This document shows, one piece after another, positions 1-64,000 of a stretch of DNA of 64,000 nucleotides; the stretch's first letter is position 1, and each line of letters begins with the position of its first letter. Origin of the DNA: Mannheimia granulomatis (lineage in GTDB: Bacteria; Pseudomonadota; Gammaproteobacteria; Enterobacterales; Pasteurellaceae). The notes under the pieces are model-generated. The model worked only from the letters and a program-made list of their open reading frames with translations, ran no database searches and was not told where the DNA came from. Location of the stretch: positions 1,620,021 through 1,684,020 of the forward strand of contig NZ_CP016614.1 of the NCBI RefSeq assembly GCF_013377255.1, given 5' to 3'. The position numbers were made by a program, and so were the translations under genes.

Positions 1-2
1 CT

Positions 3-299
3 CAAGATGCTCAAAACTGGATGAACTACTTATTCAACCGCCTAGCTGAACATGAATTATCAACAGTAAAATTCTACGATAAACGTAACGCCTACGTGGC
101 CGTCGTAAACCGAGTTGAAGAAATGTTACGCTTCTACCCAAATACTATGGCTACTAAAGAAGCACTTCCATATTTAAAAGAAGCATTTAAGCAAATGGGA
201 ATTCAAGACTCTGAACAAAAAACGGATGCTTTAATTCAAGAATACGAAAACAAAACCTTACCAAATCCTGAAAAACCGAAATACGGCGAGCAATTTTAA
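3..299 (+). CDS. bamD: Outer membrane protein assembly factor BamD, 3' fragment (5' end lies before the window)
   Basis: The frame is open from base 3. The C-terminus ...[39 protein letters not shown] matches the BamD/YfiO C-terminal region. Confidence 0.7.
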
Positions 300-377
300 T
301 CAGGCATAAGATAATTTCAGGGGGCGAGTATTCGCCCCTTTTAGTCTCATTAATTTAAAAATTAACTTAAGGAAATC

Positions 378-1409
378 ATGCGAATTTTAGGTATTGAAAC
401 CTCTTGTGATGAAACAGGGGTTGCAATTTATGATGAAGAAAAAGGATTAGTTGCCAATCAACTCTATAGCCAAATTGATATGCACGCAGATTATGGCGGT
501 GTTGTGCCGGAGCTTGCCTCTCGTGATCATATCCGAAAAACACTACCTTTAATTCACGAAGCTTTAAAAGAAGCAGGGCTTAGCTCTACTGATATTGACG
601 GTATTGCTTACACCGCAGGGCCGGGATTAGTTGGAGCCTTACTTGTTGGAGCAACCATAGCGCGATCCCTTGCTTATGCATGGCAAGTACCGGCTCTTGG
701 TGTTCATCACATGGAAGGGCATTTACTCGCCCCAATGCTTGAAGAAAATGCCCCCGAATTCCCTTTTGTTGCATTGCTGATCTCCGGTGGGCATACTCAA
801 TTAGTCAAAGTCGATGGAATTGGTCAGTACGAATTAATGGGCGAATCCATTGATGATGCTGCCGGTGAAGCATTTGATAAAACCGGCAAACTATTGGGTT
901 TAGACTATCCGGCAGGGGTTGCAATGTCAAAACTTGCCGAATCAGGTACACCGGAGCGTTTTAAATTTCCACGTCCAATGACCGACCGCCCGGGCTTAGA
1001 TTTTAGCTTCTCTGGCTTAAAAACCTTTGCTGCGAATACTATTAAAGCGAATCTAAATGAAAATAGCGAGCTAGACGAACAAACTCGTTGCGATATTGCT
1101 CATGCATTCCAACAAGCTGTTGTCGATACCATTTTAATCAAATGCAAGCGTGCTTTAGAGCAAACCGGTTATAAACGGCTGGTAATGGCAGGTGGAGTAA
1201 GTGCCAATAAGCAATTACGAGCAGATGTTGCCGATATGATGAAAAAATTAAAAGGCGAAGTATTCTACCCTCGCCCACAATTTTGCACCGATAACGGAGC
1301 AATGATTGCCTATACCGGCTTTTTACGCTTAAAAAATGGCGAACAAACCGACTTAAGCGTGAGCGTAAAACCACGCTGGGCGATGACGGAACTTCCCTCA
1401 ATTAAATGA
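378..1409 (+). CDS. tsaD: tRNA N6-adenosine threonylcarbamoyltransferase TsaD (Gcp/YgjD)
   Basis: 343 aa starting [19 protein letters not shown], with the HMEGH metal-binding motif. Full-length Kae1/TsaD family. Confidence 0.93.
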
Positions 1410-1412
1410 TCG

Positions 1413-1458
1413 CAAGCGGTCAAATTTGTAAAATATTTTGCAAATCTAACCGCTTGTT
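1413..1458. repeat. Inverted USS pair after tsaD (terminator-like)
   Basis: CAAGCGGTCAAA...CTAACCGCTTGTT. Confidence 0.8.
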
Positions 1459-1481
1459 CCCTAAATATTTTGGAGAATAAA

Positions 1482-1787
1482 ATGAACACAGCACAATTCC
1501 ACCAAGCCGTAGAGCAAGTATGGCAGCAAATTGAAGAAACCATTGATAACGAAGGTTTATCGGTGGACACCGAAATTCAAGGTGCGGTTTGTACCCTAAC
1601 CTTTGACGATGAATCTCAAATCATCATCAACAAACAAGAAGCGATGTTAGAGCTTTGGCTTGCTAGCAAATTAGGTGGTTTCCATTTTAAAAATGTAGCG
1701 GGCGAATGGGTCACTGCGGAAGGTCGTAACTTTTGGCAACACTTAACCGAAGCCTTTGCCAGACACGGTGAAGAAATTACATTCTAA
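1482..1787 (+). CDS. cyaY: Iron-sulfur cluster assembly protein CyaY (frataxin homolog)
   Basis: Aligns with E. coli CyaY (FHxxxExxW..., ...KQGGYHF-like LASKLGGFHF). The start is set at the ATG after the GGAGA Shine-Dalgarno; the ORF track starts earlier at a TTG. Confidence 0.85.
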   Translation: MNTAQFHQAVEQVWQQIEETIDNEGLSVDTEIQGAVCTLTFDDESQIIINKQEAMLELWLASKLGGFHFKNVAGEWVTAEGRNFWQHLTEAFARHGEEITF

Positions 1788-1886
1788 TAATCTTGCAGGA
1801 CGCTATGTGCGTCCTTGTAACATTTGCAAATTTTTCCTAAAAATAGACCGCTTGCAGGCTCTTTCGCCTCAACAAAATAATACACA

Positions 1887-3686
1887 ATGAACACCACCGC
1901 AATTTCTGTTTTAAATAATGTTTTTGGCTACCAAAAATTCCGAGACGGGCAAGAAGAAGTCATTAATGCCGTTTTAGAAAAGCGCGATTGCTTAGTCATT
2001 ATGACGACCGGTGGTGGAAAATCTCTTTGCTATCAAGTGCCTGCCCTTTGCTTGGAAGGCATCACCCTTGTGATCTCACCACTGATTTCGTTAATGAAAG
2101 ATCAGGTTGATCAGCTCATTACTAACGGTATTGAAGCCGCTTATCTCAATTCAACCCAAAGCATTGAAGAGCAGCAGCAAGTCGAGCAAAAAGCTTTATC
2201 CGGACAATTAAAACTCCTTTATCTTTCACCAGAAAAAGTAATGACTCAAGGCTTCTTCCAATTTATTTCACTATGTAAAATCAGTTTTATTGCGGTAGAT
2301 GAAGCTCATTGTGTTTCCCAATGGGGACATGATTTCCGCCCGGAATATACCTTACTTGGTAGATTACGTAATACCTTTCCAAATGTACCGTTAATGGCCT
2401 TAACTGCCACGGCAGATCCTACAACTCGAGCAGACATTCTGCATCATTTACGCTTACAGCAGCCACATATTTATTTAGGCAGTTTTGACCGCCCTAATAT
2501 TCGCTATACAGTGCAAGAAAAATTCAAACCGTTAGAACAGCTAGTCCAGTTTATCCATAAACAGCAAGGTAAAAGCGGCATTATTTACTGTAATAGTCGT
2601 AAAAAAGTAGAAGAAATTACCGAGAAACTCTCTGCACGCAAAATTAGTGTTATGGGTTATCACGCTGGTATGAGTTTTGAACAACGTGAAGTAGTACAAA
2701 ATGCCTTTCAGCGGGATAATATCCAAATTGTAGTGGCAACCATTGCCTTTGGAATGGGAATTAATAAATCAAATGTTCGTTTTGTAGTGCACTTTGACTT
2801 ACCTCGCTCAATTGAATCTTACTATCAAGAAACAGGGCGAGCAGGACGAGATGATTTACCCTCAGAAGCCGTTCTTTTCTACGATCCAACTGATTATGCT
2901 TGGTTACAAAAAATACTACTGGAAGAACCGGAAAGCGAGCAACGTAATATTAAACAGCATAAACTACAAGCCATAGGAGCATTTGCTGAATCACAAACCT
3001 GTCGCAGATTAGTGCTACTTAACTATTTCGGTGAACACAAGCAAGAAGCTTGTAAAAACTGCGATATCTGTTTAGACCCTCCACAGAAATATGATGGCTT
3101 ACTCGATGCACAAAAAGTCATGTCTGTAATCTATCGTACAGGTCAAATTTTTGGCCAACACCATGTAATTGCTGTATTGCGGGGTATGAATAATCTTAAA
3201 ATTCGTGAACATAATCACGATACCCTATCCGTTTACGGTATCGGCAAAGAACAAAGCCAAAATTACTGGTTGAATGTGATTCGACAACTCATTCACTTAG
3301 GACTAATTTATCAAAATATTGCTAATCACTCTGCGCTACAACTTACAGAAAGTGCCAGAGCTTTTTTACGCGGAGAGAAACCTCTACAACTGGCATTACC
3401 ACGTTTAGGTATTTCAGCTACGGCATTCGTTCAGAAACAAACCAGCCAACGTTATGATAAAGATCTCTTTGCTCGGTTACGCTTCCTGCGTAAACAAATT
3501 GCAGATAAAGAAAATATTCCACCTTATATTGTTTTCAATGATGCGACTTTACAAGAAATGGCAGAATTTTTGCCGACAAGTAAAATAGAAATGTTAGAAA
3601 TAAACGGTGTAGGGGAAAGGAAATTTGAGCGTTTTGGCGAAGCTTTTATGACCTTAATCAAAGAACATCAAAATAACCGAAAATAG
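1887..3686 (+). CDS. recQ: ATP-dependent DNA helicase RecQ
   Basis: 599 aa with Walker [15 protein letters not shown] box, zinc-binding C4 cluster and C-terminal HRDC domain. Confidence 0.93.
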
Positions 3687-3839
3687 GCTGTAAACTAAGC
3701 ATTGATTATTGCATATAGTTTGAAAATCCTATAAAATTCGCCCGTTTACCTGTTTTCTATACAGATAAAAACGAGCACTATAACAATATATATCGTCTGC
3801 TATGCACTCGATTTTAACCAACCTAGAAGGAATTATACT

Positions 3840-4382
3840 ATTAAACCTGTAAAACGTGTTCAGACAAATCGTGCCCACCGTCTTAATGATGAAATTCGTG
3901 GCGTGAAAGAAGTTCGCCTAACCGATGAAAATGGTGAACAAGTTGGTATCGTATCAATTCAAGAAGCATTAGCAAAGGCTGAAGAAGCTGAGTTAGACTT
4001 AGTTGAAATTAGCCCAAATGCTGAACCACCGGTTTGTCGTATTATGAACTATGGTAAGTTCATCTACGAAAAAGAAAAAGCTGCAAAAGAGCAAAAGAAA
4101 AAACAAAAAGTTGTCCAAGTGAAGGAAATCAAATTCCGTCCGGGTACTGATGAAGGTGATTACCAAGTGAAACTTCGCAGTATTATGCGCTTCTTGGAAG
4201 ACGGCGATAAAGTAAAAATTACCGTGCGTTTCCGTGGTCGTGAAATGGCTCACCAAGAAATTGGTATGGACGTATTAGAGCGTGTAAAAGCCGATACAGC
4301 AGAAGTCGCAATGATCGAATCAGCACCGGGCAAACTTGAAGGTCGTCAAGTGGTAATGGTCATCGCACCTAAGAAAAAATAA
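3840..4382 (+). CDS. infC: Translation initiation factor IF-3, starting at an AUU codon
   Basis: Extending the annotated frame upstream gives [27 protein letters not shown], which aligns with E. coli IF-3 [26 protein letters not shown]. The only in-frame start is ATT at 3840, preceded by GAAGGA. This is the conserved autoregulatory AUU start. Confidence 0.85.
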
Positions 4383-4396
4383 TCTGACCTTATATA

Positions 4397-4424
4397 AAGC
4401 ACATAATTTTTATGTGCTTTTTTA
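4397..4424 (+). terminator. Rho-independent terminator after infC
   Basis: AAGCACATAA-TTTTT-TTATGTGCTT hairpin followed by a T run. Confidence 0.7.
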
Positions 4425-4429
4425 TCGGA

Positions 4430-4676
4430 ATAATCTATTATTTTTACTTGCATAGCGGTCATATTTTCGCTAAAATTCGCAAGCTTTTTTAAGCAACAAA
4501 GCAAACAGGCAGACTCAGCAGCCTGATTTGCTTTGAAATAGTAATGTTAATTGCATAGGAATGTGATTAGTGCTTCCAAGAGATTTCCATATAGCCGAAT
4601 GATTATTCGGCTTCAGAATGTGTAATCCGCCTAATGACAATGAAGTAAACTTAAACAATGCGGAGTTTTTAAAACA
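4430..4676 (+). promoter_or_regulatory. rpmI-rplT promoter and long 5' leader; candidate L20 translational operator
   Basis: TTGCAT-17 nt-TAAAAT at about 4449-4477, followed by roughly 200 nt of leader with hairpins (CAGGC..GCCTG, CCGAATGATTATTCGG). In E. coli this leader folds into the L20-binding pseudoknot. Confidence 0.4.
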
Positions 4677-4874
4677 ATGCCTAAAATTAAAACAGTACGT
4701 GGTGCTGCTAAGCGTTTCAAAAAAACAGCTTCAGGCGGTTTCAAACGTAAACAATCTCACTTACGTCACATTTTGACTAAGAAAACCACTAAACGTAAAC
4801 GTCACTTACGTCACAAATCAATGGTTGCAAAAGCTGACCAAGTATTAGTAGTAGCCTGCTTACCATACGCATAA
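4677..4874 (+). CDS. rpmI: 50S ribosomal protein L35
   Basis: [36 protein letters not shown]... Confidence 0.95.
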
Positions 4875-4972
4875 GCCTTTTTTAGGTTGCGTAGATAAGT
4901 ACGGACGTACGGATTAGTTAATTTTTAGTTTATAAATGTGGGCAAATGCCCAAAGACAATTTAGGAGATTAA

Positions 4973-5329
<357 letters not shown>

Positions 5330-5346
5330 TTTAAAGAATAGAGATG

Positions 5347-5377
5347 AGGACGCCCCTTAATAGGCGTCCTTTTTTAT
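5347..5377 (+). terminator. Rho-independent terminator after rplT
   Basis: AGGACGCC-loop-GGCGTCCT followed by TTTTTT. Confidence 0.75.
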
Positions 5378-5455
5378 TAGAAAATAGACTATTTTCATGA
5401 ATTAAATTCCAAATAAGCGGTCAAAAAGCTGATATTTTTTGCAAATGAGGGAAAT

Positions 5456-5731
5456 ATGAAAAAACTGATTTTAATTACCTTACCAGCAATGCTAACAGCT
5501 TGCTCAACACCAGTTCAACAGAGTAGTGTGCCAATGGATATGCAAGCAGTGGCAGATTACCAACAACGTATTATCTCCAAACAAACTGTTAATCCAAATG
5601 AGAAACCAAATGACGAGCCATTAAACCAAAGTGATAAACGAGCTAAAAGCACTGCAACACAAATTGTAAGGCCTGTAATTTATCCTAGCATAGGATATCA
5701 TCATGGATTTGGGCGTTATCGCGGTTGGTAA
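5456..5731 (+). CDS. Small lipoprotein, function unknown
   Basis: Signal peptide with lipobox LTAC|S. 91 aa with a C-terminal GYHHGFGRYRGW. Confidence 0.55.
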   Translation: MKKLILITLPAMLTACSTPVQQSSVPMDMQAVADYQQRIISKQTVNPNEKPNDEPLNQSDKRAKSTATQIVRPVIYPSIGYHHGFGRYRGW

Positions 5732-5742
5732 AATAAGCTTAT

Positions 5743-6372
5743 CTATTGGCAAATTTTTTGCCAAAGTTGACCGCTTGTAGGCTCTGCATTTACGCAGATT
5801 CTTTCGCCATCATATTCAAAATCAAGCTGATAAGCATGTAAGTAAACTCTATCTGCTGCCGTTCCCGAATAGAGCCTATCACCTAAAATCGGGCTACCTA
5901 AGCTTTTCATCGCAACCCTTAACTGATGTGTTTTGCCGGTTTTGGGTTGCAGAAGAAAATGGCGTAAAGGAACTTCGACAGAGTAAGAGGTAAATTGTGT
6001 GACTGCGGGATTTTCTTTACTATGGCACAGCTTCCATGCCCCATTACGGGATTTTTCCATATCCCCCACAATCTTTCCTTGCTTTTTCTTCGGCTTTTTA
6101 TCACTCAACGCCCAGTAAGTTTTCTGAATTTTGTGCTGCTCGAACAAATGATAAAACCGCACTGCGGCCTCTTTATTTAAAGCTAAAATCAATAAGCCGG
6201 AGGTGATTTTATCTAAACGGTGAACCAGCCAAACCTGTTCGACATTAAGCTGTTTTGCTACCTGTTCAGTTAAGCCAATCTCTTCCTCGTCTTTATGCAC
6301 GCTTACCCCCTCAGGCTTATTGATAATAATAAAATCATGATGTTGATAACAAATCATCAATTCTGTATTCAT
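5743..6372 (-). CDS. RluA-family pseudouridine synthase (TruC/RluA-like, short form)
   Basis: HRLDKITSGLLILA catalytic Asp motif and KTYWAL motif. At 209 aa it is shorter than E. coli TruC. Confidence 0.7.
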   Translation of the reverse strand: MNTELMICYQHHDFIIINKPEGVSVHKDEEEIGLTEQVAKQLNVEQVWLVHRLDKITSGLLILALNKEAAVRFYHLFEQHKIQKTYWALSDKKPKKKQGKIVGDMEKSRNGAWKLCHSKENPAVTQFTSYSVEVPLRHFLLQPKTGKTHQLRVAMKSLGSPILGDRLYSGTAADRVYLHAYQLDFEYDGERICVNAEPTSGQLWQKICQ

Positions 6373-6421
6373 TTTGCTATAATCTCTTTTAATTTTTTGA
6401 TTATTTTAACAAGGAAATTCA

Positions 6422-7051
6422 ATGGCACTTACAATTTATTTAGTCAGACATGGTAAAACCGTCTGGAATATTGAAGGTAGATTACAAGGTTCAGGCGATT
6501 CAGCTTTAGTAGAAGAAGGGATTAACGGAGCGAAAAAAGCCGGAGTTGCCCTTAAAAATATTCCATTTCGTGCTGCCTATTCCAGTATGCAAAAACGCGC
6601 CCAAGATACCGCTAACTATATTTTAGCAGAAAATGAGCTATCCAATATTCCCCATTTCCACCACTGGGGACTCAATGAATTTAATTTTGGCTCTTGGGAG
6701 GGCGTAAAATCTGTTGATTTACAAGAACATGACGAATATTGGGTAATGAAGCGCACACCGGCGGAATACCAAGCCCAAAGCAATGGAGGCGAGGTGTTTG
6801 AGCAGCTTTATCAACGCGTTACCAATGCATTTAACCACATTGCTGAACTGCATAAAAATGATCAGCATGTATTAATCGTCTCTCATGGCATGACGCTTAC
6901 TTTATTAACCGCAGTGTTAAAAGGTATTCCTTGGCAAGATTTCCGTAATGAAGAAAAACATTGCTTTGTGATCAACACCGCGATTACAAAAGTGAAAGTA
7001 GATAACGGTAAGGTTGAAGTTATTGATTTTAATAATACCGCTCATTTATAG
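6422..7051 (+). CDS. Histidine phosphatase family protein (phosphoglycerate mutase GpmB-like)
   Basis: LVRHGKTVWN catalytic RHG motif. Confidence 0.75.
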   Translation: MALTIYLVRHGKTVWNIEGRLQGSGDSALVEEGINGAKKAGVALKNIPFRAAYSSMQKRAQDTANYILAENELSNIPHFHHWGLNEFNFGSWEGVKSVDLQEHDEYWVMKRTPAEYQAQSNGGEVFEQLYQRVTNAFNHIAELHKNDQHVLIVSHGMTLTLLTAVLKGIPWQDFRNEEKHCFVINTAITKVKVDNGKVEVIDFNNTAHL

Positions 7052-7324
7052 CGAGCCAAATTAAAAAAATAAAAAGTAGCAATCATTTGTTGTGTTTTAA
7101 TCTCTCATTCATCAATAACAACTTAAAACATAATAAGCGGTCGATTTTCTGAAAAATTTCACAAAAAACTGCTATAAAATATGAAATTTCTAGTCAATTC
7201 ATTGCAAAATCGCTATACTTTATCGCCCTAAATTTTAGGTCGAAAAATGATCTCTCTTTTTAGAGAAATCATAGGAATTAAATAGCGTTAATTTACGCAA
7301 AAAATAACAATATAGAGGTTTTAA

Positions 7325-7888
7325 ATGTCAGCTCCAAATTCAGGAACTAACCCGGCTCCGCTCGGTTTATGCGGTTTTGCATTGACTACTTTTTTACTTA
7401 GCTTAATCAACAATGGCACATTCAGCGGTGAAAATGTAGGCTTAGTATTAGCAATGGGATTTGCATTCGGTGGTACAGCACAGATGATCGCAGGTATGTT
7501 TGAATTCGCTAAAGGTAATACTTTTGGTTTTACTGCTTTCACTAGCTACGGTGCATTCTGGTGGTCTTTTGCATTATTTAAAGTATTTTTCGCATCAACA
7601 GTATCGCCGGAATTTATCGGCTGGTATTTAGTAGCTTGGGGAACATTTACATTAATGATGTTTATTGGCACTCTTGCGAAAGCTCGTGCATTACAAGCGA
7701 TTTTCTTATTCTTAACCATTACATTCTACTTGTTAGCCGCAGGTGACTTTACCCATAACAGTTCGTTAACAAATATTGGTGGAAACTTTGGTTTATTAAC
7801 TGCATTCTGTGCATTCTACTTAGCCGCTGCAGATATTATCAACGAAAGCTTTGGTAGAACCATTTTACCAATTGGCGAACCGAAATAA
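7325..7888 (+). CDS. satP: Acetate/succinate uptake transporter, GPR1/FUN34/YaaH family
   Basis: NPAPLGLCGFALTTFLLS signature; six predicted TM segments. Confidence 0.85.
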   Translation: MSAPNSGTNPAPLGLCGFALTTFLLSLINNGTFSGENVGLVLAMGFAFGGTAQMIAGMFEFAKGNTFGFTAFTSYGAFWWSFALFKVFFASTVSPEFIGWYLVAWGTFTLMMFIGTLAKARALQAIFLFLTITFYLLAAGDFTHNSSLTNIGGNFGLLTAFCAFYLAAADIINESFGRTILPIGEPK

Positions 7889-7910
7889 TCTTTTTGTATT
7901 AAAAATTAAA

Positions 7911-7943
7911 AAAGCTGAATGTTGCTACATTCAGCTTTTTTAT
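7911..7943. terminator. Bidirectional terminator between satP and plsB
   Basis: AAGCTGAATGT-TGCTA-ACATTCAGCTT flanked by an A run and a T run. Confidence 0.7.
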
Positions 7944-7987
7944 TTCATCTCTAATTTGCAAATTTTAACGTAAAAATAACCGCTTGC

Positions 7988-10444
7988 TTACGCCTCTTTC
8001 TGAGTTTTTTTCTCAACTTCAATTTGCTCTGTTTTTTCCACTTCAAGTTTTACCATAGAACCTTGAATAGTTTGTTGAACTTCAATTGAAATTAAGCTAC
8101 ATAGCAAACTTTCCGTTTCTTTAACTTTTTCAACAACCAAATTATCTGAAGCATCGAAATATCCTTGCTCTTTTAAGCTTGCACTAAAGGTTGAGAAAAT
8201 TGCTTTATCAAAGAATTCCGGTGCGTTAATGCCGTGTAATACGGATAAACGCTGAGCAATCGAACTACTCTCTTTTTCCAAAGCACCTCGGCTGATTCCC
8301 GGCTGCTCGAGTAACACACTCAAGCTGATATAGTAGCGTTGTAAAATCTCACGCACGCCCGCAGAGTGCAGTTGTAGTGTACGGATATGCGGACGGCTAA
8401 TCATCAACATATCGCTTTCGTTTTTAATTACACCTTGGCGAACAAATTCTGCAATAATAGCTTCAATATGCTTGCTGACTTCCTCTTGTTTAAAATGTAG
8501 GAATAATTCAGCTTGTAAGAACGGATAAATTCGGTTTACTGCTTGAATTACCAAATCTTTTGAAATCGCTTCGTGGTGTAACACCATACTTGCCACTAAA
8601 GCCGGCAATACAAACAGATGCTGAACATTGTTACGATAATAAGTCATCAGTACGGCTGATTCTCTATCTAAACGAATCAACTCACCAAAACTATCTTTTT
8701 CAATGCAAACGCCTGAACGAGGCAATTGGATAACATGATTTAACATATCTTCCACAGACTCTTCGGGTAAAGTAACCTCTTTTGAATAAGGCACATTTCT
8801 AAATAACTGAACATAACTTTCCAGCTGTTCAATTACCTGCTCACGAGATAACGCACGCTGACGGGACGCTAATAAAGCAGAACCGACCAAGTTTTTCGCA
8901 TTTACCGCTGCCGCCTTATTAATATTGACCATCACTTGGTTTGCGATGTTATCTACAGCCTCATTTAACCATTTAGGACGATTATCCTCCGATGACTCTT
9001 TCCACTCAGGGAAATGTTGATTAAGGTAATTATTTACTTGAATCGGCTCACCAAAATTAACATAACCCTGCCCTAAATTTTTCAGTTTTTTAATCACACG
9101 CAACACCAAACCCGCATTCTCTTTCTCTTTGGCTGCACCGCGTAATTCTTTAGCGTAAGTATCTACTTCAAGCACATGCTCATAACCGATGTACACAGGC
9201 ACAATGCTAAGCGGACGATTTAAACCACGCTGAAGAGCCTGTAAGGTCATCGACATCATACCTGTTTTTGGTTCTAACAAACGTCCTGTACGAGAACGCC
9301 CCCCTTCGATGAAATACTCCACCGAATAACCGCGATAAAATAACTCTGCTAAATATTCACGGAAAATTGTAGAATACAGGCGATTTCCTTTAAAAGTACG
9401 ACGAATAAAGAATGCTCCCCAGCTACGGAAAATCGGACCTGCCGGCCAGAAATTCAGATTAATACCGGCAGCAATATGTGGTGGAACTAAACCTTGATGA
9501 TAAAGTAAATAAGATAAAAGCAAATAGTCCATGTGACTACGGTGACACGGCACATAAACAATCTCATGCCCTTCCAAGGCTAATTTACGTACACGATCAG
9601 CGTTTTTTACATTAATGCCTTGATATAATTTATTCCAAAGCCAACTTAACACACGATCTGCTACTCTTAAGCTCTCATGTTTTACATCTGCGGCAATTTC
9701 ATTAATAATTTTTTCAGCTTCTTTACGCGCTTTTTCCGGAGAAGATTTTTTAGCTTCTTCTGCAATGGCGGCTTGAATCACCTCAGAATTAAGGATTTTA
9801 TTAAACATTGCCTCACGATTAGGCAAACGAGGTCCCATTGCAGAATAACGTAATTTAGCAAAGTGAATTTTAGCTACCCTTGCCACTTTTTGAGCAATTT
9901 TTTCATCCGCTCCATGCTCGGTAACCATATAACGCAAAGATACCGCCTGAGAAAAACGGACAAAATTATCACGCCCCGACCAAATCATTGAAATAAAGCG
10001 TTGGAATGAGGTTAAAACCTGTAAATAGCGAGCATCTTCTTTACCCGGAGCTCGCCCCCATAACACAGAGACAGGCACTATTTGCACATCTAACTCTTGA
10101 TTTTCACGATGTAAATCTAAATAACGATAAAAAAGCGATTCTGTTTCGCTTTTTGCCCCCTTTGATTTAAAGAAACGGCGACCTTCGTCTAAAAAGACAA
10201 AACGGGGTAAAGTCTGACCATCAATCATATTATCTTGCAATGGATCGGGTAAATTTAATGCCAAACAGTTTTTTTGTAAAATCAATAAATCGGTTTGTGA
10301 GGTATATGGCAACACATAGACAATAGGTTGCTCAAGGTTGAGTGCCAATTCTCTTATAGGATCATTAGGAATAGCACGAGACTTCACTAAAAGTGAAAGA
10401 GGTAAATTTAATAGGGTTCGATAACAATTTAATAAGCCAGACAT
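7988..10444 (-). CDS. plsB: Glycerol-3-phosphate 1-O-acyltransferase PlsB
   Basis: 818 aa, colinear with E. coli PlsB, with the [12 protein letters not shown] acyltransferase motif. Confidence 0.92.
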
Positions 10445-10556
10445 ATTAATATCCCTTTAGAATAGTTATTTTTGGAGGTCTAACCTCTAAGACACACCAT
10501 TCTACCATAATTTTTTACATAATTTTGTGAAATTATTAGTTACAAAACCAAAAATA

Positions 10557-10594
10557 CTGTATATACTATCAACATTTTCTGTATATAAAGCCAG
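10557..10594. promoter_or_regulatory. Candidate LexA operator(s) in the lexA promoter
   Basis: TACTGTATATACTATCAACA at 10555-10574 has a good CTGT half-site but a degenerate second half. CTGTATATAAAGCCAG at 10579-10594 is CTGT-N8-CCAG, one mismatch from CTGT-N8-ACAG. Confidence 0.35.
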
Positions 10595-10607
10595 TAAGGA
10601 TATTCAA

Positions 10608-11243
10608 ATGCGTAAACATTTAACTGCTCGCCAACAAGAAATTTTTGATTTCGTAAAAAATCATATTGAAAAGACAGGAATGCCTCCAACACGTGTGGAA
10701 ATTGCGAGAGAAATAGGCTTTAAGTCACCCAACGCAGCAGAAGAGCATTTAAAAGCACTTGCCCGTAAAGGCTATATTGAGATGCTTTCAGGCACATCTC
10801 GAGGCATTCGTATTTTGGTTAATGATGAAGCTGAAGCAGCTAATGACGCAGATGAAGGCTTACCGCTTATTGGTAAAGTGGCTGCCGGCACCCCTATCTT
10901 AGCTGTTGAACACGTAGAAAATCATTATCCGGTAAACGGTGCGATGTTTAACCCGGCTGCTGACTATTTACTAAAAGTAAACGGCAATTCCATGGAAAAA
11001 ATCGGTATTTTGGATGGCGACTTATTAGCCGTTCATAAAACTAACTCGGCCCGTAACGGTCAAGTGGTTGTTGCCCGTGTTAATGATGAAGTCACCGTTA
11101 AACGCTTAGAGAAAAAAGGCGAATTAATCTATTTGCATCCTGAAAACGATGAGTTAAAGCCAATTGTGGTCAACCCAACCCAAGAATATATTGAGATTGA
11201 AGGCATTGCCGTGGGTGTTATTCGTAGCAATGCTTGGATGTAG
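10608..11243 (+). CDS. lexA: LexA repressor
   Basis: The start is set at [15 protein letters not shown], after an AAGGA Shine-Dalgarno. Ala-Gly cleavage site (VAAGTP), catalytic Ser/Lys region (NGNSM...KRL). The ORF track's N-terminal extension is not supported. Confidence 0.88.
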
Positions 11244-11369
11244 AATATTATTAGGGTTAAAATGAATCCTCCCTACTACAGCCGATAATATCGAAAAGGG
11301 CGAATATTGATTCGCCCTACAAATTGCAAAAAAATAATAGAATTTGACCGCTTGTATCCTTTCTTCTCT

Positions 11370-12062
11370 ATGAAAAATTCGCCTCAGCTTGCCAGCTTTT
11401 CTCATACTGAACAGGAATTGCTAACCAAAGCACAATGGTTGGCAGGCTTTACCTTAGGTGAAATTGCCGAAATGTTGAATATGCCTATACCCATGGATTT
11501 AAAACGAGATAAAGGCTGGGTGGGTATGTTAATTGAAACGGCATTAGGTGCAAAAGCCGGTAGTAAAGCCGAACAAGATTTTGCACACCTTGGTATTGAA
11601 CTTAAAACTATTCCTGTTAATGAAAAAGGCTTGCCTTTAGAAACAACCTTTGTCAGCCTTGCGCCACTAACACAGAATAATGGCATTACTTGGCAAAGTT
11701 GCCATGTTCGACATAAACTCTCTCGTGTTTTATGGATTCCGGTTGAAGGTAAACGCACAATTCCACTCTACCAACGCCATATAGGGCAGCCGATTTTATG
11801 GTCGCCTTCCGTTGAGCAAGAATATCGTCTGCAACAGGATTGGGAAGAGCTTATGGAAATGATTGTGTTAGGTAAGCTTAATGAAATTAACGCTACACTT
11901 GGAGAGGTATTGCAGCTTCGCCCAAAAGGTAGGAATAGCCACTCACTTGCCCCCGCGATCAATAATAAAGGTGAGCTGGTGCAATCTCTGCCTTTAGGCT
12001 TTTATTTACGCAAACAATTTACGGCTGAAATTTTACAAAACTTTTTGCATTACCCCCTTTAA
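11370..12062 (+). CDS. mutH: DNA mismatch repair endonuclease MutH
   Basis: Colinear with E. coli MutH ([42 protein letters not shown]). Start taken at MKNSPQL. Confidence 0.88.
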
Positions 12063-12145
12063 ATTTTGCTCAACTCTCTATATGATGTCCTCCTTTTTTG
12101 GATAGAAAAAAACAATTAATCCCCCTATTTTTTGAAGGATATTTT

Positions 12146-12877
12146 ATGTTTGATTGGATTGCAAACCCCGAAGCCTGGATCGCACTTTTAACCTTAACCG
12201 GGCTTGAAATCGTGTTAGGTATCGATAATATTATTGTAATTAGTATTTTGGTTTCTCGCCTACCAGTACATCAACGCCAATCTGCACGTATTATTGGCTT
12301 GGCTCTTGCGATGGGAACCCGCATCCTGCTATTACTTTCGTTCGCTTGGATGATGCGCTTGGTCGATCCTCTCTTTAACGTTGCAGGCAATGAAATTTCT
12401 GGACGTGATCTGATTTTATTACTCGGCGGTATTTTCCTTATCGTAAAAAGTGCAATGGAATTAAAAGAATCTATCGCTGCCGAATCCCATGAAGAAAACC
12501 AAGCAACTAGTAAAACAGCAAGCTTTTTCATGATTTTAACTCAAATTGCCATTTTTGATGTTGTATTCTCGCTTGATTCTGTGATTACGGCTGTTGCAAT
12601 GGCAAAAGATATTCCGGTTATGGTAATCGCGATTGTGATTGCAGTGGCAGTGATGATGTTAGCAGCAAAAAGCATTGGCGATTTCGTAGATAATAATCCA
12701 ACTATCAAAAACTTAGCACTCGCCTTCTTGATTTTAATCGGTATCGTATTAATTGCCGAAGGTTTCGATATTCACATACCAAAAGCAGCTGTTTACACCG
12801 CAATGGGCTTCTCCGTGATTGTGGAAATGCTCAACATAAAGATGCGTAGCAATCAAGAAAAGCTTGAACAAGTATAA
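12146..12877 (+). CDS. TerC-family integral membrane protein
   Basis: LEIVLGIDNIIVISIL ... and a second DSVITAV repeat; multiple TM segments. Start at MFDW, after GAAGGA. Confidence 0.75.
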   Translation: MFDWIANPEAWIALLTLTGLEIVLGIDNIIVISILVSRLPVHQRQSARIIGLALAMGTRILLLLSFAWMMRLVDPLFNVAGNEISGRDLILLLGGIFLIVKSAMELKESIAAESHEENQATSKTASFFMILTQIAIFDVVFSLDSVITAVAMAKDIPVMVIAIVIAVAVMMLAAKSIGDFVDNNPTIKNLALAFLILIGIVLIAEGFDIHIPKAAVYTAMGFSVIVEMLNIKMRSNQEKLEQV

Positions 12878-12894
12878 TTGCTTATCCTTTTAAC

Positions 12895-12922
12895 AGCCCT
12901 TGATGAAAATCAAGGGCTTTTT
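12895..12922 (+). terminator. Rho-independent terminator after the TerC-family gene
   Basis: AGCCCTTGAT-loop-ATCAAGGGCT followed by TTTTT. Confidence 0.75.
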
Positions 12923-12990
12923 AATGTACAATACCCCTAACAAGCGGTCGTTTTACCCAATTTTTTTACAAATTATTCTAACTCAAAATT

Positions 12991-14028
12991 ATGTTACTGA
13001 TTGATATTAAAGATAAAGAACTTACCCAAGAAGAAGTGGAAATGTTAGAACATCCTCTGGTTTCAGGGCTGATTTTATTTACCCGTAATTTTTATGATAA
13101 AGCCCAAATGCAAGCATTAGTGAAAGACATTCGCCAAAGGGTGAAAAAGCCACTGTTGATTACAGTCGATCAAGAAGGCGGACGTGTGCAACGTTTCCGT
13201 GAAGGGTTTACCAAATTACCGGCAATGCAATCTTTCAAACAACTTGCCACAACCGAAGCCGAAGCTACCCAAATCGCAAAAGAATCAGGCTGGCTAATGG
13301 CTGCTGAAATGTTTGCATTAGACATTGATTTAAGTTTTGCCCCCGTATTGGATTTAGGCCATGAATGCAAAGCAATTGGCGACCGTTCATTTGGGCAAGA
13401 TCCCAGTGCAATTTTACCGATAGCTGAGGCTTTCATCGATGGCATGATTGAAATAGGCATGGCGACCACAGGTAAGCACTTCCCCGGTCACGGGCATGTA
13501 TTAGCCGATTCACATTTAGAAACCCCTTTTGATGATCGTCCACGAGAAATGATTTTTGAGCACGATATCCAACCATTCAAACAGCTTATTTCTAAAGGTA
13601 AGCTTTCCGCAATTATGCCTGCACACGTAGTTTATACCCAATGTGATAGCCAGCCTGCAAGCGGCTCAATCTATTGGTTAAAAGAAGTGCTACGTAAACA
13701 ATTAAATTTCAACGGTGTAATTTTCTCAGACGATTTAGGCATGAAAGGTGCCGGTTTTATGGGGAATTTCGTAGAACGTTCGGAAAAAGCTATTCAAGCA
13801 GGTTGTGATTTACTCTTACTTTGCAATGAACCGGGTGGCGTTGTTCAAGTATTAGATAGCTTGAAATATCAACCAACCCAAGCTCAAAAAGAACGTCATT
13901 TATCATTGATGAAACGTAAAACAATCAGTTGGCAAGAGCTGGAAAATAGCTCCCGCTACAAGCGAGCACAACTTGAGCTAACCACCTTACAAAACAAATG
14001 GTTAGAGTGGAAAGAAGCCAATGCCTAA
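12991..14028 (+). CDS. nagZ: Beta-N-acetylhexosaminidase NagZ
   Basis: GH3 N-terminal domain ([20 protein letters not shown]). Confidence 0.88.
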
Positions 14029-15199
14029 TATGTTGCAATGTTCTCATTTTGAACGTGGTAATTGTACTTCTTGCCAATGGCTTGAAAAGCCTTATAGCAC
14101 TCAATTATCCGATAAATTAGCTGATCTCAAGCGGTTAATTTCACCTTTTATTTTGCAAAATAAAACGGAAATATTACCGCTTGTCTCCTCTCCTCTTTCT
14201 CATTTTCGCAATAAAGCCAAAATGATAGTTTCCGGCAGTGTGGAACGTCCGATTCTCGGTATTTTAAAAGATCAAAATGATGTGCAAAGCGGCATTGATT
14301 TAACCGACTGCTCACTCTACCCTACTTCATTTACGACACTATTTCCCATTCTGAAAGACTTTATCGCCCGAGCAGGCTTGGTGCCGTATAACATTGCGAA
14401 GAAAAAAGGTGAGCTGAAATATATTCTGATTACCGAAAGCCAATATAATCAATCACTTATGTTACGCTTTGTGGTAAGAAGCGAAACCAAACGAGCATTA
14501 GTCGAACGAGAGCTGCCAAAGCTGTTGGAAAAGTTGCCTACAAACTCAGTGGTGAGCCTTAATATTCAGCCCCAACACGCAGCTTTACTCGAGGGCGAAA
14601 AGGAAATTTTTCTTACTGAACAGAAAGTGATTAAAGAATATTTCAACGGAGTACCGCTGTTTATTCGTCCACAAGGCTTTTTTCAGACTAATCCACAAGT
14701 TGCCAGTGAACTTTATCGGACAGCACAAACATGGATTAAAGATTTGCCCATTGGAAAATTTTGGGATCTTTTCTGCGGTGTCGGCGGCTTTGGCTTACAT
14801 TGTGCCAATACCTTGGCTTGTCAAAATCCTAATGTGGAATTAACCGGCATTGAGATTTCAGCTTCAGCTATTGAAAGTGCAACTAAATCAGCAAACGAAC
14901 TTGGCTTAAATAAAGTAAAATTCGCCTCACTAGATTCAGCTCAATTTGCGTTAAATGAAACCGGCTCAACGCCAGATTTAGTGATTGTCAATCCACCTCG
15001 CCGAGGTATTGGCAAACCGTTAGCAGAATTTCTTGATCAGCTCGGCTCGCCCTATTTGATTTATTCAAGTTGTAATGCTAATTCAATGGCAAAAGACTTT
15101 GAATCACTGACCAATTATGAATTACACAAAGTACAACTTTTTGATATGTTTCCGCATACTGCACACTACGAAACCTTGGCGTTTTTAGTCAAAAAGTAA
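14021..15199 (+). CDS. rlmC: 23S rRNA (uracil747-C5)-methyltransferase RlmC (RumB)
   Basis: N-terminal Cys4 cluster (CxxxxxxCxxCQW), FFQTNP motif and C-terminal MFPHTAHYE. By the E. coli alignment the start may be the second ATG at 14030. Confidence 0.85.
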
Positions 15200-15377
15200 G
15201 CATTACAAGGGGTCAATTTTTTGCCGTTTTTTGCAAATATTGCTATAATCTTAGCGAATATCGTCTTAGATCAAATTAGTGATAAATTATTTGTCGGAAT
15301 TGCGGTTTTTAAAAGACAAAAGCAGAAAATCGCTTTAATATATATCTATTCTTTTTTTCTATTAACTCTCACATTAG

Positions 15378-16700
<1,323 letters not shown>

Positions 16701-16720
16701 TTGCTGATATAAAATTGCAA

Positions 16721-16748
16721 ATGCCACTGAGAAATCAGTGGCATTTTT
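16721..16748 (+). terminator. Rho-independent terminator after eno
   Basis: GCCACTGA-loop-TCAGTGGC followed by TTTTT. Confidence 0.75.
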
Positions 16749-16766
16749 CTATATAAGGATAACTCA

Positions 16767-17183
16767 ATGCTCTACTCTGTTTTAACCGATCACATTTTAC
16801 TCAATGAACCTTACCGCAATGGGGCTCATTCCACTCAGCATGAACATTTGGTGGTGATGTTTGAAATTGATGAAGAAACCGGCTATTTTTATGCAATGGA
16901 TTTACACCAAACCGAACAGCCGGTGGTAGATAGCTTATTTGTTTTTAGCATTAGTGATATTGAACAAAACTCGCTACACGAGCCACGCCGAGTAGAAATT
17001 TGTTGGGACGAAAGCGGTTATCAAGCCTTCTTGCTGATCAACGGCTACCCGCACGCGGTGTTTGATTTCCGTCAATTTGTTGGCTATAACCACAGCAAAT
17101 TCCCTCACCCGGAACTTGGCAGTATGTGGGTGCATAAAGAAACCACGAAAGAATTAGTTGAGAAATGGTTAAGCAATAGCTAA
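16767..17183 (+). CDS. Hypothetical protein, 138 aa, family not recognised
   Basis: Clean ORF with an AAGGA-type ribosome-binding site, bracketed by hairpins on both sides. Confidence 0.5.
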   Translation: MLYSVLTDHILLNEPYRNGAHSTQHEHLVVMFEIDEETGYFYAMDLHQTEQPVVDSLFVFSISDIEQNSLHEPRRVEICWDESGYQAFLLINGYPHAVFDFRQFVGYNHSKFPHPELGSMWVHKETTKELVEKWLSNS

Positions 17184-17190
17184 AACTATA

Positions 17191-17211
17191 AGGACGCACC
17201 AAAGTGCGTCC
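17191..17211. terminator. Hairpin between the hypothetical gene and apbC (probable terminator for the minus-strand apbC)
   Basis: AGGACGCAC-CAAA-GTGCGTCC. The T-rich tract lies on the minus-strand side. Confidence 0.5.
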
Positions 17212-17232
17212 CTAAAACAAAAATCTCTGATC

Positions 17233-18357
17233 CTATTTTACTTCTCTAATCATAATCTCGGATGGAATCACACTTCCCTGCCAGTAGAGCTCAGCAGCTA
17301 CTTTTTCCGCTAAGGCAAAATAGGCCTGACTAATCTCATGATCCGGTGCCGCAGCAACCGTTGGCACACCGGCATCTAAATCTTCACGTAAACGGATATG
17401 TAGCGGCAGTTGTGCTAACACTTGAGTTCCATATTTTTGTGCTATTTTATCTGCCCCACCGGTCCCAAAAATGGCTTCATGGTGACCACAGTTTGAGCAA
17501 ATATGCATCGACATATTTTCCACCACACCAAGCACCGGTACAGAAACTTTCTCAAACATTGAAATTCCTTTAATAGCGTCTAATAGTGCAATATCTTGTG
17601 GAGTAGTAACAACAATCGCACCTGTTACCGGAATTTGCTGAGAAAGCGTTAATTGAATATCCCCCGTACCCGGCGGCATATCAATCACTAAATAATCCAA
17701 TTCATTCCACCAAGTTTCATTCAGTAGCTGGCTTAACGCACTACTTGCCATTGGGCCCCGCCAAATGGTTGCATTATCTTCATCCATTAAATAACCAATT
17801 GAATTAGATTGCAGACCATGTGCGATAATTGGTGTGATGTGCTTATTATCCGGTGAAGTCGGACGTTGGTCTTTTGCTCCCAGCATATGGGGAATTGATG
17901 GACCATAAATATCCGCATCCAAAATCCCCACTCTTGCTCCTTGGGCTTGCAACGCTAATGCTAAGTTTACTGATGTAGTCGATTTCCCTACGCCACCTTT
18001 ACCAGAAGTAACCGCAATAATATTTTTCACACCATTCACAGCCGGATGCTTATTCGCACGTTTTAAGGTAGCAATTTGGTAATTTAGTACCCATTTTACA
18101 CCGCTTGCTGCTGCAACTTGCTTCAATTTTTCTTCAGTCTCTGATTTTAGTGCCTGAAAACCACCATTCCAAGCAAAGGGCATAGTTATTTCAATTCGTA
18201 AAATACTTCCACCTAACTCTGCCTTTTTAAAAGCATTTAATGCGATAAGATCTTTTTGCAATGTTGGGTGCGAAAATTGTTGTAAAACACTTTTAATTTC
18301 AACAAGTTGCTGCTCTGTTAATTGATTCATCATATTAATCCTTTTGTGCTGAAACAC
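17233..18357 (-). CDS. apbC: Fe-S cluster carrier ATPase ApbC/Mrp
   Basis: SGKGGVGKST P-loop and CxxC motif (HICSNCGHHE); colinear with E. coli Mrp. Confidence 0.9.
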   Translation of the reverse strand: MFQHKRINMMNQLTEQQLVEIKSVLQQFSHPTLQKDLIALNAFKKAELGGSILRIEITMPFAWNGGFQALKSETEEKLKQVAAASGVKWVLNYQIATLKRANKHPAVNGVKNIIAVTSGKGGVGKSTTSVNLALALQAQGARVGILDADIYGPSIPHMLGAKDQRPTSPDNKHITPIIAHGLQSNSIGYLMDEDNATIWRGPMASSALSQLLNETWWNELDYLVIDMPPGTGDIQLTLSQQIPVTGAIVVTTPQDIALLDAIKGISMFEKVSVPVLGVVENMSMHICSNCGHHEAIFGTGGADKIAQKYGTQVLAQLPLHIRLREDLDAGVPTVAAAPDHEISQAYFALAEKVAAELYWQGSVIPSEIMIREVK

Positions 18358-19879
18358 GTTGTAGATCCTTGCTATAAATTACTTCGCTATCATTATTAAG
18401 ATCAATACCTAAAAGGGAGGAAACCATCCCAACCCGATGCTGGTATTGAAATAGCGGTAGCACTGCTACATCATGATAAAGCAGTTCATTAATATCTAAA
18501 ATCAGTTGATTACGCTCTTCTAAACTTAAGTTTTCTAATTGTAGTCGTTCAAGTTTTTGATCAACTAATTCATTTTTATAATTTGAATGATTATCTGGAC
18601 TCCTGGAGTGAAATTTCTGTAAAAACATCACAGGATCAGGATAATCTGCACACCAACCTGATCTTATTAACTGGAACTCCTTATGATATCTCAATTTACT
18701 TAAGGTTTCCCAATCAACCATTTTAGGTGTAATTTGAAATAGCTCAGATTGTGAAAGCGTTCGAGTAATTTGGTTTGCAATCTTAATATTGATATGACTT
18801 TCATCATATAACAGCTTCAGTTTCAACGGATTATCTTGATGAATCCCTGCTTTTGTTAATAACTGCTCAACAACTATCGGATTCCAAGTTTTTTCTCTAT
18901 CTTTGATCAGATTATGTGGCATAACAGATTGGCTTGGAATGCCATGCTCTTGACCAATCTTTGCAGACGCAACCATTGTTCTTAATGCTTCTCGAATCTC
19001 TTTTTTACTTAGTATTGGGTCACTAAAGTTAAATTCATAATAATAAGAGCATAGACGTGGAAATTTCACAATATTCGTTTTTTGGCTGTAAAGTGGATTT
19101 TCCACAATATCAAAGCGAGTATAATTATCAACCGGTTTAATTAACTGATATTCTACTGTTTGAAAGGGAATATTTGTATCTACTGCTTTTAATACCATTT
19201 TATTGGGTATTATTTCTTCAAGTTGGTAAGCACCATTACTAACAAAATTTTCTGAATTTGGAGCTATACCGTGATAGGTAGGTAATAATGCGGCATGTGC
19301 CAACATTTCCGGCAATAAATAATTAGGATGATTTAAGCGAATTTGTAGAGAATGATCGTTTAATGCTACGACACCTAACTCAGAGGCCTCTTTTTCTTTA
19401 TCTTGAATCGCTTTCGCATTTTCTACGCCCATATAGACTAGATATTTTGCAAGAGGTGAGCAATTTTGTGGTTCAATTAAACGCTGCCAGCTAGCAACAA
19501 AATCGTGTGCGGTAACTGCATCGCCATTTGACCATTTTGCCTTCTCATTTAAAATGAACAACCACTCTTTTCCATCTTCGCTAAATCCATTCTGAGCAAT
19601 TGCAGGAATGATATCACCTTTAGCATCGTATGCCATTAAACCCACTAATAGATCTCTTAAGGGTGCCGCATCTGCAGAAGCATTCACCTTATGAGGATCA
19701 AGTACAAATATATCTGAATAAATTGCACGCTTTAATAGCTCACTAGTGTGGCTTTCAATTGGTGAGATTTGAGTTGATTTAGGACTATTTAGTTTGTCAC
19801 AAGCAGTAATGAGTAGCATGCAAGCGGTTATTTTTGCCAGTTTTTTTACAAATTTAACCGCTTGTAGAGATTTAAACAT
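18335..19879 (-). CDS. Family-5 (peptide/nickel/heme-type) ABC substrate-binding lipoprotein, orphan (no permease genes adjacent)
   Basis: Lipoprotein signal (..LLITAC|D) and SBP_bac_5-like length and composition. HbpA/DppA-like, but the specific ortholog is uncertain. Confidence 0.6.
   Translation of the reverse strand: MFKSLQAVKFVKKLAKITACMLLITACDKLNSPKSTQISPIESHTSELLKRAIYSDIFVLDPHKVNASADAAPLRDLLVGLMAYDAKGDIIPAIAQNGFSEDGKEWLFILNEKAKWSNGDAVTAHDFVASWQRLIEPQNCSPLAKYLVYMGVENAKAIQDKEKEASELGVVALNDHSLQIRLNHPNYLLPEMLAHAALLPTYHGIAPNSENFVSNGAYQLEEIIPNKMVLKAVDTNIPFQTVEYQLIKPVDNYTRFDIVENPLYSQKTNIVKFPRLCSYYYEFNFSDPILSKKEIREALRTMVASAKIGQEHGIPSQSVMPHNLIKDREKTWNPIVVEQLLTKAGIHQDNPLKLKLLYDESHINIKIANQITRTLSQSELFQITPKMVDWETLSKLRYHKEFQLIRSGWCADYPDPVMFLQKFHSRSPDNHSNYKNELVDQKLERLQLENLSLEERNQLILDINELLYHDVAVLPLFQYQHRVGMVSSLLGIDLNNDSEVIYSKDLQRVSAQKD
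19830..19876. repeat. Inverted USS pair inside the signal-peptide coding region of the substrate-binding lipoprotein gene
   Basis: GCAAGCGGTTA...TTTAACCGCTTGTAG. Confidence 0.8.
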
Positions 19880-19906
19880 AAGTCTCCTAAAAACGAATCA
19901 AGGTTA

Positions 19907-20554
19907 TTAAACAAGAAGCCCGGGGAATAGTGTAGTAATCCCCGCTACAATAATTTCAATGCCAAGTGCCATTAAAATCAACCCCATGATACGGGTCACA
20001 ACATTCGATCCGGTTCTACCTAATTTCTTAACCAGAGGAGCTGAATAACGAAATAAAATATAACAGATCAATGCAAAAATAATAATAGCAAGGCTAAATC
20101 CGACATAATCCTCCCAATTATGGTACCTAGTTCCCCAAACTATCGTTGAACCTATTGCCCCCGGGCCTGCCATAATCGGCATAGCAAGCGGGACAACACC
20201 TATATTTTCATATTCAGTAATATCCTCATTTTTTTCTTCTTTATTTTGTTTATGTTCGCCCAGTTTACCGCTGATCATTGTCATCGCAATACTAACAATC
20301 AAAATCCCACCGGCAACTCTAAATGAGCTTAAAGAAATACTGAAGGCATTTAAAATCAAGTTTCCAAAGTAAAGACTGACAAGCAAAATAATGCCAATTG
20401 ATACAGCAGTAACCAAACTTGTACGATTACGCTCCCCCTCATATTGATGGGCAGTCATACTGAAAAAAATCGGCAAAGAACCAAATGGATTTACAATAGC
20501 AAAAAGCCCGATAAAGAACTGAAGATAGATAGCAAAATTAACAATAATATCCAC
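19907..20554 (-). CDS. MarC-family (UPF0056) integral membrane protein
   Basis: FAIVNPFGSLPIFFS signature; six TM segments. Confidence 0.8.
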   Translation of the reverse strand: MDIIVNFAIYLQFFIGLFAIVNPFGSLPIFFSMTAHQYEGERNRTSLVTAVSIGIILLVSLYFGNLILNAFSISLSSFRVAGGILIVSIAMTMISGKLGEHKQNKEEKNEDITEYENIGVVPLAMPIMAGPGAIGSTIVWGTRYHNWEDYVGFSLAIIIFALICYILFRYSAPLVKKLGRTGSNVVTRIMGLILMALGIEIIVAGITTLFPGLLV

Positions 20555-20676
20555 AACAACGGTCTCAAATAACGATATTTCTACATGATTATATAGCGTA
20601 ATTTAAAAGGAGACAAAACTAAAAGCCACAAAACCATTTCAGATTATGGGCACTTTTAGTTTAAAAACTTAGACAA

Positions 20677-22545
20677 TTAACGAGATGACTGATTAATAAA
20701 TTCTTCATTCACTTCAATAGAAGCTCTTGCACGAAGATCCTTTAACAATTCATTACGTAAAATCAAACGATTTGCTTCTGCGAATTGTGGAGCTAAAGTA
20801 TTAAATTTTTCAGCATCTCCCTCCTTGATTTTATCTAATGCAACAATCACAATATCACCTTGTTGGTTGCGCGCAACTTGATAGCTTGTTTTGTCTGCCT
20901 CTTTTTTCATTGCAAACACCGTTTTGGCTAAGGTCGGATTCTCCACCTCTGCTTGCATATACACTAAAGTTTGTGGTGCATTAAATTTCACATCAGTTGT
21001 TTTACCTTCATTTAATGCTTTAAGAGCTTCATCAGCCTTACTCTGTAACGCTTTTTCCGCTTTCTCAGCTTTTACGAAATTCTCAACTGCAGCCTTTGCT
21101 TCATCAAAAGTTTGCACACGCTCAGCATCATATTCACTCACTCGTACGAATAAGGTTTTCGGTTGAGTTTCCGTACCAATTTCTAGAGCATCAGAATTTT
21201 GCTTATTTTGACGTAACTCCCCATCAAATAACGCTTTTAACACTTTTTCATGCTGTAAAGCTGCAGGTACATTTGCTCGAGTAAATTGTGCTGTTTTTTG
21301 TAATTCAACACCACCTGCTTTTGCAACTTCTTCCAATGAGCTATTATTTTCAAATGCTTTGTTTGCCATTTCACGAGCAGTATTTGAATATTCGGTTAGT
21401 ACTAATTCTTGACGAATAGTATCCACTATACGATCTTTTACTTGAGCTAATTCAATAACCTGTTCCGGCTTGCGTTCCAGCACTTTGATAATATGGTAAG
21501 CATTATCCACTTTCACCACATTACTGATTTGACCCGCATTTAAATTTACTATTGCATCTTCAAATGCTTTTGGGAAAGTACCCGCTTTAGCCCAACCTAA
21601 ATCACCGCCATGGGCGGCAGACAAGCTATCAATCGACTTCGCTTTTGCTAAAGTAGCAAAATCTGCACCATTTTTTAGCTCTTGTTCAACTGCTTTTGCT
21701 TGCTCTTCATTAGTTAATTGAATATGAGCTAAATGAGCTTCGCCTTTTGTTATATATTCAGATTTATTACGGTCGTAATAAGTTTGAATCTGCTCATCAG
21801 TAATTTGGACTTTTTTCTCAATATCTTTTGGTGAAAGAGACACATATTCAACTACTAATTTTTCAGGCGCTAATAATTTTGCTTTATTGGCATCATAATA
21901 AGCTTTCAATTCTTCTTGTGAAGCGATCTGATTTGGCATTTCTTTTGCAATTGAATATTCCGCTAAACGCACTTCACGCTGTTGTAATAACAATTTTGCC
22001 AATAGCTCTTGCTGTGCCGGTACGGTAAAATCGCTGTTTACGATGCCTTCTTGTAGCTGAGATTGCAACATACCTTCGTGCACAATCGCTGCATAACCAT
22101 CTGCACTTAAGCCGTTATTACGTAAAGTTTGTTGATATAAATCGTTGCTGAATTTGCCGTCTTGTTGGAAAATTTGGCTGTTTACAATTTCCGACTTAAT
22201 TTGCTCAGCACTAATACCAAGCTTTAACTGTTTTGCATATTGCCGTAAGAGCTCTTCATCCACTAAGCCGTTCAGTACAGATTGATTAAATTGAGCAGCA
22301 TATTCGGGATTATCCATTAAATCCCAAAAACGGCTACCCATTTCTGCATTCAAAATATTTTGCTGACGACTTACTGCATTATTAAACACTTGCTGGCTGA
22401 TTTCCTCTCCATTGACTTTAGCAATTGAGTTATCAGATGAAATTAAGCCACCACTAATACCACCTATGACAAATGAAATAGAGATCAATGCAAAAATAAT
22501 TTTAAATACCGGTCCATTCGTCCGCTCATGCATACTTTCAATCAT
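20677..22545 (-). CDS. ppiD: Periplasmic chaperone PpiD
   Basis: N-terminal TM anchor (KIIFALISISFVIGGISG) and SurA-like/parvulin domains; 622 aa. Confidence 0.88.
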   Translation of the reverse strand: MIESMHERTNGPVFKIIFALISISFVIGGISGGLISSDNSIAKVNGEEISQQVFNNAVSRQQNILNAEMGSRFWDLMDNPEYAAQFNQSVLNGLVDEELLRQYAKQLKLGISAEQIKSEIVNSQIFQQDGKFSNDLYQQTLRNNGLSADGYAAIVHEGMLQSQLQEGIVNSDFTVPAQQELLAKLLLQQREVRLAEYSIAKEMPNQIASQEELKAYYDANKAKLLAPEKLVVEYVSLSPKDIEKKVQITDEQIQTYYDRNKSEYITKGEAHLAHIQLTNEEQAKAVEQELKNGADFATLAKAKSIDSLSAAHGGDLGWAKAGTFPKAFEDAIVNLNAGQISNVVKVDNAYHIIKVLERKPEQVIELAQVKDRIVDTIRQELVLTEYSNTAREMANKAFENNSSLEEVAKAGGVELQKTAQFTRANVPAALQHEKVLKALFDGELRQNKQNSDALEIGTETQPKTLFVRVSEYDAERVQTFDEAKAAVENFVKAEKAEKALQSKADEALKALNEGKTTDVKFNAPQTLVYMQAEVENPTLAKTVFAMKKEADKTSYQVARNQQGDIVIVALDKIKEGDAEKFNTLAPQFAEANRLILRNELLKDLRARASIEVNEEFINQSSR

Positions 22546-22625
22546 TTAAAAATTCCTAAATCTATTGATAAAAATTGGCATTGATTATACTCTTTCTGGA
22601 GTTAGAAATAAATTGCAAATTTTTA

Positions 22626-22729
22626 TTGAAATTTAACCGCTTTCTCTTTAGAATTTACAATTCCTGTCGTAGCTGGGTTAGAGATCGGCTATTGATGTAT
22701 TATCAACCCTTAACAAAAAGGAAATTAAA
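22626..22729 (+). promoter_or_regulatory. rpsO promoter (TTGAAA-17-TAGAAT) and structured leader, candidate S15 autoregulatory operator
   Basis: -35/-10 at 22626-22654. Nested hairpin GGGTT...TTGATGTATTATCAA...AACCC at 22675-22709, immediately upstream of the Shine-Dalgarno. Confidence 0.45.
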
Positions 22730-22999
22730 ATGTCTCTAAGCGTAGAAGCAAAAGCAAAAATCGTTGCTGAATTTGGTCGTGATGCAAAAGATACTGGTTC
22801 ATCAGAAGTGCAAATTGCATTATTAACAGCTCAAATCAACCACTTACAAGCACACTTTGCTGAGCATAAAAAAGATCACCATGGTCGTCGCGGTTTATTA
22901 CGTATGGTTTCTCGTCGTCGTAAATTATTAGACTACTTAAAACGTACTGATCTTGCTAAATATTCAGAAACTATCGCACGTTTAGGTTTACGTCGCTAA
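22730..22999 (+). CDS. rpsO: 30S ribosomal protein S15
   Basis: [33 protein letters not shown]... Confidence 0.96.
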
Positions 23000-23018
23000 T
23001 TTCAAATATTAAATATGA

Positions 23019-23047
23019 GAGCCGAGCTGAAAAGTTCGGCTTTTTTA
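23019..23047 (+). terminator. Rho-independent terminator after rpsO
   Basis: GAGCCGAGCTG-AAAA-GTTCGGC followed by TTTTTT. Confidence 0.7.
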
Positions 23048-23071
23048 TAAATCCAATATTGAGGAAAAAAT

Positions 23072-23929
23072 ATGGCATTTGCGTCATTATTTACTTTGTT
23101 AGACGATATTGCAGCTGTGCTAGACGATGTGTCTATTATGACAAAAGTTGCAGCAAAAAAAACAGCAGGTGTGATTGGCGATGATTTAGCCTTAAATGCG
23201 AATCAAGTCAGCGGTAAAAATATCTTACCTGAACGCGAATTACCTATTGTTTGGGCAGTTGCAAAAGGTTCATTTATCAATAAAGTGATCTTAATTCCAC
23301 TTGCCTTACTTCTATCAGTATTTCTGCCTCAAGCTATCATCCCATTGTTGATGATCGGTGGAGCTTATTTATGCTTTGAAGGTGTAGAAAAATTACTGCA
23401 CAAATTCTTACATAAAAACGAGCATAGCGAATCCGAAGAACTGTCGGAAAAAGATAAAATTAAAGGTGCTATCCGTACAGATTTTATTTTATCAGCCGAA
23501 ATTATCATTATTGCTTTAGGGGTTTTACAAGACTCCTCTACTCTCATTAAAATCTTATCTCTTTCTGCTATCGGTATCGGCATTACCGTGTTTGTTTACG
23601 GCTTAGTAGGCTTAATCGTTAAGTTAGATGACATCGGTTTGTGGCTAATGCGTAAAAAAAGTGCGTTCTCACAAGCGATCGGGAAAGGCTTATTATTTAC
23701 AATGCCTTGGTTTATGAAAACACTTTCTGTTATTGGTACTATCGCAATGTTCTTAGTAGGAGGTGGAATCTTTTCCCATAGCTTACCGGCAATCCATCAT
23801 TTTGTAGAGAAATTACAAATCGCGCCAAACTATTTAATGTTCGTTGATTTAGTTGTAGGTATTATAGTCGGCTTAATTTGTTGTATTATTATCTTACCTA
23901 TAATGAAATTGTTTTCGAAAAAAGCTTAA
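23072..23929 (+). CDS. DUF808 (YedI-like) inner membrane protein
   Basis: The N-terminus [20 protein letters not shown] is characteristic of the YedI family. Confidence 0.75.
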
Positions 23930-23934
23930 TTAAA

Positions 23935-23968
23935 GTAAAAAAATAGCAGGAACTTCCTGCTATTTTAT
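23935..23968. terminator. Bidirectional terminator between the DUF808 gene and hemY
   Basis: ATAGCAGGA-ACT-TCCTGCTAT flanked by A and T runs. Confidence 0.7.
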
Positions 23969-23974
23969 TAAATA

Positions 23975-25240
23975 CTATAATGTCTTGCTTTCATTTAGAT
24001 TTTCAGGCAAGGCAAGAATGCCATCTGCTTTAGCTTGAACATCCATGTTGACCTGTTTTAAGTTTTCTTCACGAATGCGATTTGCAAGTACTATATCATT
24101 TGTTTGCTCTGCCACATGTAACGCCATAATACGATCATCTGCAATACACTCATCATGTTCTAATAACAACTCAAATTGTACTTTCGCTTTTTGGTATTCG
24201 CCGTCACGTGTATAAATATAACCTAATGCTCTTGCGTAATCATCTGTATATTTTACATTTGCTTTATCTGCACGTTTTGCTAACACTTTTAATAATTTGC
24301 TGTCTGAAGCAACCTGTAAGCGTGTAAGCTGAACAAACAAGCTGTTTAGTTGTTCATCCTCAAATTTCTTTAAGGTTTCTAACGCTATGTCTTCCGCTGA
24401 TTGGTGATCATCACTATCAATTAAACGTTTCACCACACCTACACGGCTATACACCGATTTACGACGGCGGTTTGGTTGGTTTTCCCACCAATACAATAGC
24501 CCTTCTTGCCCTTCTTCTTGTAAACGTTCATCCTGTAAACCATCATCTACAAAATGCTCTAACTCGGCGTACTCTTCTGCGGTTAAGAAACTGCGTTGCC
24601 CGATTTCAGTTAGTAATCTGTCTAACGCCACATAGGCTTTAGAATCTTTGTAGATTTGAATAGCCAAACGTAAAACTTCATCGTTATGCGGAGCAAGTTC
24701 TAATAAACTATCAATCGCTGTACGAGCTGCGGGGATCTTACCTTGCTGTAACAAAATTTTAGTGCGGGATAATTCCACCGCTACATTATTTGGCCCGGCA
24801 ATTTCAGCGGCTTTAATCAAATATTTGTTTGCCGCCAAATCATCCCCGTTTTGTTGTGCAGCTTCTGCTGCTTTAATTAAATTAAGCACGGGTTCATCGG
24901 CGTGTTTAGCGTTTTTACTGAATAATTTTTCTGCTTTGGAATAATTACCTTCGCTCATACGCATTAGACCTTCTAGGGTCTCCTGCTGTGCTTTTTTATG
25001 TTTACGGGTTGAAAACCAGTTATATGCGCCACTACTCATTCTACAAACTTTGGTAAATATCCATTCCAAGCCATAAACTACCGCCATCGCTATAACAAAG
25101 AAAACTACTAGCATCACAATGCTCATTTCAATCACTGTTGATGCAGTTTCAATTCTTACATAGCCTTGACTACCTGCGAGGTAAGGACCTGAAATCAACC
25201 CGGCTAATAATAAAAGCATTAAAAAGAGAGTTCTAAACAT
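23975..25240 (-). CDS. hemY: Protoheme IX biogenesis protein HemY (TPR)
   Basis: Two N-terminal TM segments followed by TPR repeats; sits downstream of hemX. Confidence 0.82.
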   Translation of the reverse strand: MFRTLFLMLLLLAGLISGPYLAGSQGYVRIETASTVIEMSIVMLVVFFVIAMAVVYGLEWIFTKVCRMSSGAYNWFSTRKHKKAQQETLEGLMRMSEGNYSKAEKLFSKNAKHADEPVLNLIKAAEAAQQNGDDLAANKYLIKAAEIAGPNNVAVELSRTKILLQQGKIPAARTAIDSLLELAPHNDEVLRLAIQIYKDSKAYVALDRLLTEIGQRSFLTAEEYAELEHFVDDGLQDERLQEEGQEGLLYWWENQPNRRRKSVYSRVGVVKRLIDSDDHQSAEDIALETLKKFEDEQLNSLFVQLTRLQVASDSKLLKVLAKRADKANVKYTDDYARALGYIYTRDGEYQKAKVQFELLLEHDECIADDRIMALHVAEQTNDIVLANRIREENLKQVNMDVQAKADGILALPENLNESKTL

Positions 25241-25255
25241 AATATTATTCTCCTT

Positions 25256-26629
25256 TTATTGTACTGAAGGCTTTGTCGATTGTGGTTGTTCAGAAGTTGC
25301 ATCTTCTTTCACCGGCTCAACTTGCTCTAGCTCTTTTTCAGCTTGAATTTCTACTTTTTCAACTGCCTGAGGTACTTTATTAATTTGCTGTGCTAATACT
25401 TTCAAACTTTGTAATGAATCAGGCGCATCTACATAAATAGTTTGCTCCGCTAAGTCATCCATCTCTTTTAAGAAATTTTGCACATTTTCATTTGAGGTTT
25501 CAAAATAACTTCTTATCCAAGAACCTACCGTTTGTAACGATTTTTTATACAACTCACTTTGTTGACGTGGAATTGCTAAAATCGCAATTTGAAGACGTAA
25601 GCGAATATTTTCACGCAAATAAATTTCTTGATTTGGTGCAACAAAAGCTTTTTCATCGGCTTCATTACGTTTAGAAATACGAATAAAATGATCTAAGAAA
25701 GAAGTCGCATTTTTCTCCAAATTGGTTTTCCAATCTTCAATTGAATCCGTTACTTGATTGTTTGAATTCAATGCTTGATTTTGCTCATTTTCTAAAATAG
25801 GCAAGTCATCTAATTTATTAGCTAAATTTGCTACACGCTGCATTAACGCATTTTGGTCGACAACATTAATATTCGCTAACGTATTTAAATCAGCCTTAAT
25901 TGCGTCACGCACATTAATGGCAGTAGGCACTTGCGTTAATACTTGATCTGCTTCCAATAAAAGATTTTTTGCTGTTTCAATATCGTTATCCAATACGACT
26001 TTACGGAGTGCATTATTTAATAGGAAATCAGCTTCAGATAACAACCAGAATGTTTTATCAGAACCAGAAGTATTATTTAATTTTTGTAGCTGTAACTGTA
26101 ATCCACTAATTTGCTGAGTATAGCCGGTTTGTGCGTTTTCAAGCTGACTAATACGCTCTAACGCTTTTTGGTAATGTGCTGCAAGTTCATTAATTTGTGC
26201 TTTTTCATTATCAAAATTCGGCATTTCCAGTGCAGTTTGTACCGGCATTTGCAAAGTTACTTTCTTAGAAACTGCTTTAATTTGAGCATCAAGCTCATTA
26301 AATTTTTGATTTCCTAGAAAATAGCCGGCACCACCTACAGCAAGAGCCACTAATAAAGATAATAATGCTAACCCTTTACCACTTGATTTTTGCTGAACGA
26401 GAACTTTTTCTTCTACTGCTTTTTCAGTAGAAATATTTTCTTCAACTTGAGTAATATTTTCAGCAGACTCATTCATAACAGCCTTCTCAGCCTCCTTTTT
26501 TGCAAAAGATTCTGTAGAATCGACCGCTTGTTGAGTCTTATCTCCCACTTCTTCAATCTTATTTTCTACTTGTTCAAGTACTTTTTTTTGTCTTGACATA
26601 CTCGCCACCTTAGTTAGATTTGTTGTCAA
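25256..26629 (-). CDS. hemX: HemX (putative uroporphyrinogen-III C-methyltransferase-family membrane protein)
   Basis: Single TM segment (LALLSLLVALAVGGAGYFLG), Gln/Glu-rich coiled coil, at the hemCDXY position. Confidence 0.8.
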   Translation of the reverse strand: MTTNLTKVASMSRQKKVLEQVENKIEEVGDKTQQAVDSTESFAKKEAEKAVMNESAENITQVEENISTEKAVEEKVLVQQKSSGKGLALLSLLVALAVGGAGYFLGNQKFNELDAQIKAVSKKVTLQMPVQTALEMPNFDNEKAQINELAAHYQKALERISQLENAQTGYTQQISGLQLQLQKLNNTSGSDKTFWLLSEADFLLNNALRKVVLDNDIETAKNLLLEADQVLTQVPTAINVRDAIKADLNTLANINVVDQNALMQRVANLANKLDDLPILENEQNQALNSNNQVTDSIEDWKTNLEKNATSFLDHFIRISKRNEADEKAFVAPNQEIYLRENIRLRLQIAILAIPRQQSELYKKSLQTVGSWIRSYFETSNENVQNFLKEMDDLAEQTIYVDAPDSLQSLKVLAQQINKVPQAVEKVEIQAEKELEQVEPVKEDATSEQPQSTKPSVQ

Positions 26630-27374
26630 TTTTAAATAATGTATTCATTAAGCTTACATTATCAGCTTTATATGATAAAAAAATCTGCTCTGCTTGCCAG
26701 CCCATCTGTCTGGCAATTTTTGCAATGCGATTACTTACTACTACAAGGTTACACCCCAGCAACCATTCACGGCAACTCTCTTTTGTCTGCTCAAACAATG
26801 AAGTTAAAATTTCACTACTGGTAATTACAACTGTATCCACACCTAAACGCTTACATAAGCTGATTTTTTCAGGAATATCATCGGTTACAGGAACTCTTTG
26901 ATAACATTCAAGATATTGTACATTTGCCCCACGCAAAGTCGCTTTTTCAGCTAACAATTCCCGACCAGAATTTGCCCTTAAAATCAAAATTGTCTTATCT
27001 CGTAAATTCTGCATTTCAGGCAGCTCTAATACTCCCTCACTATTTTCAGATTCTATCGGATAAATGACCGCTTGTTCAGCTTTTTCTGTAAAATATTTAG
27101 CCGTTCTTTGCCCTACCGCCAAATATTTCAGATCAGCACGGAAATGAAATCCTGTATCAGCAAGCGTTTTAACCGCATATTCCACTGCATTAGGCGACAC
27201 AGAAAAAACATAATCTCCCGATTTCAAACGGGATAAAACGGATGGAAGCTGCGGCAGATCTTTGCCGGCCTCAATTGTAAATAGCGGTTGATGAATAGCA
27301 AAAATTTGCTGCTCATTCAACATATCGGCTAATTCTTGTCCCCTACTGTCAGGACGTGTAACAAGTACATTCAT
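26610..27374 (-). CDS. hemD: Uroporphyrinogen-III synthase HemD
   Basis: Start set at MNVLVTRP, 5 nt after the hemC stop. The ORF track's upstream extension overlaps hemC and is rejected. Confidence 0.82.
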   Translation of the reverse strand: MNVLVTRPDSRGQELADMLNEQQIFAIHQPLFTIEAGKDLPQLPSVLSRLKSGDYVFSVSPNAVEYAVKTLADTGFHFRADLKYLAVGQRTAKYFTEKAEQAVIYPIESENSEGVLELPEMQNLRDKTILILRANSGRELLAEKATLRGANVQYLECYQRVPVTDDIPEKISLCKRLGVDTVVITSSEILTSLFEQTKESCREWLLGCNLVVVSNRIAKIARQMGWQAEQIFLSYKADNVSLMNTLFKIDNKSN

Positions 27375-27378
27375 TATC

Positions 27379-28311
27379 TTATGCGTTGTCTTTATAAACT
27401 TCTGCCAAAATTTTATCTGCACCTTGTGCCAATAATTGCTCAGCAACCGAGATACCCAACTGCTCGGCATTTTGTATATTAGCTTTACCGGAAGCTCGAA
27501 TAATTTGTGAACCATCTAGCGAGCCTACTAAGGCATTCAATGTAATCTCATCGCCTGCTAACGTCGCAAAACCACCAATCGGCACTTGACATCCGCCTTG
27601 CAAACGAGTGTTCATCGCACGCTCAGCTATCACACAACAAGCGGTCGAATTATGATTTAATTTTGCAACATAGTTTAAAATACGCTCATCGTTTACTCTA
27701 GTTTCAATACCTACTGCACCTTGCCCTGCGGCCGGTAACGATTGCTCGACCGGAATATAGCTTCGAATTCTCTCTTTTAACCCTAAACGGATTAAACCTG
27801 CAGAGGCTAAAATAATAGCATCATATTCACCATTATCTAATTTACTCAAACGAGTCCCCACATTTCCTCGTAAAGATTTTACTGTTAAATGAGGATATTT
27901 CGCCATTAATTGACATTGACGGCGTAAACTGGAAGTCCCTATAACCGAACCTGCCGGCAATTCATCCAAGCTACTAAATTTATTTGAAACAAAAGCATCT
28001 CTTGGATCTTCACGCTCGCAAATTACCGCTAACCCTAATCCTTCCGGAAAACTCATTGGCACGTCTTTCATTGAATGTACCGCGATATCTGCCCGATTTT
28101 CCAATAACGCCAGTTCTAATTCTTTAACGAACAATCCTTTACCGCCAATTTTTGCCAAAGGAGTATCTAAAATAACATCGCCTTTTGTTACCATAGTCAC
28201 CAGTTCAACAGACAAATTAGGAAAATATTTTTCTAATTCGCTTTTTACAAAATTAGCCTGCCACAAAGCGAGTGGGCTTTGGCGGGTTGCAATACGTAAA
28301 ATATCCTTCAT
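27379..28311 (-). CDS. hemC: Porphobilinogen deaminase (hydroxymethylbilane synthase) HemC
   Basis: [19 protein letters not shown]..., dipyrromethane cofactor Cys region. Confidence 0.94.
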
Positions 28312-28487
28312 AAATCTTTAATCTAAAACAAACTTGTCAGTAACCCATCCTAACACTTTTTGCCTCAAACTGCCAAAAATAATCATCTCTATCTAGTTGG
28401 TATTAATCAAAATTAAGTGATTTTTCTTCAAGAATATATAAATAAACGTATTTATATTTTATAGCATATATGTCATTTTTTAAAACC

Positions 28488-28501
28488 TTGATATAGATCA
28501 A
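28488..28501. promoter_or_regulatory. FNR (HlyX-type) binding site TTGATATAGATCAA
   Basis: Perfect match to TTGAT-N4-ATCAA. TATAAT at 28520-28525 places the site at about -39 to -41 of a putative adhE promoter. Confidence 0.65.
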
Positions 28502-28607
28502 AACAACACATCAAGAAGTATAATTTTTAACGACAAAATAACTCTTTTGGGTAATAATTTCAAAAGTTAAAAAAATTATCAAATTTAAACTTATGAGGAA
28601 CCAAACT

Positions 28608-31214
28608 ATGGCTAAACACACTCAACCATACGATGCCCAAGCGGAAGTTAATTCGCTTGTTGAAAAAGGCTTAAAAGCACTTGAAGAGTTTAAAAAACTC
28701 AACCAAGAGCAAGTCGATTTCATTGTTGCTAAAGCTTCTGTTGCCGCATTAGATAAACATGGTATTTTAGCAATGCACGCTTATGAAGAAACCGGTCGCG
28801 GTGTATTCGAAGATAAAGCAACTAAAAACCTGTTTGCCTGCGAATATGTTGTCAATAATATGCGACATTTAAAAACTGCCGGTATCATTAATGAAGATGA
28901 TGTAACAGGCATTACCGAAATAGCCGACCCGGTCGGTGTTGTCTGCGGTATCACGCCAACCACCAACCCAACCTCAACAACTATTTTCAAAGCCCTCATC
29001 GCTCTTAAAACCCGTAATCCTATCGTATTTGCCTTCCACCCATCTGCCCAGCAATGCTCAGCACATGCAGCTCAAATTGTACGAGATGCAGCTGTTGCAG
29101 CAGGCGCACCGGAAAACTGCGTACAATGGCTTGCTCAACCCTCAATGGAAGGCACCTCTGCTTTAATGAAACATCCTGGCATTGCCACTATTCTTGCAAC
29201 CGGAGGAAATGCCATGGTTGAAGCCGCCTATTCTTGTGGAAAACCGGCTTTAGGCGTAGGGGCAGGTAATGTACCGGCTTATGTGGAAAAAACCGCAAAA
29301 CTAAAACAAGCAGTTTATGATATTGTGATGTCGAAATCATTCGATAATGGAATGATTTGTGCTTCTGAGCAAGCGGCAATTGTGGATAAAGAAATCTATG
29401 CCGAATTTATTAAAGAAATGCAATCTTACGGTGTGTATTTAGTCAATAAAAAAGAGAAAGCCTTGCTTGAAAAATATATTTTCGGCGTAGATAAAGCAAA
29501 AGATGAAAACTGTGCAGGGGCAAAATTAAATGCCGCAGTTGTGGGTAAACCTGCAGCCTGGATTGCCGAGCAAGCAGGCTTTAAAGTGCCTGAAAAAACC
29601 AATATTCTATTAGCAGAATGTGCCTTTGTAGGTGAAGGCGAACCTCTCACACGTGAAAAACTCTCTCCTGTACTTGCCCTACTCAAATCTAACTCTACCG
29701 AACAAGGCTTGGAATTATCCGAAGCAATGGTGAACTTTCACGGTTTAGGTCATAGTGCAGCAATTCATACCGAAAACAAAGAATTAGCTAAAACCTTCGG
29801 TGAACGTGTTAAAGCCATTCGTGTGATTTGGAACTCACCATCTACCTTTGGAGGCATTGGTGATGTATATAACTCCTTCTTACCTTCTCTCACTTTAGGT
29901 TGTGGCTCTTACGGTAAAAACTCCGTAGGCAACAACGTCAGTGCAGTGAACTTACTTAATATCAAACGTGTGGGCAGACGGAGAAACAATATGCAATGGT
30001 TTAAAGTGCCATCAAAAATCTACTTTGAGCGTGATTCAATCCAATATTTAAAATCTATGCACGATGTCCACAAAGTGATGATCGTAACAGACCGTTCAAT
30101 GGTAGATTTAGGCTTTGTAGATAGAATTACCGAACAACTACGCCAACGCCGTAATCCAATTACTTACCAACTTTTTGCTGACGTTGAGCCAAACCCAAGT
30201 TTAGACACCGTCAAACGCGGCACGGAATTAATGCGTAGCTTCCAGCCGGATACCATCATTGCCTTAGGCGGTGGCTCACCAATGGATGCGGCGAAAATCA
30301 TGTGGTTATTCTATGAACAACCGGAAGTCGATTTCCGTGATTTAGTGCAAAAATTCATGGATATTCGCAAACGTGCATTCAAATTCCCACAATTGGGACG
30401 TAAAGCAAAATTTGTCGGCATTCCAACGACTTCCGGTACAGGCTCTGAAGTCACACCATTTGCGGTAATTACCGATGGCGATATCAAATACCCATTAGCA
30501 GACTACTCGCTCACCCCAACCATTGCGATTGTCGATCCTGCTCTGGTGATGACTGTTCCATCCCACGTGGCAGCAGATACCGGCTTAGACGTATTAACCC
30601 ACGCAACCGAGGCTTACACCTCAATTTTAGCCAACGACTATACCGACGGTTTAGCTCTACAAGCGATCAAGTTAGTATTTGAAAACTTAGAGAAATCAGT
30701 CAAAGAGTTTGACGAAGTGGCTCGTGAGAAAATGCACAACGCCTCAACCATGGCAGGTATGGCATTTGCCAACGCATTCCTAGGAATTTGTCACTCAATG
30801 GCACATAAAATCGGCGGTAAATTCCATACTATTCATGGGCGTACTAACGCGATTTTACTACCACATGTTATCCGCTATAACGGCACCCGCCCAACAAAAG
30901 TTGCTACTTGGCCAAAATATACTAACTACGTGGCAGATATCCGCTTCCAAGACATTGCCCGCATGCTCGGCTTACCGGCAGACACACCAGAACAAGGGGT
31001 AGAATCTTACGCAAAAGCAGTGCATGACTTAGCGGAGCGCTGCGGTGTAAAAATGTCTTTACGTGAACAAGGCGTTGATGAACAAGAGTTCTTGGCAGCC
31101 CGCCGTGAACTTGCCTTAAACGCATTTGAAGACCAATGCACCCCGGCAAACCCACGCTTGGCCATGATTGAAGACATGGAAGCGATTATGACCAAAGCGT
31201 TTTATGGAAAATAA
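28608..31214 (+). CDS. adhE: Bifunctional acetaldehyde-CoA/alcohol dehydrogenase AdhE
   Basis: Colinear with E. coli AdhE over both the ALDH and Fe-ADH domains. Start at MAKHTQP after a GAGGA Shine-Dalgarno; the ORF track's extra 5 codons are unlikely. Confidence 0.93.
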
Positions 31215-31242
31215 GCGTTAAATAATTATTAAAAAGCCCAAA

Positions 31243-31286
31243 AAATAAAAGGTTGGTAAACATAAAATTTACCAACCTTTATTTAT
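31243..31286. terminator. Bidirectional terminator between adhE and the flotillin gene
   Basis: AAGGTTGGTAAA-loop-TTTACCAACCTT flanked by A and T runs. Confidence 0.75.
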
Positions 31287-32725
31287 TACTCTTTTTCTGA
31301 CGGCTTACCTTGAGAATGACCTAAAAGCTTCTCAATTAATGCCTTGCCTAATTCAGACTGATTTAAGCCCTCTAAGGTTGCAGCAATTTTTGTACCGCCT
31401 GTTGAACTAAAAAGCTCACCTACCCGCTGAATCCCTTTATCTACACGTGCATCATTAATGATAAATTTCATATCAGAATGTGAAAGTGCTTTGGCTTGCT
31501 CAATACCAATAGCTTGATTCGCTTCAATTTGGCGAATACTGACCAGATATTGTTGATAGCCCTCATTTCCACCAATTTCTCTTGCCAGCTCAATCTGCCC
31601 CGATACTAAAGAGATTTCCAATTTTTGTTTAGCTTCAGCTTCAGCCGAACCAATTTTAGCAATACCTTGAGCCTCTTTATCTTTAGTTTCCAATAAAGCT
31701 TCTGCCTCCAAAAATGCTTTTTGTTTTTCCCCTTCAGCCACCAAAATTTGGTGTTGTTTCTCGGCTTCTGAATTAATAATTAACGCATTTCGATTTGCTT
31801 CTGCTTTAATTTCTTGAGTGCGTTTATCTTGATCCGCTTTCACAATTTCTACATCTTTAGCAATTTCAGCTTGCTTTACTTCCGCAACCCGTTTTACCTC
31901 CATTTCACGCTCTTTGGTGATTTTTTCTTGCTGTTTCACCAACTGTTGAGCTTGCTCATTAGAAACCGCCACCTCACGCTGATTTTCAACGGTTTTTAAG
32001 CCTACTTCTTTTTCTGCTTCTTGACGTTTTACATCCGCCTCTTTCTTCGCTTCAATTTCGGCAATCTGTGCTTCTTTTTGGTTACGAGCCACTTCAACAC
32101 GGCTCTCTTTTTCAATAAAGGATTTTTTAATTTCCATAATATTGAAAATTACTTTAGAACCACCGCTATCCCGAATATCCATCAGCTCAATGTTTTTCAC
32201 CGGCTCAATCCCCCAATTTTTCAACTGTTCTTTGACGGCAGCAGTAAAATCATCACCCAATTCAGAACGCACCTGCAAAATATCATTTAGATTACGGCTA
32301 GATAAAATAGAACGCACCGAGCCTTGAATAATATCAACCAGTTGGATATTCATATCGTGAAAATCCGAAACACGCTGCGCAGCTAAATTGCTATCTGCCA
32401 CACGGAAAAACGCGGTAATATCCACCACAAAAGGTAAACGCTCTAAATCATAGGCTTCATAGTTATCAATTTTAATCGAGAACACCGAGACCGGTAGCAC
32501 GATCGTACTGACCCCAATCAGCGGCAACCAAGAAGGAAACGCATAATAAACATTACCATTGCCGGTATCTTTACCGTAAGATATCGTCTTACCTCCCGAT
32601 TGCACGATGTGTACTTCATTGGTCTTTACGACCCGGCGGAATAGCAATGCAATAAAAAGCGATATAGCAATAACTATAACGATTCCAATAATTGCAACCA
32701 ATATGTAAAAGTCCATAACATTCAC
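31286..32725 (-). CDS. SPFH/band-7 flotillin-family protein (YqiK-like)
   Basis: N-terminal TM segment, SPFH domain, then a long Glu/Lys/Ala-rich coiled coil. Confidence 0.8.
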   Translation of the reverse strand: MNVMDFYILVAIIGIVIVIAISLFIALLFRRVVKTNEVHIVQSGGKTISYGKDTGNGNVYYAFPSWLPLIGVSTIVLPVSVFSIKIDNYEAYDLERLPFVVDITAFFRVADSNLAAQRVSDFHDMNIQLVDIIQGSVRSILSSRNLNDILQVRSELGDDFTAAVKEQLKNWGIEPVKNIELMDIRDSGGSKVIFNIMEIKKSFIEKESRVEVARNQKEAQIAEIEAKKEADVKRQEAEKEVGLKTVENQREVAVSNEQAQQLVKQQEKITKEREMEVKRVAEVKQAEIAKDVEIVKADQDKRTQEIKAEANRNALIINSEAEKQHQILVAEGEKQKAFLEAEALLETKDKEAQGIAKIGSAEAEAKQKLEISLVSGQIELAREIGGNEGYQQYLVSIRQIEANQAIGIEQAKALSHSDMKFIINDARVDKGIQRVGELFSSTGGTKIAATLEGLNQSELGKALIEKLLGHSQGKPSEKE

Positions 32726-32760
32726 CTTTTAAATAAAAAAACAATTCACACTTTAAGCCA

Positions 32761-32822
32761 ACAAGCGGTGATTTTCTAGCAAAATTTTGCAAATTTCCGT
32801 CGAATTTAGACCGCTTGTTCGC
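32761..32822. repeat. Inverted pair of uptake signal sequences (ACAAGCGGT ... ACCGCTTGT)
   Basis: CAAGCGGTG ... GACCGCTTGTTC separated by about 40 bp. Confidence 0.8.
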
Positions 32823-33190
32823 CTTTCCAACGCAGAGCTTCGATCACCGCCTTCAGTGCACCGGAGCTTTTGCGGTTGGAGTAGTAGAGGTGGTAGCCCT
32901 AGAGGATAAAACACCCCTACTTGCCGGCGGTTTGGCTAAACCAAGCAATCATAAAGAGCAATATTTTTAAATGTTGGCTTGCCAATGCTGTAAAGCTGTA
33001 AACAGCTCTTTCAAGGAGGGAAAATAATCGTTTGTAGAATTCAGCAACAAATAAACTTCTACTCTAAATATACGAACTTATAGTATTATGCAGATGGAAT
33101 TACTTGCTTTAACAAGCGGTTAATTTTTAGAGTTTTTTTGTAAAAATCAATTCAGATAAGAACCATAACATAAATATAAGGAGTGAATTA

Positions 33191-34414
33191 ATGCAAACCT
33201 ACCAAAATAAATCCCTTTGTCGTGTACGAACGATAACATTATTTTTAAGCCTAACGAAAGATAAATCACAATGGCAAGATGCATTGAAATCGGCTAAAGC
33301 CGAATTTGATATTCTCGTTCCTGCAATCCAAAAACAAGGGTATATTTTGCAATCTATTCGGATTGTAACAAATGGCTTTGGCGAATACTTAGATTTAACC
33401 AGTATTGAAACGGCTAAACAAGATTTAGCTTATCTAAAACAGTTATTAAGCCAGCTAAGCGATAGTGGTTTACGCATCCGATTTGCTATTGGTGAAGCTA
33501 AAACGGCTGAAGAGCTTGCATTATTGCCGGAACTCATCTTAAACTATGGTGATTTATCTAATGCTTGCGTGAATGTTGATTTAGATGAATTTGGTATTTT
33601 AGATAATGAAAAGATTTTGCACTCTGCTCAAATTATAAAACAGATTGCTGAAATTACCCCTAGAGGAGAAGGGAACTTTAACTTTACCGTTAACTTTAAC
33701 TGCAAGCCATTCATTCCTTATTTTCCGGCAAGCTATCATTCAAGCCAGCTACCAAATAGCTTTGTGATTGGCTTGGAAACACCTGACTTGCTGGTTGCAG
33801 TATTAAAAGAGCTAAAACAAACTCAGCATAATGATTTTTATCACCAATGCTATGAAACAATGTCTCAAGCCTTACAATATCACGTTGATGAAATTCTAAG
33901 TGCCGTAAATTCGGTAAAAGATTCATTGAAATTTGAATTCGCCGGAATGGATAGCTCGGCCGCTCCATCTAAAAATTGTGCTTCCATGACAGAAGTTTAT
34001 GAATTAATGGGTGTCCCTTTCTTTGGCGCCGCTGGCACAGTTGAAGCCTCTGCCCTGCTGACAAAAGTGTTTAAATCTGTCAAAAATGTACCGCTTGTCG
34101 GGTTTTCCGGATTAATGCTTGCAGTAACAGAAGATTTAGGACTGGCTGAAGGCACACAAAAAGAGCAATTCGATATCCGAGCACTACTGACTTATAGTGC
34201 CGTCTGTGGCATTGGGCTTGATACTGTGCCAATTTCGAGTGAAGCAACCATTGAGCAAATTGCAGCACTAATGCGAGATACCGGCACAATGGCATTTAGA
34301 CTAAACAAGCCACTTACCGTTCGCTTATTCCCAATTCCAAATAAAGTAGCAGGTGATGTAACCGAATTCGAAAGTGATGATTTATGTAATTGCCGAATTC
34401 TAGCGGTTCCTTAA
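33191..34414 (+). CDS. UPF0210/DUF711-family protein (divergent member)
   Basis: N-terminal RVRTITLFLSL (compare the family's DIRTITMGISLL), internal CGIGLDTVPI, and C-terminal IEQIAALMRDTGTMAFRLNKPLTVRLFPIP...GDVTEF, which matches the family's C-terminal pattern. Confidence 0.6.
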   Translation: MQTYQNKSLCRVRTITLFLSLTKDKSQWQDALKSAKAEFDILVPAIQKQGYILQSIRIVTNGFGEYLDLTSIETAKQDLAYLKQLLSQLSDSGLRIRFAIGEAKTAEELALLPELILNYGDLSNACVNVDLDEFGILDNEKILHSAQIIKQIAEITPRGEGNFNFTVNFNCKPFIPYFPASYHSSQLPNSFVIGLETPDLLVAVLKELKQTQHNDFYHQCYETMSQALQYHVDEILSAVNSVKDSLKFEFAGMDSSAAPSKNCASMTEVYELMGVPFFGAAGTVEASALLTKVFKSVKNVPLVGFSGLMLAVTEDLGLAEGTQKEQFDIRALLTYSAVCGIGLDTVPISSEATIEQIAALMRDTGTMAFRLNKPLTVRLFPIPNKVAGDVTEFESDDLCNCRILAVP

Positions 34415-34420
34415 TCCAGT

Positions 34421-34462
34421 AAAAAGGCTGATGATCAATTGATTCATCAGCCTTTATCTCTT
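34421..34462. terminator. Bidirectional terminator between the DUF711 gene and amiB
   Basis: AAAGGCTGATGA-loop-TCATCAGCCTTT. Confidence 0.75.
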
Positions 34463-35666
34463 ATTTCACCTTCAATTTTTTACCCACTGTAATCTGATAA
34501 TTTTTAAGATTATTCAGCTCACTTAATTTTTGTGGCGTAGTGCCGTAAGCTCGGGCAATTGAGTAAACTGTTTCGTCCTTCTGCACAACGTGATAGCCAT
34601 TTGAAGAGACTTTAATTTCCTTTTTAGAAGTTGTTCTTTCTTCTGAGGTTTTCTTCTCTTTTTCTTTATTGGACGATTTTTCTTTTACATCTTCCTTTTT
34701 ATTAGCTTTTTGCTTATCGGTCTGTTTTTCTTTAGTATCAGCTTTTGATTGCTCTTTTTTATTATCTTCCTTGTTGTTTTTACTGTCTTTCTTAGTTTCT
34801 TTATTCTCTCTTTTGTTTGATTCTTTTGTAGAATCTGCCTTAGATTTTGGCTCTATTTTTTCTTCTTTTACCGCTTTTTTATTGCTTGTTGAGCCGGAAA
34901 CTGAAACCGAATTTTGAGCACGATAGGTAATTAAACCTTTATAAATGGCTTGTGCAATTTGACGACGATAATTGGGGCTTGCCAATTTTGCTTCTTCTGT
35001 AGCATTAGATAAAAAGCCGGTTTCCACTAATACCGAGGTAATATCCGGTGAACGAAGTACACTAAGGCTGGCATGCTGTGGGAAAGATTTTGCAAGTGAT
35101 GCTATATTTCCCATTTTCGCTAAAATACTTTTACCTAATTCATAACCGGAACGTTGTGAATGAGAAAATTGCAAATCAAGTACGGTTTGGTTTAAATAAC
35201 GCTCGTTATTGCTAGAGAGCACTGAGCCAGCCCCTCCCAATAATTCAGATTGCTTTTCATGGTCTTCAAGCCATTTCCCCATTTCATCACTGGCTCGGCT
35301 GTTAGAAAGCACCCAAACCGAAGCCCCTTTAATAGAATCTGATTTTGGAGATGAGTCCGCATGGATAGAAATCAGTAAATCCGCTTTGTGTTTACGGGCA
35401 ATTTCAGTTCGCTCAGGCAATTGGATAAAATAGTCTCCGCTGCGTGTCATAACTGCTTTAAAGTTAGGATCGGCATCTAATAAGGCTTTTAGTTCTTTTG
35501 AGATCGCAAGTGTGACGTTTTTTTCTTTCAGCCCCAAATTTTTGCCGATTGCACCGGGGTCTTTGCCACCATGTCCGGCATCAATTGCTACTATCGTTTT
35601 TGCGAAAGTAGAAAAACTGAATACACTTAATGCACTAAAAACAATATATTTGATAACCTTATTCAT
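34461..35666 (-). CDS. amiB: N-acetylmuramoyl-L-alanine amidase (AmiB-like) with a Lys/Glu-rich linker and C-terminal LysM
   Basis: Amidase_3 motifs (IDAGHGG, ISIHADS), about 90 aa of KE-rich low complexity, then a LysM domain ([18 protein letters not shown]). Confidence 0.85.
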
Positions 35667-35685
35667 TCCCTTCCCTACAAGCGGT

Positions 35686-36186
35686 CTAATTCTGATTAAA
35701 ATTTACAAAAATGTCTGCTGCTATTTGGTTTTGAGCTACCAAAGTAAGCTGTCGCCCATCACTCAAATAATCAATTTGGATCACAAAATCGGCATATGGA
35801 ATCATGCCTTCACCTTTGCTTGCCCATTCCAGCAGGCAGAGTGTTTGGGGTTTAAAATAATCTCGAATTCCCATGAACTCCAGCTCTTCCGGATCGGATA
35901 AACGGTATAGGTCAAAGTGATATACACTTATCGGATTCAATTGATATTCCTCAACTAACGTATAAGTCGGGCTTTTCACATTACCTTGGTGTCCCAATGC
36001 TCGAACAATACTACGTGTTAAGGTGGTCTTGCCTGCTCCTAGTTCACCATTTAAATAAATCACCAATGAGTGTGACGGTTCTTGCAACAAATAGCTTTTA
36101 AGTTTTGCTGCGAATGATTGACCAAATTCAAGTAATTTAGTTTCATTTTCACAGTAAAAAGAAAGTGAATTATCCATTATTTTCAT
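35686..36186 (-). CDS. tsaE: tRNA threonylcarbamoyladenosine biosynthesis ATPase TsaE (YjeE)
   Basis: [10 protein letters not shown]-loop; about 160 aa. Confidence 0.85.
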
Positions 36187-36730
36187 CTAAATTAATAAAA
36201 TGTTCCCGATAAAATTTTAATTCATTAATCGATTCGCGAATATCATCTAATGCCAGATGTGTATTGCCTTTAGAAAATTTTTCCAATAATTCCGGCTTCC
36301 AACGGCTTGCCAGCTCTTTTAAAGTGCTAACATCTAAATGGCGATAGTGAAAATAATCTGCTAAATCCGGCATATATTTATAAAGAAAACGTTTATCCTG
36401 CGCAATGCTATTGCCACAAATCGGGGAAACTCCCTTCGGTACCCAACGTTTTAAAAAATCAAGTGTGCGTAATTCTGCCGCACGTTCAGTTAATTTACTC
36501 GCTCTCACCCGTTCAATTAAGCCATTTGCTGTATGAGTTTTAACACACCATTCGCTCATTTTTGCTAATAATTCGTCGGATTGATGTACTGCGATAACCG
36601 GTCCTTCAGCTAAAATATTCAGATCTTTGTCAGTAACAATGGTAGCGATCTCAATAATACGTTCTTTTTCCGGATCTAAGCCTGTCATTTCAAGGTCCAT
36701 CCAAATTAAATTCTGTTTATCTTGGTTCAT
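36170..36730 (-). CDS. orn: Oligoribonuclease Orn
   Basis: [14 protein letters not shown] DEDDh exonuclease motif I; 186 aa. Confidence 0.92.
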
Positions 36731-36739
36731 TTTCTTACC

Positions 36740-37231
36740 TTAATTTTGCAATTTCTTATTTGTAAGATTTAGGGCATTTTTGACCGCTTGCGGCACGAAT
36801 TGGCTAATATCACCATGATGTCGATAAATTTCTCTGACCATTGTAGAAGAGAGATAGCGCCATTCCACCGAAGGAGGGAAAAAAATCGTTTCTAAACTAC
36901 CCGATAATTTTTGATTTAGCTGAGCCAGTTGAATTTCATAGTCAATATCATCAGCCCCTCGAATACCACGAATCAACGCCTTAGCATTATGTGATTTAGC
37001 AAAATCAGCAAGCAAACCACTAAAGCCAATCACTTCAATATTCCCTAATTCTATACAGCTTTCCTTTACTAATTTAACACGCTCATCTAAGCTGAAAAGC
37101 GGCTGTTTGCTTGAATTTTCAGCTACCGCTACTATTACTTCGCTAAAGAGTAGCGATGCTTTTCTAATCACATCTAAATGCCCATTGGTGATCGGATCAA
37201 AGGTACCAGCATAAATAACTTTGTAACTCAT
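36740..37231 (-). CDS. coaD: Phosphopantetheine adenylyltransferase CoaD
   Basis: [14 protein letters not shown] motif. Confidence 0.93.
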
Positions 37232-37232
37232 T

Positions 37233-38513
37233 TTATTTCTCTAAATAAGGGGTAAGTAGATCAATATGACGTTTTAATGCCCCTTGATTTTCCATCAACA
37301 CACTAAAACCTGATTTTGCAATCTCTTGCCCAATTTGAGGGTTTTCTCTTAATAATTTAATGCTTTCAGTTACTGCTTCTACAGAGCTTTCAATTTCAAT
37401 TACTCCTCTTACTTGGCGTAACTTCTCAAACACTTCCGGAAAATTGTGGGTAAATAAACCGGATATGACCGGAATTTTGAAGGCTATCGGCTCAAGTGGA
37501 TTATGTCCACCGTGTTTAACCAAGCTACCGCCAACAAAGGCAATATCTGATAAGCCGTATAACAACATCATCTCACCCATAGTATCACCTAATAAAACTT
37601 GCGTATTTTTATCTAAGGCTTTATTCGCAGAACGTTTGATATAATTTAGCTCTGATTTTTCAATGAGCATTTCAACTAAATTGAAACGCTCCGGATGGCG
37701 AGGAACTAAAATCAGCACTAAATCAGGGTAAGATTCTAATAATATCTTATGCGCATCTAAAATTAGCTTTTCTTCGCCTTCATGCGTACTACCCACAATC
37801 CAAACAGGTCGATTAACTAAATTTAGTTTTCTCTTTGTTTCCTGCACTTCATCATAAAGTGCCGGCGTAATTTCTAAATCAAATTTTAAGTTTCCGGTAT
37901 TCACCAACTTTTTAGCATCATAGCCTAAATTAAGATATCGCTCTGAACTTACTTCATCTTGAGCCATAATCAATGAAATTTGATTCAATATCACTTTAAT
38001 ATTCTGTTTAACCCAACCATAACGTTTTGCAGAACGAGGCGATAATCGAGCATTGGCAATCACAAACGGAATTTTACGTAAGTTCACTTTGCGGATTAAG
38101 TTAGGCCACAATTCAGTCTCGATGACAATAATCAGTTTTGGATCAACAAAATTTAAAAAACGCTCAATAGCATCCGGCAGATCATAAGGCAAATAAAAGT
38201 GTGATACTGATTCCCCAAATACCGCATGCACGCGATCAGATCCGGTTGGCGTAACAGTTGTAATAATTAAAGGAAGATCAGGATATTTTTTGCTAATTGC
38301 TTTAATCAAAGGTGTTGCTGCAATCACTTCCCCAACAGATGCAGCATGAATAACCACACCTTTTGCTTTCGGCTTTTCCAACTCATCATAGATACCGTAA
38401 CGCTCCCATAAACGCTTTCTATAAGCAGGTTGCTTACGACCTTTATACCACATTAAAAACAGAACAAGAGGCTGTAAGAAATAACTTAAACAAATATATA
38501 ATAGACGCAGCAT
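37233..38513 (-). CDS. waaA: 3-deoxy-D-manno-octulosonic acid transferase WaaA (KdtA)
   Basis: Colinear with E. coli WaaA from MLRLLY... The ORF track's upstream extension contains a USS and is rejected. Confidence 0.88.
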
Positions 38514-38569
38514 GGACTTTCCTTTACAAGCGGTCATTTTTTGCAAACAACTTACTATTATACATAAAA

Positions 38570-38603
38570 TAAAACCACGAAATAGGCTCTATTTCGTGGT
38601 TTA
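38570..38603 (-). terminator. Terminator after trhP, between trhP and waaA
   Basis: AACCACGAAATAG-GCTC-CTATTTCGTGGTT. Confidence 0.7.
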
Positions 38604-38622
38604 ATCCTATTTTATTCAAAAA

Positions 38623-40002
38623 TTAGGCTTGGTGCGGATTACGTGTATTAGTATTGACCAAATTACGCATTAGTAAAGCAAAATCCAGATCAATATCTGA
38701 CGGTACATCTAAAAAGACAAAATGCCCGTCACCGAGAGCTGCCTCTACATTTTCATGCTTACGATTTAACATACGCTCAATTTTAAACACAATATTGCCC
38801 TTTGGCGTCATCATTTCTACGGAATCGCCCACTAGAAATTTATTTTTTACCGCCACTTCAGCCATTCCTTGCTCATTGCGTTTGCCGGTAAATTCACCAA
38901 CAAATTGCTGACGCTCTGAAATAGAATAACCGTATTCGTAATTTTGATATTCATCATGTGTATGACGACGTAAGAAACCTTCTGTATAGCCACGATGTGC
39001 AAGGCTTTCAAGGGTATCCATTAAACTTTCATCAAACGGTTTTCCGGCTGCAGCATCATCAATCGCTTTACGATAAACCTGTGCGGTTCTTGCACAGTAA
39101 TAAAACGATTTAGTACGTCCTTCAATTTTAAGTGAATGCACCCCCATTTGCGTTAAACGCTCAACATGTTGTACTGCACGCAAATCTTTTGAGTTCATAA
39201 AATAGGTGCCGTGTTCATCTTCAAAGGCGGTCATTTGCTCGTCTGGACGTTGTGATTCCGTATAAAGGAAAACTTTATCGGTTGACTCACCATTACCTAA
39301 AGTCGGAGCCACATTTTTCACTTCAATTTCAGGCTCGTATTTTGGTACGATTTGACCGACTTCATCTACTTTACCCTCTTCCATTTTGTATTCCCAACGA
39401 CAAGCATTAGTACAAGTTCCTTGGTTTGGGTCACGTTTATTGATATAGCCTGAAAGCAAGCAACGACCTGAATACGCCATACATAATGCACCGTGGACGA
39501 AGATCTCAAGTTCCATATCCGGCACTTGTTCGCGGATTTCTTCAATTTCTTCAAGAGATAATTCACGAGATAAGATTACTCGGGTTAAACCCATTTGATG
39601 CCAGAATTTCACTGTTGCCCAGTTTACTGCATTCGCTTGCACCGAAAGATGAATATCCATTTCCGGAAAATTTTCACGCACAAGCATAATCAAGCCCGGA
39701 TCTGACATAATCAGGGCATCTGGCTTCATATCCACTACAACTTTTAAGTCTTTAATAAAGGTTTTTAGTTTTGAGTTATGTGGTGCGATATTTACTACCA
39801 CATAAAATTTCTTGCCTAAAGCGTGGGCTTCATCAATCGCAATTTTTAAATTAGCGTGGTTAAATTCATTATTACGCACACGCAAGCTATAGCGTGGCTG
39901 ACCGGCGTAAATCGCATCTGCCCCGTAAGCAAAGGCATAACGCATATTTTTTAAAGAACCTGCAGGCGAAAGTAGCTCAGGTTTGGCGTATTTTAATGTC
40001 AT
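38623..40002 (-). CDS. trhP: U32-family peptidase-like tRNA hydroxylation protein TrhP (YegQ)
   Basis: The N-terminus KPELLSPAGSLKNMRYAFAYGADAIYAGQPRYSLRVRNNEFNH is nearly identical to E. coli YegQ. Confidence 0.85.
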   Translation of the reverse strand: MTLKYAKPELLSPAGSLKNMRYAFAYGADAIYAGQPRYSLRVRNNEFNHANLKIAIDEAHALGKKFYVVVNIAPHNSKLKTFIKDLKVVVDMKPDALIMSDPGLIMLVRENFPEMDIHLSVQANAVNWATVKFWHQMGLTRVILSRELSLEEIEEIREQVPDMELEIFVHGALCMAYSGRCLLSGYINKRDPNQGTCTNACRWEYKMEEGKVDEVGQIVPKYEPEIEVKNVAPTLGNGESTDKVFLYTESQRPDEQMTAFEDEHGTYFMNSKDLRAVQHVERLTQMGVHSLKIEGRTKSFYYCARTAQVYRKAIDDAAAGKPFDESLMDTLESLAHRGYTEGFLRRHTHDEYQNYEYGYSISERQQFVGEFTGKRNEQGMAEVAVKNKFLVGDSVEMMTPKGNIVFKIERMLNRKHENVEAALGDGHFVFLDVPSDIDLDFALLMRNLVNTNTRNPHQA

Positions 40003-40130
40003 AGGTAATTCTCTTTTCTGATAACAAGTCAGGGCTTTTCAAAAGTGAAAAGCGTAAGCGGTGTATTTTCTAAGAAATATTGCATATTGGCAAGTTAATA
40101 GATTAGAATTTGTTTTTTTATGTGGGGAAG

Positions 40131-40505
40131 ACTATGAAACTTAAACTCTTTTTAGCAACAACTTTATTTGCATTTTCAACATTAAGCCACGCTCAAAGCA
40201 TTAAAATGGAAATGATGCAAATGAATATGAATGCAAATAAATTAATGCGAGCTAATTCTATCGAAGAATTTACACAAACCGCTCAGGATTTCATTCAAAT
40301 CACAGAGAAAACTAAGGCTATCTTTCCAAATAGCGTAGAAGGTGATAAAGCAGCTCAAGACGATTATCAAGCCGGTATGCAAAAACTGATTGATGTGGTG
40401 AAAAAAGCTGATGAAAAAGTCCAAGCTGGTGAGTTACAAGAAGCGAAAATGATGATTTCAGATCTTGAAATTATCAAACGTGAATATCACAAAAAGTACA
40501 AATAA
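40131..40505 (+). CDS. cybC: Cytochrome b562-family periplasmic protein
   Basis: Signal peptide; the C-terminal ...EAKMMISDLEIIKREYHKKYK parallels E. coli b562 ...KTTRNAYHQKYR (haem His ligand). Start at MKLKLF. Confidence 0.7.
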   Translation, partial: TMKLKLFLATTLFAFSTLSHAQSIKMEMMQMNMNANKLMRANSIEEFTQTAQDFIQITEKTKAIFPNSVEGDKAAQDDYQAGMQKLIDVVKKADEKVQAGELQEAKMMISDLEIIKREYHKKYK

Positions 40506-40517
40506 GCATATAAGAAT

Positions 40518-40550
40518 AAAGGTGGGCAAAAGCTCACCTTTATTATTTTT
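40518..40550. terminator. Bidirectional terminator between cybC and dnaE
   Basis: AAAGGTGGGC-AAAA-GCTCACCTTT followed by a T run. Confidence 0.7.
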
Positions 40551-40554
40551 AACT

Positions 40555-43500
40555 CTACCATTCAAATTCTAATTCAACCGCACTTTCTCCGAGTAATTCT
40601 TTTAGCTCATTAAACATTACCTCATTCGGGTTTATCCGCCATTCAACCCCGCCTTTAAGCAATACTCTGCCCTCTGGGCTTTGGTAATAGAAATGTAACG
40701 GTAGTGTTCCCTCTTTATATGGGCTGATGATAGCGGTCAATTTTTTAATAAAATCTGCAGATAATTGTTCCTGATTAATCGCTAACGCCAAACTCTTCGC
40801 AAATCTGGCTCGAGCTTCATCAAGCGATAACACTTCCCTTGCCGACATTTTCAGCCCACCGCTAAAGTCATCAAACTGAATTGAGCCGGTAGCAACAATA
40901 ATCTGATCTTGCTGCATTAAATGACCAAAATTCTCTAAAGCTTCGGAGAAAAGGGTAATATCCAACTTACCCGAACGATCTTCAATAGTCGCGATACCAA
41001 TACGGCTTCCCCGCTTGGTGACAGCCACTCTTGATGCCATCACCATACCCGACACCGTTGCCATCTGCCCGCGGAAAGTTGGCTGTAACTCATTTAATCG
41101 ATTTGGTGAATAATGCGAAAGTTCTTTTAAGAACCGACCAATCGGATGCCCGCTCAAATAAAGCCCTAAGGTCGCACGCTCCCCCTCTAAGACCTTTTGC
41201 TCCGACCATTTCGGCGTATTGGCATAAGCATTTTGTACCTCTTCAGGGGTTTCGGTTAGTACACCGAACATATCGCTCTGCCCTAACTCTTCCATTTTAC
41301 TATGCTGATCGGAGGCTTTTAGTGCATCTTCTAAGTTTTTCATTAAGGCTGCACGATGTGGGCCTAATTTATCAAAAGCACCCGACATAATTAGGCTCTC
41401 AAAGGTACGGCGGTTAATCTTTTTCAGATCCACGCGAGCAGTTAAATCAAACAGATCGGTAAAACGCCCCCCTTGATGTCGAGCGTCTAAAATCGCTTCA
41501 ATCGGCCCCTCACCTACACCTTTAATTGCGCCTAAACCGTAAACAATCTCACCTTTTTCATTGACGCTAAAACGATGCTTACCGCTATTTACATCCGGTG
41601 GCACAACCGTTAGCCCCATATTAATACACTCATCATAAAATCCGACGATCTTATCGGTATTATCCATCTCGGAGGTCATTACCGCGGCCATAAATTCCGC
41701 AGGATAATGAGCTTTGAGCCAAAGAGTTTGATAAGAGACCAGTGCATAGGCTGCCGAGTGCGATTTATTAAACCCATAGCCGGCAAACTTTTCTACCAAG
41801 TCAAAAATCTGACCGGCTAATTTACCGTCAATTCCTTTAGACTCTGCCCCTTTTTCAAAGACTTCACGTTGAGCAGCCATCTCTTCCGGTTTTTTCTTAC
41901 CCATTGCACGGCGAAGTAAATCCGCTCCGCCCAATGTATAGCCAGCAAGCTCTTGGGCAATTTGCATCACCTGCTCTTGATAAACAATAACCCCATAAGT
42001 TGGCTCCAAAATAGGCTTTAAGCACTCGTGCTGGTATTGCGGATCAGGGTAAGACACCTCTTCTTTACCGTGTTTACGGTCAATAAAGTTCTGCACCATG
42101 CCAGATTCAAGCGGACCGGGACGGAATAATGCCACCAACGCGATAATATCTTCAAAACAGTCTGGTTTAAGGCGTGAAATCAGATCTTTCATCCCACGAC
42201 TTTCAAGCTGGAATACCGCCGTTGTTTTCGCAGCTAATAAAAGGTCAAAAGATTTCTTATCATCAAGCGGAATACTTTCAATCCGAACAGGCTGTTTACC
42301 TTCCCTTTCCAAACGAGCATTAACCATCTCTAATGCCCATTTAATAATGGTTAAGGTACGCAAGCCCAAGAAGTCAAATTTTACCAGCCCTGCATATTCC
42401 ACATCATTTTTATCAAAATGGGTAACAGGATGAAGCCCCTCAGAGTCGCAATAAAGCGGCGAGAAATCAGTAATCGCAGTCGGTGCAATCACCACACCAC
42501 CGGCGTGTTTACCGGCATTACGGGTTACTCCTTCAAGCTTACGGGCCATATCAATCAGATCTTTAACTTCTTCATCAGCTTCATAAAGCTCTGGCAATTT
42601 AGGTTCTGCAGCGAAGGCTTTTTCTAAAGTCATACCCGGATCAGGCGGAATCAGTTTAGAAATTCTGTCCACAAAGCTATACGGATGCCCAAGCACACGC
42701 CCCACATCGCGAATAACGGCTTTTGCCGCCATCGTTCCGAATGTGATAATTTGTGATACGGCTTGACGACCATAAGTTTCTGCCACATGCTCAATTACAC
42801 GATCTCGCCCATCCATACAGAAATCGACATCAAAATCGGGCATAGAAACACGCTCCGGATTCAGGAAACGCTCAAAAAGCAAGTCAAATTCCAATGGATC
42901 CAAATCAGTAATTTTTAGTGCATAAGCCACTAACGAGCCCGCTCCCGAACCACGCCCCGGGCCAACCGGAATATCATTATCTTTAGACCATTGAATAAAT
43001 TCCATCACGATCAAAAAGTAACCCGGAAAGCCCATCTGATTGATTACATCTAACTCAACCTGCAAACGTTCATCATAAACAGGGCGTTTTTCTTTACGGA
43101 TTTCAGGATCAGGAAATAGAAATTCCAAACGTTCTTCCAAGCCTTCTTGCGATTTTTTGACTAAAAAATCTTCGGTAGAAAGATCGCCCGTTGGGAAATT
43201 AGGCAGAAAATATTCGCCTAAACGAACGGTTACCGAGCAACGTTTAGCAATTTCGACCGTATTTGCTAATGCACTAGGTAGATCGGCAAACAAATGACAC
43301 ATCTCTTCTTCGCTACGAAAATATTGTTTTGAAGAATATTTTTTCGGGCGTTTGGGATCATCTAAAGTAAAGCTATCATGAATGGCTACACGGATTTCAT
43401 GAGCGTCGAAATCATCTTCTTTTAAAAAAACGACATCATTAACCGCAACCAGAGGAATTGCATTTTTTTGTGCAAATTCGACCGCTTGTTTAATGTAGCG

Positions 43501-44040
43501 TTCTTCATCAGTACGCCCTGTGCGACAAAGAGAGAGATAGAAATGATTAGGAAAATAGTGCTGATAAAAGGCCAGCTTTTCTGCCGCTTCATGCAGATTT
43601 TCTTTTAATAATGCCTTGCCCACATCGCCCATTCGACCGCCGGACAGAACAATAATGCCCTCATTTAGTTCAGCAAGCCACTCACGTTCTACTAATGGAA
43701 ATTCTACATAACCGCTTTGGTAAGCACGAGAAAGAATTTGGGTAATATGGTGATAGCCTTTATTATTTTTAGCAAGTAAAGTGAGTTCAAAATATTCTTC
43801 GCTACCCGCTTCAGTACGTACATAAATATCCGCCCCGATAATAGGCTTAATCCCAGCTCCTAAAGCTTCTCCATAGAACTTAACCAAGCCACAAAAGTTG
43901 GTAAAATCGGTTAAGCCCATCGCCACCATATTATTGGCAACCGCCGCTTTGACTAAGGGTTTCACTTTGGCTAAACCGTTAATCATTGAGAAATCACTGT
44001 GAACCTTTAAATGAACGAAACGACAATCAGACATAAGCAT
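40555..44040 (-). CDS. dnaE: DNA polymerase III alpha subunit DnaE
   Basis: 1161 aa with PHP, polymerase core and OB domains, colinear with E. coli DnaE. Start may be the 3rd codon (MSDCRF). Confidence 0.95.
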
Positions 44041-44054
44041 TAGAATTTAAAGAA

Positions 44055-44107
44055 TATACAAGCGGTCGTTTTTGCAAAAAATTTTGCAAAAATTACCGCT
44101 TGTTAAA
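44055..44107. repeat. Inverted USS pair between lptG and dnaE (terminator-like)
   Basis: ACAAGCGGTCG...TTACCGCTTGTT. Confidence 0.8.
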
Positions 44108-44112
44108 AGATA

Positions 44113-45210
44113 TTAATCACGTTTTTTGCTTAACAGCCACCAAACGACAATTAAGCAAAGCAAACTTGGAATCAGGGCACCAATCGGCACGGGTAGCCAA
44201 GTGGCAATTAAACTTAAGTTGCCAAACACAATATTGGCAACGTAGAACATAAAACCGGCGACGATACCGATCACTATCTTCGCTCCCATCGTGCTACTAC
44301 GAAGCGGTCCGAAGATAAAGGAGATCGCAAGCAACATCATCACCGCCATTGAGATCGGCTGGAAAATCTTACGCCAGAAGGTAATTTCAAAACGCTTTGA
44401 ATCTTGTCCGGTATCTTTTAAGAAACCAACATAATCCGCTAATCCCGAGATAGAAAGCGATTCCGGTTTAAGTGAAACAATACCTAACTTACTTGGTGTA
44501 AGGCTGGTTTGCCAAATTTGATCCGGCTGTTTTGCCTGCTCAATTTGATTATCACCTACTTGCGACTTTTCCACTTTTGAAAGCATCCAACCTTTGCCAT
44601 CGTCATATTTTGCCGATCCTGCTTTTAGCACTGATTGTAACTCACGTTTTTGCTCACCTTCACCAAATTCGTAAATAAGAATATTGCTCAGACTTTTCTC
44701 ATTATTGATACGTTTGATATAGATAAAAGAATTATCGTCTTTCGCCCAAAAACCGTCTTTAGTTGCGATCATTGAACCGCCACTTTGTGCCACAGAACGC
44801 ATATTACGAGCAAATTGCTCTGTTTGCGGCACGCCCCACTCACCGATAATCATGGTAAAAATCACAAGGGGTAACGCGGTTTTCATTACCGCTAAACCAA
44901 TGCGAAAACGGGAAAAACCGGAAGCCTGCATAACAACCAATTCACTACGGCTGGCAAGATTACCTAAGCCAAGTAATGAACCTAATAAAGCAGCAATCGG
45001 GAAAAAGGTTTCGATATCTCGGGGGATGGTCAAAAAAGTGTAATAGGCTGCTTTTAAACCATCATAAGAACCACGCCCGACATCACGAAATTCTTCTACA
45101 AATTTAATGATCGCACCAAGCCCCACAAGCATAAATAGGGTTAAGAAAATAGCAGATAAAATCGTTTTGCCGATATAGCGTTCTAAAATATTCATTGAGA
45201 AAAGTTTCAT
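44113..45210 (-). CDS. lptG: LPS export ABC permease LptG
   Basis: YjgP/YjgQ family, 365 aa, downstream of lptF. Confidence 0.88.
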   Translation of the reverse strand: MKLFSMNILERYIGKTILSAIFLTLFMLVGLGAIIKFVEEFRDVGRGSYDGLKAAYYTFLTIPRDIETFFPIAALLGSLLGLGNLASRSELVVMQASGFSRFRIGLAVMKTALPLVIFTMIIGEWGVPQTEQFARNMRSVAQSGGSMIATKDGFWAKDDNSFIYIKRINNEKSLSNILIYEFGEGEQKRELQSVLKAGSAKYDDGKGWMLSKVEKSQVGDNQIEQAKQPDQIWQTSLTPSKLGIVSLKPESLSISGLADYVGFLKDTGQDSKRFEITFWRKIFQPISMAVMMLLAISFIFGPLRSSTMGAKIVIGIVAGFMFYVANIVFGNLSLIATWLPVPIGALIPSLLCLIVVWWLLSKKRD

Positions 45211-46319
45211 TATGCGACCGCCTTATTGGTAAAAGATTTAGCACTAAAACGATAACGTAATTTCGACATAAATTTACTATCCCAAACATTGAGCAAAATG
45301 CCTAACAGCAAAAATGCAATTGATACTGCCGGCATTAAAATCTCAGGATTCACTTTGCCTAAAGCACCGGAAGATTTCAACGAGCTTTGTAGTAAGAAAT
45401 AGATTAAATAAAGCAATAGTGCCGGTAATAATTTAGCAAAACGCCCTTGGCGAGGGTTAACACTACTCATCGGCACGGCTAATAATGCCATCAGCGGTAC
45501 AGCAAAAATCAAGGCTAAACGCCAATGCAATTCTGCTTTTGCCTCAGGGGTTTTACTTTCCATTAATTGGGTAAAACTGGCACGCTGAACTAATTTTTCA
45601 TCAGAATTAACATCTTGATAGCCTAAATAAGCAGAATAATGCTCAAAATGTGAAATACGGAAATCCGCACTTTGAGGCGTCCCTTCAAAGCGTTTACTCT
45701 CTGAAAGGGTCAGCACTTGATCTCCGTTAGGTAAACCTTGTAACGTCCCTGTTTCAGCAACTACAACCGATGGCTTGTTTTTTTTCTGTTGTTCAGGTTG
45801 GAAAACATAAATATCGTTTAAGTTATTATTTTTAATATTATCAATAAATAAAACATAGCCACCGGCAGACATAAATTGTCCGGCAGAAAGAGCTGCAAAG
45901 CGAGGGTTTGCTTTTGCCTCTGCTAAGATTTCACTTTGCTTATTAATTGCCCATGGAGTAAGCCAAAAAACGTTATATACCGCCAGTGCGGTGGTAAAAA
46001 TAGACAAAAACATCGCGGCTTTCACCAATAAACCTTGTCCAATACCGCAAGCGCGCATAACCGTAATTTCGCTTTCCGCATAAAAACGCCCCAACGTTAA
46101 TAGTAAGGCAATAAAAAGCGATAACGGCAGCATTAATTGTGCCATAGTCGGCATACCTAAACCTAATAGGCTAACCACTAAATCTGCCGGTACTTTACCA
46201 CTGACCGCAGAACTTAACACTCTGACTAATTGTTGACAGAAGAATATCAATAATAGGATAAACAATATCGCTACTTGGCTTTTAAATATCTCTTTGGTTA
46301 AATATCGACTTAAAATCAC
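45210..46319 (-). CDS. lptF: LPS export ABC permease LptF
   Basis: Aligns with E. coli LptF from (V)[10 protein letters not shown]. The start is probably the GTG at 46319; the ORF track's longer N-terminus includes a USS. Confidence 0.8.
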
Positions 46320-46464
46320 GGTTTTTATCTCTATTATGTTTAAAAATCCTAAAAATCGAATAGATACAAGCGGTCTTTTTTTCCAAATATTTTGCAAAAT
46401 CCACTAAATCTATGCTTATATGAACTGGTAATGATACCTTTTTTACGCTAAAAAATCACGCGTT

Positions 46465-46500
46465 GAAAATAATAACGCACGGATTCAACCGTGCGCTTTT
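46465..46500 (-). terminator. Hairpin terminator after the hypothetical secreted-protein gene
   Basis: GCGCACGG-TTGAAT-CCGTGCGT followed by TTATTATTTT on the minus strand. Confidence 0.6.
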
Positions 46501-46512
46501 ATCACTCTGTTT

Positions 46513-47322
46513 TCATTTTTTCTTCTGCGTTTTAGATTGAACAGCATGAACTTCAAGAATTAATTTCTTGCCTTGCTCGTTTTCTATTTCTATTTTAGCC
46601 GGCGGATTGCTGTTTTGATGCAAAATTGCAACAATATTTTCGCCTTGTGCCATCTCTTCAAACTGCCCTGTTACTTTAAATTTTGCTGCTTCAATATCGC
46701 TTTCAAAAATCAAAAATGTACCGAGTGGCGTTACCCGAATATTTTTTAGCCCCAAATTCTCTTTGCTCACCGTTTTATATTGAGGTGCTTTTTTATTTTT
46801 AACTGCCGCTAAAGATGCTTTATCTGTCGCAATATTAAAAATTTCTTGTAATCGGTTTGAGCTCGCATTATTAGCTGGGGCATTTGAAGCAATCTCTGTT
46901 TTCTCCTCTGAGCTTTCAAACACAATATCGCCCACAAACTGCTCTCCTTGCGTTGGAGCCTTTATTAAAGGCTCTCCACCTTTGGCAGAGATAACAATAA
47001 AAAGACGACTACCAATTTTTTCAAAACGAATATCCGCATCAGATAACTGATTTTCAATCTGCTCTTGAATCATTTTAATCGCTGTTTCATTCTCATTTTG
47101 GATGACGACTTTACGATTAATATCAATATCATAGGCAATAAAACCGACTTTCAGACGCTGAGATAACTGTTGAAGCAAATTTCCAACACTGCCTTCGTAA
47201 GATAGACGTACTTTTGCCTGCTCATAACGTGTAATGTTCGCCTCTTCATTTGCAACAGCTAATGTGTGCATAAATAATCCGGCTATGCCGATAATCAGGC
47301 TCTTTCTAAACAACCGTTTCAT
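46513..47322 (-). CDS. Hypothetical secreted protein (signal peptide), 269 aa, family not recognised
   Basis: N-terminal MKRLFRKSLIIGIAGLFMHTLAVA|NEE signal; the rest is hydrophilic. Sits between lptFG and pepA. Confidence 0.5.
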   Translation of the reverse strand: MKRLFRKSLIIGIAGLFMHTLAVANEEANITRYEQAKVRLSYEGSVGNLLQQLSQRLKVGFIAYDIDINRKVVIQNENETAIKMIQEQIENQLSDADIRFEKIGSRLFIVISAKGGEPLIKAPTQGEQFVGDIVFESSEEKTEIASNAPANNASSNRLQEIFNIATDKASLAAVKNKKAPQYKTVSKENLGLKNIRVTPLGTFLIFESDIEAAKFKVTGQFEEMAQGENIVAILHQNSNPPAKIEIENEQGKKLILEVHAVQSKTQKKK

Positions 47323-47556
47323 GTTCTCTCCACTCTTCCATTCGGTATCAAAATCCCCTGCTAGTATAAAGTAAGCAGCCCTACAAACAAGTCAAATCGC
47401 CTTTTTTGACAACAAAATTTAGCAAAATTTCAACCTTAAACAATAATCTGTTTAAAATTTATATTTAAGGGTATATTTTCCGCTATAACTACTTGTAATT
47501 TAACTCATTAATCGTTAAGTTAACCGCAATTTTAGCTCACTTAAAAGGAGATAATA

Positions 47557-49053
47557 ATGGAATTTAGTGTAAAAAACGGCAGTGTAGAAAAACAACGAAC
47601 AGCATGCTTGGTCGTTGGAGTCTATGAACCAAGACGCTTGTCTTCCTCTGCAGAACAACTTGACAAATTAAGTCAAGGCTATATCAGCGCCTTACTCAGA
47701 CGAGGTGATTTAGAAGGCAAGGCAGGCCAAACTCTCTTATTACACAATGTGCCGAATGTACCCGCTGATAGAGTGTTATTAGTCGGCTGCGGTAAAGAAC
47801 GAGAATTAACCGAACGTCAATATAAACAAATTATCCAAAAAACCGTTCAAGCAATTAATGAAACCGGCTCAATGGAAATGGTCTGTTTTTTAACAGAATT
47901 ACATGTTAAAGCCAGAACGCCTTATTGGAATGTGCGATTTGCCGTTGAGGCTATTCAAGAAAACCAATATGCCTATAACGATTTCAAAAGCATCAAGCCG
48001 GAAGTGCGCCGTGAGTTACGCCGCGTAATTTTTAATGTTGCCCATCGCAAAGATTTAGCCGATGCAGAACGAGCATTAGAACACGGCAAAGCTGTTGCAT
48101 TAGGCATCACAAGTGCTAAAAATGTAGCAAATTGTCCACCTAATGTTTGCAATCCAAAATATTTATCCCAATTAGCTCAAGGCTTAGCGGAGGAATATGA
48201 AGCTATATCAACAACTATTATTAATGAAGCAGAAATGGCGACATTGGGAATGAACGCCTATTTAGCGGTTTCTCGAGCTTCGGAAAATGAGGCATTCTTG
48301 GCAGTCATTGAATATAAAGGTAGCCCAAATCCTCAAGATAAGCCGATAGTGCTGGTTGGAAAAGGCTTAACTTTCGACTCAGGTGGTTTATCTATCAAGC
48401 CGGCTGAAGCAATGGACGAAATGAAATATGATATGTGCGGTGCAGCAAGTGTTTACGGCACAATGAAAGCGGTTGCTGAAATGAAATTACCGCTTAATGT
48501 CATTGGACTTTTAGCCGGTTGTGAAAATGCAGTAGATGGTAAAGCTTACCGCCCGGGCGATATTCTTACTACGATGTCCGGCTTAACAGTTGAAGTGTTA
48601 AATACCGATGCAGAAGGACGTTTGGTACTATGCGATACTCTTACCTATGTTGAGCGTTTTGAGCCGGAATTAGTTATTGATATTGCCACTTTAACAGGCG
48701 CTTGTATGATTGCTCTTGGTAATCATAACAGCGGTTTGATGAGTACCTCTAATAGCTTGGCAAATGAATTATTACATGCAGCAGATCAATCTGATGACAA
48801 AGCATGGCGTTTGCCTCTTGGCGAGGAATACCAAGAGCAGCTTAAATCGAACTTTGCTGATTTAGCCAACATCGGCGGGCGTTTAGGTGGGGCGATTACC
48901 GCAGGACAATTCTTATCTAACTTCACCAAAAAATATACCTGGGCACATCTTGATATCGCAGGTACTGCTTGGAAATCAGGTGCAGCCAAAGGGGCAACAG
49001 GTCGCCCGGTTTCTTTATTGACTCAGTTCTTAATCAATAAAGCTCAAGCTTAA
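47557..49053 (+). CDS. pepA: Cytosol (leucyl) aminopeptidase PepA
   Basis: M17 peptidase motifs ([19 protein letters not shown]). Confidence 0.94.
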
Positions 49054-49065
49054 CTGATAATAAGC

Positions 49066-49105
49066 GGTTAAAATTTGCAAATTTTTTGCTAAATTTAACC
49101 GCTTG
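49066..49105. repeat. Inverted USS pair; shared terminator for the convergent pepA and ybjD-like genes
   Basis: AAGCGGTTAAA...TTTAACCGCTTGT. Confidence 0.8.
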
Positions 49106-50666
49106 TATTCAATTGACTCTCCTTATTTATCAACGCTAGCACATCTATAAACAATTTTTTAAATAAAGGCGGAACGGAATGTTCACTTCGATTTCGCATT
49201 TCATTAGATAAAGCAATCGCTAAATCGGGCTTTGATGTCTGTTGGATAGCTCGTTTAATAATATAAGATATCGGAAATTTTTCTTGTGAGCGCCAATTTG
49301 CTAAACGGACAAATACATTGCGTAACCCCGCTTTATAGAAGAAATGTTCAATATCCTTTTGTGGCAAAGTAGTCAAGCGCTTAGAAAAATCTTCGTCCAT
49401 ACTTTTAACTGTTTCTGTATAACGCTTCCCTGCCTCATCACCATCGGTTAAAACATACCATTCAATCCCCATTGCTCTTGCATATTTGATAAGCGGACGT
49501 AGCCCACATTGGGCAAATTCGACAATTTTGATACCTTCCATTTCCAAATTAATCTCAAGCAATCTTGCCAGCTCGCTTAGAATCCATACTTCTGTTTCGC
49601 CTTCTACTAAAATCCACGCTCGAGCAAATAAAACCAAGCCGCGGTTATGATGAATATGGAAGGTCAATTTCCGCAAATCATCTCTACCAAGATGGCTTCT
49701 ATCTAAAAGATAAGCCTGAGTATGATCTTGATAGCGAACCAGACGGCAAATTTCTTTTAAAGGCACTTGAGAAACCACCTCCATTGAATTGGTTGTGGTA
49801 ATACGTTGGCTTGGTAACAAGCTTAGCAATTCCCAAAAAATCGCGATCATTCTAGGGTGTAATTGAGCATTAAGATCTTCAAATAGGATAATCGGCTTAT
49901 CTATGCTATTAGCTTCTTGATTGAACAAAAATAATGCTGAAATATGGTGTTGAACTTTCTCTCTTAGGATCTCATTCTGCTTAAGACGCAAACATAGCGA
50001 TTTCACCTTTTCCCACCATAAGCTGGTATCTTGCATACCGGTTTTCATCAAAGTACGACTTTGAGCCGTTAGAAAATAATATTTCAAAAGCGAGGAAAGT
50101 GCACTTAGCTCTCGTTGAAACTCATCTTGATTCTCATAGTGACTCTGTAGAAGTAGCTCATCATGTACCCGCTTATTCAAACGTGCATCACGTAGGCGGT
50201 AAACCGAATGTTGCCGAATAAAACGCTTAATAAGTTTTTCAGATTGATTAAGTGAAATCGGTTTTAAATGGTGATCGACAAAATGATATTCAGTTATCAC
50301 ACTATCTTTGGTTAATTTACCGCTGACTTTTAGCGACAATTGCCGCAACTGCTCATTTAAAGAAAAAAAGAACGAGAGATAAGGAGAAAATCTTTCCGAT
50401 AAATGCTCATCTACCTGTTCTTCAGAAAAAGTAAACACAAGTTCAATATCTTGCACTTGCTTAGGCGTTTGAGAATATTGGATATGAAAATCTTTAAAAG
50501 TAAACTGATATAACTCATTTTCAAGATTAAAAATCAGGCTAAGGGCATCAATTAAGCTTGATTTTCCCCATGCATTCTCACCAATTAATACCATATTGGG
50601 AAGTAAAGGGAGAGATAAGCGATTAATACCACGAAAACCTGAAATTTCAATCTGCTTTAAATACAT
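49095..50666 (-). CDS. ybjD: OLD-family ATP-dependent endonuclease, YbjD-like (ABC ATPase + TOPRIM)
   Basis: MYLKQIEISGFRGINRLSL...GENAWGKSSL matches the E. coli YbjD N-terminus. TOPRIM region LVEGETEVWI...DGDEAGK. Confidence 0.8.
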   Translation of the reverse strand: MYLKQIEISGFRGINRLSLPLLPNMVLIGENAWGKSSLIDALSLIFNLENELYQFTFKDFHIQYSQTPKQVQDIELVFTFSEEQVDEHLSERFSPYLSFFFSLNEQLRQLSLKVSGKLTKDSVITEYHFVDHHLKPISLNQSEKLIKRFIRQHSVYRLRDARLNKRVHDELLLQSHYENQDEFQRELSALSSLLKYYFLTAQSRTLMKTGMQDTSLWWEKVKSLCLRLKQNEILREKVQHHISALFLFNQEANSIDKPIILFEDLNAQLHPRMIAIFWELLSLLPSQRITTTNSMEVVSQVPLKEICRLVRYQDHTQAYLLDRSHLGRDDLRKLTFHIHHNRGLVLFARAWILVEGETEVWILSELARLLEINLEMEGIKIVEFAQCGLRPLIKYARAMGIEWYVLTDGDEAGKRYTETVKSMDEDFSKRLTTLPQKDIEHFFYKAGLRNVFVRLANWRSQEKFPISYIIKRAIQQTSKPDLAIALSNEMRNRSEHSVPPLFKKLFIDVLALINKESQLNTSG

Positions 50667-50684
50667 AAATCTGTCTCTATCAGC

Positions 50685-52052
50685 TTAATTTTTTATAATT
50701 TCGTAGCATGGTTGATAAGCGTCTCCTGTCGGTATCTTCATACGATGCTGAACGATAAAATTTTCTAGCAGCTGATCAATACTCTCCATTAAAGCCTTAT
50801 CACCGTGCAATTTAAATACACCGTATTTTTCAATTAAGTCTGAAGTTTCCGGCTTAATATTCCCTGCTACAATGCCGGAAAAAGCACGACGTAAATTCGC
50901 TGCTAACTTCTCTGAAGGCTGATTTAGACTCAAGTCCAAATTCGCCATATTCTCATGAGTTGGAATAAACGGCTTGATAAAATCTTCTTCAATCTTTAAC
51001 GACCAATTAAAACTGTAAGCATCGCCACTTTCATAACGGCTATTTTTAACTTCATACATAGATTGTTTCACTTTACGTGCAACCAAAACCGGATCATCAA
51101 TAATGATTTCATACAAACTACGAGCTTCCTCACCCAATACCTTGCCAATAAATTTATCAATAGCGTAAAAATATTCTGCCGACTCCTTCGGGGCTGTTAA
51201 GATAAGCGGTAATTTTTGTGCATGATTCGCCGGATTTAATTTAATACCGATAATATAAAGTAATTCTTCCAACGTACCCGGACCACCCGGAAAAACTACA
51301 ATCGCATGTCCCAAACGCACAAAGGCTTCTAAGCGTTTTTCAATATCCGGCATAATCACCAATTCATTAACAATCGGGTTAGGTGGCTCAGAAGCAATAA
51401 TCGATGGCTCAGTAATCCCAATAAAACGCCCATTTTTATAACGCTGATTAGCATGGCCGATTGCCGCTCCTTTCATCGGAGCTTCCATCACCCCAGCACC
51501 ACAGCCGGTCACAATATTAAGTTCACGCAAGCCAAATTCTTGCCCTACTGCGCGGCAATATTGGTATTCGATTTCATTGATAGAATGGCCGCCCCAGCAC
51601 ACAACTAAATTTGGATCAGTATTCATTTCAATCGCTTTTGCATTACGCAAAATTGAAAATACCGTATTGGTTGTTAAAGTCTCCAAAGAGGTTTCTTCAA
51701 ACGGTCGGATCGTATTTTTCAACGCATTAACAAACACAATATCCCTTAACACCGCAAAAAGATGGTATTGAATATTTAAGATCATCTTGCCATCAACAAA
51801 GGCACTTTCCGGTGGGTTATGTAACTCCAGCGATACGCCTTTTTCACGAGTGAGTAGGCGGATTTCAAAATCAGGATACTGATTTAACAAGGCTCGACTG
51901 TCATCCGTATGAGCTCCTGAATTCAGGACTGCTAATGAGCAATTACGATAAAGTTGATATAAATTCCCTTGCGTATTTTTTGCCAATAATTGCATTTCCA
52001 AATGGGAAAGCTGCTCCATACTACCTTTCGGGTTTACTCTGTGTACTGCCAT
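50685..52052 (-). CDS. ppnN: Pyrimidine/purine nucleotide 5'-monophosphate nucleosidase PpnN (LOG family, YgdH)
   Basis: Colinear with E. coli PpnN ([26 protein letters not shown]). Confidence 0.88.
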
Positions 52053-52096
52053 TTTCGCTCCTTTTTTGCAAGATATTCTTCAAATAAGACCGCTTG

Positions 52097-52855
52097 TTAC
52101 TTCAATAGTTTATCAATTACACGGCTAACCGCAAAAAAACCGAAAGTTGCAGTGACCATTGTTACCGCACCAAAGCCGTTGGCACAATTCATTGTAGCGG
52201 AAATTTCACAACCCTCCCCCATTTTCGGGAAAATTAATTGCTGAGTAGATGAAACACATTCCACACCAAATTTACTTTTATTGCTAAATCCATACTCTTT
52301 ACGCAATAAGGCACGAACCATTGCCGCCAGAGGATCTTGCACGGTTTTGCTTAAATCGGTAATCCGAATTTGTGTTGGGTCAGTCTGCCCTCCGGCCCCG
52401 CCGGTAGTAATTAATTTGATTTTATTACGCTTACAGTAAGCAATTAAAGCCGCCTTAGTTTTCACCGAGTCAATCGCATCAATTACATAATCATAGTCAC
52501 GATTAAGGTAGTCCGGAATATTTTCAGGGGTGATAAAATCATCAATAATCTCCACCGCACATTCAGGGTTAATTCGCTCAATGCGTTCTTTCATTGCCTC
52601 GGTTTTCAGCTGAGCCACCGTGCCACTCATTGCATGAATTTGGCGATTGATGTTGGTCACACAAATATCATCCATATCAATCATGGTAATTTTTCCGATG
52701 CCCGAACGAACCAAAGCTTCTACCGCCCAAGACCCCACGCCACCAATGCCAATTACACAAATATGCGAACGGCGTAGCTTTTCCAGCCCCTCAGGCGTAT
52801 AAAGGCGACCAATGCCACCAAAGCGCTGTTCGTAGTTGTCGATTCTCTCTGCCAT
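52097..52855 (-). CDS. tcdA: tRNA threonylcarbamoyladenosine dehydratase TcdA (CsdL)
   Basis: The E1-like GIGGVGSW motif aligns with E. coli TcdA from MAERIDNYEQRFGG. Start at 52855, 1 nt after the uup stop. Confidence 0.85.
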   Translation of the reverse strand: MAERIDNYEQRFGGIGRLYTPEGLEKLRRSHICVIGIGGVGSWAVEALVRSGIGKITMIDMDDICVTNINRQIHAMSGTVAQLKTEAMKERIERINPECAVEIIDDFITPENIPDYLNRDYDYVIDAIDSVKTKAALIAYCKRNKIKLITTGGAGGQTDPTQIRITDLSKTVQDPLAAMVRALLRKEYGFSNKSKFGVECVSSTQQLIFPKMGEGCEISATMNCANGFGAVTMVTATFGFFAVSRVIDKLLK

Positions 52856-52856
52856 T

Positions 52857-54788
52857 TTAAACGTTCCCATTTTTAATATTTTCCAACTCTTCCCAACGCT
52901 CAAAGGCTTGCTCTAACGCGAGTTCTGTATCCGCAAGCTGCTGTAATTTCGCTTGAGTGTAAGCCTGATCTTTAGCAAAGAAATCAGCACTGTTTACCTC
53001 GGTTTGCAGAGCTTCAATTTCGGCTTCTAAGGCTTCCATTTTTGCAGGCAACTCATCCAGCTCACGTTGGTCTTTGTAAGAAAGCTTGACCTTTTTCGCT
53101 TCATTTTTTGGCTTTTCTTGCTTCGGTTGTTCTGCTGCAAGCGGTTCTTTTTTAGCGGAATTTTGCAAATTATCTGCACGGGTAGCGTGGTAATTATCTT
53201 GCTGCTGTTTCGCATCAAAATAGCCGCCGATATATTTATTCAGCACGCCGTTGCCTTCAAAGAAGTAGCACTCTTCCACCGTGTTATCAATAAATTGACG
53301 GTCGTGGCTCACCACCAGCAACGTGCCTTGATAATCGGCAAGCATCTCTTCCAACAGCTCTAGCGTTTCCACATCCAAATCATTGGTCGGTTCGTCCAGA
53401 ATCAATAAATTATTCGGTTTCAGCAATAATTTTGCCAATAACAAACGGTTACGTTCCCCACCCGACAAGGCTTTCACCGGGGTCATCGCCCGTTTCGGTG
53501 GGAAGAGGAAATCTTGCAGATAGCCCAACACATGGCGTTTCACGCCATTAACTTCCACATCTTGTTTGCCATCAGCCACGTTATCCATTACGGTTTTTTC
53601 TAAATCCAACTCAGCACGGTACTGGTCGAAATAGGCAACCTCTAATTTTGTACCGCAGCGAATTGAACCAGAAGTTGGCTGTAATTCGCCTAACAAGAGC
53701 TTAATGAAAGTCGTTTTACCACAACCGTTCGGACCAACTAAAGCAATTTTATCGCCACGTTGAATCGTTGCTGTAAAGTTTTTGAGCAACGTTTTGCCCT
53801 CAATTTCATAACTTGCATTTTCAAGCTCAAACACAATTTTGCCGGAGCGTGCAGTTTGGTCGAGCTGAATTTTCGCAGTACCTTGCACCTCACGGCGGTT
53901 ACGGCGTTCTTCCCGCAAGGCTTTTAACGCACGCACACGCCCTTCATTACGCGTACGGCGAGCCTTAATGCCTTGGCGAATCCAAACTTCTTCTTGGGCG
54001 AGTTTCTTGTCAAACAACTCATTTTGTAAAGCTTCAACCCGTAAATCTTCGGCTTTTTCTGCCAAATATTGATCGTAATTGCTCGGATAAGAAACCAATT
54101 TGCCGCGGTCTAAATCCACAATACGGGTCGCCATTTTGCGGATAAACGAACGGTCGTGGGAAATAAAGATGATCGAGCCTTTAAAATTGAGCAATAAATC
54201 TTCAAGCCACGTGATCGCTTCCACATCCAAGTGGTTAGTCGGCTCGTCTAATAATAAAATATCCGGATCAGCCACTAAGGCACGAGCAAGAGCGGCACGG
54301 CGAACCCAACCTCCCGATAATTCGCATAGGCGTTTTTCAGGATCAAGCTCCAATAATTTCAAGGTGTCTTGAATCCGATTTTCAAACTGCCAGCCGTTGT
54401 TATGTTCTAATTGGGCTTGAATATGGGACAATTTTGCCAACAACTCATCGCTGTAATTGGTCAGCATTTGCTGCGAAATGTGGTGATATTGCTTTAAAAG
54501 ATCACTTAAATGGGCGATACCTTCCGCTACATAGTCAAACACCGTATCTTGAATATGACGAGGTGGGTCTTGCTCAAGACGAGCCACCACAATATCTTTT
54601 TCAAAAATTAACTTGCCGTCATCAAGCTGCACTTCGCCGGCAAGCACTTTCATTAAAGTTGATTTGCCCGCCCCGTTGCGCCCGACCAAGCAAACCCGCT
54701 CGCCCGGCTCAATGTGTAATTCGGTGTGATCTAATAAAGGATGATCGCCAAAGCCTAAATAGGCGTTGGATAAATTAAGTAATGCCAT
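52857..54788 (-). CDS. uup: ABC-F family ATPase Uup
   Basis: Two ABC cassettes plus a C-terminal coiled-coil; 643 aa. Confidence 0.88.
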   Translation of the reverse strand: MALLNLSNAYLGFGDHPLLDHTELHIEPGERVCLVGRNGAGKSTLMKVLAGEVQLDDGKLIFEKDIVVARLEQDPPRHIQDTVFDYVAEGIAHLSDLLKQYHHISQQMLTNYSDELLAKLSHIQAQLEHNNGWQFENRIQDTLKLLELDPEKRLCELSGGWVRRAALARALVADPDILLLDEPTNHLDVEAITWLEDLLLNFKGSIIFISHDRSFIRKMATRIVDLDRGKLVSYPSNYDQYLAEKAEDLRVEALQNELFDKKLAQEEVWIRQGIKARRTRNEGRVRALKALREERRNRREVQGTAKIQLDQTARSGKIVFELENASYEIEGKTLLKNFTATIQRGDKIALVGPNGCGKTTFIKLLLGELQPTSGSIRCGTKLEVAYFDQYRAELDLEKTVMDNVADGKQDVEVNGVKRHVLGYLQDFLFPPKRAMTPVKALSGGERNRLLLAKLLLKPNNLLILDEPTNDLDVETLELLEEMLADYQGTLLVVSHDRQFIDNTVEECYFFEGNGVLNKYIGGYFDAKQQQDNYHATRADNLQNSAKKEPLAAEQPKQEKPKNEAKKVKLSYKDQRELDELPAKMEALEAEIEALQTEVNSADFFAKDQAYTQAKLQQLADTELALEQAFERWEELENIKNGNV

Positions 54789-54868
54789 AGTTTTCTATAT
54801 CAGAATGATGTTACAAATTTTAAATTGCTTGATTATAAAAGAAGGATGGGACATAACCCATATATACT

Positions 54869-57800
54869 TTAAGATAAAAATCCGCCAATCCCTTTAAACT
54901 TCTCTACAAAAGCCACGATTTTCTGAAAAACCGTCTGTTTTTTAGTCTTATATTGTGGATTTAACGGGCTCATTTTAGGTAGAAGATCATTTAAATCTGT
55001 CCCATTTTCGCTAGCATATTCTCGTTTGAGAGAGGTCATTATATACCGTTTTGCTGCATCTATATTTAAACTTTCGCTATCAATTAAGCTATCCGCTTCT
55101 CTTTTTTGCTCTTGCTGAGCAAAGCGGAAAAATTCATCAATGATAGTTGCTTTATCAGGAATTTTATCTAAATCGGTTTGATGGATAAAATCAACAACCA
55201 GACTTTCTTTTGCTCGATTATCAATGCTCGCACGAATTGTTCGGCGAATTTCTTCAATCAATGCTGGTTTGTTTTTGAGTTTCTTATTATGTTCAAAGAT
55301 CAACTCTAAAATATAATCTAAATTGATCTCTTGGGATTTTAATAGATCGACTTCAAAAACGACATCGCTCCAATCAATTTGAGATTTTTCCGCATTGCCG
55401 TTTTGAGTTTGTTTCCTTTTCCATTCACGAACATCGTTATAGGCAGAACGATAATCTTGTAGCTGCCTATCAGATAAAATCACATTATTGTTCGGAAGAT
55501 ATAGGCCTTCAGGCTCTTTCAATGCATTGTCTGGATATGTGGTGTTTTTTAATACGTAAAATTCATCGTAATTATGCAACACATTTTCCAAACGCAGATA
55601 CTCGCTAAATAGTTTGGTAAAGGCTTTTTTATCTTCCTCGGTGTCAAGCTGAGTCGGATCTGGGAATGTCATTTGTAGTGCCTTAACAACCTCTCGATAA
55701 CCTCGATGATAATTTCCATTAGTATCTTGATAACCGTCCATATATTCTTTGAAACTACGCTCTAATACGATATTTCGAGTATTTGTATTCCCAAACAAAG
55801 TAATGGCATCTATCGTATCTTGCTCTAAATTACGGAAAGTGACAATATTCCCGAATGGCTTTGTTGCATCATAAATACGGTTTGTACGGGAAAAGGCTTG
55901 TATTAAACCGTGATAACGTAGATTTTTATCCACAAATAACGTATTCAGTTTAGGGGCATCGAAACCGGTTAAAAACATGCCGACTACAATCAATAAATCC
56001 ACTTCTTGATTTTTAACTCTCATCGCCAAATCACGGTAGTAATTTTGGAATTCTTTGCTTTCTACTCCATAATTGGTTTTAAATAACTGATTGTAATCAT
56101 TGATTGCCGATGTCAAAAATTCTTTTGCTGAGCTATTCATTGCCGTTGGCTCAAAGGTTTCATCAACAATTTCACCTATCGCATTTTGTTCTTCATTGGC
56201 GGCAAACGAGAAAATCGTTGCAATTTTTAACGGATTTTGTACCGCTTGTTGTTGAATTTTGAACTGCTCGTAATAGGCTTTTGCCGCATCAACGGAACTT
56301 ACCGCAAACATTGCATTAAAGCCTTTGCCGGTGGTATTTAAGCGGTGTGTTTTTTGATTAAAATGGGTCAAAATATATTGGGTAATTTCCTCAATCCTTT
56401 TGGGGTGCAATAAGGCTTCTTTGGTTTCAAGTGCGGTCAGTTTTTCCGGATTTTTTTCTGTTTCAATATCTTGGAATTTCGGGCGAACATTATTGTAATC
56501 TACCTTAAATTTCAGCACTTTTTCATCACGAATTGCATCGGTAATCACATAGGAATGTAATTGTGAACCAAATACAGTTGCTGTTGTTTCCGCCCCTAAT
56601 GCATTATCGGCAAAAATCGGCGTACCAGTAAATCCAAACTGGCAGAATTTTTTAAACTTTTTCTTTAAATTCTTTTGGGCCTCGCCAAATTGAGATCGAT
56701 GACACTCATCAAAAATAAAGACGACCGGTTGAGAATAAATTGCCAAATCATTTTCAGATTTCATTAAATTATTGAGTTTCTGAATTGTGGTGACAATAAT
56801 TTTATTGTCATCTTTTTCAAGATTACGTTTTAAACCTAATGTACTTTCCGAACCATTTACACTATCAGGGGAAAAACGTTGATACTCTTTCATTGTTTGG
56901 TAATCCAGATCTTTTCTATCTACTACGAAGAACACTTTATCTATAAAATCCAATTCGGTGGCAAGACGTGCCGCTTTAAAGCTGGTGAGCGTTTTACCTG
57001 AACCTGTGGTATGCCAAATATAACCTCCGCTTTCTAAGTTTCCCCAATTTTTAGTTAAATGGGTATTTTGGATTTTCCATAAAATCCGCTCGGTTGCCGC
57101 AATTTGATACGGGCGCATAATCAATAATGTGTTGCTTACATCAAAAACCGAATAATTGATCAACACATTAAGTAGAGTATTTTTTTGGAAAAACGTAGCA
57201 GTGAAATCTTTTAAATCCTTAATCAGCGTATTATCTGATTTTGCCCAGTTCATCGTAAAATCAAAACTGTTTTTATCTCGCTTAGTGGTGTTGGCAAAAT
57301 AACGGGTATCTGTGCCGTTAGAAATAACAAAAACTTGCAGAAATTTAAACAGTGAATTTTCTGAATTGAAACTCTCTTTGCTATAACGATGAATTTGGTT
57401 AAAGGCTTCTCGAATGGCTACGCCACGCTTTTTCAACTCAATTTGGACTAACGGCAAGCCATTCACAAGAATAGTCACATCATAGCGATTAAGATATTCA
57501 CCTTTTTGTTCAAATTGATTGATAACTTGCACTTTATTACGAGCAATCTCTTTTTTATCTAACAAATAGATATTTTGAATCCGCCCATTATCAAACACAA
57601 AATCATAGATATGATCTTGATGAATTTTTCGGGTTTTCTCGATAATACTTTCTGAGGATTTATCGAGATATTCATCAACAAAACGTTTCCATTCCGAATC
57701 TAAAAAACGCACATTATTTAATTTTTCCAACTGCTCACGCACATTCATTAGCAATTTTTCTTGGCTATTTAAATCAGGGCGATATTCATAACCTTGAAAC

Positions 57801-57931
57801 TGCAAATCGGCGATCAGCTCTTGCTCTAAATCGGCTTCGGTTTGATAAGAACTTGGCTTCTCGATTGTTTCATATTTATCTAAAACGATGAAATTATTGG
57901 TTTCTGTGATGGGAGTTGTTTCAAGGTTCAT
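54869..57931 (-). CDS. hsdR: Type I restriction enzyme R subunit HsdR (type IC, EcoR124/EcoprrI-like)
   Basis: 1020 aa with SF2 helicase motifs ([28 protein letters not shown]) and an N-terminal nuclease domain. As I recall it, the sequence is close to EcoR124I-type HsdR. Confidence 0.9.
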
Positions 57932-59015
57932 TATTTACATCCTTCCAATAGCTATAATTATCAATTAAATGATTTAATAAATAGACTACAATATTCTTTT
58001 CAGCTTCTGTTGGCTCTGCCACTTCATCGTCGGTTAATGTTGAATGGCTAAATCGATTAACTTGTCTAGTATATAACTCTTTCTCATCTGGCAACAATTC
58101 AGACCATTTTGCATAACCCAAAAAGTTAGCAGTTTTTTCATAAAGATTTCGTAACAAAGTAAAGTGATACTTTTGAATCTCTCTATTTATAATAGCCTCT
58201 TCAATAGTCTTCTTTAAAAATAAATGATAAGAAAATGCTTTATTGGAATCTCCTTTTTTCTCATCTAGCTCAAAACTGCCATCATCATGCTTTTTAAGAA
58301 AATAACCATTTTTTAAACCTAATTCATTATATAAAACATTATAAAACAATGTGTTATGCGTAGAGATTACAAATTTTAAACCACTTACAGACTTAGTTAA
58401 ATCTGCTAAATCAATTGCTAATTGTATTAGATGATTTTCATCTAATGAGCTAACTGGATCATCTATAAAAATATACTGCAACTTATTAAAATCTTGAGTG
58501 GAACGATCACTCTCGTCCATTTTCAACTCTTCGATTACTGATTTAAGTAGCGAGTAAAAAACACTCCATACAAAATTACTTTCTTCTCCTTTTGAAATTT
58601 TAATATTATCTTCTACTTCATCATTACCTCTAGTAAAAGAAAAGGTAACTTCATTAAAGTCCTCGCTAAATTTTGGTGTCAGTTTATCATTGGTATAGCG
58701 TTGAAAATGAGTAATAATATTTTGGTCTTGAGCCTGATCTTTTAATACCCAGTTGGTGAAACTATTTGGCTGAATTTTCAACTTAGGCTGACTATCTTCA
58801 TTTAAATCATTATCCCAATAAAACAGATCTTCAGTAAATGCGTTATAGTAAAGAATGTCATTTCTTGCAAATTCACTATGATTCTTGGGGGAAACTAATT
58901 CTTTAAATGCTCTTGAAAGCCTTGTTTTACCTGAACCATTAAACGCGTAAATGAGTTGAACTTTCTGCTGTTTGTCCCTTAGCATTGTTGCAATTTCAGT
59001 CAAATCTTTACTCAT
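57921..59015 (-). CDS. prrC: PrrC-like anticodon nuclease (ABC-type NTPase N-domain + R-x3-E...H nuclease motif)
   Basis: Walker A FNGSGKT and Walker B/D-loop [13 protein letters not shown]-terminal LLRNLYE followed 31 residues later by RFSHS, matching PrrC Arg320-x3-Glu324...His356. Sits between hsdS and hsdR, as in the E. coli prr locus. Confidence 0.55.
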
Positions 59016-59030
59016 AATCTTACTACCTTA

Positions 59031-60317
59031 TTATTTAGGAAAATCCAACAACTGCTCCCGATAATACTCATACTGTTTCCGTCTTAACGCAATTTCTTTC
59101 GGTAATCCTTCGCTGATAGAATTAGTCAAGCGATCGAATTTATCTAAAATTTTGACAATTTTTTGTTGTTCTGTTAATGAAGGAACAGGAATCTCATATT
59201 TCAAAAAATTATTTGAATTAAGGCGAATGACTTTTGTTCCTTGTGCATATTTTTCTTTATATTTTGCAAAACGTTCTGTTTGCAATAAATAGGTAAGATA
59301 TTTTGTTTCTAAATCATTATTAGGTCTAAATGCAAACATATCACCTGAAAAAACTATTTCATCGCCTAACCAACCTAATGGTTTCATTACATCTTCAATG
59401 TTTTCACTTGTCCCCGCAATTAACACATCGCCTTTTCTGGCTTTTTTGAGTTTTTTGGCTAATTCAACAGAAACAAAAGACTTCGTTTTATCTGCAAAAG
59501 TACTATAATAAGTATAAATCTGCCCATAATGAATTGCAGGTACTCCACTTTCAGTAAAATCTTTTTTCTGTAATCCATTTCCACGAATTAACTCACCAAC
59601 TTCCCCCAAAGCCTTAAACACCACTTGACCACTGTGGTACAAGGCTTTGGTGATGTCATTATACCCCCCCCTATCTAAATCTTGCGGGAATGTCAATAGG
59701 GTTTCTCGGTAATATTGATATTGTTTTTTCCGCAGTGCTAATTCAGCTTCCAGCGTAGCTTCCAGCTCAGTGAATTTGTCAAGTGTTTTTACAATTTTTT
59801 CTTGGGTTGAGAGTGGGGGGATTGGGATTATTATTTTAGCTAATTCCTTCATTGGAACACTTTTAACCGTACCTCCAGCAGATTTACTTAAAAAATCTTT
59901 TCTAATGAAATCTATTTCAAAAAGATATAAAAGGAATTTAGGCAAAATTATATTCTTCTTTGGTTTTATGGCATAAACTCCTTCTTTGATATTCCAATTC
60001 CTAGGTTCTTTGTCAATCAGTGCTACATTTCCAATAGTCCCTGTTCCAGAAAATAAAATATCTCCAATTTCTAAATTAGAACGGTTATTACATAATTTCA
60101 ACGCTTCATCATTTAATTTATCAGTTTTATCAGTAAAAATGATTTTATGATTTTGTAATTCTCTAATTGTTACATAGTAATTAGTTGCATCAGGTGTATT
60201 TAATGTAAAAAATTGTCTTGGATTTAAACCTGTTTTTATCGAATGACAAACTTCCCCCAAAGGCTTCCACTCAACCTCAGCCCCATTTAATAATTTCTCA
60301 ATAATTTGATTACTCAT
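59031..60317 (-). CDS. hsdS: Type I restriction-modification specificity subunit HsdS (two target-recognition domains, type IC-like)
   Basis: Two variable target-recognition domains separated and followed by the conserved repeats ELALRKKQYQYYRETLLTFP and EIALRRKQYEYYREQLLDFP. Confidence 0.9.
   Translation of the reverse strand: MSNQIIEKLLNGAEVEWKPLGEVCHSIKTGLNPRQFFTLNTPDATNYYVTIRELQNHKIIFTDKTDKLNDEALKLCNNRSNLEIGDILFSGTGTIGNVALIDKEPRNWNIKEGVYAIKPKKNIILPKFLLYLFEIDFIRKDFLSKSAGGTVKSVPMKELAKIIIPIPPLSTQEKIVKTLDKFTELEATLEAELALRKKQYQYYRETLLTFPQDLDRGGYNDITKALYHSGQVVFKALGEVGELIRGNGLQKKDFTESGVPAIHYGQIYTYYSTFADKTKSFVSVELAKKLKKARKGDVLIAGTSENIEDVMKPLGWLGDEIVFSGDMFAFRPNNDLETKYLTYLLQTERFAKYKEKYAQGTKVIRLNSNNFLKYEIPVPSLTEQQKIVKILDKFDRLTNSISEGLPKEIALRRKQYEYYREQLLDFPK
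59664..59671 (-). repeat. G8 homopolymer in hsdS (C8 on the + strand), codons R-G-G of the DLDRGGYND segment at the start of the second target-recognition domain
   Basis: Read directly: ATACCCCCCCCTATC. Confidence 0.9.
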
Positions 60318-60320
60318 TTT

Positions 60321-60390
60321 GCAAATTTTCCTGATTTTTATACCGCTTGTTTTAGATTGTGGCGAATGTAATTCACCCCTACGATGATAA
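60321..60390. repeat. Direct repeat copy B (hsdS leader), about 70 bp, containing a USS core and a short hairpin
   Basis: GCAAATTTTCCTGATTTTTATACCGCTTGTTTTAGATTGTGGCGAATGTAATTCACCCCTACGATGATAA is about 85% identical to copy A. Confidence 0.8.
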
Positions 60391-60480
60391 CCTTTGATAA
60401 AATTTCAACCGTTTTTCAAGTCTTGACAATTTAAATTATTGACCTTTTGATCCATTTCAGTATAATGACCCCCAATAACT

Positions 60481-60530
60481 CCCCTAGCTTTGCCAACCCA
60501 CGAGGTTGGAACTACAAGGTTGGGGGCTTT
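60481..60530. repeat. GC-rich nested inverted repeat downstream of abi
   Basis: CCCCTAGC...CCAACCCACGAGGTTGG...GGTTGGGGG. Confidence 0.5.
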
Positions 60531-60534
60531 CTTT

Positions 60535-61446
60535 TTAGGCTTTCTGCCATAATTTCCACTGACTCAAATCTGTCACAATACCCATTTGTTGTAAATTAAT
60601 CGCATCATTTTCAACATTGGGAAATTCTTCCAAAAGTGCCAAAAATCTTGCTCCCCAAGTTGAATTTGGGCAAATCACATCTAACATACGCTTCATTAAA
60701 CAAAAATAGACAAAAGGCTGAGCAACATTAAGCTGTTTCCATTGTGCATCTTGTAAGCCTTTCAGATTTGCTTTGAAAATAATCGGCTTATTCCACAAGC
60801 GGCTATGATGAGCGGAGACATTTCGGATAAAATTAAAAGCGTGCAAATGCGTTTGTAAATGTTTCCCGTCTTTTAAGTGATAAATTTTGGCAATGCGGTC
60901 TTTATCTTTCGATAACATTCCCTTGTAAAGCATCGACATTGTGCCGAAATCCCATACTTCGCTGGCTGCCCAAATCGGTAAATCGCCATAATGTTCTAAA
61001 TGATGCTTAACAAAACTACTTTCTGATTCTCTATTGATTAGATTTTGATATTTATCTAACCATTTTTGATGTTCAAAGTGCGGTTCAAAATACTGTGATT
61101 TTTGATGAACTAATGGTTCATATTTACCTAATTCATAGGCAATACTCACTCTTAAAGCAATTTCAATACGTTCTAAAGCATCAAGTGCTAACTGTCTGAG
61201 CTTTTTGTCAAAAATATACAATGCTTTTACATCTTCAAAACGGCTATTAGGAATAAACTGATCTAGCCGATTTTTAGGATTGCCTGGATCTATTTGTCGA
61301 AAAGAATACAGATACCCACTTAGCCGATAATAACCAAGACTTTTCAAGTAGCCTAAAGCTTTCTTTTCGTCATTAATCAATAGCCCTCTTTCTTGTAAAA
61401 GATCGAGTTGTTCATTAAAACTTTTCCAAAGTTTCTGCTGCTTCAT
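60535..61446 (-). CDS. Abi_2-family abortive infection protein (AbiD/AbiF-like)
   Basis: N-terminal ...SFNEQLDLLQERGLLINDEKKALGYLKSLGYYRLSGYLYSF and the RNVSAHHSRLWN motif, both characteristic of Pfam Abi_2. Start set at MKQQKLW (ATG); the ORF track begins at an upstream TTG. Confidence 0.65.
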   Translation of the reverse strand: MKQQKLWKSFNEQLDLLQERGLLINDEKKALGYLKSLGYYRLSGYLYSFRQIDPGNPKNRLDQFIPNSRFEDVKALYIFDKKLRQLALDALERIEIALRVSIAYELGKYEPLVHQKSQYFEPHFEHQKWLDKYQNLINRESESSFVKHHLEHYGDLPIWAASEVWDFGTMSMLYKGMLSKDKDRIAKIYHLKDGKHLQTHLHAFNFIRNVSAHHSRLWNKPIIFKANLKGLQDAQWKQLNVAQPFVYFCLMKRMLDVICPNSTWGARFLALLEEFPNVENDAINLQQMGIVTDLSQWKLWQKA

Positions 61447-61460
61447 ATTTATAATTATTT

Positions 61461-61535
61461 GCAAATTTTTCTGATTTTTATACCGCTTGTTTTTATGTCT
61501 TAGGGCGAATATGATTCGCTGCTACGATGATAATC
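61461..61535. repeat. Direct repeat copy A (upstream of abi), about 75 bp, with a USS core and a GCGAAT/ATTCGC hairpin
   Basis: GCAAATTTTTCTGATTTTTATACCGCTTGTTTTTATGTCTTAGGGCGAATATGATTCGCTGCTACGATGATAATCC. Confidence 0.8.
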
Positions 61536-61595
61536 CTGATTTTGGGAATATTTATCTATTTTTGTAGGGGCGGATTATATCCGCCCTCTAATCAT

Positions 61596-63143
61596 TTATC
61601 CGTTTTCAATCTCCGCCACTATTTCATCAATTTCCCTCCGCAAGCGGTCAATTTTTGCCACCGTTTCACTAATTTCGGCATTGAGTTCAGTAATGTTAAT
61701 CACTTCTCGGGTATCTTTTTGTTCGACATAAGAGCTTACCGCAAGATTGTACTCATTATCCGCAATTTTGCGATTATCGACTGATTTTGCTAAATGATCC
61801 ACATCGGCTTTATCAGAAAAAAGTTGGAGAATTTCAGCAATATGCTCATCGGTTAGTACATTATTGTTGGTTTCTTTCTTAAACAGTTCGCTTGCATCAA
61901 TAAACTGGGTTTTTGTATCAGTTTTATGCTTGGAAAGCACTAAAATATTCGTTGCAATACTTGTGCCAAAGAAAAGATTTGGCGGTAGTGCAATTACGGT
62001 TTCTACAACATTTTGCTCAATGAGATATTGACGAATTTTTTGCTCTGCACCGCTACGATAGAAAATACCGGGGAAAGTGACAATCGCAGCACGCCCTTTT
62101 GCTGAAAGATAATTTAAGGCGTGCAGAATAAAGGCAAAATCGGCTTTGGATTTCGGTGCGAGAATACCCGCCGGTGCAAAACGCTCATCATTAATTAATG
62201 TTGGGTCATCAGAACCAATCCATTTAATCGAATAAGGCGGATTAGATACAATCGCATCAAAAGGTTTATCATCTTTTAATTTTGGGTTGATCAGCGTATC
62301 GCCCAATTCAATATGGAATTTGTCATAATTGATATTATGCAAAAACATATTCATACGAGCGAGGTTGTAGGTGGTATGATTGATCTCTTGCCCAAAGAAG
62401 CCTTCTTCAATCACGTGATCATCAAATTGTTTTTTCGCTTGTAGTAATAACGAGCCAGAACCACAAGCCGGATCATAAATTTTATTAACAGTAGTTTGTC
62501 CATATAAAGCTAGTTGTGCAATCAATTTAGACACATTTTGCGGAGTGAAAAACTCTCCACCAGATTTACCAGCATTTGCTGCATAGTTTGAAATCAGAAA
62601 CTCATAAGCATCACCAAACAAATCAATTTGATTATCTTCAAAACGACCAAAATCGAGTTCCGCTACGCCTTTTAATACCGCAGCAAGACGTTTACTTTTT
62701 TCACTGACACTACTGCCCAATTTACTTGATCTTGTATCAAAATCAGCAAATAAGCCTTTAATATCTTGTTCCGATGGATAACCTACAGCAGAACTTTCAA
62801 TAGCCTCAAAAATCTCAGCCAATTCAGTATTGAGTGCCTGATTTTGGTGTGCAGTTTTTGCTACATTTTTAAATAACTGACTTGGATAAATAAAATAGCC
62901 TTTGGTTTTAATCGCATCTTCTTTAATGCCAAATGCATCAATTTCTTCATCGGAATAGGTAGAATAATCAACACTTTCATCACCGTTAGCGATATATTCT
63001 GCAAAATTTTCACTAATAAATCGGTAAAACAATGTGCCTAATACATATTGCTTAAAATCCCAACCATCTACCGCTCCACGAACTTCGTTTGCAATTCGCC
63101 AGATTTGACGCTGGAGTTCTGCTCTTTGTTGAATAGTTGCCAT
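61596..63143 (-). CDS. hsdM: Type I restriction-modification methyltransferase subunit HsdM (N6-adenine, type IC-like)
   Basis: NPPYSIKW motif IV, AdoMet motif ([11 protein letters not shown]), N-terminal HsdM_N domain; 515 aa. Confidence 0.92.
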
Positions 63144-63174
63144 TTATTTGTTCCTAATATTACTCGTATACTAA

Positions 63175-63245
63175 AGCGGTCGAATTTCCCCAAATTTTTG
63201 CACATTGTTTATTTGCAAAATTCTCTGAAAAAACGACCGCTTGTT
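63175..63245. repeat. Inverted USS pair between gyrA and hsdM
   Basis: AAGCGGTCGAA ... ACGACCGCTTGTT. Confidence 0.8.
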
Positions 63246-63254
63246 TGAGTGAGA

Positions 63255-64000
63255 TTATTCTTCTGTTGATGTTTCTACATTTTCCGCGTTTTCAACTGCT
63301 TCGATGTTTTCATCATCTTCTTCAGGCTCGCACACTCGTTCTAAACTCACAACATGTTCATCTTCTGCGGTACGAATAATGCGAACGCCTTGGGTATTTC
63401 GTCCAACTAGGCTGACTTCAGCAACCCTTGTGCGAACTAGTGTGCCGGCATCGGTAATCAGCATAATTTGGTCGGTATCAAACACCTGAACTGCCGCAAC
63501 CACTTTACCATTACGTTCATTCACTTTGATAGAAACCACACCTTTTGTTGCACGAGATTTCACCGGATATTCGCCAATGACGGTACGTTTACCGTAGCCG
63601 TTTTGGGTGACAGTTAAAATATCGCCTTCGGTGCGAGGAATGACCAATGAAACCACGCGGTCGGTGTCTAGGCTCACGCTGGTTGAATCTTCCGCTTCCT
63701 CATTTTCAATTTCGATGATTTCTGCGTCTTCAATTTCATCACTTGAAATTTCGGTAGTAGCAAGTTTGATACCACGTACACCTGTTGCGGTACGGCCCAT
63801 TGCACGCACGGCTTTTTCTGCAAAGCGAACCACTCGACCTTGTGCCGAGAACAACATAATTTCGCTTTCGCCGTCTGTGATGTCCACACCGATTAATTCA
63901 TCGCCTTCGCGAAGTTTTAATGCAATTAGACCGCTTGATCTGACGTTGCTGAATGCATCTAACGAAACTTTTTTCACCACACCACTTGCGGTTGCCATAA
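63255..64000 (-). CDS. gyrA: DNA gyrase subunit A, C-terminal part (the gene's 5' end lies beyond the window end)
   Basis: Beta-pinwheel repeats ([16 protein letters not shown]) plus the acidic tail [22 protein letters not shown] typical of GyrA. Confidence 0.85.

Follow-up and report, generated by a model that had tools for sequence, protein, structure and literature searches.

A variable island between gyrA and uup of Mannheimia granulomatis with type IC restriction-modification genes, a PrrC homologue and an Abi_2 cassette with a predicted small RNA

Genes for a restriction-modification (R-M) system, a PrrC-like anticodon nuclease and an Abi_2-family protein lie together between uup and gyrA in Mannheimia granulomatis, which raises the question of whether they constitute one integrated three-layer system or separate modules that share a site. 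The window, i.e. the whole 64,000-nucleotide stretch analysed (GCF_013377255.1, NZ_CP016614.1:1620021-1684020), contains five intact ORFs on the minus strand between positions 54869 and 63143, in the order hsdM-abi-hsdS-prrC-hsdR, as an earlier inspection of the DNA (the sequence-only reading) had described. Profile searches identified the neighbouring genes as uup (NF050005, 1103 bits) and the C-terminus of gyrA, and also bore out the assignment of the two embedded genes to the PrrC and Abi_2 families. The island is probably best explained as a whole as a chromosomal defence hotspot in the gyrA-uup spacer that holds three modules of known kinds. Its genes and its boundary on the gyrA side are:

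63173 to 63244, unstranded: inverted uptake signal sequence pair (ACAAGCGGTC ... GACCGCTT) just past gyrA, the island boundary on that side
61596 to 63143, minus strand: hsdM, type I methyltransferase subunit, 515 aa (TIGR00497, 667 bits; N6_Mtase, 7e-119; HsdM_N)
60535 to 61446, minus strand: abi, putative HEPN RNase toxin of the Abi_2/AbiD/AbiF family, 303 aa (Pfam Abi_2, 7e-54; PADLOC AbiD, 5e-65)
59031 to 60317, minus strand: hsdS, specificity subunit, 428 aa (Methylase_S in two stretches; PADLOC Specificity_I, 5.8e-116)
59664 to 59671, minus strand: G8 homopolymer in hsdS at codon ~216, past the central conserved region and ahead of the second recognition domain
57921 to 59015, minus strand: prrC, anticodon-nuclease homologue, 364 aa (PADLOC PrrC, 1.8e-140)
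54869 to 57931, minus strand: hsdR, type IC restriction/translocase subunit, 1020 aa (HSDR_N, SWI2_SNF2, T1R_D3 and EcoR124_C domains)

Judged from comparison with related genomes, the whole island is a variable insertion between gyrA and uup, because in M. varigena the site is empty and the two genes are 98 bp apart. Alignment revealed that the inverted uptake signal sequences are common to the empty and the occupied sites and that the island begins directly after them. The same island is found in M. haemolytica without abi, one genome of which has a split hsdS, while Actinobacillus pleuropneumoniae has a decayed copy at the same site, with a split hsdM, a fragmented prrC and a Bro-N gene in the abi slot. 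The five-gene layout recurs in M. indoligenes, a second M. granulomatis strain and Actinobacillus minor. Insertion at this site had been suspected from the AT-richness of the region, and windowed GC is indeed 0.30-0.38 within the island against 0.41-0.46 in the flanks; no integrase or transposase genes were found between or beside uup and gyrA in the window flanks, again in agreement with the sequence-only reading.

HsdM is an N6-adenine methyltransferase with an HsdM_N domain and a readable NPPY motif, and HsdS has two target-recognition domains and repeated conserved regions, detected as the intragenic repeats D2 and D4 and matching the duplicated repeat noticed earlier; LEATLEAELALRKKQYQYYRE and EIALRRKQYEYYRE are readable in the sequence. 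The R-M system is assigned by homology to type IC (EcoR124I/EcoprrI family), as had been proposed, because HsdR matches the HsdR of EcoR124I (PDB 2w00) over its full length (1624 bits, residues 4-1017 aligned to 4-1036); it also contains the family-specific C-terminal domain (Pfam EcoR124_C, 3.6e-70). The G8 tract of hsdS is likely to be phase-variable. A poly-G tract past the first recognition domain and central conserved region is also present in hsdS of the type IC system NgoAV of N. gonorrhoeae, where a one-base change truncates HsdS (PMC7383803, PMC9577141), and phase variation of this kind has a precedent in M. haemolytica as well (PMC7383803). The tract is G8 in the window, M. indoligenes and two M. 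haemolytica, AG7 in one genome and G7 in another, where hsdS is split into 227 and 195 aa. Unlike in NgoAV, the case for switching here is drawn from such length differences between genome assemblies, and the one G7 allele may be an artefact of homopolymer sequencing.

PrrC occupies the hsdS-hsdR slot of the locus, the canonical position, starting 15 nt past hsdS and overlapping hsdR by 11 nt. The gene order hsdM-hsdS-prrC-hsdR, the type IC HsdR and this tight packing are shared with the E. coli prr locus (EcoprrI), the parallel drawn in the sequence-only reading, as are the ABC-ATPase N-domain, the PrrC box, the Arg-Glu-His triad and a near-identical Lys-anticodon-recognition stretch. The N-terminal ABC-type NTPase domain has the Walker A motif FNGSGKT, the signature-region lysines, Walker B and the linchpin His, and the NTPase motifs, including STHN, are invariant in the PrrC alignment. 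Equally invariant are the PrrC box (16 residues), an acidic/aromatic motif unique to the family (PMC1484252), and R289, E293 and H324, the equivalents of the C-terminal catalytic triad R320/E324/H356 of EcoPrrC (PMC1484252). An 11-residue segment is identical at 9 of 11 positions to KYGDSNKSFSY (residues 284-294), the Lys-anticodon-recognising peptide of PrrC (PMC1484252, PMC1950546), and retains the equivalents of D287, F292 and Y294. Extrapolation from an E. coli PrrC-like protein of ~50% identity and from these motifs suggests that the nuclease would be latent and specific for tRNA-Lys. The island differs from the E. coli locus in the Abi_2 cassette added between hsdM and hsdS, in its PrrC of 364 aa with only ~50% identity to the E. 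coli PrrC-like protein, and in the G8 tract of hsdS; no phage activator like Stp is known for Mannheimia.

The arrangement is not unusual: the M-S-PrrC-R order was present in 81/81 PrrC loci sampled, and extra genes are the norm, since 43 of the 81 contain at least one further embedded gene (both junctions being filled in 8). The extras are RhuM, YhcG/DUF1016, Fic/DOC, KilA-N, Bro-N and RelA_SpoT. Multi-level loci of R-M, HEPN and toxin genes, and Abi2 inside R-M operons, have been described (Anantharaman 2013, PMC3710099), genes embedded in type I R-M systems have been catalogued (Payne 2024, bioRxiv 10.1101/2024.01.29.577857), and layouts such as that of the island are common and already on record. 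Where a third toxin is embedded in PrrC/R-M loci (RhuM, Fic/DOC or YhcG/DUF1016; PADLOC candidates PDC-S02/S04/S05), an arrangement termed 'three-level defence' by Anantharaman et al. 2013 (PMC3710099), single-gene cargo sits in the same two slots, the M-S and PrrC-R junctions. In the island, in contrast, an Abi_2/AbiF HEPN RNase and its predicted RNA partner make up the cargo, and the combination of Abi_2/AbiF, RNA and PrrC was found only in Pasteurellaceae among the loci sampled.

The Abi protein resembles the 'Abi family protein' of PDB 8vz6 (1.2e-32) and has the HEPN Rx4-6H motif in its Rx4H form (RNVSAH), with R208 and H213 invariant in the Abi alignment; its ORF had been listed as 60535-61464, and the real ATG is at 61446. 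By comparison of loci, abi is an insertion in the hsdM-hsdS spacer, because M. haemolytica has gyrA-hsdM-hsdS-prrC-hsdR-uup without it; the sequence-only reading had likewise taken it for an added gene. The cassette is bounded by a duplication of the hsdS leader (repeat families D1, 97%, and D3, 83%, spaced by 1140 and 1143 bp), of which alignment revealed one copy only in M. haemolytica. The elements around abi are:

61458 to 61533, unstranded: upstream copy of the duplicated hsdS leader (~75 bp), which holds the Apl-type uptake signal sequence core ACAAGCGGT and bounds the abi cassette
60470 to 60537, plus strand: predicted small RNA of ~65 nt, convergent with abi, a candidate RNA antitoxin
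60439 to 60466, plus strand: sigma-70-type promoter (TTGACC, 16-nt spacer, TATAAT), antisense to abi, 11/12 matches
60318 to 60390, unstranded: downstream copy of the leader, directly 5' of the hsdS ATG

The promoter is the best promoter-like site of the region, and both hexamers are kept in 17/17 homologous loci despite a varying spacer sequence. The predicted small RNA has CAAYAAC as its 5' motif. Its hairpin occupies 60481-60526 and is imperfect, with 18 bp and a 3' bulge of 5 nt; the U-tract, at 60527-60536, overlaps with the stop codon of abi. The RNA has an MFE of -25.4 (z -3.2), and RNAalifold gave -25.0 kcal/mol on its strand against -13.95 on the abi strand. In the alignment 95.7% of cells are paired, and nine pairs have changed on both sides compared with 1.6 in shuffles (0/500). 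The covariance model built from the RNA (R1) matches abi 3' ends only, and more distant Abi loci have the same architecture with covariation. An integron gene cassette, which would have an attC site (an imperfect palindrome at the 3' end with RYYYAAC/GTTRRRY cores) and an integrase nearby, was considered and rejected: no integrase is present in the window flanks or in related loci, and an attC reading of the hairpin is countered by the conserved -35/-10 promoter, the U-tract and the G-U pairs, which favour one transcribed strand.

By analogy, the RNA is probably an AbiF-type antitoxin. In type III toxin-antitoxin systems of the AbiF kind, a cognate ncRNA neutralises the toxin (PMC12373285, PMC12737573, PMC13064643), and the characterised systems (C. 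difficile AbiF-RCd22; Prevotellaceae PbAbiF-AbiFr, PDB 8VZ6) share with the island an Abi_2 HEPN RNase with the Rx4H active site and a small structured RNA, here predicted, that has its own promoter and terminator and is strictly linked to the gene. From these likenesses we infer equivalence, with the reservation that their RNAs lie upstream on the same strand, whereas that of the island lies downstream, convergent and antisense to the abi 3' end. Its structure, one long hairpin with a bulge, and its 5' CAAYAYG/CAAYAAC motif differ as well, and no similarity to RF03085 (the abiF motif) could be detected: RF03085 gave no match around abi on either strand at E<=10 and nothing at gathering score in 30 related loci. 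Nor is there an upstream leader as in those systems in most contexts, where abi begins 2-20 nt past the upstream gene and leaves no room for an upstream abiF-motif ncRNA. Rfam contains no match for the small RNA, and this predicted gene paired with abi was previously unlisted. The sequence-only reading did not mention an RNA partner of Abi.

Relatives of Abi occur in several other contexts. In the A. minor type IC locus Abi is 83% identical, yet PrrC only 40%; an Abi of 81% identity lies between hsdS and hsdM of an EcoEI_R_C-type system, one of 67% between hsdS and hsdR in H. influenzae and one of 68% between nrdA and nrdB in N. meningitidis, without R-M genes. In all of these contexts the small RNA element follows abi, and it was found nowhere else. 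On this comparative evidence, a third layer wired into the system seems a poorer description of abi than an autonomous cassette.

The hotspot reading would then operate as follows. The type IC enzyme, HsdM2S1R2, would cut unmethylated incoming DNA, with slippage in G8 probably switching between full-length and truncated HsdS and hence between recognition sequences. PrrC, tightly coupled to hsdS and hsdR, would be held latent by the restriction complex as in E. coli, and would cut tRNA-Lys in the anticodon loop once a phage anti-restriction factor disabled the enzyme. The AbiF-like toxin-antitoxin cassette would have been acquired separately and inserted in the hsdM-hsdS spacer. Its RNase gene would be transcribed by read-through from the host operon and the convergent RNA from its own promoter to its own terminator. 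Neutralisation of the RNase by the RNA would most likely involve binding to the protein, in the manner of known AbiF RNAs, and/or base pairing with the 3' end of its mRNA. Phage infection would lower the RNA level and release the RNase.

The cassette might instead be mainly a selfish toxin-antitoxin pair that stabilises itself by hitch-hiking in often exchanged, positively selected operons (R-M, nrd), with little or no anti-phage benefit. Consistent with this, the toxin gene lacks a promoter and abuts the upstream host gene in most contexts, the RNA has a strong promoter of its own, the Neisseria insertion is within a housekeeping operon, and a selfish benefit of embedding has been discussed (Payne 2024). 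We consider this account unlikely, as lactococcal AbiD/AbiF and related members confer abortive infection (PMC13064643, PMC12373285) and the Abi clade is strongly enriched beside defence genes; selfish and defence roles can, moreover, coexist.

An integrated system, in which PrrC and Abi are both subordinate to the restriction complex, Abi acting as a further latent suicide effector that is silenced by HsdMSR or senses it, and the five genes form one operon, seems improbable. Abi and PrrC do share type IC loci in at least four Pasteurellaceae genomes (the two M. granulomatis strains, M. indoligenes and A. minor), which could reflect a functional synergy invisible to sequence analysis; type I R-M genes adjoin at least 10 of 19 well-flanked metagenomic loci of the same Abi clade, and R-M-linked HEPN proteins have been proposed to be generally silenced by R-M subunits (Anantharaman 2013, PMC3710099). 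Against this, the clade occupies M-S, S-R and S-M slots, different type I systems and a site outside R-M, always with its own small RNA gene, and M. haemolytica retains R-M and PrrC without Abi. No sign was seen that Abi is wired to the restriction complex, and the 'operon-like block' of five genes is doubtful given the conserved convergent promoter and hairpin between abi and hsdS. That at least one of PrrC, Abi and the R-M enzyme is a non-functional remnant, as the A. pleuropneumoniae copy and the split hsdS of M. haemolytica might suggest, is highly improbable, as all five ORFs in the window are full length with conserved catalytic residues and the identical PrrC sequence recurs on other contigs.

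Five ORFs follow one another on the minus strand between uup and the 3′ end of gyrA, both neighbours being identified by profile searches. The Uup protein shows 100% identity to one attributed to Mannheimia granulomatis, which identifies the organism as this species. The ORF listing and searches with Pfam, PADLOC and TIGR profiles gave the following features.

54869-57931, minus strand: hsdR (HSDR_N, SWI2_SNF2, T1R_D3 and EcoR124_C domains)
57921-59015, minus strand: prrC (PADLOC PrrC, 1.8e-140)
59031-60317, minus strand: hsdS (two Methylase_S stretches)
60535-61464 as listed, minus strand: abi, Abi_2/AbiD family (Pfam 7e-54, PADLOC 5e-65)
61596-63143, minus strand: hsdM (TIGR00497, 667 bits)

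The coordinates and gene identities of the sequence-only reading were therefore right, including the Abi_2 and PrrC assignments of the middle genes that it had put forward for checking. The type IC call is likewise sound, as EcoR124I HsdR (2w00) aligned with the window HsdR over its full length (1624 bits). The island is AT-rich, as had been noticed, with a GC content of 0.30-0.38 compared with 0.41-0.46 outside, and no integrase or transposase is present in it or in its flanks, which also agrees with the earlier claim. A simple terminator scan revealed no minus-strand terminators inside the island; overall terminator counts were not above those of shuffles, so the scan lends no statistical support to transcript boundaries.

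Comparison of the gyrA-uup site across relatives revealed that the island is a genuine variable insertion at a hotspot.

Content of the gyrA-uup site in relatives of the window strain
M. varigena: nothing, genes 98 bp apart
M. haemolytica: hsdM-hsdS-prrC-hsdR, without abi
M. indoligenes: all five genes
Second M. granulomatis strain (CP015030): all five genes, with another PrrC allele
A. pleuropneumoniae (locus L102, 2588-9982): split hsdM, a Bro-N domain gene (PADLOC PDC-S13) in the abi (hsdM-hsdS) slot and a fragmented prrC

The empty site confirms the insertion that had been proposed, and the empty, abi-less and decayed versions dispose of a fixed five-gene arrangement. In A. pleuropneumoniae the type IC/PrrC locus is decaying. 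The second M. granulomatis strain matches the window at 94-96% identity in hsdM, abi and hsdR and differs in the hsdS recognition domains; its PrrC-like protein (locus L100, 5354-6820; 488 aa; PADLOC PrrC 1.5e-117) is 51% identical over the N-domain and insertion-rich in its C-terminal half. These sequence differences indicate cassette-like replacement of prrC and hsdS. The window island is a mosaic in its identities: its PrrC is 94-95% identical to those of M. haemolytica and M. indoligenes, the corresponding values for HsdM and HsdR being 85-88%, compared with 94-96% to the other M. granulomatis strain. The five-gene layout recurs in Actinobacillus minor at a different place in the chromosome, with an Abi 83% and a PrrC only 40% identical to those of the window. 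Two Apl-type uptake signal sequences (USS; 63173-63244), inverted relative to each other, form a hairpin just after gyrA; this pair, common to empty and occupied sites, marks the island boundary, the island starting directly beyond it. A search for direct repeats at the island ends yielded only the shared USS pair and an RBS-like sequence. The mosaic identities and the USS boundary fit exchange by natural transformation and homologous recombination. The site also provides a natural series for testing module interaction, from empty (M. varigena) through restriction-modification (R-M) with PrrC (M. haemolytica) and R-M with PrrC and Abi (M. granulomatis, M. indoligenes) to decayed (A. pleuropneumoniae).

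The window PrrC looks, from its sequence, like a working member of its family, the features of which have been defined previously (PMC1484252). It carries Walker A, the lysines of the signature region, Walker B and the linchpin His, the acidic/aromatic ‘PrrC box’ is invariant in the alignment, and R289/E293/H324 are the counterpart of the EcoPrrC triad R320/E324/H356. An 11-residue stretch is identical at 9 positions to KYGDSNKSFSY, the Lys-anticodon-recognising peptide (PMC1950546). No solved PrrC structure was found. The gap between hsdS and prrC is 15 nt, prrC and hsdR overlap by 11 nt, and the order hsdM-hsdS-prrC-hsdR was kept without exception in the 81 PrrC loci sampled from many phyla, the genome loci being the best 80 of >560 candidates.

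In PrrC loci, additional embedded genes are normal rather than exceptional. At least one insert was present in 43 of the 81 loci sampled, in the hsdM-hsdS junction (25/70), in the prrC-hsdR junction (26/78) or, in 8 loci, in both. The insert families were RhuM (19), the YhcG/DUF1016 nuclease (15) and Fic/DOC (8), together with KilA-N, Bro-N, RelA_SpoT and Schlafen-like proteins; the RhuM, YhcG/DUF1016, Fic/DOC and Bro-N inserts that were tested matched PADLOC defence-candidate models. This pattern agrees with the Abi2 genes within R-M operons and the ‘three-level’ loci of R-M, PrrC/RloC and DOC/RhuM described by Anantharaman et al. 2013 (PMC3710099), and with the genes embedded in type I R-M systems described by Payne et al. 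2024 (bioRxiv 10.1101/2024.01.29.577857). The three-layer island of the sequence-only reading is one of many ‘stacked’ loci, not a distinct system, and is one more case of a known pattern in which type I R-M loci, and PrrC loci especially, are landing pads for defence genes. The pairing of Abi_2 with PrrC was found only in Pasteurellaceae in the loci sampled, with none beyond this family among the best 80 genome PrrC loci and 80 metagenome Abi loci, each sample being capped at 80 of >560 candidates. In some H. influenzae strains (loci L086 and L089, 5344-6584) a DUF3800 gene and a 180-aa ORF lie between hsdM and hsdS and an Abi gene between hsdS and hsdR, forming another multi-cargo type IC locus.

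The abi gene forms a self-contained cassette that has been inserted into the locus. When aligned with M. haemolytica, the window shows an insert of ~1140 bp between two direct copies (~75 bp) of the hsdS leader (61458-61533 and 60318-60390). This duplication includes the uptake-signal core ACAAGCGGT as well as a small palindrome, and the leader is single in M. haemolytica. Close relatives of the window Abi are found elsewhere: in the hsdS-hsdR junction of an H. influenzae type IC locus (67% identical) and in the hsdS-hsdM junction of an EcoEI_R_C-type system (81%). In N. meningitidis (68%; loci L082-L085, 8001-8981), where no R-M genes accompany it, the gene separates nrdA from nrdB, which encode ribonucleotide reductase; its ORF, in the form called, overlaps the 3′ end of nrdA, and the same downstream RNA element is present. 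The HEPN motif RNVSAH is kept in the window Abi, which is homologous (1.2e-32) to PDB 8vz6, the PbAbiF-ncRNA complex (PMC12737573). The locus is best described as a type IC R-M/PrrC system of the known prr kind with an acquired, autonomous AbiF-like toxin-RNA cassette.

The ~130 nt beyond the abi stop codon are conserved in every context, and a nucleotide profile of the element matches only abi 3′ ends. Read on the plus strand, opposite to abi, the element is a predicted gene for an RNA of ~65 nt and has the following parts.

Within 60439-60537, plus strand: promoter, TTGACC and TATAAT with a 16/17-nt spacer, the best promoter-like site in the region
After the promoter, opposite to abi: short 5′ CAAYAAC segment
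After this segment, opposite to abi: 18-bp hairpin with a 5-nt bulge
After the hairpin, opposite to abi: U-tract overlapping the abi stop codon

The promoter hexamers are kept in 17/17 loci, and the spacer between them is variable. The strand opposite abi gives a consensus fold of -25.0 kcal/mol and the abi strand one of -13.95 kcal/mol; many pairs are G-U on the former and would be C-A mismatches on the latter. In the alignment 95.7% of cells are paired and 9 pairs have changes on both sides, compared with 1.6 in shuffles (0/500), and structures slid by 1-3 columns score far lower; the window element itself folds at -25.4 kcal/mol (z = -3.2). A covariance model matched at abi 3′ ends only; it gave no hit elsewhere in the window, nor in the loci of M. 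haemolytica, M. varigena and A. pleuropneumoniae. Distant Abi loci (~54% to ~36% protein identity to the window Abi) have the same layout with a CAAYAYG motif, and their lower stem covaries strongly (0.556 compared with 0.185 shuffled, 0/500).

A simple mRNA 3′ stabiliser and an attC-like recombination site were both considered for the element and rejected, because the opposite strand folds much better, alone has the G-U pairs, and carries a conserved -35/-10 promoter before the hairpin and a U-tract after it. The known abiF RNA motif (RF03085) was rejected, as it had no match around abi or in 30 related loci at the gathering score or at permissive thresholds, nor does any other Rfam family match the element.

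Characterised AbiF systems are type III toxin-antitoxins in which the RNA (abiF, RCd22, AbiFr) lies upstream on the same strand (PMC12373285; PMC13064643), whereas the RNA of the window clade is downstream on the opposite strand. In this clade abi usually starts 2-20 nt past the upstream gene, too close for an RNA to fit between them. The convergent RNA is therefore taken as the probable antitoxin equivalent of this clade, a candidate AbiF-type antitoxin RNA in an unusual position. It may act both as an antisense regulator at the 3′ end of the toxin mRNA and by neutralising the protein directly. Joined to a toxin gene that lacks a promoter, it would make up a compact mobile cassette able to enter host operons (type I R-M junctions, nrdAB) and to rely on their transcription; in the window locus it would also act on hsdS within the R-M operon, insulating the gene or modulating its expression. 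This joint reading, of an undescribed class of AbiF-family antitoxin RNA with dual action, an operon-plugging mobile cassette and an effect on hsdS, is tentative and falls somewhat short of probable. The RNA is absent from Rfam; a downstream or antisense AbiF RNA may already be noted in Zilberzwige-Tal et al. Cell 2025 or the Weinberg 2017 supplement.

The RNA partner is the more useful outcome of the analysis, and experiments would be best spent on this unlisted convergent RNA. Cas13 is now viewed as a descendant of AbiF-type toxins, whose RNAs are seen as forerunners of crRNA. This picture of ancestry would be widened by an Abi_2 clade of proteobacteria (members about 33-100% identical to the window Abi) whose RNA differs in placement and shape.

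In hsdS a homopolymer of eight G (G8; 59664-59671) follows the central conserved region. M. indoligenes and two M. haemolytica genomes share G8 with the window, a further M. haemolytica genome has AG7, and another has G7, with hsdS split into ORFs of 227 and 195 aa; this single G7 allele is possibly a sequencing error. A G[n] hsdS in M. haemolytica has been noted earlier (PMC7383803). The length differences resemble those of NgoAV and suggest a similarly phase-variable specificity. A likely phase-variable hsdS bears on methylome-dependent gene regulation and transformation barriers in this veterinary pathogen group.

Outside the island, a 523-aa OLD-family protein (DUF2813, AAA_15, OLD-like TOPRIM; 49095-50666, minus strand) adjoins ppnN. 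The same pair is found in M. haemolytica, M. varigena and A. minor, and the gene therefore looks like a core gene, not part of the island.

Follow-up and report, generated by a model that had tools for sequence, protein, structure and literature searches.

The window examined here, which is the whole stretch of 64,000 nucleotides taken from Mannheimia granulomatis, contains a type IC restriction-modification (R-M) cassette. In the chromosome, the cassette lies between gyrA and uup-tcdA-ppnN-ybjD-pepA. It encodes the three Hsd subunits, a predicted PrrC-family anticodon nuclease and an AbiD protein, and its features are as follows:

54869–57931, minus strand: hsdR, type IC restriction subunit, 1020 aa (Pfam HSDR_N, SWI2_SNF2, T1R_D3-like and EcoR124_C)
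57921–59015 (stop codon included), minus strand: prrC, ATG start, 364 aa, predicted PrrC-family anticodon nuclease
57921–57931, minus strand: 11-nt overlap of prrC and hsdR (ATGAACCTTGA), read directly from the sequence
59031–60317, minus strand: hsdS, specificity subunit, 428 aa (Pfam Methylase_S, two stretches)
60318–60390, no strand assigned: direct repeat copy B, which abuts the hsdS ATG (repeat search and alignment with the M. haemolytica hsdM-hsdS spacer)
60535–61464, minus strand: abiD, Abi_2 family, HEPN motif RNVSAH (Pfam Abi_2, E = 7e-54; PADLOC AbiD, E = 5e-65)
61458–61533, no strand assigned: direct repeat copy A, just upstream of the abiD start (repeat search and alignment with the M. 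haemolytica spacer)
61596–63143, minus strand: hsdM, methyltransferase subunit, 515 aa (Pfam N6_Mtase, E = 7e-119, and HsdM_N)

The prrC gene was located between hsdS and hsdR, as the preliminary description of this DNA had placed it, and the 11-nt overlap with the hsdR start that it had claimed was borne out by the coordinates: 57921 is the last base of the prrC stop codon, and the hsdR ATG starts at 57931. A Shine-Dalgarno-like run (GGAAGGA) was found inside prrC, 9–15 nt upstream of the hsdR ATG, and the hsdS stop codon precedes the prrC ATG by 15 nt. The prrC/hsdR overlap is also 11 nt in the M. haemolytica gene calls and 8 nt in the E. coli RefSeq annotation. Given the EcoR124_C domain in HsdR, the R-M system was assigned to type IC, like EcoprrI of E. 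coli. The two systems are alike in gene order (the prr locus being hsdM-hsdS-prrC-hsdR), in strand and in the overlap of prrC with hsdR, while the Mannheimia locus has an extra gene, abiD, between hsdM and hsdS. HsdR and HsdM are 72% and 77% identical, respectively, to their counterparts in the E. coli prrC locus.

The arrangement was compared across a set of related loci, consisting of 80 loci from 80 species and two E. coli loci. In 82/82 of these loci, wherever the flanks were present, hsdM..hsdS-prrC..hsdR followed one another in this order on a single strand, and the HsdM and HsdR proteins of these loci were ∼75% and ∼72% identical to the Mannheimia counterparts. A promoter scan of the operon returned 33 promoter-like sites, no more than the 35.5 that chance alone would give, and the one terminator-like hairpin found in the operon scan, a weak one, lies right after hsdR (54861–54846). 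The operon structure and the translational coupling of its genes are inferred from gene spacing only.

The product of prrC was divided into an N-terminal NTPase domain and a C-terminal nuclease domain. The locations of the domains and motifs are as follows:

58284–59015, minus strand: N-terminal ABC/Rad50-like NTPase domain, residues 1–244
58923–58946, minus strand: Walker A, AFNGSGKT, residues 24–31
58812–58892, minus strand: PrrC box
58584–58598, minus strand: NTPase signature ISKGE, residues 140–144
58440–58475, minus strand: Walker B and D-loop, residues 181–192
58356–58376, minus strand: H-loop, KFVISTH
57924–58283, minus strand: C-terminal anticodon-nuclease (HEPN-type) domain, residues 245–364
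58227–58259, minus strand: LARP-like stretch of the C-terminal domain
58149–58151, minus strand: R289, within LLRNLYE
58137–58139, minus strand: E293, within LLRNLYE
58044–58067, minus strand: R317-x6-H324 motif, with H324 within VNRFSHS

The preliminary description had reported a 364-aa open reading frame at 57921–59015 and had named no strand; it is present on the minus strand. All of the motif strings that it quoted were found in the translation, at residues 24–31, 181–192, 289/293 and 324, and the R-x3-E pattern followed by a His 31 residues later corresponds to R289, E293 and H324. The R317-x6-H324 motif agrees with the R-x4-6-H pattern of HEPN proteins and sits in an all-helical domain, and HEPN fold matches were obtained for the protein. 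The gene has a G+C content of 30.1%, and its product contains no Cys. The structure predicted from a 40-sequence alignment was of moderate confidence only, with pLDDT below 50 near the P-loop (residues 25–33), at residues 46–62 and in the tRNA recognition stretch (residues 255–261).

Profile searches were then considered for the family assignment. The PADLOC PrrC profile matched residues 3–362 of the protein over profile positions 19–352 of 372 (E = 1.8e-140, 466 bits), and the second-best PADLOC family reached 49 bits. Pfam AAA_13 was matched at 56.7 bits, above the gathering cut-off of 36. These are the Pfam and PrrC profile matches that the preliminary description had looked to as a check of its proposal. 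The NCBIfam search gave sub-threshold ABC-transporter matches only and no PrrC model, and the sequence search of the PDB returned unrelated proteins (best E = 0.27), with no solved PrrC structure comparable by sequence. In a search of 5.8 billion proteins, at least 8000 matches were recovered. The best 120 of these were all AAA_13 proteins of 364–395 aa with 62–94% identity; several of them were named "anticodon nuclease", and their sources span many phyla. One M. haemolytica ortholog (P0002, 94% identical), which is the representative of the 90% cluster, carries that name as well. An identical protein from Mannheimia granulomatis is already public (WP_027074207.1 / QLB19340.1) under the names "ATP-binding protein" and "hypothetical protein".

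An R-x3-E...H pattern by itself could occur by chance. In the 40-homologue alignment, however, R289, N290, E293 and H324 were invariant, as were the NTPase motifs, and together with the full-length PrrC homology this places the pattern beyond chance.

To relate individual residues to published work, a 396-aa E. coli "anticodon nuclease" (L001:6067–7257), from a plasmid hsdM-hsdS-prrC-hsdR locus, was used as the reference. It carries the published residue at 33/33 of the essential positions of EcoPrrC (Table 1 of Meineke and Shuman, 2010, PMC3025547), and the published numbering is therefore valid for it. R320, E324 and H356 occur in the reference at their published numbers, with the His 32 residues after the Glu, in agreement with the triad and spacing that the preliminary description had given for E. 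coli PrrC. The Mannheimia protein aligned end to end with the reference at 63% identity. R289, E293 and H324 fell in the same alignment columns as Arg320, Glu324 and His356, so that the proposed residues do occupy the anticodon nuclease (ACNase) triad columns, and the difference between the 31- and 32-residue Glu-His spacings is due to one single-residue gap in the pairwise alignment. The Mannheimia protein is 32 residues shorter than E. coli PrrC, lacking two insertions in the N-domain and the one residue before the catalytic His, while the R-x6-H HEPN motif, the NTPase motifs, the PrrC box and the Arg-Glu-His triad are common to both.

Identity at the essential EcoPrrC residues was found at 31/33 positions, the exceptions being D223E and H297F. 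D223E retained toxicity in EcoPrrC (Table 1, PMC3025547), and the PrrC of S. mutans, which is toxic, has Met at the position of H297 (PMC3025547). In the NTPase domain, K30/T31 aligned with K46/T47, D185/D186 with D215/D216, SSLD192 with SSLD222 and H220 with H251, and the signature reads ISKGE in Mannheimia against LSKGE in EcoPrrC. The PrrC box, which is unique to the family (EcoPrrC residues 68–94), contains a 15-residue run identical to E. coli, and its residues E62/W67/D68/N69 correspond to E88/W93/D94/N95 of EcoPrrC. The C-terminal 120 residues aligned column by column with the nuclease domain of EcoPrrC and retained 10/11 of its essential residues; besides the triad, seven of the eight others (D276, H295, H297, K299, H315, N321, R349 and N352) are identical, with Phe at H297.

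These results bear on the possibility that the gene encodes a generic ABC-type ATPase of the AAA_13/AAA_15/AAA_21 kind, devoid of a nuclease domain. The names in the public records and the lack of a specific NCBIfam model match are in keeping with such an identity. However, the PrrC profile match runs the full length of the protein and includes the C-domain, and it is in this domain that the EcoPrrC nuclease columns and the HEPN fold were matched. A best homology to nuclease-less AAA_15/AAA_21 ATPases, which the preliminary description had named as the outcome that would count against it, was not what the searches returned, the PrrC profile standing at 466 bits and the next family at 49. A generic ATPase was thus refuted by the profile match and the EcoPrrC alignment, and we consider it extremely improbable.

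The protein was also compared with RloC, an anticodon nuclease that excises the wobble nucleotide. According to the literature (PMC2610378, PMC3025547), RloC shares the general plan of an ABC-ATPase N-region followed by an ACNase C-domain of the HEPN type, and the Arg-Glu-His triad too, which speaks for this alternative. RloC is set apart by a long, zinc-hook-bearing Rad50-like region and by its rare linkage to R-M systems; the Mannheimia protein has neither feature. At 364 aa it aligned with PrrC from end to end, with no long Rad50-like region inserted; it can have no zinc hook, since it contains no Cys; and there was no RloC model among the PADLOC matches. Its embedding in an R-M operon is what is usual for prrC, whereas rloC is seldom found in such a setting (PMC3458546). 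Protein length, the PrrC alignment and the absence of Cys refuted RloC, whose probability we regard as vanishingly small. The identification as a PrrC-like anticodon nuclease, as first proposed, is supported by the full-length profile match and by the alignment of the triad columns, and on the basis of its sequence the Mannheimia protein is an ortholog of PrrC, intact and of full length.

The likely substrate was approached through the stretch 284-KYGDSNKSFSY-294 of EcoPrrC, which has been implicated in recognizing the anticodon of tRNA-Lys and occurs in an E. coli-like subset of PrrC proteins (PMC1484252). The Mannheimia protein keeps 9/11 positions of this stretch and differs by Y285K and S291A. 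As the equivalents of Asp287, Ser288, Phe292 and Tyr294 are kept, tRNA-Lys is the predicted target.

A PrrC-family protein may nevertheless differ from the prototype in its substrate, trigger or activity, for instance by cutting another tRNA, by responding to another anti-restriction protein or by being weakly active. The substrate specificity of PrrC homologs has been proposed to vary by Kaufmann's group (PMC1484252), and the PrrC proteins of Neisseria and Xanthomonas, which bear the triad, were non-toxic in yeast (PMC3025547); the latter result means that the activity of the Mannheimia protein is not to be presumed. The two substitutions in the recognition stretch point the same way, as does H297F, which alters a residue essential in EcoPrrC. 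On the other hand, the stretch fits the E. coli-like consensus with its four key equivalents in place, S291A is tolerated in EcoPrrC (PMC3025547), and the remaining essential residues are conserved. On balance, such a divergent PrrC appears very unlikely.

The explanation that we hold to be highly probable is that of an intact PrrC in an hsdM-[abiD]-hsdS-prrC-hsdR type IC cassette, which would be masked by the R-M enzyme, cut tRNA-Lys and abort infection. The catalytic activity, the target tRNA and the trigger of the Mannheimia PrrC are inferred from the E. coli prototype, and both the translational coupling and the masking by the restriction complex, which the preliminary description had raised, are suggested by analogy with EcoprrI. 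Following the E. coli work (PMC1484252, PMC3025547, PMC3710099), PrrC and HsdR would share a transcript, and PrrC would be co-translated with the HsdMSR complex and kept latent by it. PrrC would be unmasked once the R-M enzyme is disabled by an anti-restriction factor of a phage, and the NTPase domain, as a head-to-tail dimer, would relay the activation, which in E. coli PrrC involves GTP hydrolysis and dTTP binding (PMC1484252, PMC3710099). The HEPN domain would then cut tRNA-Lys in its anticodon loop, 5' of the wobble base, in a metal-independent transesterification, which would leave 2',3'-cyclic phosphate and 5'-OH ends. Cleavage of tRNA-Lys would halt translation and thereby abort the infection. 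As regards the trigger, T4 Stp, the activator of E. coli PrrC, is phage-specific, and it cannot be assumed to act in a Mannheimia host. A tRNA scan of the window found no tRNA genes.

The gene between hsdM and hsdS adds a second predicted RNase to the operon. The true start of abiD is likely the ATG at 61446, because an 87%-identical homolog starts with MKQQK. A direct repeat of ∼76 nt lies on either side of abiD; two blocks of it are 97% and 83% identical between the copies. At the same site, M. haemolytica has a single leader copy and no abiD, and M. indoligenes (L003) has abiD with the repeats in the same arrangement as here. The state of the M. haemolytica site points to gain or loss of the abiD cassette through the repeated hsdS leader. 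Anantharaman et al. (2013, PMC3710099) counted Abi2/AbiD among the HEPN RNases that are "embedded in R-M operons". The Mannheimia AbiD occupies the position of such R-M-embedded HEPN abortive-infection genes (Abi2/AbiD/AbiF) and carries RNVSAH; what distinguishes this locus from them is that AbiD and PrrC occur within one type IC operon.

Among the 82 PrrC loci, this AbiD was found at the Mannheimia locus and in none of the loci of other species. It was also encountered in a metagenomic, Pasteurellaceae-like contig from Logan (SRR9866669, L083:3071–12240), which has the order hsdM-RhuM-Abi_2-hsdS-prrC-hsdR, with RhuM split in two ORFs, at a non-syntenic chromosomal site. The AbiD and PrrC of this contig are 87% and 74% identical, respectively, to those of Mannheimia, and short leader repeats that end in TTTGCAAA lie on both sides of its cassette. 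In view of the higher identity of AbiD than of PrrC and of the flanking leader repeats, the AbiD cassette seems to move between PrrC loci.

Other genes were observed at these positions in the related loci. An extra gene of ∼1 kb separates prrC from hsdR in 27/82 PrrC loci (L003–L082 set), where the prrC-hsdR overlap is lost; Pfam searches on representatives identified the genes in this slot as RhuM, YhcG/DUF1016 or Bro-N. Cargo between hsdM and hsdS was seen in ∼20 loci and comprised RhuM, Fic, YhcG, KilA-N, RelA/SpoT-like and Fic-like_C/HATPase_c_4 genes. A more elaborate reading of the locus, which we consider rather unlikely, is a three-layer module in which PrrC and AbiD would both be restrained by the same type IC complex and released upon its inhibition, with the hsdM-hsdS spacer acting as a cassette-exchange site. 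Accessory toxin genes would be swapped there by recombination between the duplicated copies of the hsdS leader, the exchanged cargo being AbiD in this locus, while other PrrC loci would have RhuM, Fic, YhcG, KilA-N or RelA/SpoT-like genes.

Synteny of the locus extends to M. haemolytica and to M. indoligenes, with 87–88% DNA identity to the latter. The PrrC orthologs of M. haemolytica and M. indoligenes are 94–95% identical to the M. granulomatis protein, have the same length of 364 aa, occupy the same chromosomal site and overlap hsdR by the same 11 nt, while the specificity domains of HsdS differ between the species. HsdS shares only 43% identity with its M. indoligenes counterpart, against 88–95% for HsdM, PrrC and HsdR, and the alignment of hsdS DNA with that species is restricted to the central and 3' conserved segments. 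This divergence of HsdS amid well-conserved neighbours indicates that the target-recognition domains were swapped between Mannheimia species, which would give their R-M systems different specificities. The R-M/PrrC/AbiD cassette (54869–63143) has a G+C content of 34.5%, compared with 39.2% in the rest of the window; the low value fits horizontal acquisition that predates the split of several Mannheimia species.

A further defence candidate was considered in the window and rejected. The gene at 49095–50666 (minus strand, 523 aa) was matched as GajA-like in PADLOC (E = 1e-79), as in a Gabija system, and has no adjacent helicase partner. It has the DUF2813 and OLD-TOPRIM domains of a YbjD-type, class 1 OLD protein, lies between pepA and ppnN among housekeeping neighbours, and keeps its syntenic position in other Mannheimia. 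A Gabija system is therefore improbable here, and a defence island shared with prrC was rejected.

The prrC gene of M. granulomatis is an ordinary member of the well-studied PrrC family, already known and detectable by automatic means. Its assignment has little importance past annotation and raises no new question on the mechanism of PrrC; the records WP_027074207.1 / QLB19340.1 can be renamed with confidence as a PrrC-family anticodon nuclease. Mannheimia species are veterinary pathogens. In a defensome survey of genomes of the related Actinobacillus pleuropneumoniae, PrrC was present in 80% and AbiD in 58% (PMC12242098), so that the system is a frequent one in this family of bacteria. Given the pathogenicity of Mannheimia and the frequency of PrrC and AbiD in A. 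pleuropneumoniae, the occurrence of two predicted abortive-infection RNases in one type IC locus is relevant to the host range of phages used in therapy.

Follow-up and report, generated by a model that had tools for sequence, protein, structure and literature searches.

A leader-flanked abi cassette at the hsdM-hsdS junction of a type I restriction operon in Mannheimia granulomatis and its probable movement by recombination

In a type I restriction-modification (R-M) operon of Mannheimia granulomatis, an abi gene lies between hsdM and hsdS and is flanked by two copies of the hsdS leader. We consider it fairly probable that this cassette is a presence/absence and cargo-replacement polymorphism of the hsdM-hsdS junction which is moved by recombination, and that an out-of-register event left the duplicated leader behind as its scar. 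That type I R-M operons can carry embedded defence genes is known; to our knowledge, the entry and exchange of such cargo have hardly been described. The locus provides a readable example, in which the same chromosomal junction is found empty, with abi or with other cargo, and in which the breakpoints fall at the 3' end of hsdM and at a conserved leader that combines a REP hairpin with a complete uptake sequence (USS). It suggests that restriction operons gather extra defence genes by recombination, and in Pasteurellaceae the exchange of cassettes by transformation becomes open to direct testing.

Organization of the operon and the abi gene

The open reading frames from 52857 to 64000 of the window (the whole 64-kb stretch of DNA analysed) were all assigned, to ABC-F, hsdR, prrC, hsdS, abi, hsdM and gyrA genes. 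By its domain content the operon was classified as a type IC (EcoR124/prr-like) R-M operon, with the gene order hsdM-abi-hsdS-prrC-hsdR:

54869..57931, minus strand: hsdR, restriction subunit (Pfam HSDR_N, SWI2_SNF2, T1R_D3-like and EcoR124_C)
57921..59015, minus strand: prrC-like anticodon-nuclease gene between hsdS and hsdR (PADLOC PrrC 1.8e-140, residues 3-362; Pfam AAA_13)
59031..60317, minus strand: hsdS, specificity subunit, 428 aa (Pfam Methylase_S, two stretches, 2.4e-44; PADLOC Specificity_I)
60535..61446, minus strand: abi, AbiF/AbiD-family (Abi_2) HEPN RNase toxin, 303 aa (Pfam Abi_2 6.8e-54; PADLOC AbiD 5e-65)
61596..63143, minus strand: hsdM, type I R-M methyltransferase, 515 aa (Pfam N6_Mtase 7e-119, HsdM_N 5e-17)

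The C-terminus of HsdR is of the EcoR124 type (EcoR124_C 3.6e-70), the two Methylase_S stretches of HsdS correspond to two target-recognition domains, and the hsdM product is 100% identical to a protein named from M. granulomatis. No minus-strand promoter was predicted between abi and the right leader copy/hsdS, so that abi and hsdS are probably on one transcript; abi itself would be transcribed by read-through from hsdM.

The Abi_2 domain of the abi product scored 183.4 bits (Pfam gathering cut-off 25.6), and the protein matched PbAbiF (PDB 8VZ6) over nearly its full length (E 1.3e-32). The HEPN motif R-[NHD]-x-x-x-H is present as R208-N-x-x-A-H213, with R208, N209, A212 and H213 invariant in 12 homologues (50-100% identity), and the R208/H213 region aligns with the region of PbAbiF holding R210/H215 (residues from PMC12373285).

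The leader repeat

The preliminary description of this DNA had reported two similar sequences flanking abi, about 85% identical. Both were found in place, as direct copies of a 75-78-nt unit (60318-60392 and 61458-61535) read on the minus (coding) strand. In a global alignment they were 82% identical (65 of 79 columns), with one 3-nt and two 1-nt gaps. Identity reached 97% in a 36-nt core (60318-60353/61458-61493), part of this similarity being imposed by the USS consensus, and 83% in the hairpin block (60361-90/61504-33); the similarity of the right copy extends as far as 60398. The elements of the repeat and of the cassette that it flanks are as follows:

60318..60392, minus strand: right leader copy (TTATCATC; GTAG-REP hairpin 60360-60382; extended USS 60318-60351, core 60342-60350)
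60394..60438: right end of the cassette, containing a degenerate palindrome (TTGTCAAGACTTGAAAA here, TTGTCAAGACTTGACAA in relatives)
60439..60466, plus strand: predicted sigma-70 promoter of a small RNA (sRNA) (TTGACC, 16 nt, TATAAT; 11/12 consensus matches)
60473..60536, plus strand: predicted sRNA of about 62 nt, convergent with abi (5' single-stranded CAAUAACUCCCC, 18-bp interrupted hairpin, U-run)
61447..61457, minus strand: 11-nt AT-rich linker TAATTATAAAT from the repeat end to the abi ATG, left end of the cassette
61458..61535, minus strand: left leader copy (8-12 nt REPIN spacer, TTATCATC; GTAG-tagged REP hairpin 61503-61525; extended USS 61458-61491, core 61482-61490)
61564..61588: outer REP hairpin, GTAGGGGCGGATTATATCCGCCCTC on the plus strand, left arm of a REPIN-like inverted pair with 61503-61525

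As described before, each copy contained the 9-nt USS core ACAAGCGGT (60342-50 and 61482-90), a GCGAAT..ATTCGC-type hairpin and, on the plus strand, CTACGATGATAA. The right copy indeed lies directly upstream of the hsdS start, ending at its ATG (60317). The left copy had been placed just after the hsdM stop and immediately upstream of the abi start, and both positions had to be corrected: the hairpin at 61564-61588 and about 30 nt separate it from the stop at 61596, and the 11-nt linker lies between it and the abi ATG (61446). It had also been proposed that abi inherited an hsdS-like translation-initiation context. This proposal was abandoned: the Shine-Dalgarno-like AGGA that stands 10 nt before the hsdS ATG in the right copy is mutated to AGAA in the left copy, 21 nt from the abi ATG, and the abi ATG lies 11 nt past the repeat end, out of register with the hsdS start. 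A TTG at 61464, within the repeat and in frame, was rejected as the start of abi, homologues starting with MK(Q) and the extension not being conserved. In relatives of several genera the gap upstream of abi is 6-20 nt.

A pattern of the 34-nt core (up to 3 mismatches) matched only the two leader copies in the 64-kb window and gave 0 matches in 100 shuffles; weaker "copies" proposed by a repeat finder at 56217 and 63212 were discarded as other USSs. The preliminary description had named one finding that would speak against it, namely that the repeat is a general intergenic element, and the unit was found nowhere else in the 64 kb. Since an exact 20-mer of the core, searched in one genome per species (185,579 genomes), matched only M. 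indoligenes and, by chance, Undibacterium, the composite is not widespread; such a search is too strict for diverged leaders, which blastn recovered afterwards in the loci retrieved. A set of twelve leader copies, taken from six species, could be aligned as one module. The right copy plus hsdS is 92% identical to the corresponding sequences of H. somni and A. seminis (84-85% for hsdM and hsdR), this homology beginning at 60398, the outer edge of the repeat. The hsdM-abi spacer (61458-61606) is 84.7% identical to the REPIN plus leader preceding hsdS in H. somni.

Judged by its motifs, the repeat is an hsdS leader module in which half a REPIN, namely a GTAG-tagged REP hairpin, precedes one complete extended Apl-type USS; the last bases of this USS abut the hsdS start codon. 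Apl-type USSs comprise an AT-rich segment 2 and a segment 3, with consensus AAAATTTTGCAAAT (PMC1626085). The 36-nt core of the repeat is one entire extended USS of this type, with the ACAAGCGGT core and "segment 3" AAAATTTGCAAA. In both copies GAAAATTTGCAAA starts 21 nt after the core start, and the same segment-3 motif is found at the same distance in most of the other 23 USSs of the window. The USS in the repeat had been taken as a sign that natural transformation shuffles the cassette between strains; with 25 USSs per 64 kb, which is the background density, its presence is no special evidence for this.

The hairpins consist of GTAG beside a GC-rich palindrome (GGGGYGAAT..ATTCRCC) at 60360-82, 61503-25 and 61564-88. 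The hairpin was identified, on sequence grounds, as a REP element by its GTAG tag, its occurrence in inverted pairs and the presence, in related loci, of a putative RAYT homologue that has the same hairpins on either side. The inverted REPs at 61503-61525 and 61564-61588 are about 38 nt apart, a layout repeated in six more spacers of related loci, and the same REP recurs in nearly all intergenic spacers of these R-M loci. In the window there are four copies, three of them within this operon; the fourth (11297-11320) adjoins a USS in reverse order, USS then REP. In H. somni and A. seminis the RAYT-like transposase gene is located at the orthologous locus, where the hairpins flank it (NCBIfam NF047646, 68-70 bits against a cut-off of 80 bits; 4ER8, E 1e-4), and no RAYT gene was found in the 64-kb window. 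The arrangement resembles the REP/REPIN systems with RAYT (TnpA-REP) transposases (PMC3733652, PMC3337134) in the GTAG tag by a GC-rich palindrome and in the inverted pairs about 38 nt apart, and differs from them in its low density, in the lack of a RAYT gene in the window and in a repeat that exceeds a REP and takes in non-REP sequence. An intrinsic terminator was also considered for the hairpin and rejected, as no T-run follows it on either strand and a terminator scan found none.

Occupancy of the hsdM-hsdS junction

The cassette spans 1.06 kb (60394-61457) and contains abi and the sRNA gene, with no promoter for abi. Its homology with the abi cassette of M. massilioguelmaensis starts at 61465 and ends at 60394. 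No transposase or integrase gene was found in or at the cassette, and no terminal inverted repeats were found at 60394/61457. The flanking repeat, of about 76 nt here, ranges from 37 to 157 nt in other abi loci and is thus not a fixed target duplication. In searches for a vector, no phage matched the cassette, and the sole plasmid matches were distant (64.5%) Moraxella homologues.

An empty site with a single copy of the repeat had been predicted for related genomes, and it was found in M. haemolytica, where the same gyrA-hsdM...hsdR-ABC-F locus has a 75-nt hsdM-hsdS spacer with one copy. A second M. granulomatis strain and M. indoligenes have the filled site with both leader copies. Other cargo, equally anticipated at this junction, was represented by a 521-aa Schlafen/Fic-like_C protein, by Fic in H. 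somni and A. seminis and by abi plus RhuM in M. massilioguelmaensis, in which rhuM is itself flanked by leader copies. The breakpoints of such a replacement are visible in two loci from near-identical genomes, L112 and L114. They are 97.9% identical until 9 nt before the hsdM stop; beyond that point they hold unrelated cargo (the 521-aa Schlafen/Fic-like_C protein in L112 and abi in L114), and homology resumes at the USS leader and the hsdS 5' end.

The duplication accompanies the cassette in some loci and is lacking in others. No upstream leader copy was found at the alternative cargo of L112, nor any flanking repeat at the abi cassettes of A. minor, H. influenzae and N. meningitidis; duplication is therefore not obligatory for cassette entry. 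In another locus (L107), abi is flanked by a duplicated hsdR 5' end. Conversely, two leaders with no intervening gene, which had been named as a finding that would speak against the cassette, do occur in H. somni, where only a 51-nt remnant of the hsdS 5' end and REPs lie between them. The H. somni pair thus makes leader duplication a recurrent recombination scar that is not specific to abi. The unit of abi and sRNA gene was also found at other junctions with a 5' gap of 6-20 nt, namely hsdS|hsdR in H. influenzae and nrdA|nrdB in N. meningitidis, as well as at hsdM|hsdS in A. minor and on Moraxella plasmids. Among metagenomic abi loci, 4 of about 72 had flanking direct repeats, compared with 0 of 66 control ORFs, a difference that is suggestive, not significant, and built on too few cases for enrichment.

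Origin of the cassette and of the duplication

The preliminary description held that abi had entered by a recombination that duplicated the junction. Retained from it are a discrete indel and ends that coincide with the duplicated hsdS leader; its specificity for abi was given up, and recombination, rather than transposition, is inferred as the mechanism, as is the direction of the event. The cassette lies between two copies of the 3' 76-80 nt (approximately) of the leader module, and ordinary recombination, with no transposase or integrase, would move it, one homology arm being the conserved hsdM 3' end and the other the leader plus the first 20 or so conserved codons of hsdS. The out-of-register event that left the duplicated leader as its scar may have consisted of a one-sided homologous join and one illegitimate join, or of a single crossover with a circular or concatemeric donor bearing a leader copy. 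Later, the leader repeats could permit precise loss of the cassette, and the empty site of M. haemolytica could accordingly be either ancestral or the result of a deletion between the repeats. The event is old, because the arrangement is common to two species and the copies are mosaic; this mosaicism, together with an identity of only 82%, has blurred the history of the copies.

Outcomes of this kind resemble the products of homology-facilitated illegitimate recombination and Campbell-type integration in naturally transformable bacteria (PMC3240628, PMC3410848), in which homology is one-sided, host sequence is duplicated around the insert, the length of the duplication varies between events and no element-encoded enzyme is needed; here such an event would be read from its end products. 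The locus is also a variation on the known theme of defence genes embedded in type I R-M operons. As in the prr locus EcoprrI (hsdM-hsdS-prrC-hsdR) and the "embedded" systems (Payne et al. 2024, preprint 10.1101/2024.01.29.577857), a co-oriented abortive-infection-type toxin gene lies inside the operon, and prrC is likewise located between hsdS and hsdR. DarTG2 in an EPEC island is another embedded example, from which hsdS|hsdR was proposed as a cargo hotspot (PMC12255303), and the junctions studied here behave as cargo hotspots too. In contrast to those systems, the cargo occupies hsdM|hsdS and consists of an AbiF-family gene accompanied by an sRNA gene of its own, and the ends of the cassette fall on a duplicated leader (REP plus extended USS). 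This duplicated-leader signature is not described in 10.1101/2024.01.29.577857 or in PMC12255303, and "recombination" has 0 matches in the preprint. Integron gene cassettes share with the abi cassette a promoter-less cargo in sense orientation within an expressed array, a 3' structured element and the exchange of cargo at one site. They differ in that no integrase is present here, the 3' structured element is an sRNA gene with a promoter and a U-run terminator instead of an attC, and the repeats on either side are host leader sequence, the length of which varies.

The opposite polarity is possible, although we hold it to be rather unlikely: the abi arrangement would be ancestral in this Mannheimia lineage, the duplication would be much earlier, and the empty site of M. 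haemolytica would have arisen by deletion between the leaders. The arrangement could then have originated in a tandem leader-hsdS duplication, with the first hsdS later replaced by abi. Both leaders and abi occupy the same locus in M. granulomatis (two strains), M. indoligenes and one further relative; the single hairpin of M. haemolytica joins a left-type to a right-type REP arm (GGGCGGAT...ATTCGCCC), the hybrid structure expected of a recombination product; and the H. somni locus, in which a leader followed by 51 nt of hsdS precedes a second leader and a complete hsdS, indicates that leader-hsdS 5' duplications occur. However, no hsdS remnant was detectable between the left leader and abi, and the abi-sRNA unit is clearly mobile between unrelated junctions, which makes gain at least as plausible as loss; these data favour neither polarity.

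That the duplication was kept or selected as a regulatory module, with the REP hairpin serving in RNA stability or insulation and the AT-rich leader in ribosome loading of abi and hsdS, seems improbable. The hairpin-USS module upstream of hsdS is 85-94% conserved across genera, the left copy has been kept in three genomes and the probable single abi-hsdS transcript could be stabilised in segments by the hairpins. Nevertheless, the left copy is decaying wherever it can be traced: its USS core is mutated in M. indoligenes, AGGA has become AGAA in the window, the arms of the left hairpin are mismatched (GCAGCGAAT...ATTCGCCC) and in L114 it is almost unrecognisable. Moreover, relative to the hsdS start, the abi start is shifted out of register by 11 nt, and abi cassettes elsewhere function with upstream gaps of 6-20 nt and no such module.

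Least credible, and in our view very improbable, is that the copies are independent insertions or occurrences of dispersed elements, a REP hairpin beside a USS: although this REP recurs in nearly every spacer of these R-M loci and once more in the window beside a USS (11297-11320), the core is an extended USS, a sequence that the window holds 25 times, and the RAYT homologue of related loci could mobilise such REPs, the two copies keep the same order and spacing of elements (the opposite order at 11297), remain similar through stretches free of either element's constraint, such as the 8-12 nt 5' of the hairpin (TTATCATC), have an identical 16-17-nt variable USS spacer (ATAAAAATCAG[G/A]AAAA) that differs in the other 23 USSs, share a derived TATAAAAATCAG in place of the TATAAAATCAAG of M. 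haemolytica, H. somni and A. seminis, and contain a 34-nt core present just twice in the window and a 20-mer present in one other species representative among 185,579 genomes. Movement of the leader-flanked cassette by recombination is the reading that we retain.

A convergent small RNA gene in the cassette

The newest element of the locus is the predicted sRNA gene that converges with abi, the U-run of the RNA overlapping the abi stop codon. Its predicted fold has an energy of -25.4 kcal/mol (z -3.7). The promoter hexamers and their spacing are kept in 17/17 homologous loci, in which the spacers diverge, and compensatory changes affect 9 of the 18 stem pairs, a number that 0/500 shuffles reach. 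A covariance model gave 17 matches at E<=1e-10, every one directly 3' of abi on the opposite strand, with a single match in the window; the gene was found on a Moraxella plasmid too. These data define a conserved putative sRNA gene with a strong predicted promoter and terminator of its own. We infer that the sRNA is expressed, and it is probably the RNA antidote or a regulator of the toxin.

The characterized AbiF systems have their RNA gene upstream of the toxin gene and on the strand of the latter, and the RNA carries the Rfam abiF motif RF03085 (PMC12373285, PMC13064643). No match to RF03085 was obtained at E<=10 on both strands of 60200-61700, and the Rfam scan of this interval, also on both strands, yielded no credible family, the best hit (RAGATH-32, 21 bits against a cut-off of 41.8 bits) being inside hsdS. 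The locus resembles the AbiF/AbiD/AbiD1 type III toxin-antitoxin (TA) systems (PbAbiF-AbiFr, PDB 8VZ6; C. difficile AbiF-RCd22, PMC12373285) in an Abi_2 protein with HEPN R-x4-H and in the close linkage of the toxin gene to a small, conserved RNA gene, and departs from them in lacking RF03085 and in the position of the predicted RNA gene, which is downstream, convergent and overlapping the abi stop codon. This conserved gene suggests that the RNA partner of proteobacterial AbiF relatives is encoded unlike the known upstream antidotes. The AbiF family has been proposed as the ancestor of Cas13, a proposal through which the sRNA bears on how RNA-toxin pairing evolved.

Two type I TA pairs of B. 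subtilis, txpA/RatA and bsrG/SR4, have convergent antisense RNAs that overlap the 3' end of the toxin gene, and their toxins are small membrane peptides. The abi locus is similar to them in that a strong promoter would drive a short RNA that converges on the toxin gene, with complementarity to the mRNA 3' end of the toxin. It is dissimilar in its toxin, a HEPN RNase of 303 aa; the relatives of this RNase are neutralised when RNA binds the protein and not by antisense pairing.

As a tentative extension, to which we give limited credence, abi and the convergent RNA of about 62 nt would form an AbiF-type RNA-antidote architecture not described so far (RNA downstream and antisense to the toxin 3' end, not upstream and sense) and, at the same time, a promoter-less, enzyme-free mobile cassette. 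The latter would colonise expressed junctions (hsdM|hsdS, hsdS|hsdR and nrdA|nrdB) of naturally transformable bacteria by junction-duplicating recombination, with USS-bearing leaders as portable homology arms.

A 50-aa plus-strand ORF (60447-60599) that overlaps this region was rejected as a gene, since it begins before the predicted -10 and continues beyond the terminator. The predicted sRNA gene carries no annotation in the one annotated record that was examined.

Two Direct Copies of the hsdS Leader in a Type IC Operon

The region under study is a type IC (prr-like) restriction-modification operon carrying two embedded genes, and its HsdM is 100% identical to an NCBI-named M. granulomatis protein. 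The genes are:

63255 onward, minus strand: gyrA
61596-63143, minus strand: hsdM
60535-61446, minus strand: abi (Abi_2 gene)
59031-60317, minus strand: hsdS
57921-59015, minus strand: prrC-like gene (PADLOC PrrC, 1.8e-140)
54869-57931, minus strand: hsdR, with an EcoR124-type C-terminus
downstream of hsdR, minus strand: ABC-F gene

A preliminary description had proposed repeats of about 85% identity at 60321-60390 and 61461-61535. A repeat finder, pairwise alignment and a pattern search agreed on two direct copies at 60318-60392 (right copy, before hsdS) and 61458-61535 (left copy, before abi), identical at 65 of 79 columns (82%) in the whole-copy alignment. Identity was 97% in a 36-nt core and 83% in a 30-nt hairpin block, and a search for the 34-nt core that tolerated three mismatches hit just these two places in 64 kb (0 in 100 shuffles). 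On the coding strand the unit consists of TTATCATC, then GTAG and a GC-rich palindrome (GGGGYGAAT..ATTCRCC), a short spacer, and ACAAGCGGT-ATAAAAATCAG[G/A]AAAATTTGCAAA. The hsdS ATG follows the right copy without a gap. As described, the left copy precedes abi; however, it stops 11 nt short of the abi ATG and is separated from the hsdM stop by about 60 nt that include a further hairpin. Nor is there support for the idea that abi inherited an hsdS-like initiation context: the AGGA found 10 nt before the hsdS ATG is AGAA in the abi copy, 21 nt from the ATG. An in-frame TTG inside the repeat was considered as the abi start and discarded, as it is not conserved as a start. Weak extra copies reported by the repeat finder at 56217 and 63212 were merely other uptake signal sequences (USSs). 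The gap between gyrA and hsdM contains an inverted pair of extended USSs (63174-63242; 32-nt arms, 75% complementary), likely the gyrA terminator, which accounts for a weak third copy of the repeat core.

The final 33-36 nt of the unit form one complete extended Apl-type USS. There are 25 ACAAGCGGT cores in the window, most of them with a TTTTGCAAA-like sequence downstream at equal distance; the "segment 3" consensus for A. pleuropneumoniae and M. haemolytica is AAAATTTTGCAAAT (Redfield et al., PMC1626085). Since this density amounts to one USS per 2.6 kb, a USS within the repeat is expected and is no special sign of mobility, and it gives no particular support to the proposed shuffling by transformation. 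The composite as a whole is nevertheless a true duplication, because neither the unconstrained TTATCATC nor the variable USS spacer interrupts the similarity; that spacer is the same in both copies and different in all other USSs of the window. Where both M. granulomatis copies read TATAAAAATCAG, M. haemolytica, H. somni and A. seminis read TATAAAATCAAG.

REP Hairpins and Exchange of the Leader Between Species

The hairpin of the repeat is a REP, because it has a GTAG tag, occurs in inverted pairs, and the same hairpins flank a homologue of RAYT (REP-associated tyrosine transposase). The inverted pair in the window (61503-61525 and 61564-61588) is about 38 nt apart, a layout that recurs in six spacers of related loci. 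In H. somni (L015 10620-11144) and A. seminis (L011 10474-11004) the slot between hsdS and hsdR, which holds prrC in Mannheimia, is taken by a gene of 174-176 aa with the same GTAG-GGGCGAAT hairpins as in the repeat on either side. This RAYT homologue matched NCBIfam REP_Tyr_transpos (E 1e-18 to 2e-19; 68-70 bits, under the 80-bit equivalog cut-off), PDB 4ER8 TnpA-REP (E 1e-4) and Pfam Y1_Tnp (23.8 bits). The 64-kb window has no RAYT gene but contains four such REPs, three within the operon and one at 11297-11320. The latter, the only same-family REP outside the operon in 64 kb, directly adjoins an extended USS in reversed order (USS then REP).

The hsdS-hsdR slot is a second variable slot of the same operon: it holds a 364-aa PrrC in the window (57921-59015) and 430-490-aa AAA_13 proteins elsewhere (L004 10949-12415, L005 9845-11314), and DNA identity of the slot gene between strains or species is only about 68%, versus 80-92% for hsdR.

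Twelve leader copies from six species aligned as one unit, the conserved hsdS leader of this restriction-modification family. Over its full length the hsdM-abi spacer of the window (61458-61606) matches the REPIN-plus-leader found before hsdS in H. somni at 84.7% identity. The right copy together with all of hsdS (60398-59030) shows 92% identity to H. somni and A. seminis, whereas hsdM and hsdR show only 84-85%; the leader and hsdS thus behave together like a unit of exchange, bounded on the left by the repeat's outer edge. Although H. somni is a member of the Hin-type USS clade (PMC1626085), a full Apl-type USS is present in its hsdS leader (L015 9188-9265; A. seminis counterpart L011 8992-9057), which points to horizontal acquisition of the leader. 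Taken with the difference in identity, it suggests that the specificity module has passed between genera.

Cargo at the hsdM-hsdS Junction

The junction is polymorphic, with breakpoints in the hsdM 3' end and the leader/hsdS 5' end. M. haemolytica has the same neighbourhood (gyrA-hsdM...hsdR-ABC-F), with hsdS 75 nt after hsdM; this spacer holds one hairpin, one USS and a single copy of the leader, as anticipated for an empty site. The order hsdM-leader-abi-leader-hsdS was also found in a second M. granulomatis strain and in M. indoligenes, where the left copy is decayed (USS core ACAATCGGT). Other cargo, which the preliminary description had suggested looking for, occurs at the junction as well: Fic in H. 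somni and A. seminis, abi plus RhuM in M. massilioguelmaensis, DUF3800 plus a 180-aa protein in H. influenzae, and a 521-aa protein in a metagenomic genome. In M. massilioguelmaensis rhuM lies between two leader copies, and abi is preceded at the correct spacing by one more USS-leader, which is decayed. The hsdM-fic spacer of A. seminis (L011 7650-7800) and H. somni (L015 7655-7810) contains three tandem repeats of about 42 nt (ACTGATAGAAAATGGCATTTTTCTATCGATGAGA..ACAAT), each with an internal dyad, which may be operator sites for fic.

Two metagenomic genomes nearly identical at this site, which adjoins gyrA, differ in cargo. L112 and L114 are 97.9% identical until 9 nt before the hsdM stop, after which L114 has abi (6637-7548) and L112 the unrelated 521-aa protein (SLFN_AlbA_2, HATPase_c_4, Fic-like_C; 6577-8142). 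Homology returns at the USS leader and the first ~70 nt of hsdS, is lost in the first target-recognition domain and is regained mid-hsdS; flank identity is 97-98%. The L112 gene starts 4 nt past the hsdM stop, with no leader copy upstream. Such a pattern is what replacement through homologous recombination would leave behind, with one arm at the 3' end of hsdM and the other in the leader and the start of hsdS.

Two leader copies in H. somni (L015 8991-9265) stand 132 nt apart and enclose no gene, in form the arrangement named beforehand as speaking against a cassette. Between them lie the first 51 nt of hsdS, followed by REP elements, and an intact hsdS lies downstream; we read this as a recombination scar and not as evidence against cassettes.

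The abi Toxin Gene and a Convergent sRNA Gene

Comparison with M. massilioguelmaensis placed the cassette ends at about 61465/61457 and 60394. The Abi protein matched Pfam Abi_2 (6.8e-54), PADLOC AbiD (5e-65) and PDB 8VZ6 PbAbiF (1.3e-32), and R208-N-x-x-A-H213 is invariant, identifying it as a HEPN RNase of the AbiF/AbiD family. A conserved small gene adjoins the 3' end of abi and is read from the other strand (60439-60536, plus):

60439-60466, plus strand: sigma-70 promoter, TTGACC-16 nt-TATAAT (11 of 12 consensus matches)
~60473-60536, plus strand: predicted RNA, with a stretch of single-stranded CAAUAACUCCCC, an interrupted hairpin of 18 bp and a U-run that overlaps the stop codon of abi

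The predicted fold has an energy of -25.4 kcal/mol (z -3.7). When 13 sequences from at least five genera were aligned, 94.8% of cells paired, and 9 of 18 pairs showed compensatory changes (2.0 +/- 1.1 in shuffles; none of 500 reached the observed value); pairing collapses in slid registers. Each of the 17 covariance-model matches at E<=1e-10 lies immediately downstream of abi and antisense to it, and only one is in the window; more distant loci gave weak matches at the same position. Promoter hexamers were present in 17/17 loci (8-12 of 12 matches, spacing 16-18 nt), with diverging spacer sequence. No Rfam family matches the gene, and the one annotated record checked, a Moraxella osloensis mobilizable plasmid with a match downstream of abi, annotates no RNA there. 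A palindrome just outside the promoter (60412-60428) reads TTGTCAAGACTTGACAA in the second M. granulomatis strain, M. indoligenes and M. massilioguelmaensis, and has one arm mutated in the window (TTGTCAAGACTTGAAAA).

The pair abi plus sRNA gene was found at hsdM|hsdS in Mannheimia, A. minor and the Moraxella plasmid, at hsdS|hsdR in H. influenzae, and between the ribonucleotide reductase genes nrdA and nrdB in N. meningitidis (L027 5001-6200), where two DUS-like sequences in inverted orientation follow the insert. At these sites abi has the orientation of the host operon, with just 6-20 nt upstream; the unit thus seems to combine a toxin gene lacking its own promoter, dependent on host read-through, with an autonomously transcribed predicted RNA. 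The AbiF systems characterised so far belong to the type III toxin-antitoxins, and in them an RNA with the Rfam abiF motif lies upstream on the same strand (PMC12373285, PMC13064643, PMC12737573), whereas here the RNA gene is downstream and convergent, and the motif is absent from the abi locus of the window. We infer that the predicted sRNA is the antidote or regulator for this abi clade, and it is the part most deserving experimental follow-up.

Origin of the Duplication

The finding of a repeat-flanked abi at the hsdM-hsdS junction proved real and its proposed interpretation largely correct, the recombination mechanism being deduced. Duplications of leader or gene start, variable in length, accompany several independent insertions. 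An element-encoded recombinase is absent: neither transposase, integrase nor terminal inverted repeats were found in or at the cassette. Cargo would be swapped by RecA-type recombination, the incoming DNA plausibly entering by transformation, as these bacteria are naturally transformable. One out-of-register join would duplicate the leader, through homology-facilitated illegitimate recombination or a single crossover with a circular or concatemeric leader-bearing donor; insertion-duplication products are known from both routes (PMC3240628, PMC3410848). The repeats could afterwards support precise deletion, and therefore the M. haemolytica state may be ancestral or secondary.

Embedded defence genes are an established feature of type I operons, with PrrC and DarTG2 among the examples (PMC12255303; survey of Payne et al., 10.1101/2024.01.29.577857), and therefore the cassette itself adds one more case to a known theme. 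Two features go beyond what the cited papers describe: the leader-duplication signature, with a REP-plus-extended-USS module at the exchange point, and the convergent sRNA gene linked to AbiF relatives.

Flanking repeats occurred at 4 of ~72 abi loci and 0 of 66 control ORFs, a difference not significant on its own. At L107, a metagenomic locus, the duplicated sequence around a distant abi (33% identity) comes from the 5' coding end of hsdR (65 nt, 85% identical; 61-143, 1213-1295): a remnant precedes abi, and intact hsdR follows it directly. This abi has ~165 nt of non-coding sequence upstream and too little space downstream for a convergent sRNA, so its clade may use an upstream RNA. The repeats at the three further loci measure 37, 59 and 157 nt. 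The 157-nt direct repeat (L060 120-276, 1636-1792; 99.4% identical) contains operator-like dyads and flanks an abi that adjoins a TOTE-type AEP-helicase conflict-system gene.

Follow-up and report, generated by a model that had tools for sequence, protein, structure and literature searches.

Pairs of AbiF and an ncRNA are at present regarded as ancestral to Cas13-crRNA. PbAbiF (PDB 8VZ6) is reportedly a HEPN RNase that forms dimers and is blocked at its active site by the ncRNA bound to it, and to our knowledge the only AbiF RNAs that have been characterised are the upstream abiF-motif RNAs of Firmicutes and Bacteroidota. Some type I toxin-antitoxin pairs, e.g., txpA/RatA of B. subtilis, have convergent antisense RNAs that overlap the toxin gene at its 3' end; such toxins are membrane peptides of small size, and their RNAs work by base pairing. 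In the literature, AbiF is described as a HEPN RNase toxin that is neutralised by a small ncRNA encoded upstream, i.e., as a type III toxin-antitoxin system (PMC12373285; PMC12737573; PMC13064643), and a review from 2026 refers to the AbiF ncRNAs only as 'upstream' (PMC13064643). The lactococcal Abi genes are reportedly tolerated only when a non-coding sequence close by is present (PMC13064643). Regarding the genomic context, Table 1 of Anantharaman et al. 2013 (PMC3710099) gives the Abi2/AbiF/AbiD HEPN genes as 'embedded in R-M operons', and PrrC is described in the same work as 'often found in R-M operon'.

The hsd locus of Mannheimia granulomatis and its abi gene

The locus described here belongs to Mannheimia granulomatis; the window is the whole stretch of 64,000 nt that was analysed. 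Between 52 and 64 kb of the window all genes are on the minus strand, and include the 3' end of gyrA, hsdM, abi, hsdS, a prrC homologue, hsdR, uup, tcdA and ppnN (Table 1). A first-pass annotation of this DNA had placed an Abi gene within a type I R-M locus, beside a PrrC-like gene, and the order hsdM-abi-hsdS-prrC-hsdR bears this out. The HsdR subunit has an EcoR124_C domain, and the system is therefore of type IC. The hsdR and prrC genes overlap by 11 nt, and the prrC homologue occupies the same hsdS-prrC-hsdR position as in EcoprrI (PMC1484252). [quoted passage not shown] The triad, read from the sequence as R289-x3-E293 plus H324, corresponds to R320/E324/H356 of EcoPrrC (PMC1484252), and the cluster representative of the protein carries the name 'anticodon nuclease'. 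By precedent, the component coupled to the restriction complex would be PrrC and not Abi. Among the matches listed and the close relatives examined, abi and a prrC homologue occur together only in the window and in A. minor.

Table 1. Features of the abi region, with positions in the window.
Feature	Position	Strand	Description
hsdM, type I methyltransferase subunit	61596..63143	-	TIGR00497 1.3e-200; N6_Mtase 7e-119
Direct repeat copy 1	61458..61533		hsdM-hsdS spacer sequence with the ACAAGCGGT motif, directly upstream of abi; repeat families D1 (97%) and D5 (83%)
abi	60535..61446	-	HEPN RNase of the AbiF/Abi_2 family and predicted toxin; 303 aa, with the catalytic motif R208-N-V-S-A-H213
Predicted convergent small RNA of class A	60473..60536	+	~64 nt, predicted RNA antitoxin; its 3'-terminal 2 nt lie over the abi stop codon
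Predicted sigma-70-like promoter of the small RNA	60439..60466	+	-35 TTGACC 60439-60444, 16-nt spacer, -10 TATAAT 60461-60466
Direct repeat copy 2	60318..60390		directly upstream of hsdS; from repeat analysis and alignment with the M. haemolytica empty site
hsdS, specificity subunit	59031..60317	-	Methylase_S 2.4e-44, two target-recognition domains
prrC homologue, 364 aa	57921..59015	-	PADLOC PrrC 1.8e-140; AAA_13; ABC-ATPase-like N domain and anticodon-nuclease C domain
hsdR, type IC restriction subunit	54869..57931	-	HSDR_N, SWI2_SNF2, T1R_D3-like, EcoR124_C; TIGR00348 2e-203

The abi reading frame is intact. From a TTG start it would cover 60535-61464 (-) and encode 309 aa, and from the ATG at 61446 it encodes 303 aa; given that the closest homologues are 303 aa long and have the N-terminus MKQQK, the ATG is the likely start. 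This agrees with the coordinates 60535-61446 of the first-pass annotation, and the two peptides quoted there are both found in the protein. The assignment to the Abi_2 family (AbiD/AbiF-like), for which a Pfam search had been proposed as a check, was also upheld. Pfam Abi_2 (PF07751) was matched over practically the whole profile (positions 2-184 of 184) with an E-value of 7e-54 and 183 bits, the cut-off being 25.6, and the PADLOC AbiD model was matched with 5e-65 and 217.9 bits. When a profile built from 23 homologues was searched with hmmsearch against the PDB sequences, one solved structure was matched, 8VZ6_A (PbAbiF, entered as 'Abi family protein'), with an E-value of 1.2e-50 and residues 7-303 aligned to residues 8-299. 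The AlphaFold2 model of the protein (pLDDT 92.6) was matched by Foldseek to the same chain (TM 0.85/0.87, E 8.8e-17), and to no other PDB chain at E <= 0.001. Residues R208, N209 and H213 show no variation across the 23 homologues. The motif R208-N-V-S-A-H213 conforms to the HEPN pattern R-x4-6-H and lies within helix 194-212 of the model (residues 208-219 read RNVSAHHSRLWN); its R208 and H213 align with the RNxxxH motif of PbAbiF, of which the double mutant R210A+H215A was reported to be inactive (PMC12373285). The agreement of Pfam, PADLOC, the match to a solved structure and the fold confirms, at the level of sequence and modelled structure, that the Abi protein is a true full-length member of the AbiF/Abi_2 family, homologous to PbAbiF in sequence and predicted fold. 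It had also been considered that the gene could be truncated or frameshifted in most related strains; the copies are intact wherever the gene is present, except for two of the 46 metagenomic ones, which are degraded (L104 and L144). Relatives are also carried by 155 plasmids.

The predicted small RNA gene at the 3' end of abi

In the window, a predicted sigma-70-like promoter is directed towards the 3' end of abi. It agrees with the consensus at 11 of 12 positions and is the best site of an 8.9-kb scan; this promoter and terminator scan was not enriched overall (33 sites, with 35.5 expected), and the conserved site alone is meaningful. The transcript predicted from it has, besides the 5' tail CAAUAACU, a helix of 12 bp, a 3' bulge of 5 nt, the hairpin CCAACC/GGUUGG and a U-run, the last two U of which are complementary to the abi stop codon. 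On the plus strand its MFE is -25.4 kcal/mol (z -3.4), versus -18.7 (z -1.3) on the abi strand. The idea that the GC-rich 3' stretch is a structure in an abi-sense 3' UTR was rejected on account of the strand asymmetry, seen here in the folding energies and below in the pairing and G-U:A-C counts, and of the antisense promoter. On the minus strand between hsdM and abi, the scan found no promoter-like and no terminator-like site, which suggests that abi would be co-transcribed with hsdM; an intrinsic terminator was not predicted for abi in the sense direction either. Stretches of 10 kb and 1.3 kb of the window, scanned against Rfam on both strands, gave no credible match for the small RNA (sRNA). 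The covariance model R2 matched it with 86.6 bits and an E-value of 1e-18, a match by construction since the window is among the 19 source sequences of R2. The class C model, R1, did not detect the class A RNA of the window; its single match there (32095-32128, E 0.11) falls within a coding region and was taken as chance.

In each of the close relatives, abi begins 2-20 nt past the upstream gene and is followed on its 3' side by a gap of ~200 nt, of which the first ~100 nt are conserved across genera; conservation ends at a fixed point, the -35 box. On the strand opposite to abi, the conserved block comprises a -35 box TTGACN, a non-conserved spacer of 16-18 nt, a -10 box TAnnnT and, 6-8 nt past it, a 5' tail that reads CAAUAAC, CAAUACG or CAACACG. 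The block ends in a long imperfect GC-rich hairpin with a U-run that reaches or overlaps the abi stop codon. A promoter match of at least 9/12 is present at the sRNA position in 71% of the homologous loci, which had been pre-filtered for a recognisable element, versus 0.34% of random positions.

A broader sample consisted of 80 species-representative genomes with Abi relatives among the matches listed, which are 38-68% identical, mostly 38-50%, and are not the closest relatives. Covariance models of three RNA classes were run over the window and these 80 loci (1.18 Mb), and the matches at E<1e-3 adjoining abi (36 + 2 + 39) account for 77 of the 80 loci among the matches listed. In the other three, divergent RNA copies are visible by eye, and about ten loci missed by a regex-based element finder were recovered by the models. 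Away from abi, no significant match was found in the 1.18 Mb, the sole non-adjacent one being weak and palindromic (L066, E ~0.04). When metagenomes were scanned with the class A RNA pattern alone, 46 loci were obtained, and 45 of them have an adjacent convergent abi ORF; in the remaining one (L104) the RNA is kept beside an internal-deletion remnant of abi. The RNA is convergent with abi, with its U-run at or over the stop codon, in about 75 of the 80 loci (~95%; among the matches listed). In L035 (Pseudorhodoferax) and L070 the same RNA precedes abi and shares its strand, and there it has a promoter and a terminator of its own.

Covariation supports the predicted fold. In class C, with 31 sequences, 98.5% of the cells are paired, compared with 88.1% in shuffles and 33-56% in slid controls, and 8 of 13 pairs are compensatory; none of 500 shuffles reached any of the measures. 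Read on the abi strand, the pairing of this class drops from 98.5% to 86.4%. In class A, which includes the window (19 sequences), 95.6% of the cells are paired and 7 of 18 pairs are compensatory, and in class B (19 sequences) 7 of 10 pairs are compensatory. The G-U:A-C ratios, 49:2 in class C and 29:0 in class A, assign the RNA to the strand antisense to abi. Conservation extends to unpaired nucleotides, i.e., the 5' tail CAAYACG/CAAUAAC, the internal loops CUCU and UAC, and bulges. The sequence class of the RNA was shown to track the clade of the Abi protein: in 80 of 81 cases it agrees with the RNA class of the nearest protein neighbour.

RNAs of classes A, B and C (the window, and examples of classes B and C) matched no family of Rfam 15. 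With the same sequences, the abiF motif RF03085 gave no match at E<=10, in a search that recovered the positive control phiC2 with 37.6 bits; therefore, homology with the known antitoxin RNA is unproven. A literature search on convergent or antisense Abi RNAs and on the H. influenzae hsd/abi locus returned nothing relevant, the study of Zilberzwige-Tal et al. 2025 lying outside its scope. As a separate observation, the class B interior GC-CUCU ... UAC-GC resembles AGC-CUCUCA ... GCU-CAAAUC of the abiF motif, at a level below the detection of the Rfam model.

Genomic context of the abi cassette

In the window, two direct repeat copies of ~76 nt, formed by spacer sequence, bracket a ~1.14-kb insertion that contains abi and the sRNA; the repeat carries a motif that we take to be an Apl-type uptake signal. 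The syntenic locus of M. haemolytica is gyrA-hsdM-hsdS-prrC-hsdR-uup, without abi and with an hsdM-hsdS spacer of 117 nt, and its PrrC is 94% identical to that of the window. Most likely, as judged from these alignments, a cassette of ~1.1 kb with abi and the sRNA entered the type IC prr locus of M. granulomatis at its hsdM-hsdS spacer, and abi at the hsd locus is a strain- or species-variable insertion.

Cassettes whose Abi protein is 68-83% identical occupy varied slots in different type I families, and are also found in nrdA-nrdB, tex and metW operons. Inside R-M loci, the slots are M-abi-S, S-abi-R and S-abi-M, and the families include EcoR124_C, EcoEI_R_C and HindI-like. The gene order is hsdM-abi-hsdS-prrC-like-hsdR in A. 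minor, hsdM-...-hsdS-abi-hsdR in H. influenzae, and hsdR(EcoEI type)-hsdS-abi-hsdM in a metagenomic relative that is 81% identical; Moraxella and Psychrobacter have abi in other hsd slots. Outside such loci, N. meningitidis has nrdA-abi-nrdB, Paralysiella has tex-abi, and in another metagenomic relative (P0024, 69% identical) abi follows a MetW-family methyltransferase gene. In the 80-genome sample, all counts being among the matches listed, tblastn placed Hsd genes within 8 kb of abi in no fewer than 34 of 80 loci. Directly upstream of abi lies HsdS in 19 and HsdR in 6 of 76 loci, and its downstream neighbour is HsdR in 13 of 75; abi and its upstream gene share a strand in 61 of 76 loci, with a median gap of 53 nt, and abi is preceded elsewhere in the sample by gyrB, aminoacyl-tRNA synthetase, nrdD and polA genes. 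The context given by the first-pass annotation, an Abi gene in an R-M operon, is correct, but the novelty that it implied is weak: an Abi_2 gene in an hsd operon is an already documented pattern, tabulated in 2013 (Table 1 of PMC3710099), in a family reported to be widespread in Pseudomonadota (PMC12373285).

Proposed mechanism and comparison with known systems

It is proposed, with a probability of roughly 0.6, that abi and the sRNA form a self-contained two-gene AbiF-type (type III-like) toxin-antitoxin/abortive-infection module, inserted in the hsdM-hsdS spacer and independent of the Hsd complex. Of the marks of AbiF type III systems, a conserved structured ncRNA beside the toxin gene was found here by the covariance models, covariation and strand asymmetry; the abiF motif RF03085 in an upstream 5' leader was not, the RNA being convergent and on the 3' side of abi, with L035 and L070 as the exceptions. 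The convergent sRNA is probably the RNA antitoxin of Abi. According to the proposed module, abi, having no promoter of its own, would be read through from hsdM, and in other hosts from a gene located 2-80 nt upstream; the sRNA would be transcribed in excess from its own predicted promoter and would bind the AbiF dimer, silencing the RNase. By analogy with type III systems, phage infection, by stopping transcription in the host or destroying the labile RNA, would free AbiF, which would then cleave cellular RNA and bring about growth arrest. To DNA restriction and the PrrC anticodon nuclease the module would add a further, third layer that acts independently of Hsd; PrrC presumably guards the restriction enzyme, as its E. 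coli precedent does.

The position of the RNA invites a different explanation, in which it acts in cis as a type I-like antisense, pairing or colliding with the 3' end of an abi read-through transcript and lowering abi mRNA, and perhaps hsdS expression, with no protein binding. In the about 75 of 80 loci (among the matches listed) with the convergent layout at or over the stop codon, this is what could be expected, as an abi transcript running on towards hsdS, with no intrinsic terminator predicted in its way, would be fully complementary to the sRNA; the overlap with the abi coding sequence is of 2 nt, and full complementarity is limited to such a read-through 3' UTR. Nevertheless, we consider it unlikely. 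In L035 and L070 the RNA is upstream in the sense orientation, so there it has no complementarity to abi; and a purely cis-antisense RNA would not need the conserved unpaired nucleotides (the CAAYACG/CAAUAAC tail, the CUCU and UAC loops, and the bulges). Moreover, the solved homologue binds its RNA directly, and no cognate complementarity to the abi translation-initiation region was detected (duplex energy -28.0 for cognate and -27.9 for non-cognate pairs); on the same values, trans-antisense pairing with the abi start region was discarded as unsupported. A protein-binding antitoxin is favoured over a purely antisense RNA because of the layout of L035 and L070 and because the RNA class follows the protein clade. 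The convergent layout also fits an antisense or transcription-interference contribution, and the protein-binding and antisense mechanisms could coexist.

It was also considered that the Abi protein could be a guard coupled to the R-M system, kept latent by the Hsd complex and released, as PrrC is, when phage anti-restriction proteins attack Hsd. This would account for the strong association with type I R-M genes described above, i.e., among the matches listed, Hsd within 8 kb in at least 34 of 80 loci, HsdS or HsdR immediately upstream in 25 of 76 and HsdR downstream in 13 of 75, and for abi being co-oriented with a close upstream gene (61 of 76, median gap 53 nt). We find it improbable, since close homologues lie at nrdA/nrdB in N. 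meningitidis, past tex in Paralysiella and past a MetW-family gene, and since abi follows gyrB, aminoacyl-tRNA synthetase, nrdD and polA genes in the 80-genome set (among the matches listed); its slot varies between type I families, it has its own RNA partner, and M. haemolytica has the same hsd/prrC locus without it. The question raised by the first-pass annotation, whether Abi monitors the R-M complex, receives for the same reasons a mostly negative answer: as the cassette is also carried in nrdA-nrdB, tex and metW operons, there is no dependence on the restriction complex, and its portability, the M. haemolytica locus and the plasmid relatives point to an association with type I R-M that is an enrichment and not a dependency. 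There is only a very slight chance that the 3' element acts as DNA or is merely structural, that is, as an attC-like recombination site at the end of a cassette or as a bidirectional terminator, with no RNA gene. In favour of this idea, the element forms an imperfect inverted repeat where a promoterless, co-oriented and mobile cassette has its 3' end. Against it, the -35 and -10 boxes of the element are conserved at a fixed distance around a non-conserved spacer, its U-run is confined to one strand, and it is inverted relative to abi in L035 and L070. In attC, the paired R''/R' core sites (RYYYAAC...GTTRRRY) close the hairpin; unlike them, CAAYACG (CGTRTTG on the other strand) is unpaired and outside the stem. 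For this reason, and because the gene lists obtained for the loci retrieved through protein look-ups include no called integrase gene, an integron cassette was rejected.

The new part is the conserved convergent sRNA, a variant of the AbiF toxin-antitoxin theme, and the locus of the window would represent three stacked defences (restriction, PrrC and the predicted AbiF-sRNA) instead of an R-M-dependent Abi. A second RNA family with a different gene layout would widen the view of HEPN toxin-RNA pairing; the predicted family extends over hundreds of proteobacterial species, among them major pathogens, would supply a missing ncRNA model for genome annotators, and would account for the silent carriage of abi genes in essential or defence operons. 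A more general proposal, which we put forward tentatively and would not yet back at even odds, is that a large proteobacterial AbiF clade (H. influenzae, N. meningitidis, Pseudomonas, Xanthomonas plasmids) has an uncatalogued family of antitoxin sRNAs in three co-evolving structural classes, usually convergent at the toxin 3' end and with their own promoter. The two-gene unit would be a promoterless 'operon-riding' cassette behind host genes (hsd, nrd, gyrB and others), which in naturally competent hosts may spread by homologous exchange flanked by uptake signals, and its terminator hairpin would double as antitoxin and as shaper of the read-through into the downstream host gene.

In comparison with PbAbiF-AbiFr (PDB 8VZ6; Zilberzwige-Tal et al. 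2025) and AbiFCd-RCd22 (C. difficile phi027/phiC2, PMC12373285), the system described here belongs to the same family, with the same fold (E 1e-50, TM 0.85) and R-N-x3-H motif, and likewise has, beside the gene, a small structured RNA whose closing stem is GC-rich and in which unpaired nucleotides are conserved. The upstream-sense-terminator layout of RCd22 (PMC12373285; PMC13064643) is found in 2 of the 80 genomes (among the matches listed). However, the protein is only 27% identical to PbAbiF, the RNA fails RF03085 and has a single unit instead of the two abiF motifs of RCd22, and in ~95% of the loci (among the matches listed) it is downstream and convergent, with its own predicted promoter, and is not a 5' leader. 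The Abi_2 domain and the HEPN RNase are common to the lactococcal plasmid proteins AbiD, AbiD1 and AbiF, the founders of Pfam Abi_2, whereas here the gene belongs to an hsd operon in the chromosome of a Gram-negative host, with the RNA at its opposite side and on the opposite strand. PrrC-EcoprrI offers a parallel, in that the gene of a HEPN-type RNase lies within a type IC hsd operon and provides a second line of defence, and a true prrC homologue is itself two genes downstream of abi in the window; in contrast, PrrC is an ABC-ATPase fusion silenced by Hsd proteins, and Abi has no NTPase domain, occurs also outside R-M loci and has an RNA partner. The neighbourhood pattern is the same as that tabulated by Anantharaman et al. 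2013 (PMC3710099), which, in the portions of that work considered here, deals with protein neighbourhoods only and mentions no RNA partner. With txpA/RatA the system shares a convergent small RNA that meets the 3' end of the toxin gene, but here the overlap with the coding sequence is of 2 nt and the RNA is also present in a non-overlapping layout.

Position of the RNA gene relative to abi

Two of the 80 genomes sampled carry the predicted antitoxin RNA gene upstream of abi, the AbiF/Abi_2-family gene, and on the same strand as it (comparison loci L035 and L070). The RNA gene has its own -10 box in both loci and its terminator lies 10-25 nt ahead of the abi start codon; no downstream convergent copy of the RNA was found at either abi gene. 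Another variation in the arrangement is seen in Haemophilus (L094-L098 and L001), where the abi ORF continues at its 3' end into the RNA region. The C-terminal extension of these proteins (...MAPSLVNPTT) is translated from the complement of the RNA stem, and because of this the coding sequence and the RNA overlap by approx. 25-30 nt. In N. meningitidis, the cassette formed by abi and the RNA gene is placed between nrdA and nrdB, the genes of the ribonucleotide reductase subunits; many contigs of this species carry the cassette (281 index blocks).

The covariance model of the class C RNA gave a weak match in the window at 32095-32128 (+), with 16.4 bits and an E value of 0.11, that is made up of CAACACGG, a hairpin and a U-run. 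On the opposite strand, a 479-aa ORF encloses the matched segment in its coding sequence, and the match was judged to be due to chance.

Features of the window and of the comparison loci (L-numbers)
Feature	Locus	Position	Strand	Remark
Upstream sense RNA	L035	7926-7971	+	abi start near 8001
Upstream sense RNA	L070	7916-7961	+	abi start near 8001
abi, N. meningitidis	L089-L093	8073-8981		68% identical, with RNA
~36-nt motif, four copies	window	56217-56252, 60318-60353, 61458-61493, 63212-63247
GC-rich hairpin GGGCGGATATAATCCGCCC	window	61567-61590	-	just past hsdM stop
DUF2813/AAA_15/OLD-like TOPRIM gene	window	about 50666 and below	-	adjoins ppnN
Same gene	L081	20781-20912		adjoins ppnN
Class B RNA, two tandem copies	L010	8948-8998, 9181-9223
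Class B RNA, two copies	L024	1072-1115, 3122-3165
Intact RNA gene	L104	139-203	+	abi remnant in next ~60 nt

Surroundings of the cassette and of the hsd loci

An extended motif of approx. 36 nt (TTTGCAAA...ACCGCTTGT) is present four times in less than 10 kb of the window, and two of these copies flank the abi cassette; the motif fits a DNA uptake signal of the Apl type in extended form. The 161-nt spacer between hsdM and abi shows a folding z of -3.0, and the hairpin past hsdM is not followed by a T-run.

Judged from its sequence, the DUF2813/AAA_15 gene beside ppnN is predicted to encode an OLD-family nuclease, and it is a candidate for a further defence gene near the hsd locus of the window; the same gene is also found beside the hsd/abi locus of A. 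minor (L082:115-1671). The type I loci L147, from Moraxella nasovis, and L151 are crowded, besides abi, with further accessory genes between the hsd subunits (RhuM, Fic, DUF3990 and DUF3791), and are an example of how toxin-like genes use hsd operons as landing pads. In one strain of M. haemolytica, hsdS is divided into two ORFs of 227 and 195 aa (L155:5763-6985), and in other strains it is unbroken, with 407 aa; the split may be due to a frameshift, or the specificity subunit may be phase-variable.

RNA copy number and loss of the toxin gene

The class B RNA is duplicated in two loci. The second copy in L024 is identical to the first, from which it is 2 kb apart, and is possibly accompanied by a second abi paralogue. 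In L104, the RNA was kept and the toxin was deleted: the abi remnant consists of the first 13 codons (MKQQKIWKSFQEQ) joined to the last few codons. Loss of the toxin with retention of the RNA is frequent in decaying toxin-antitoxin loci, to which L104 can be likened.
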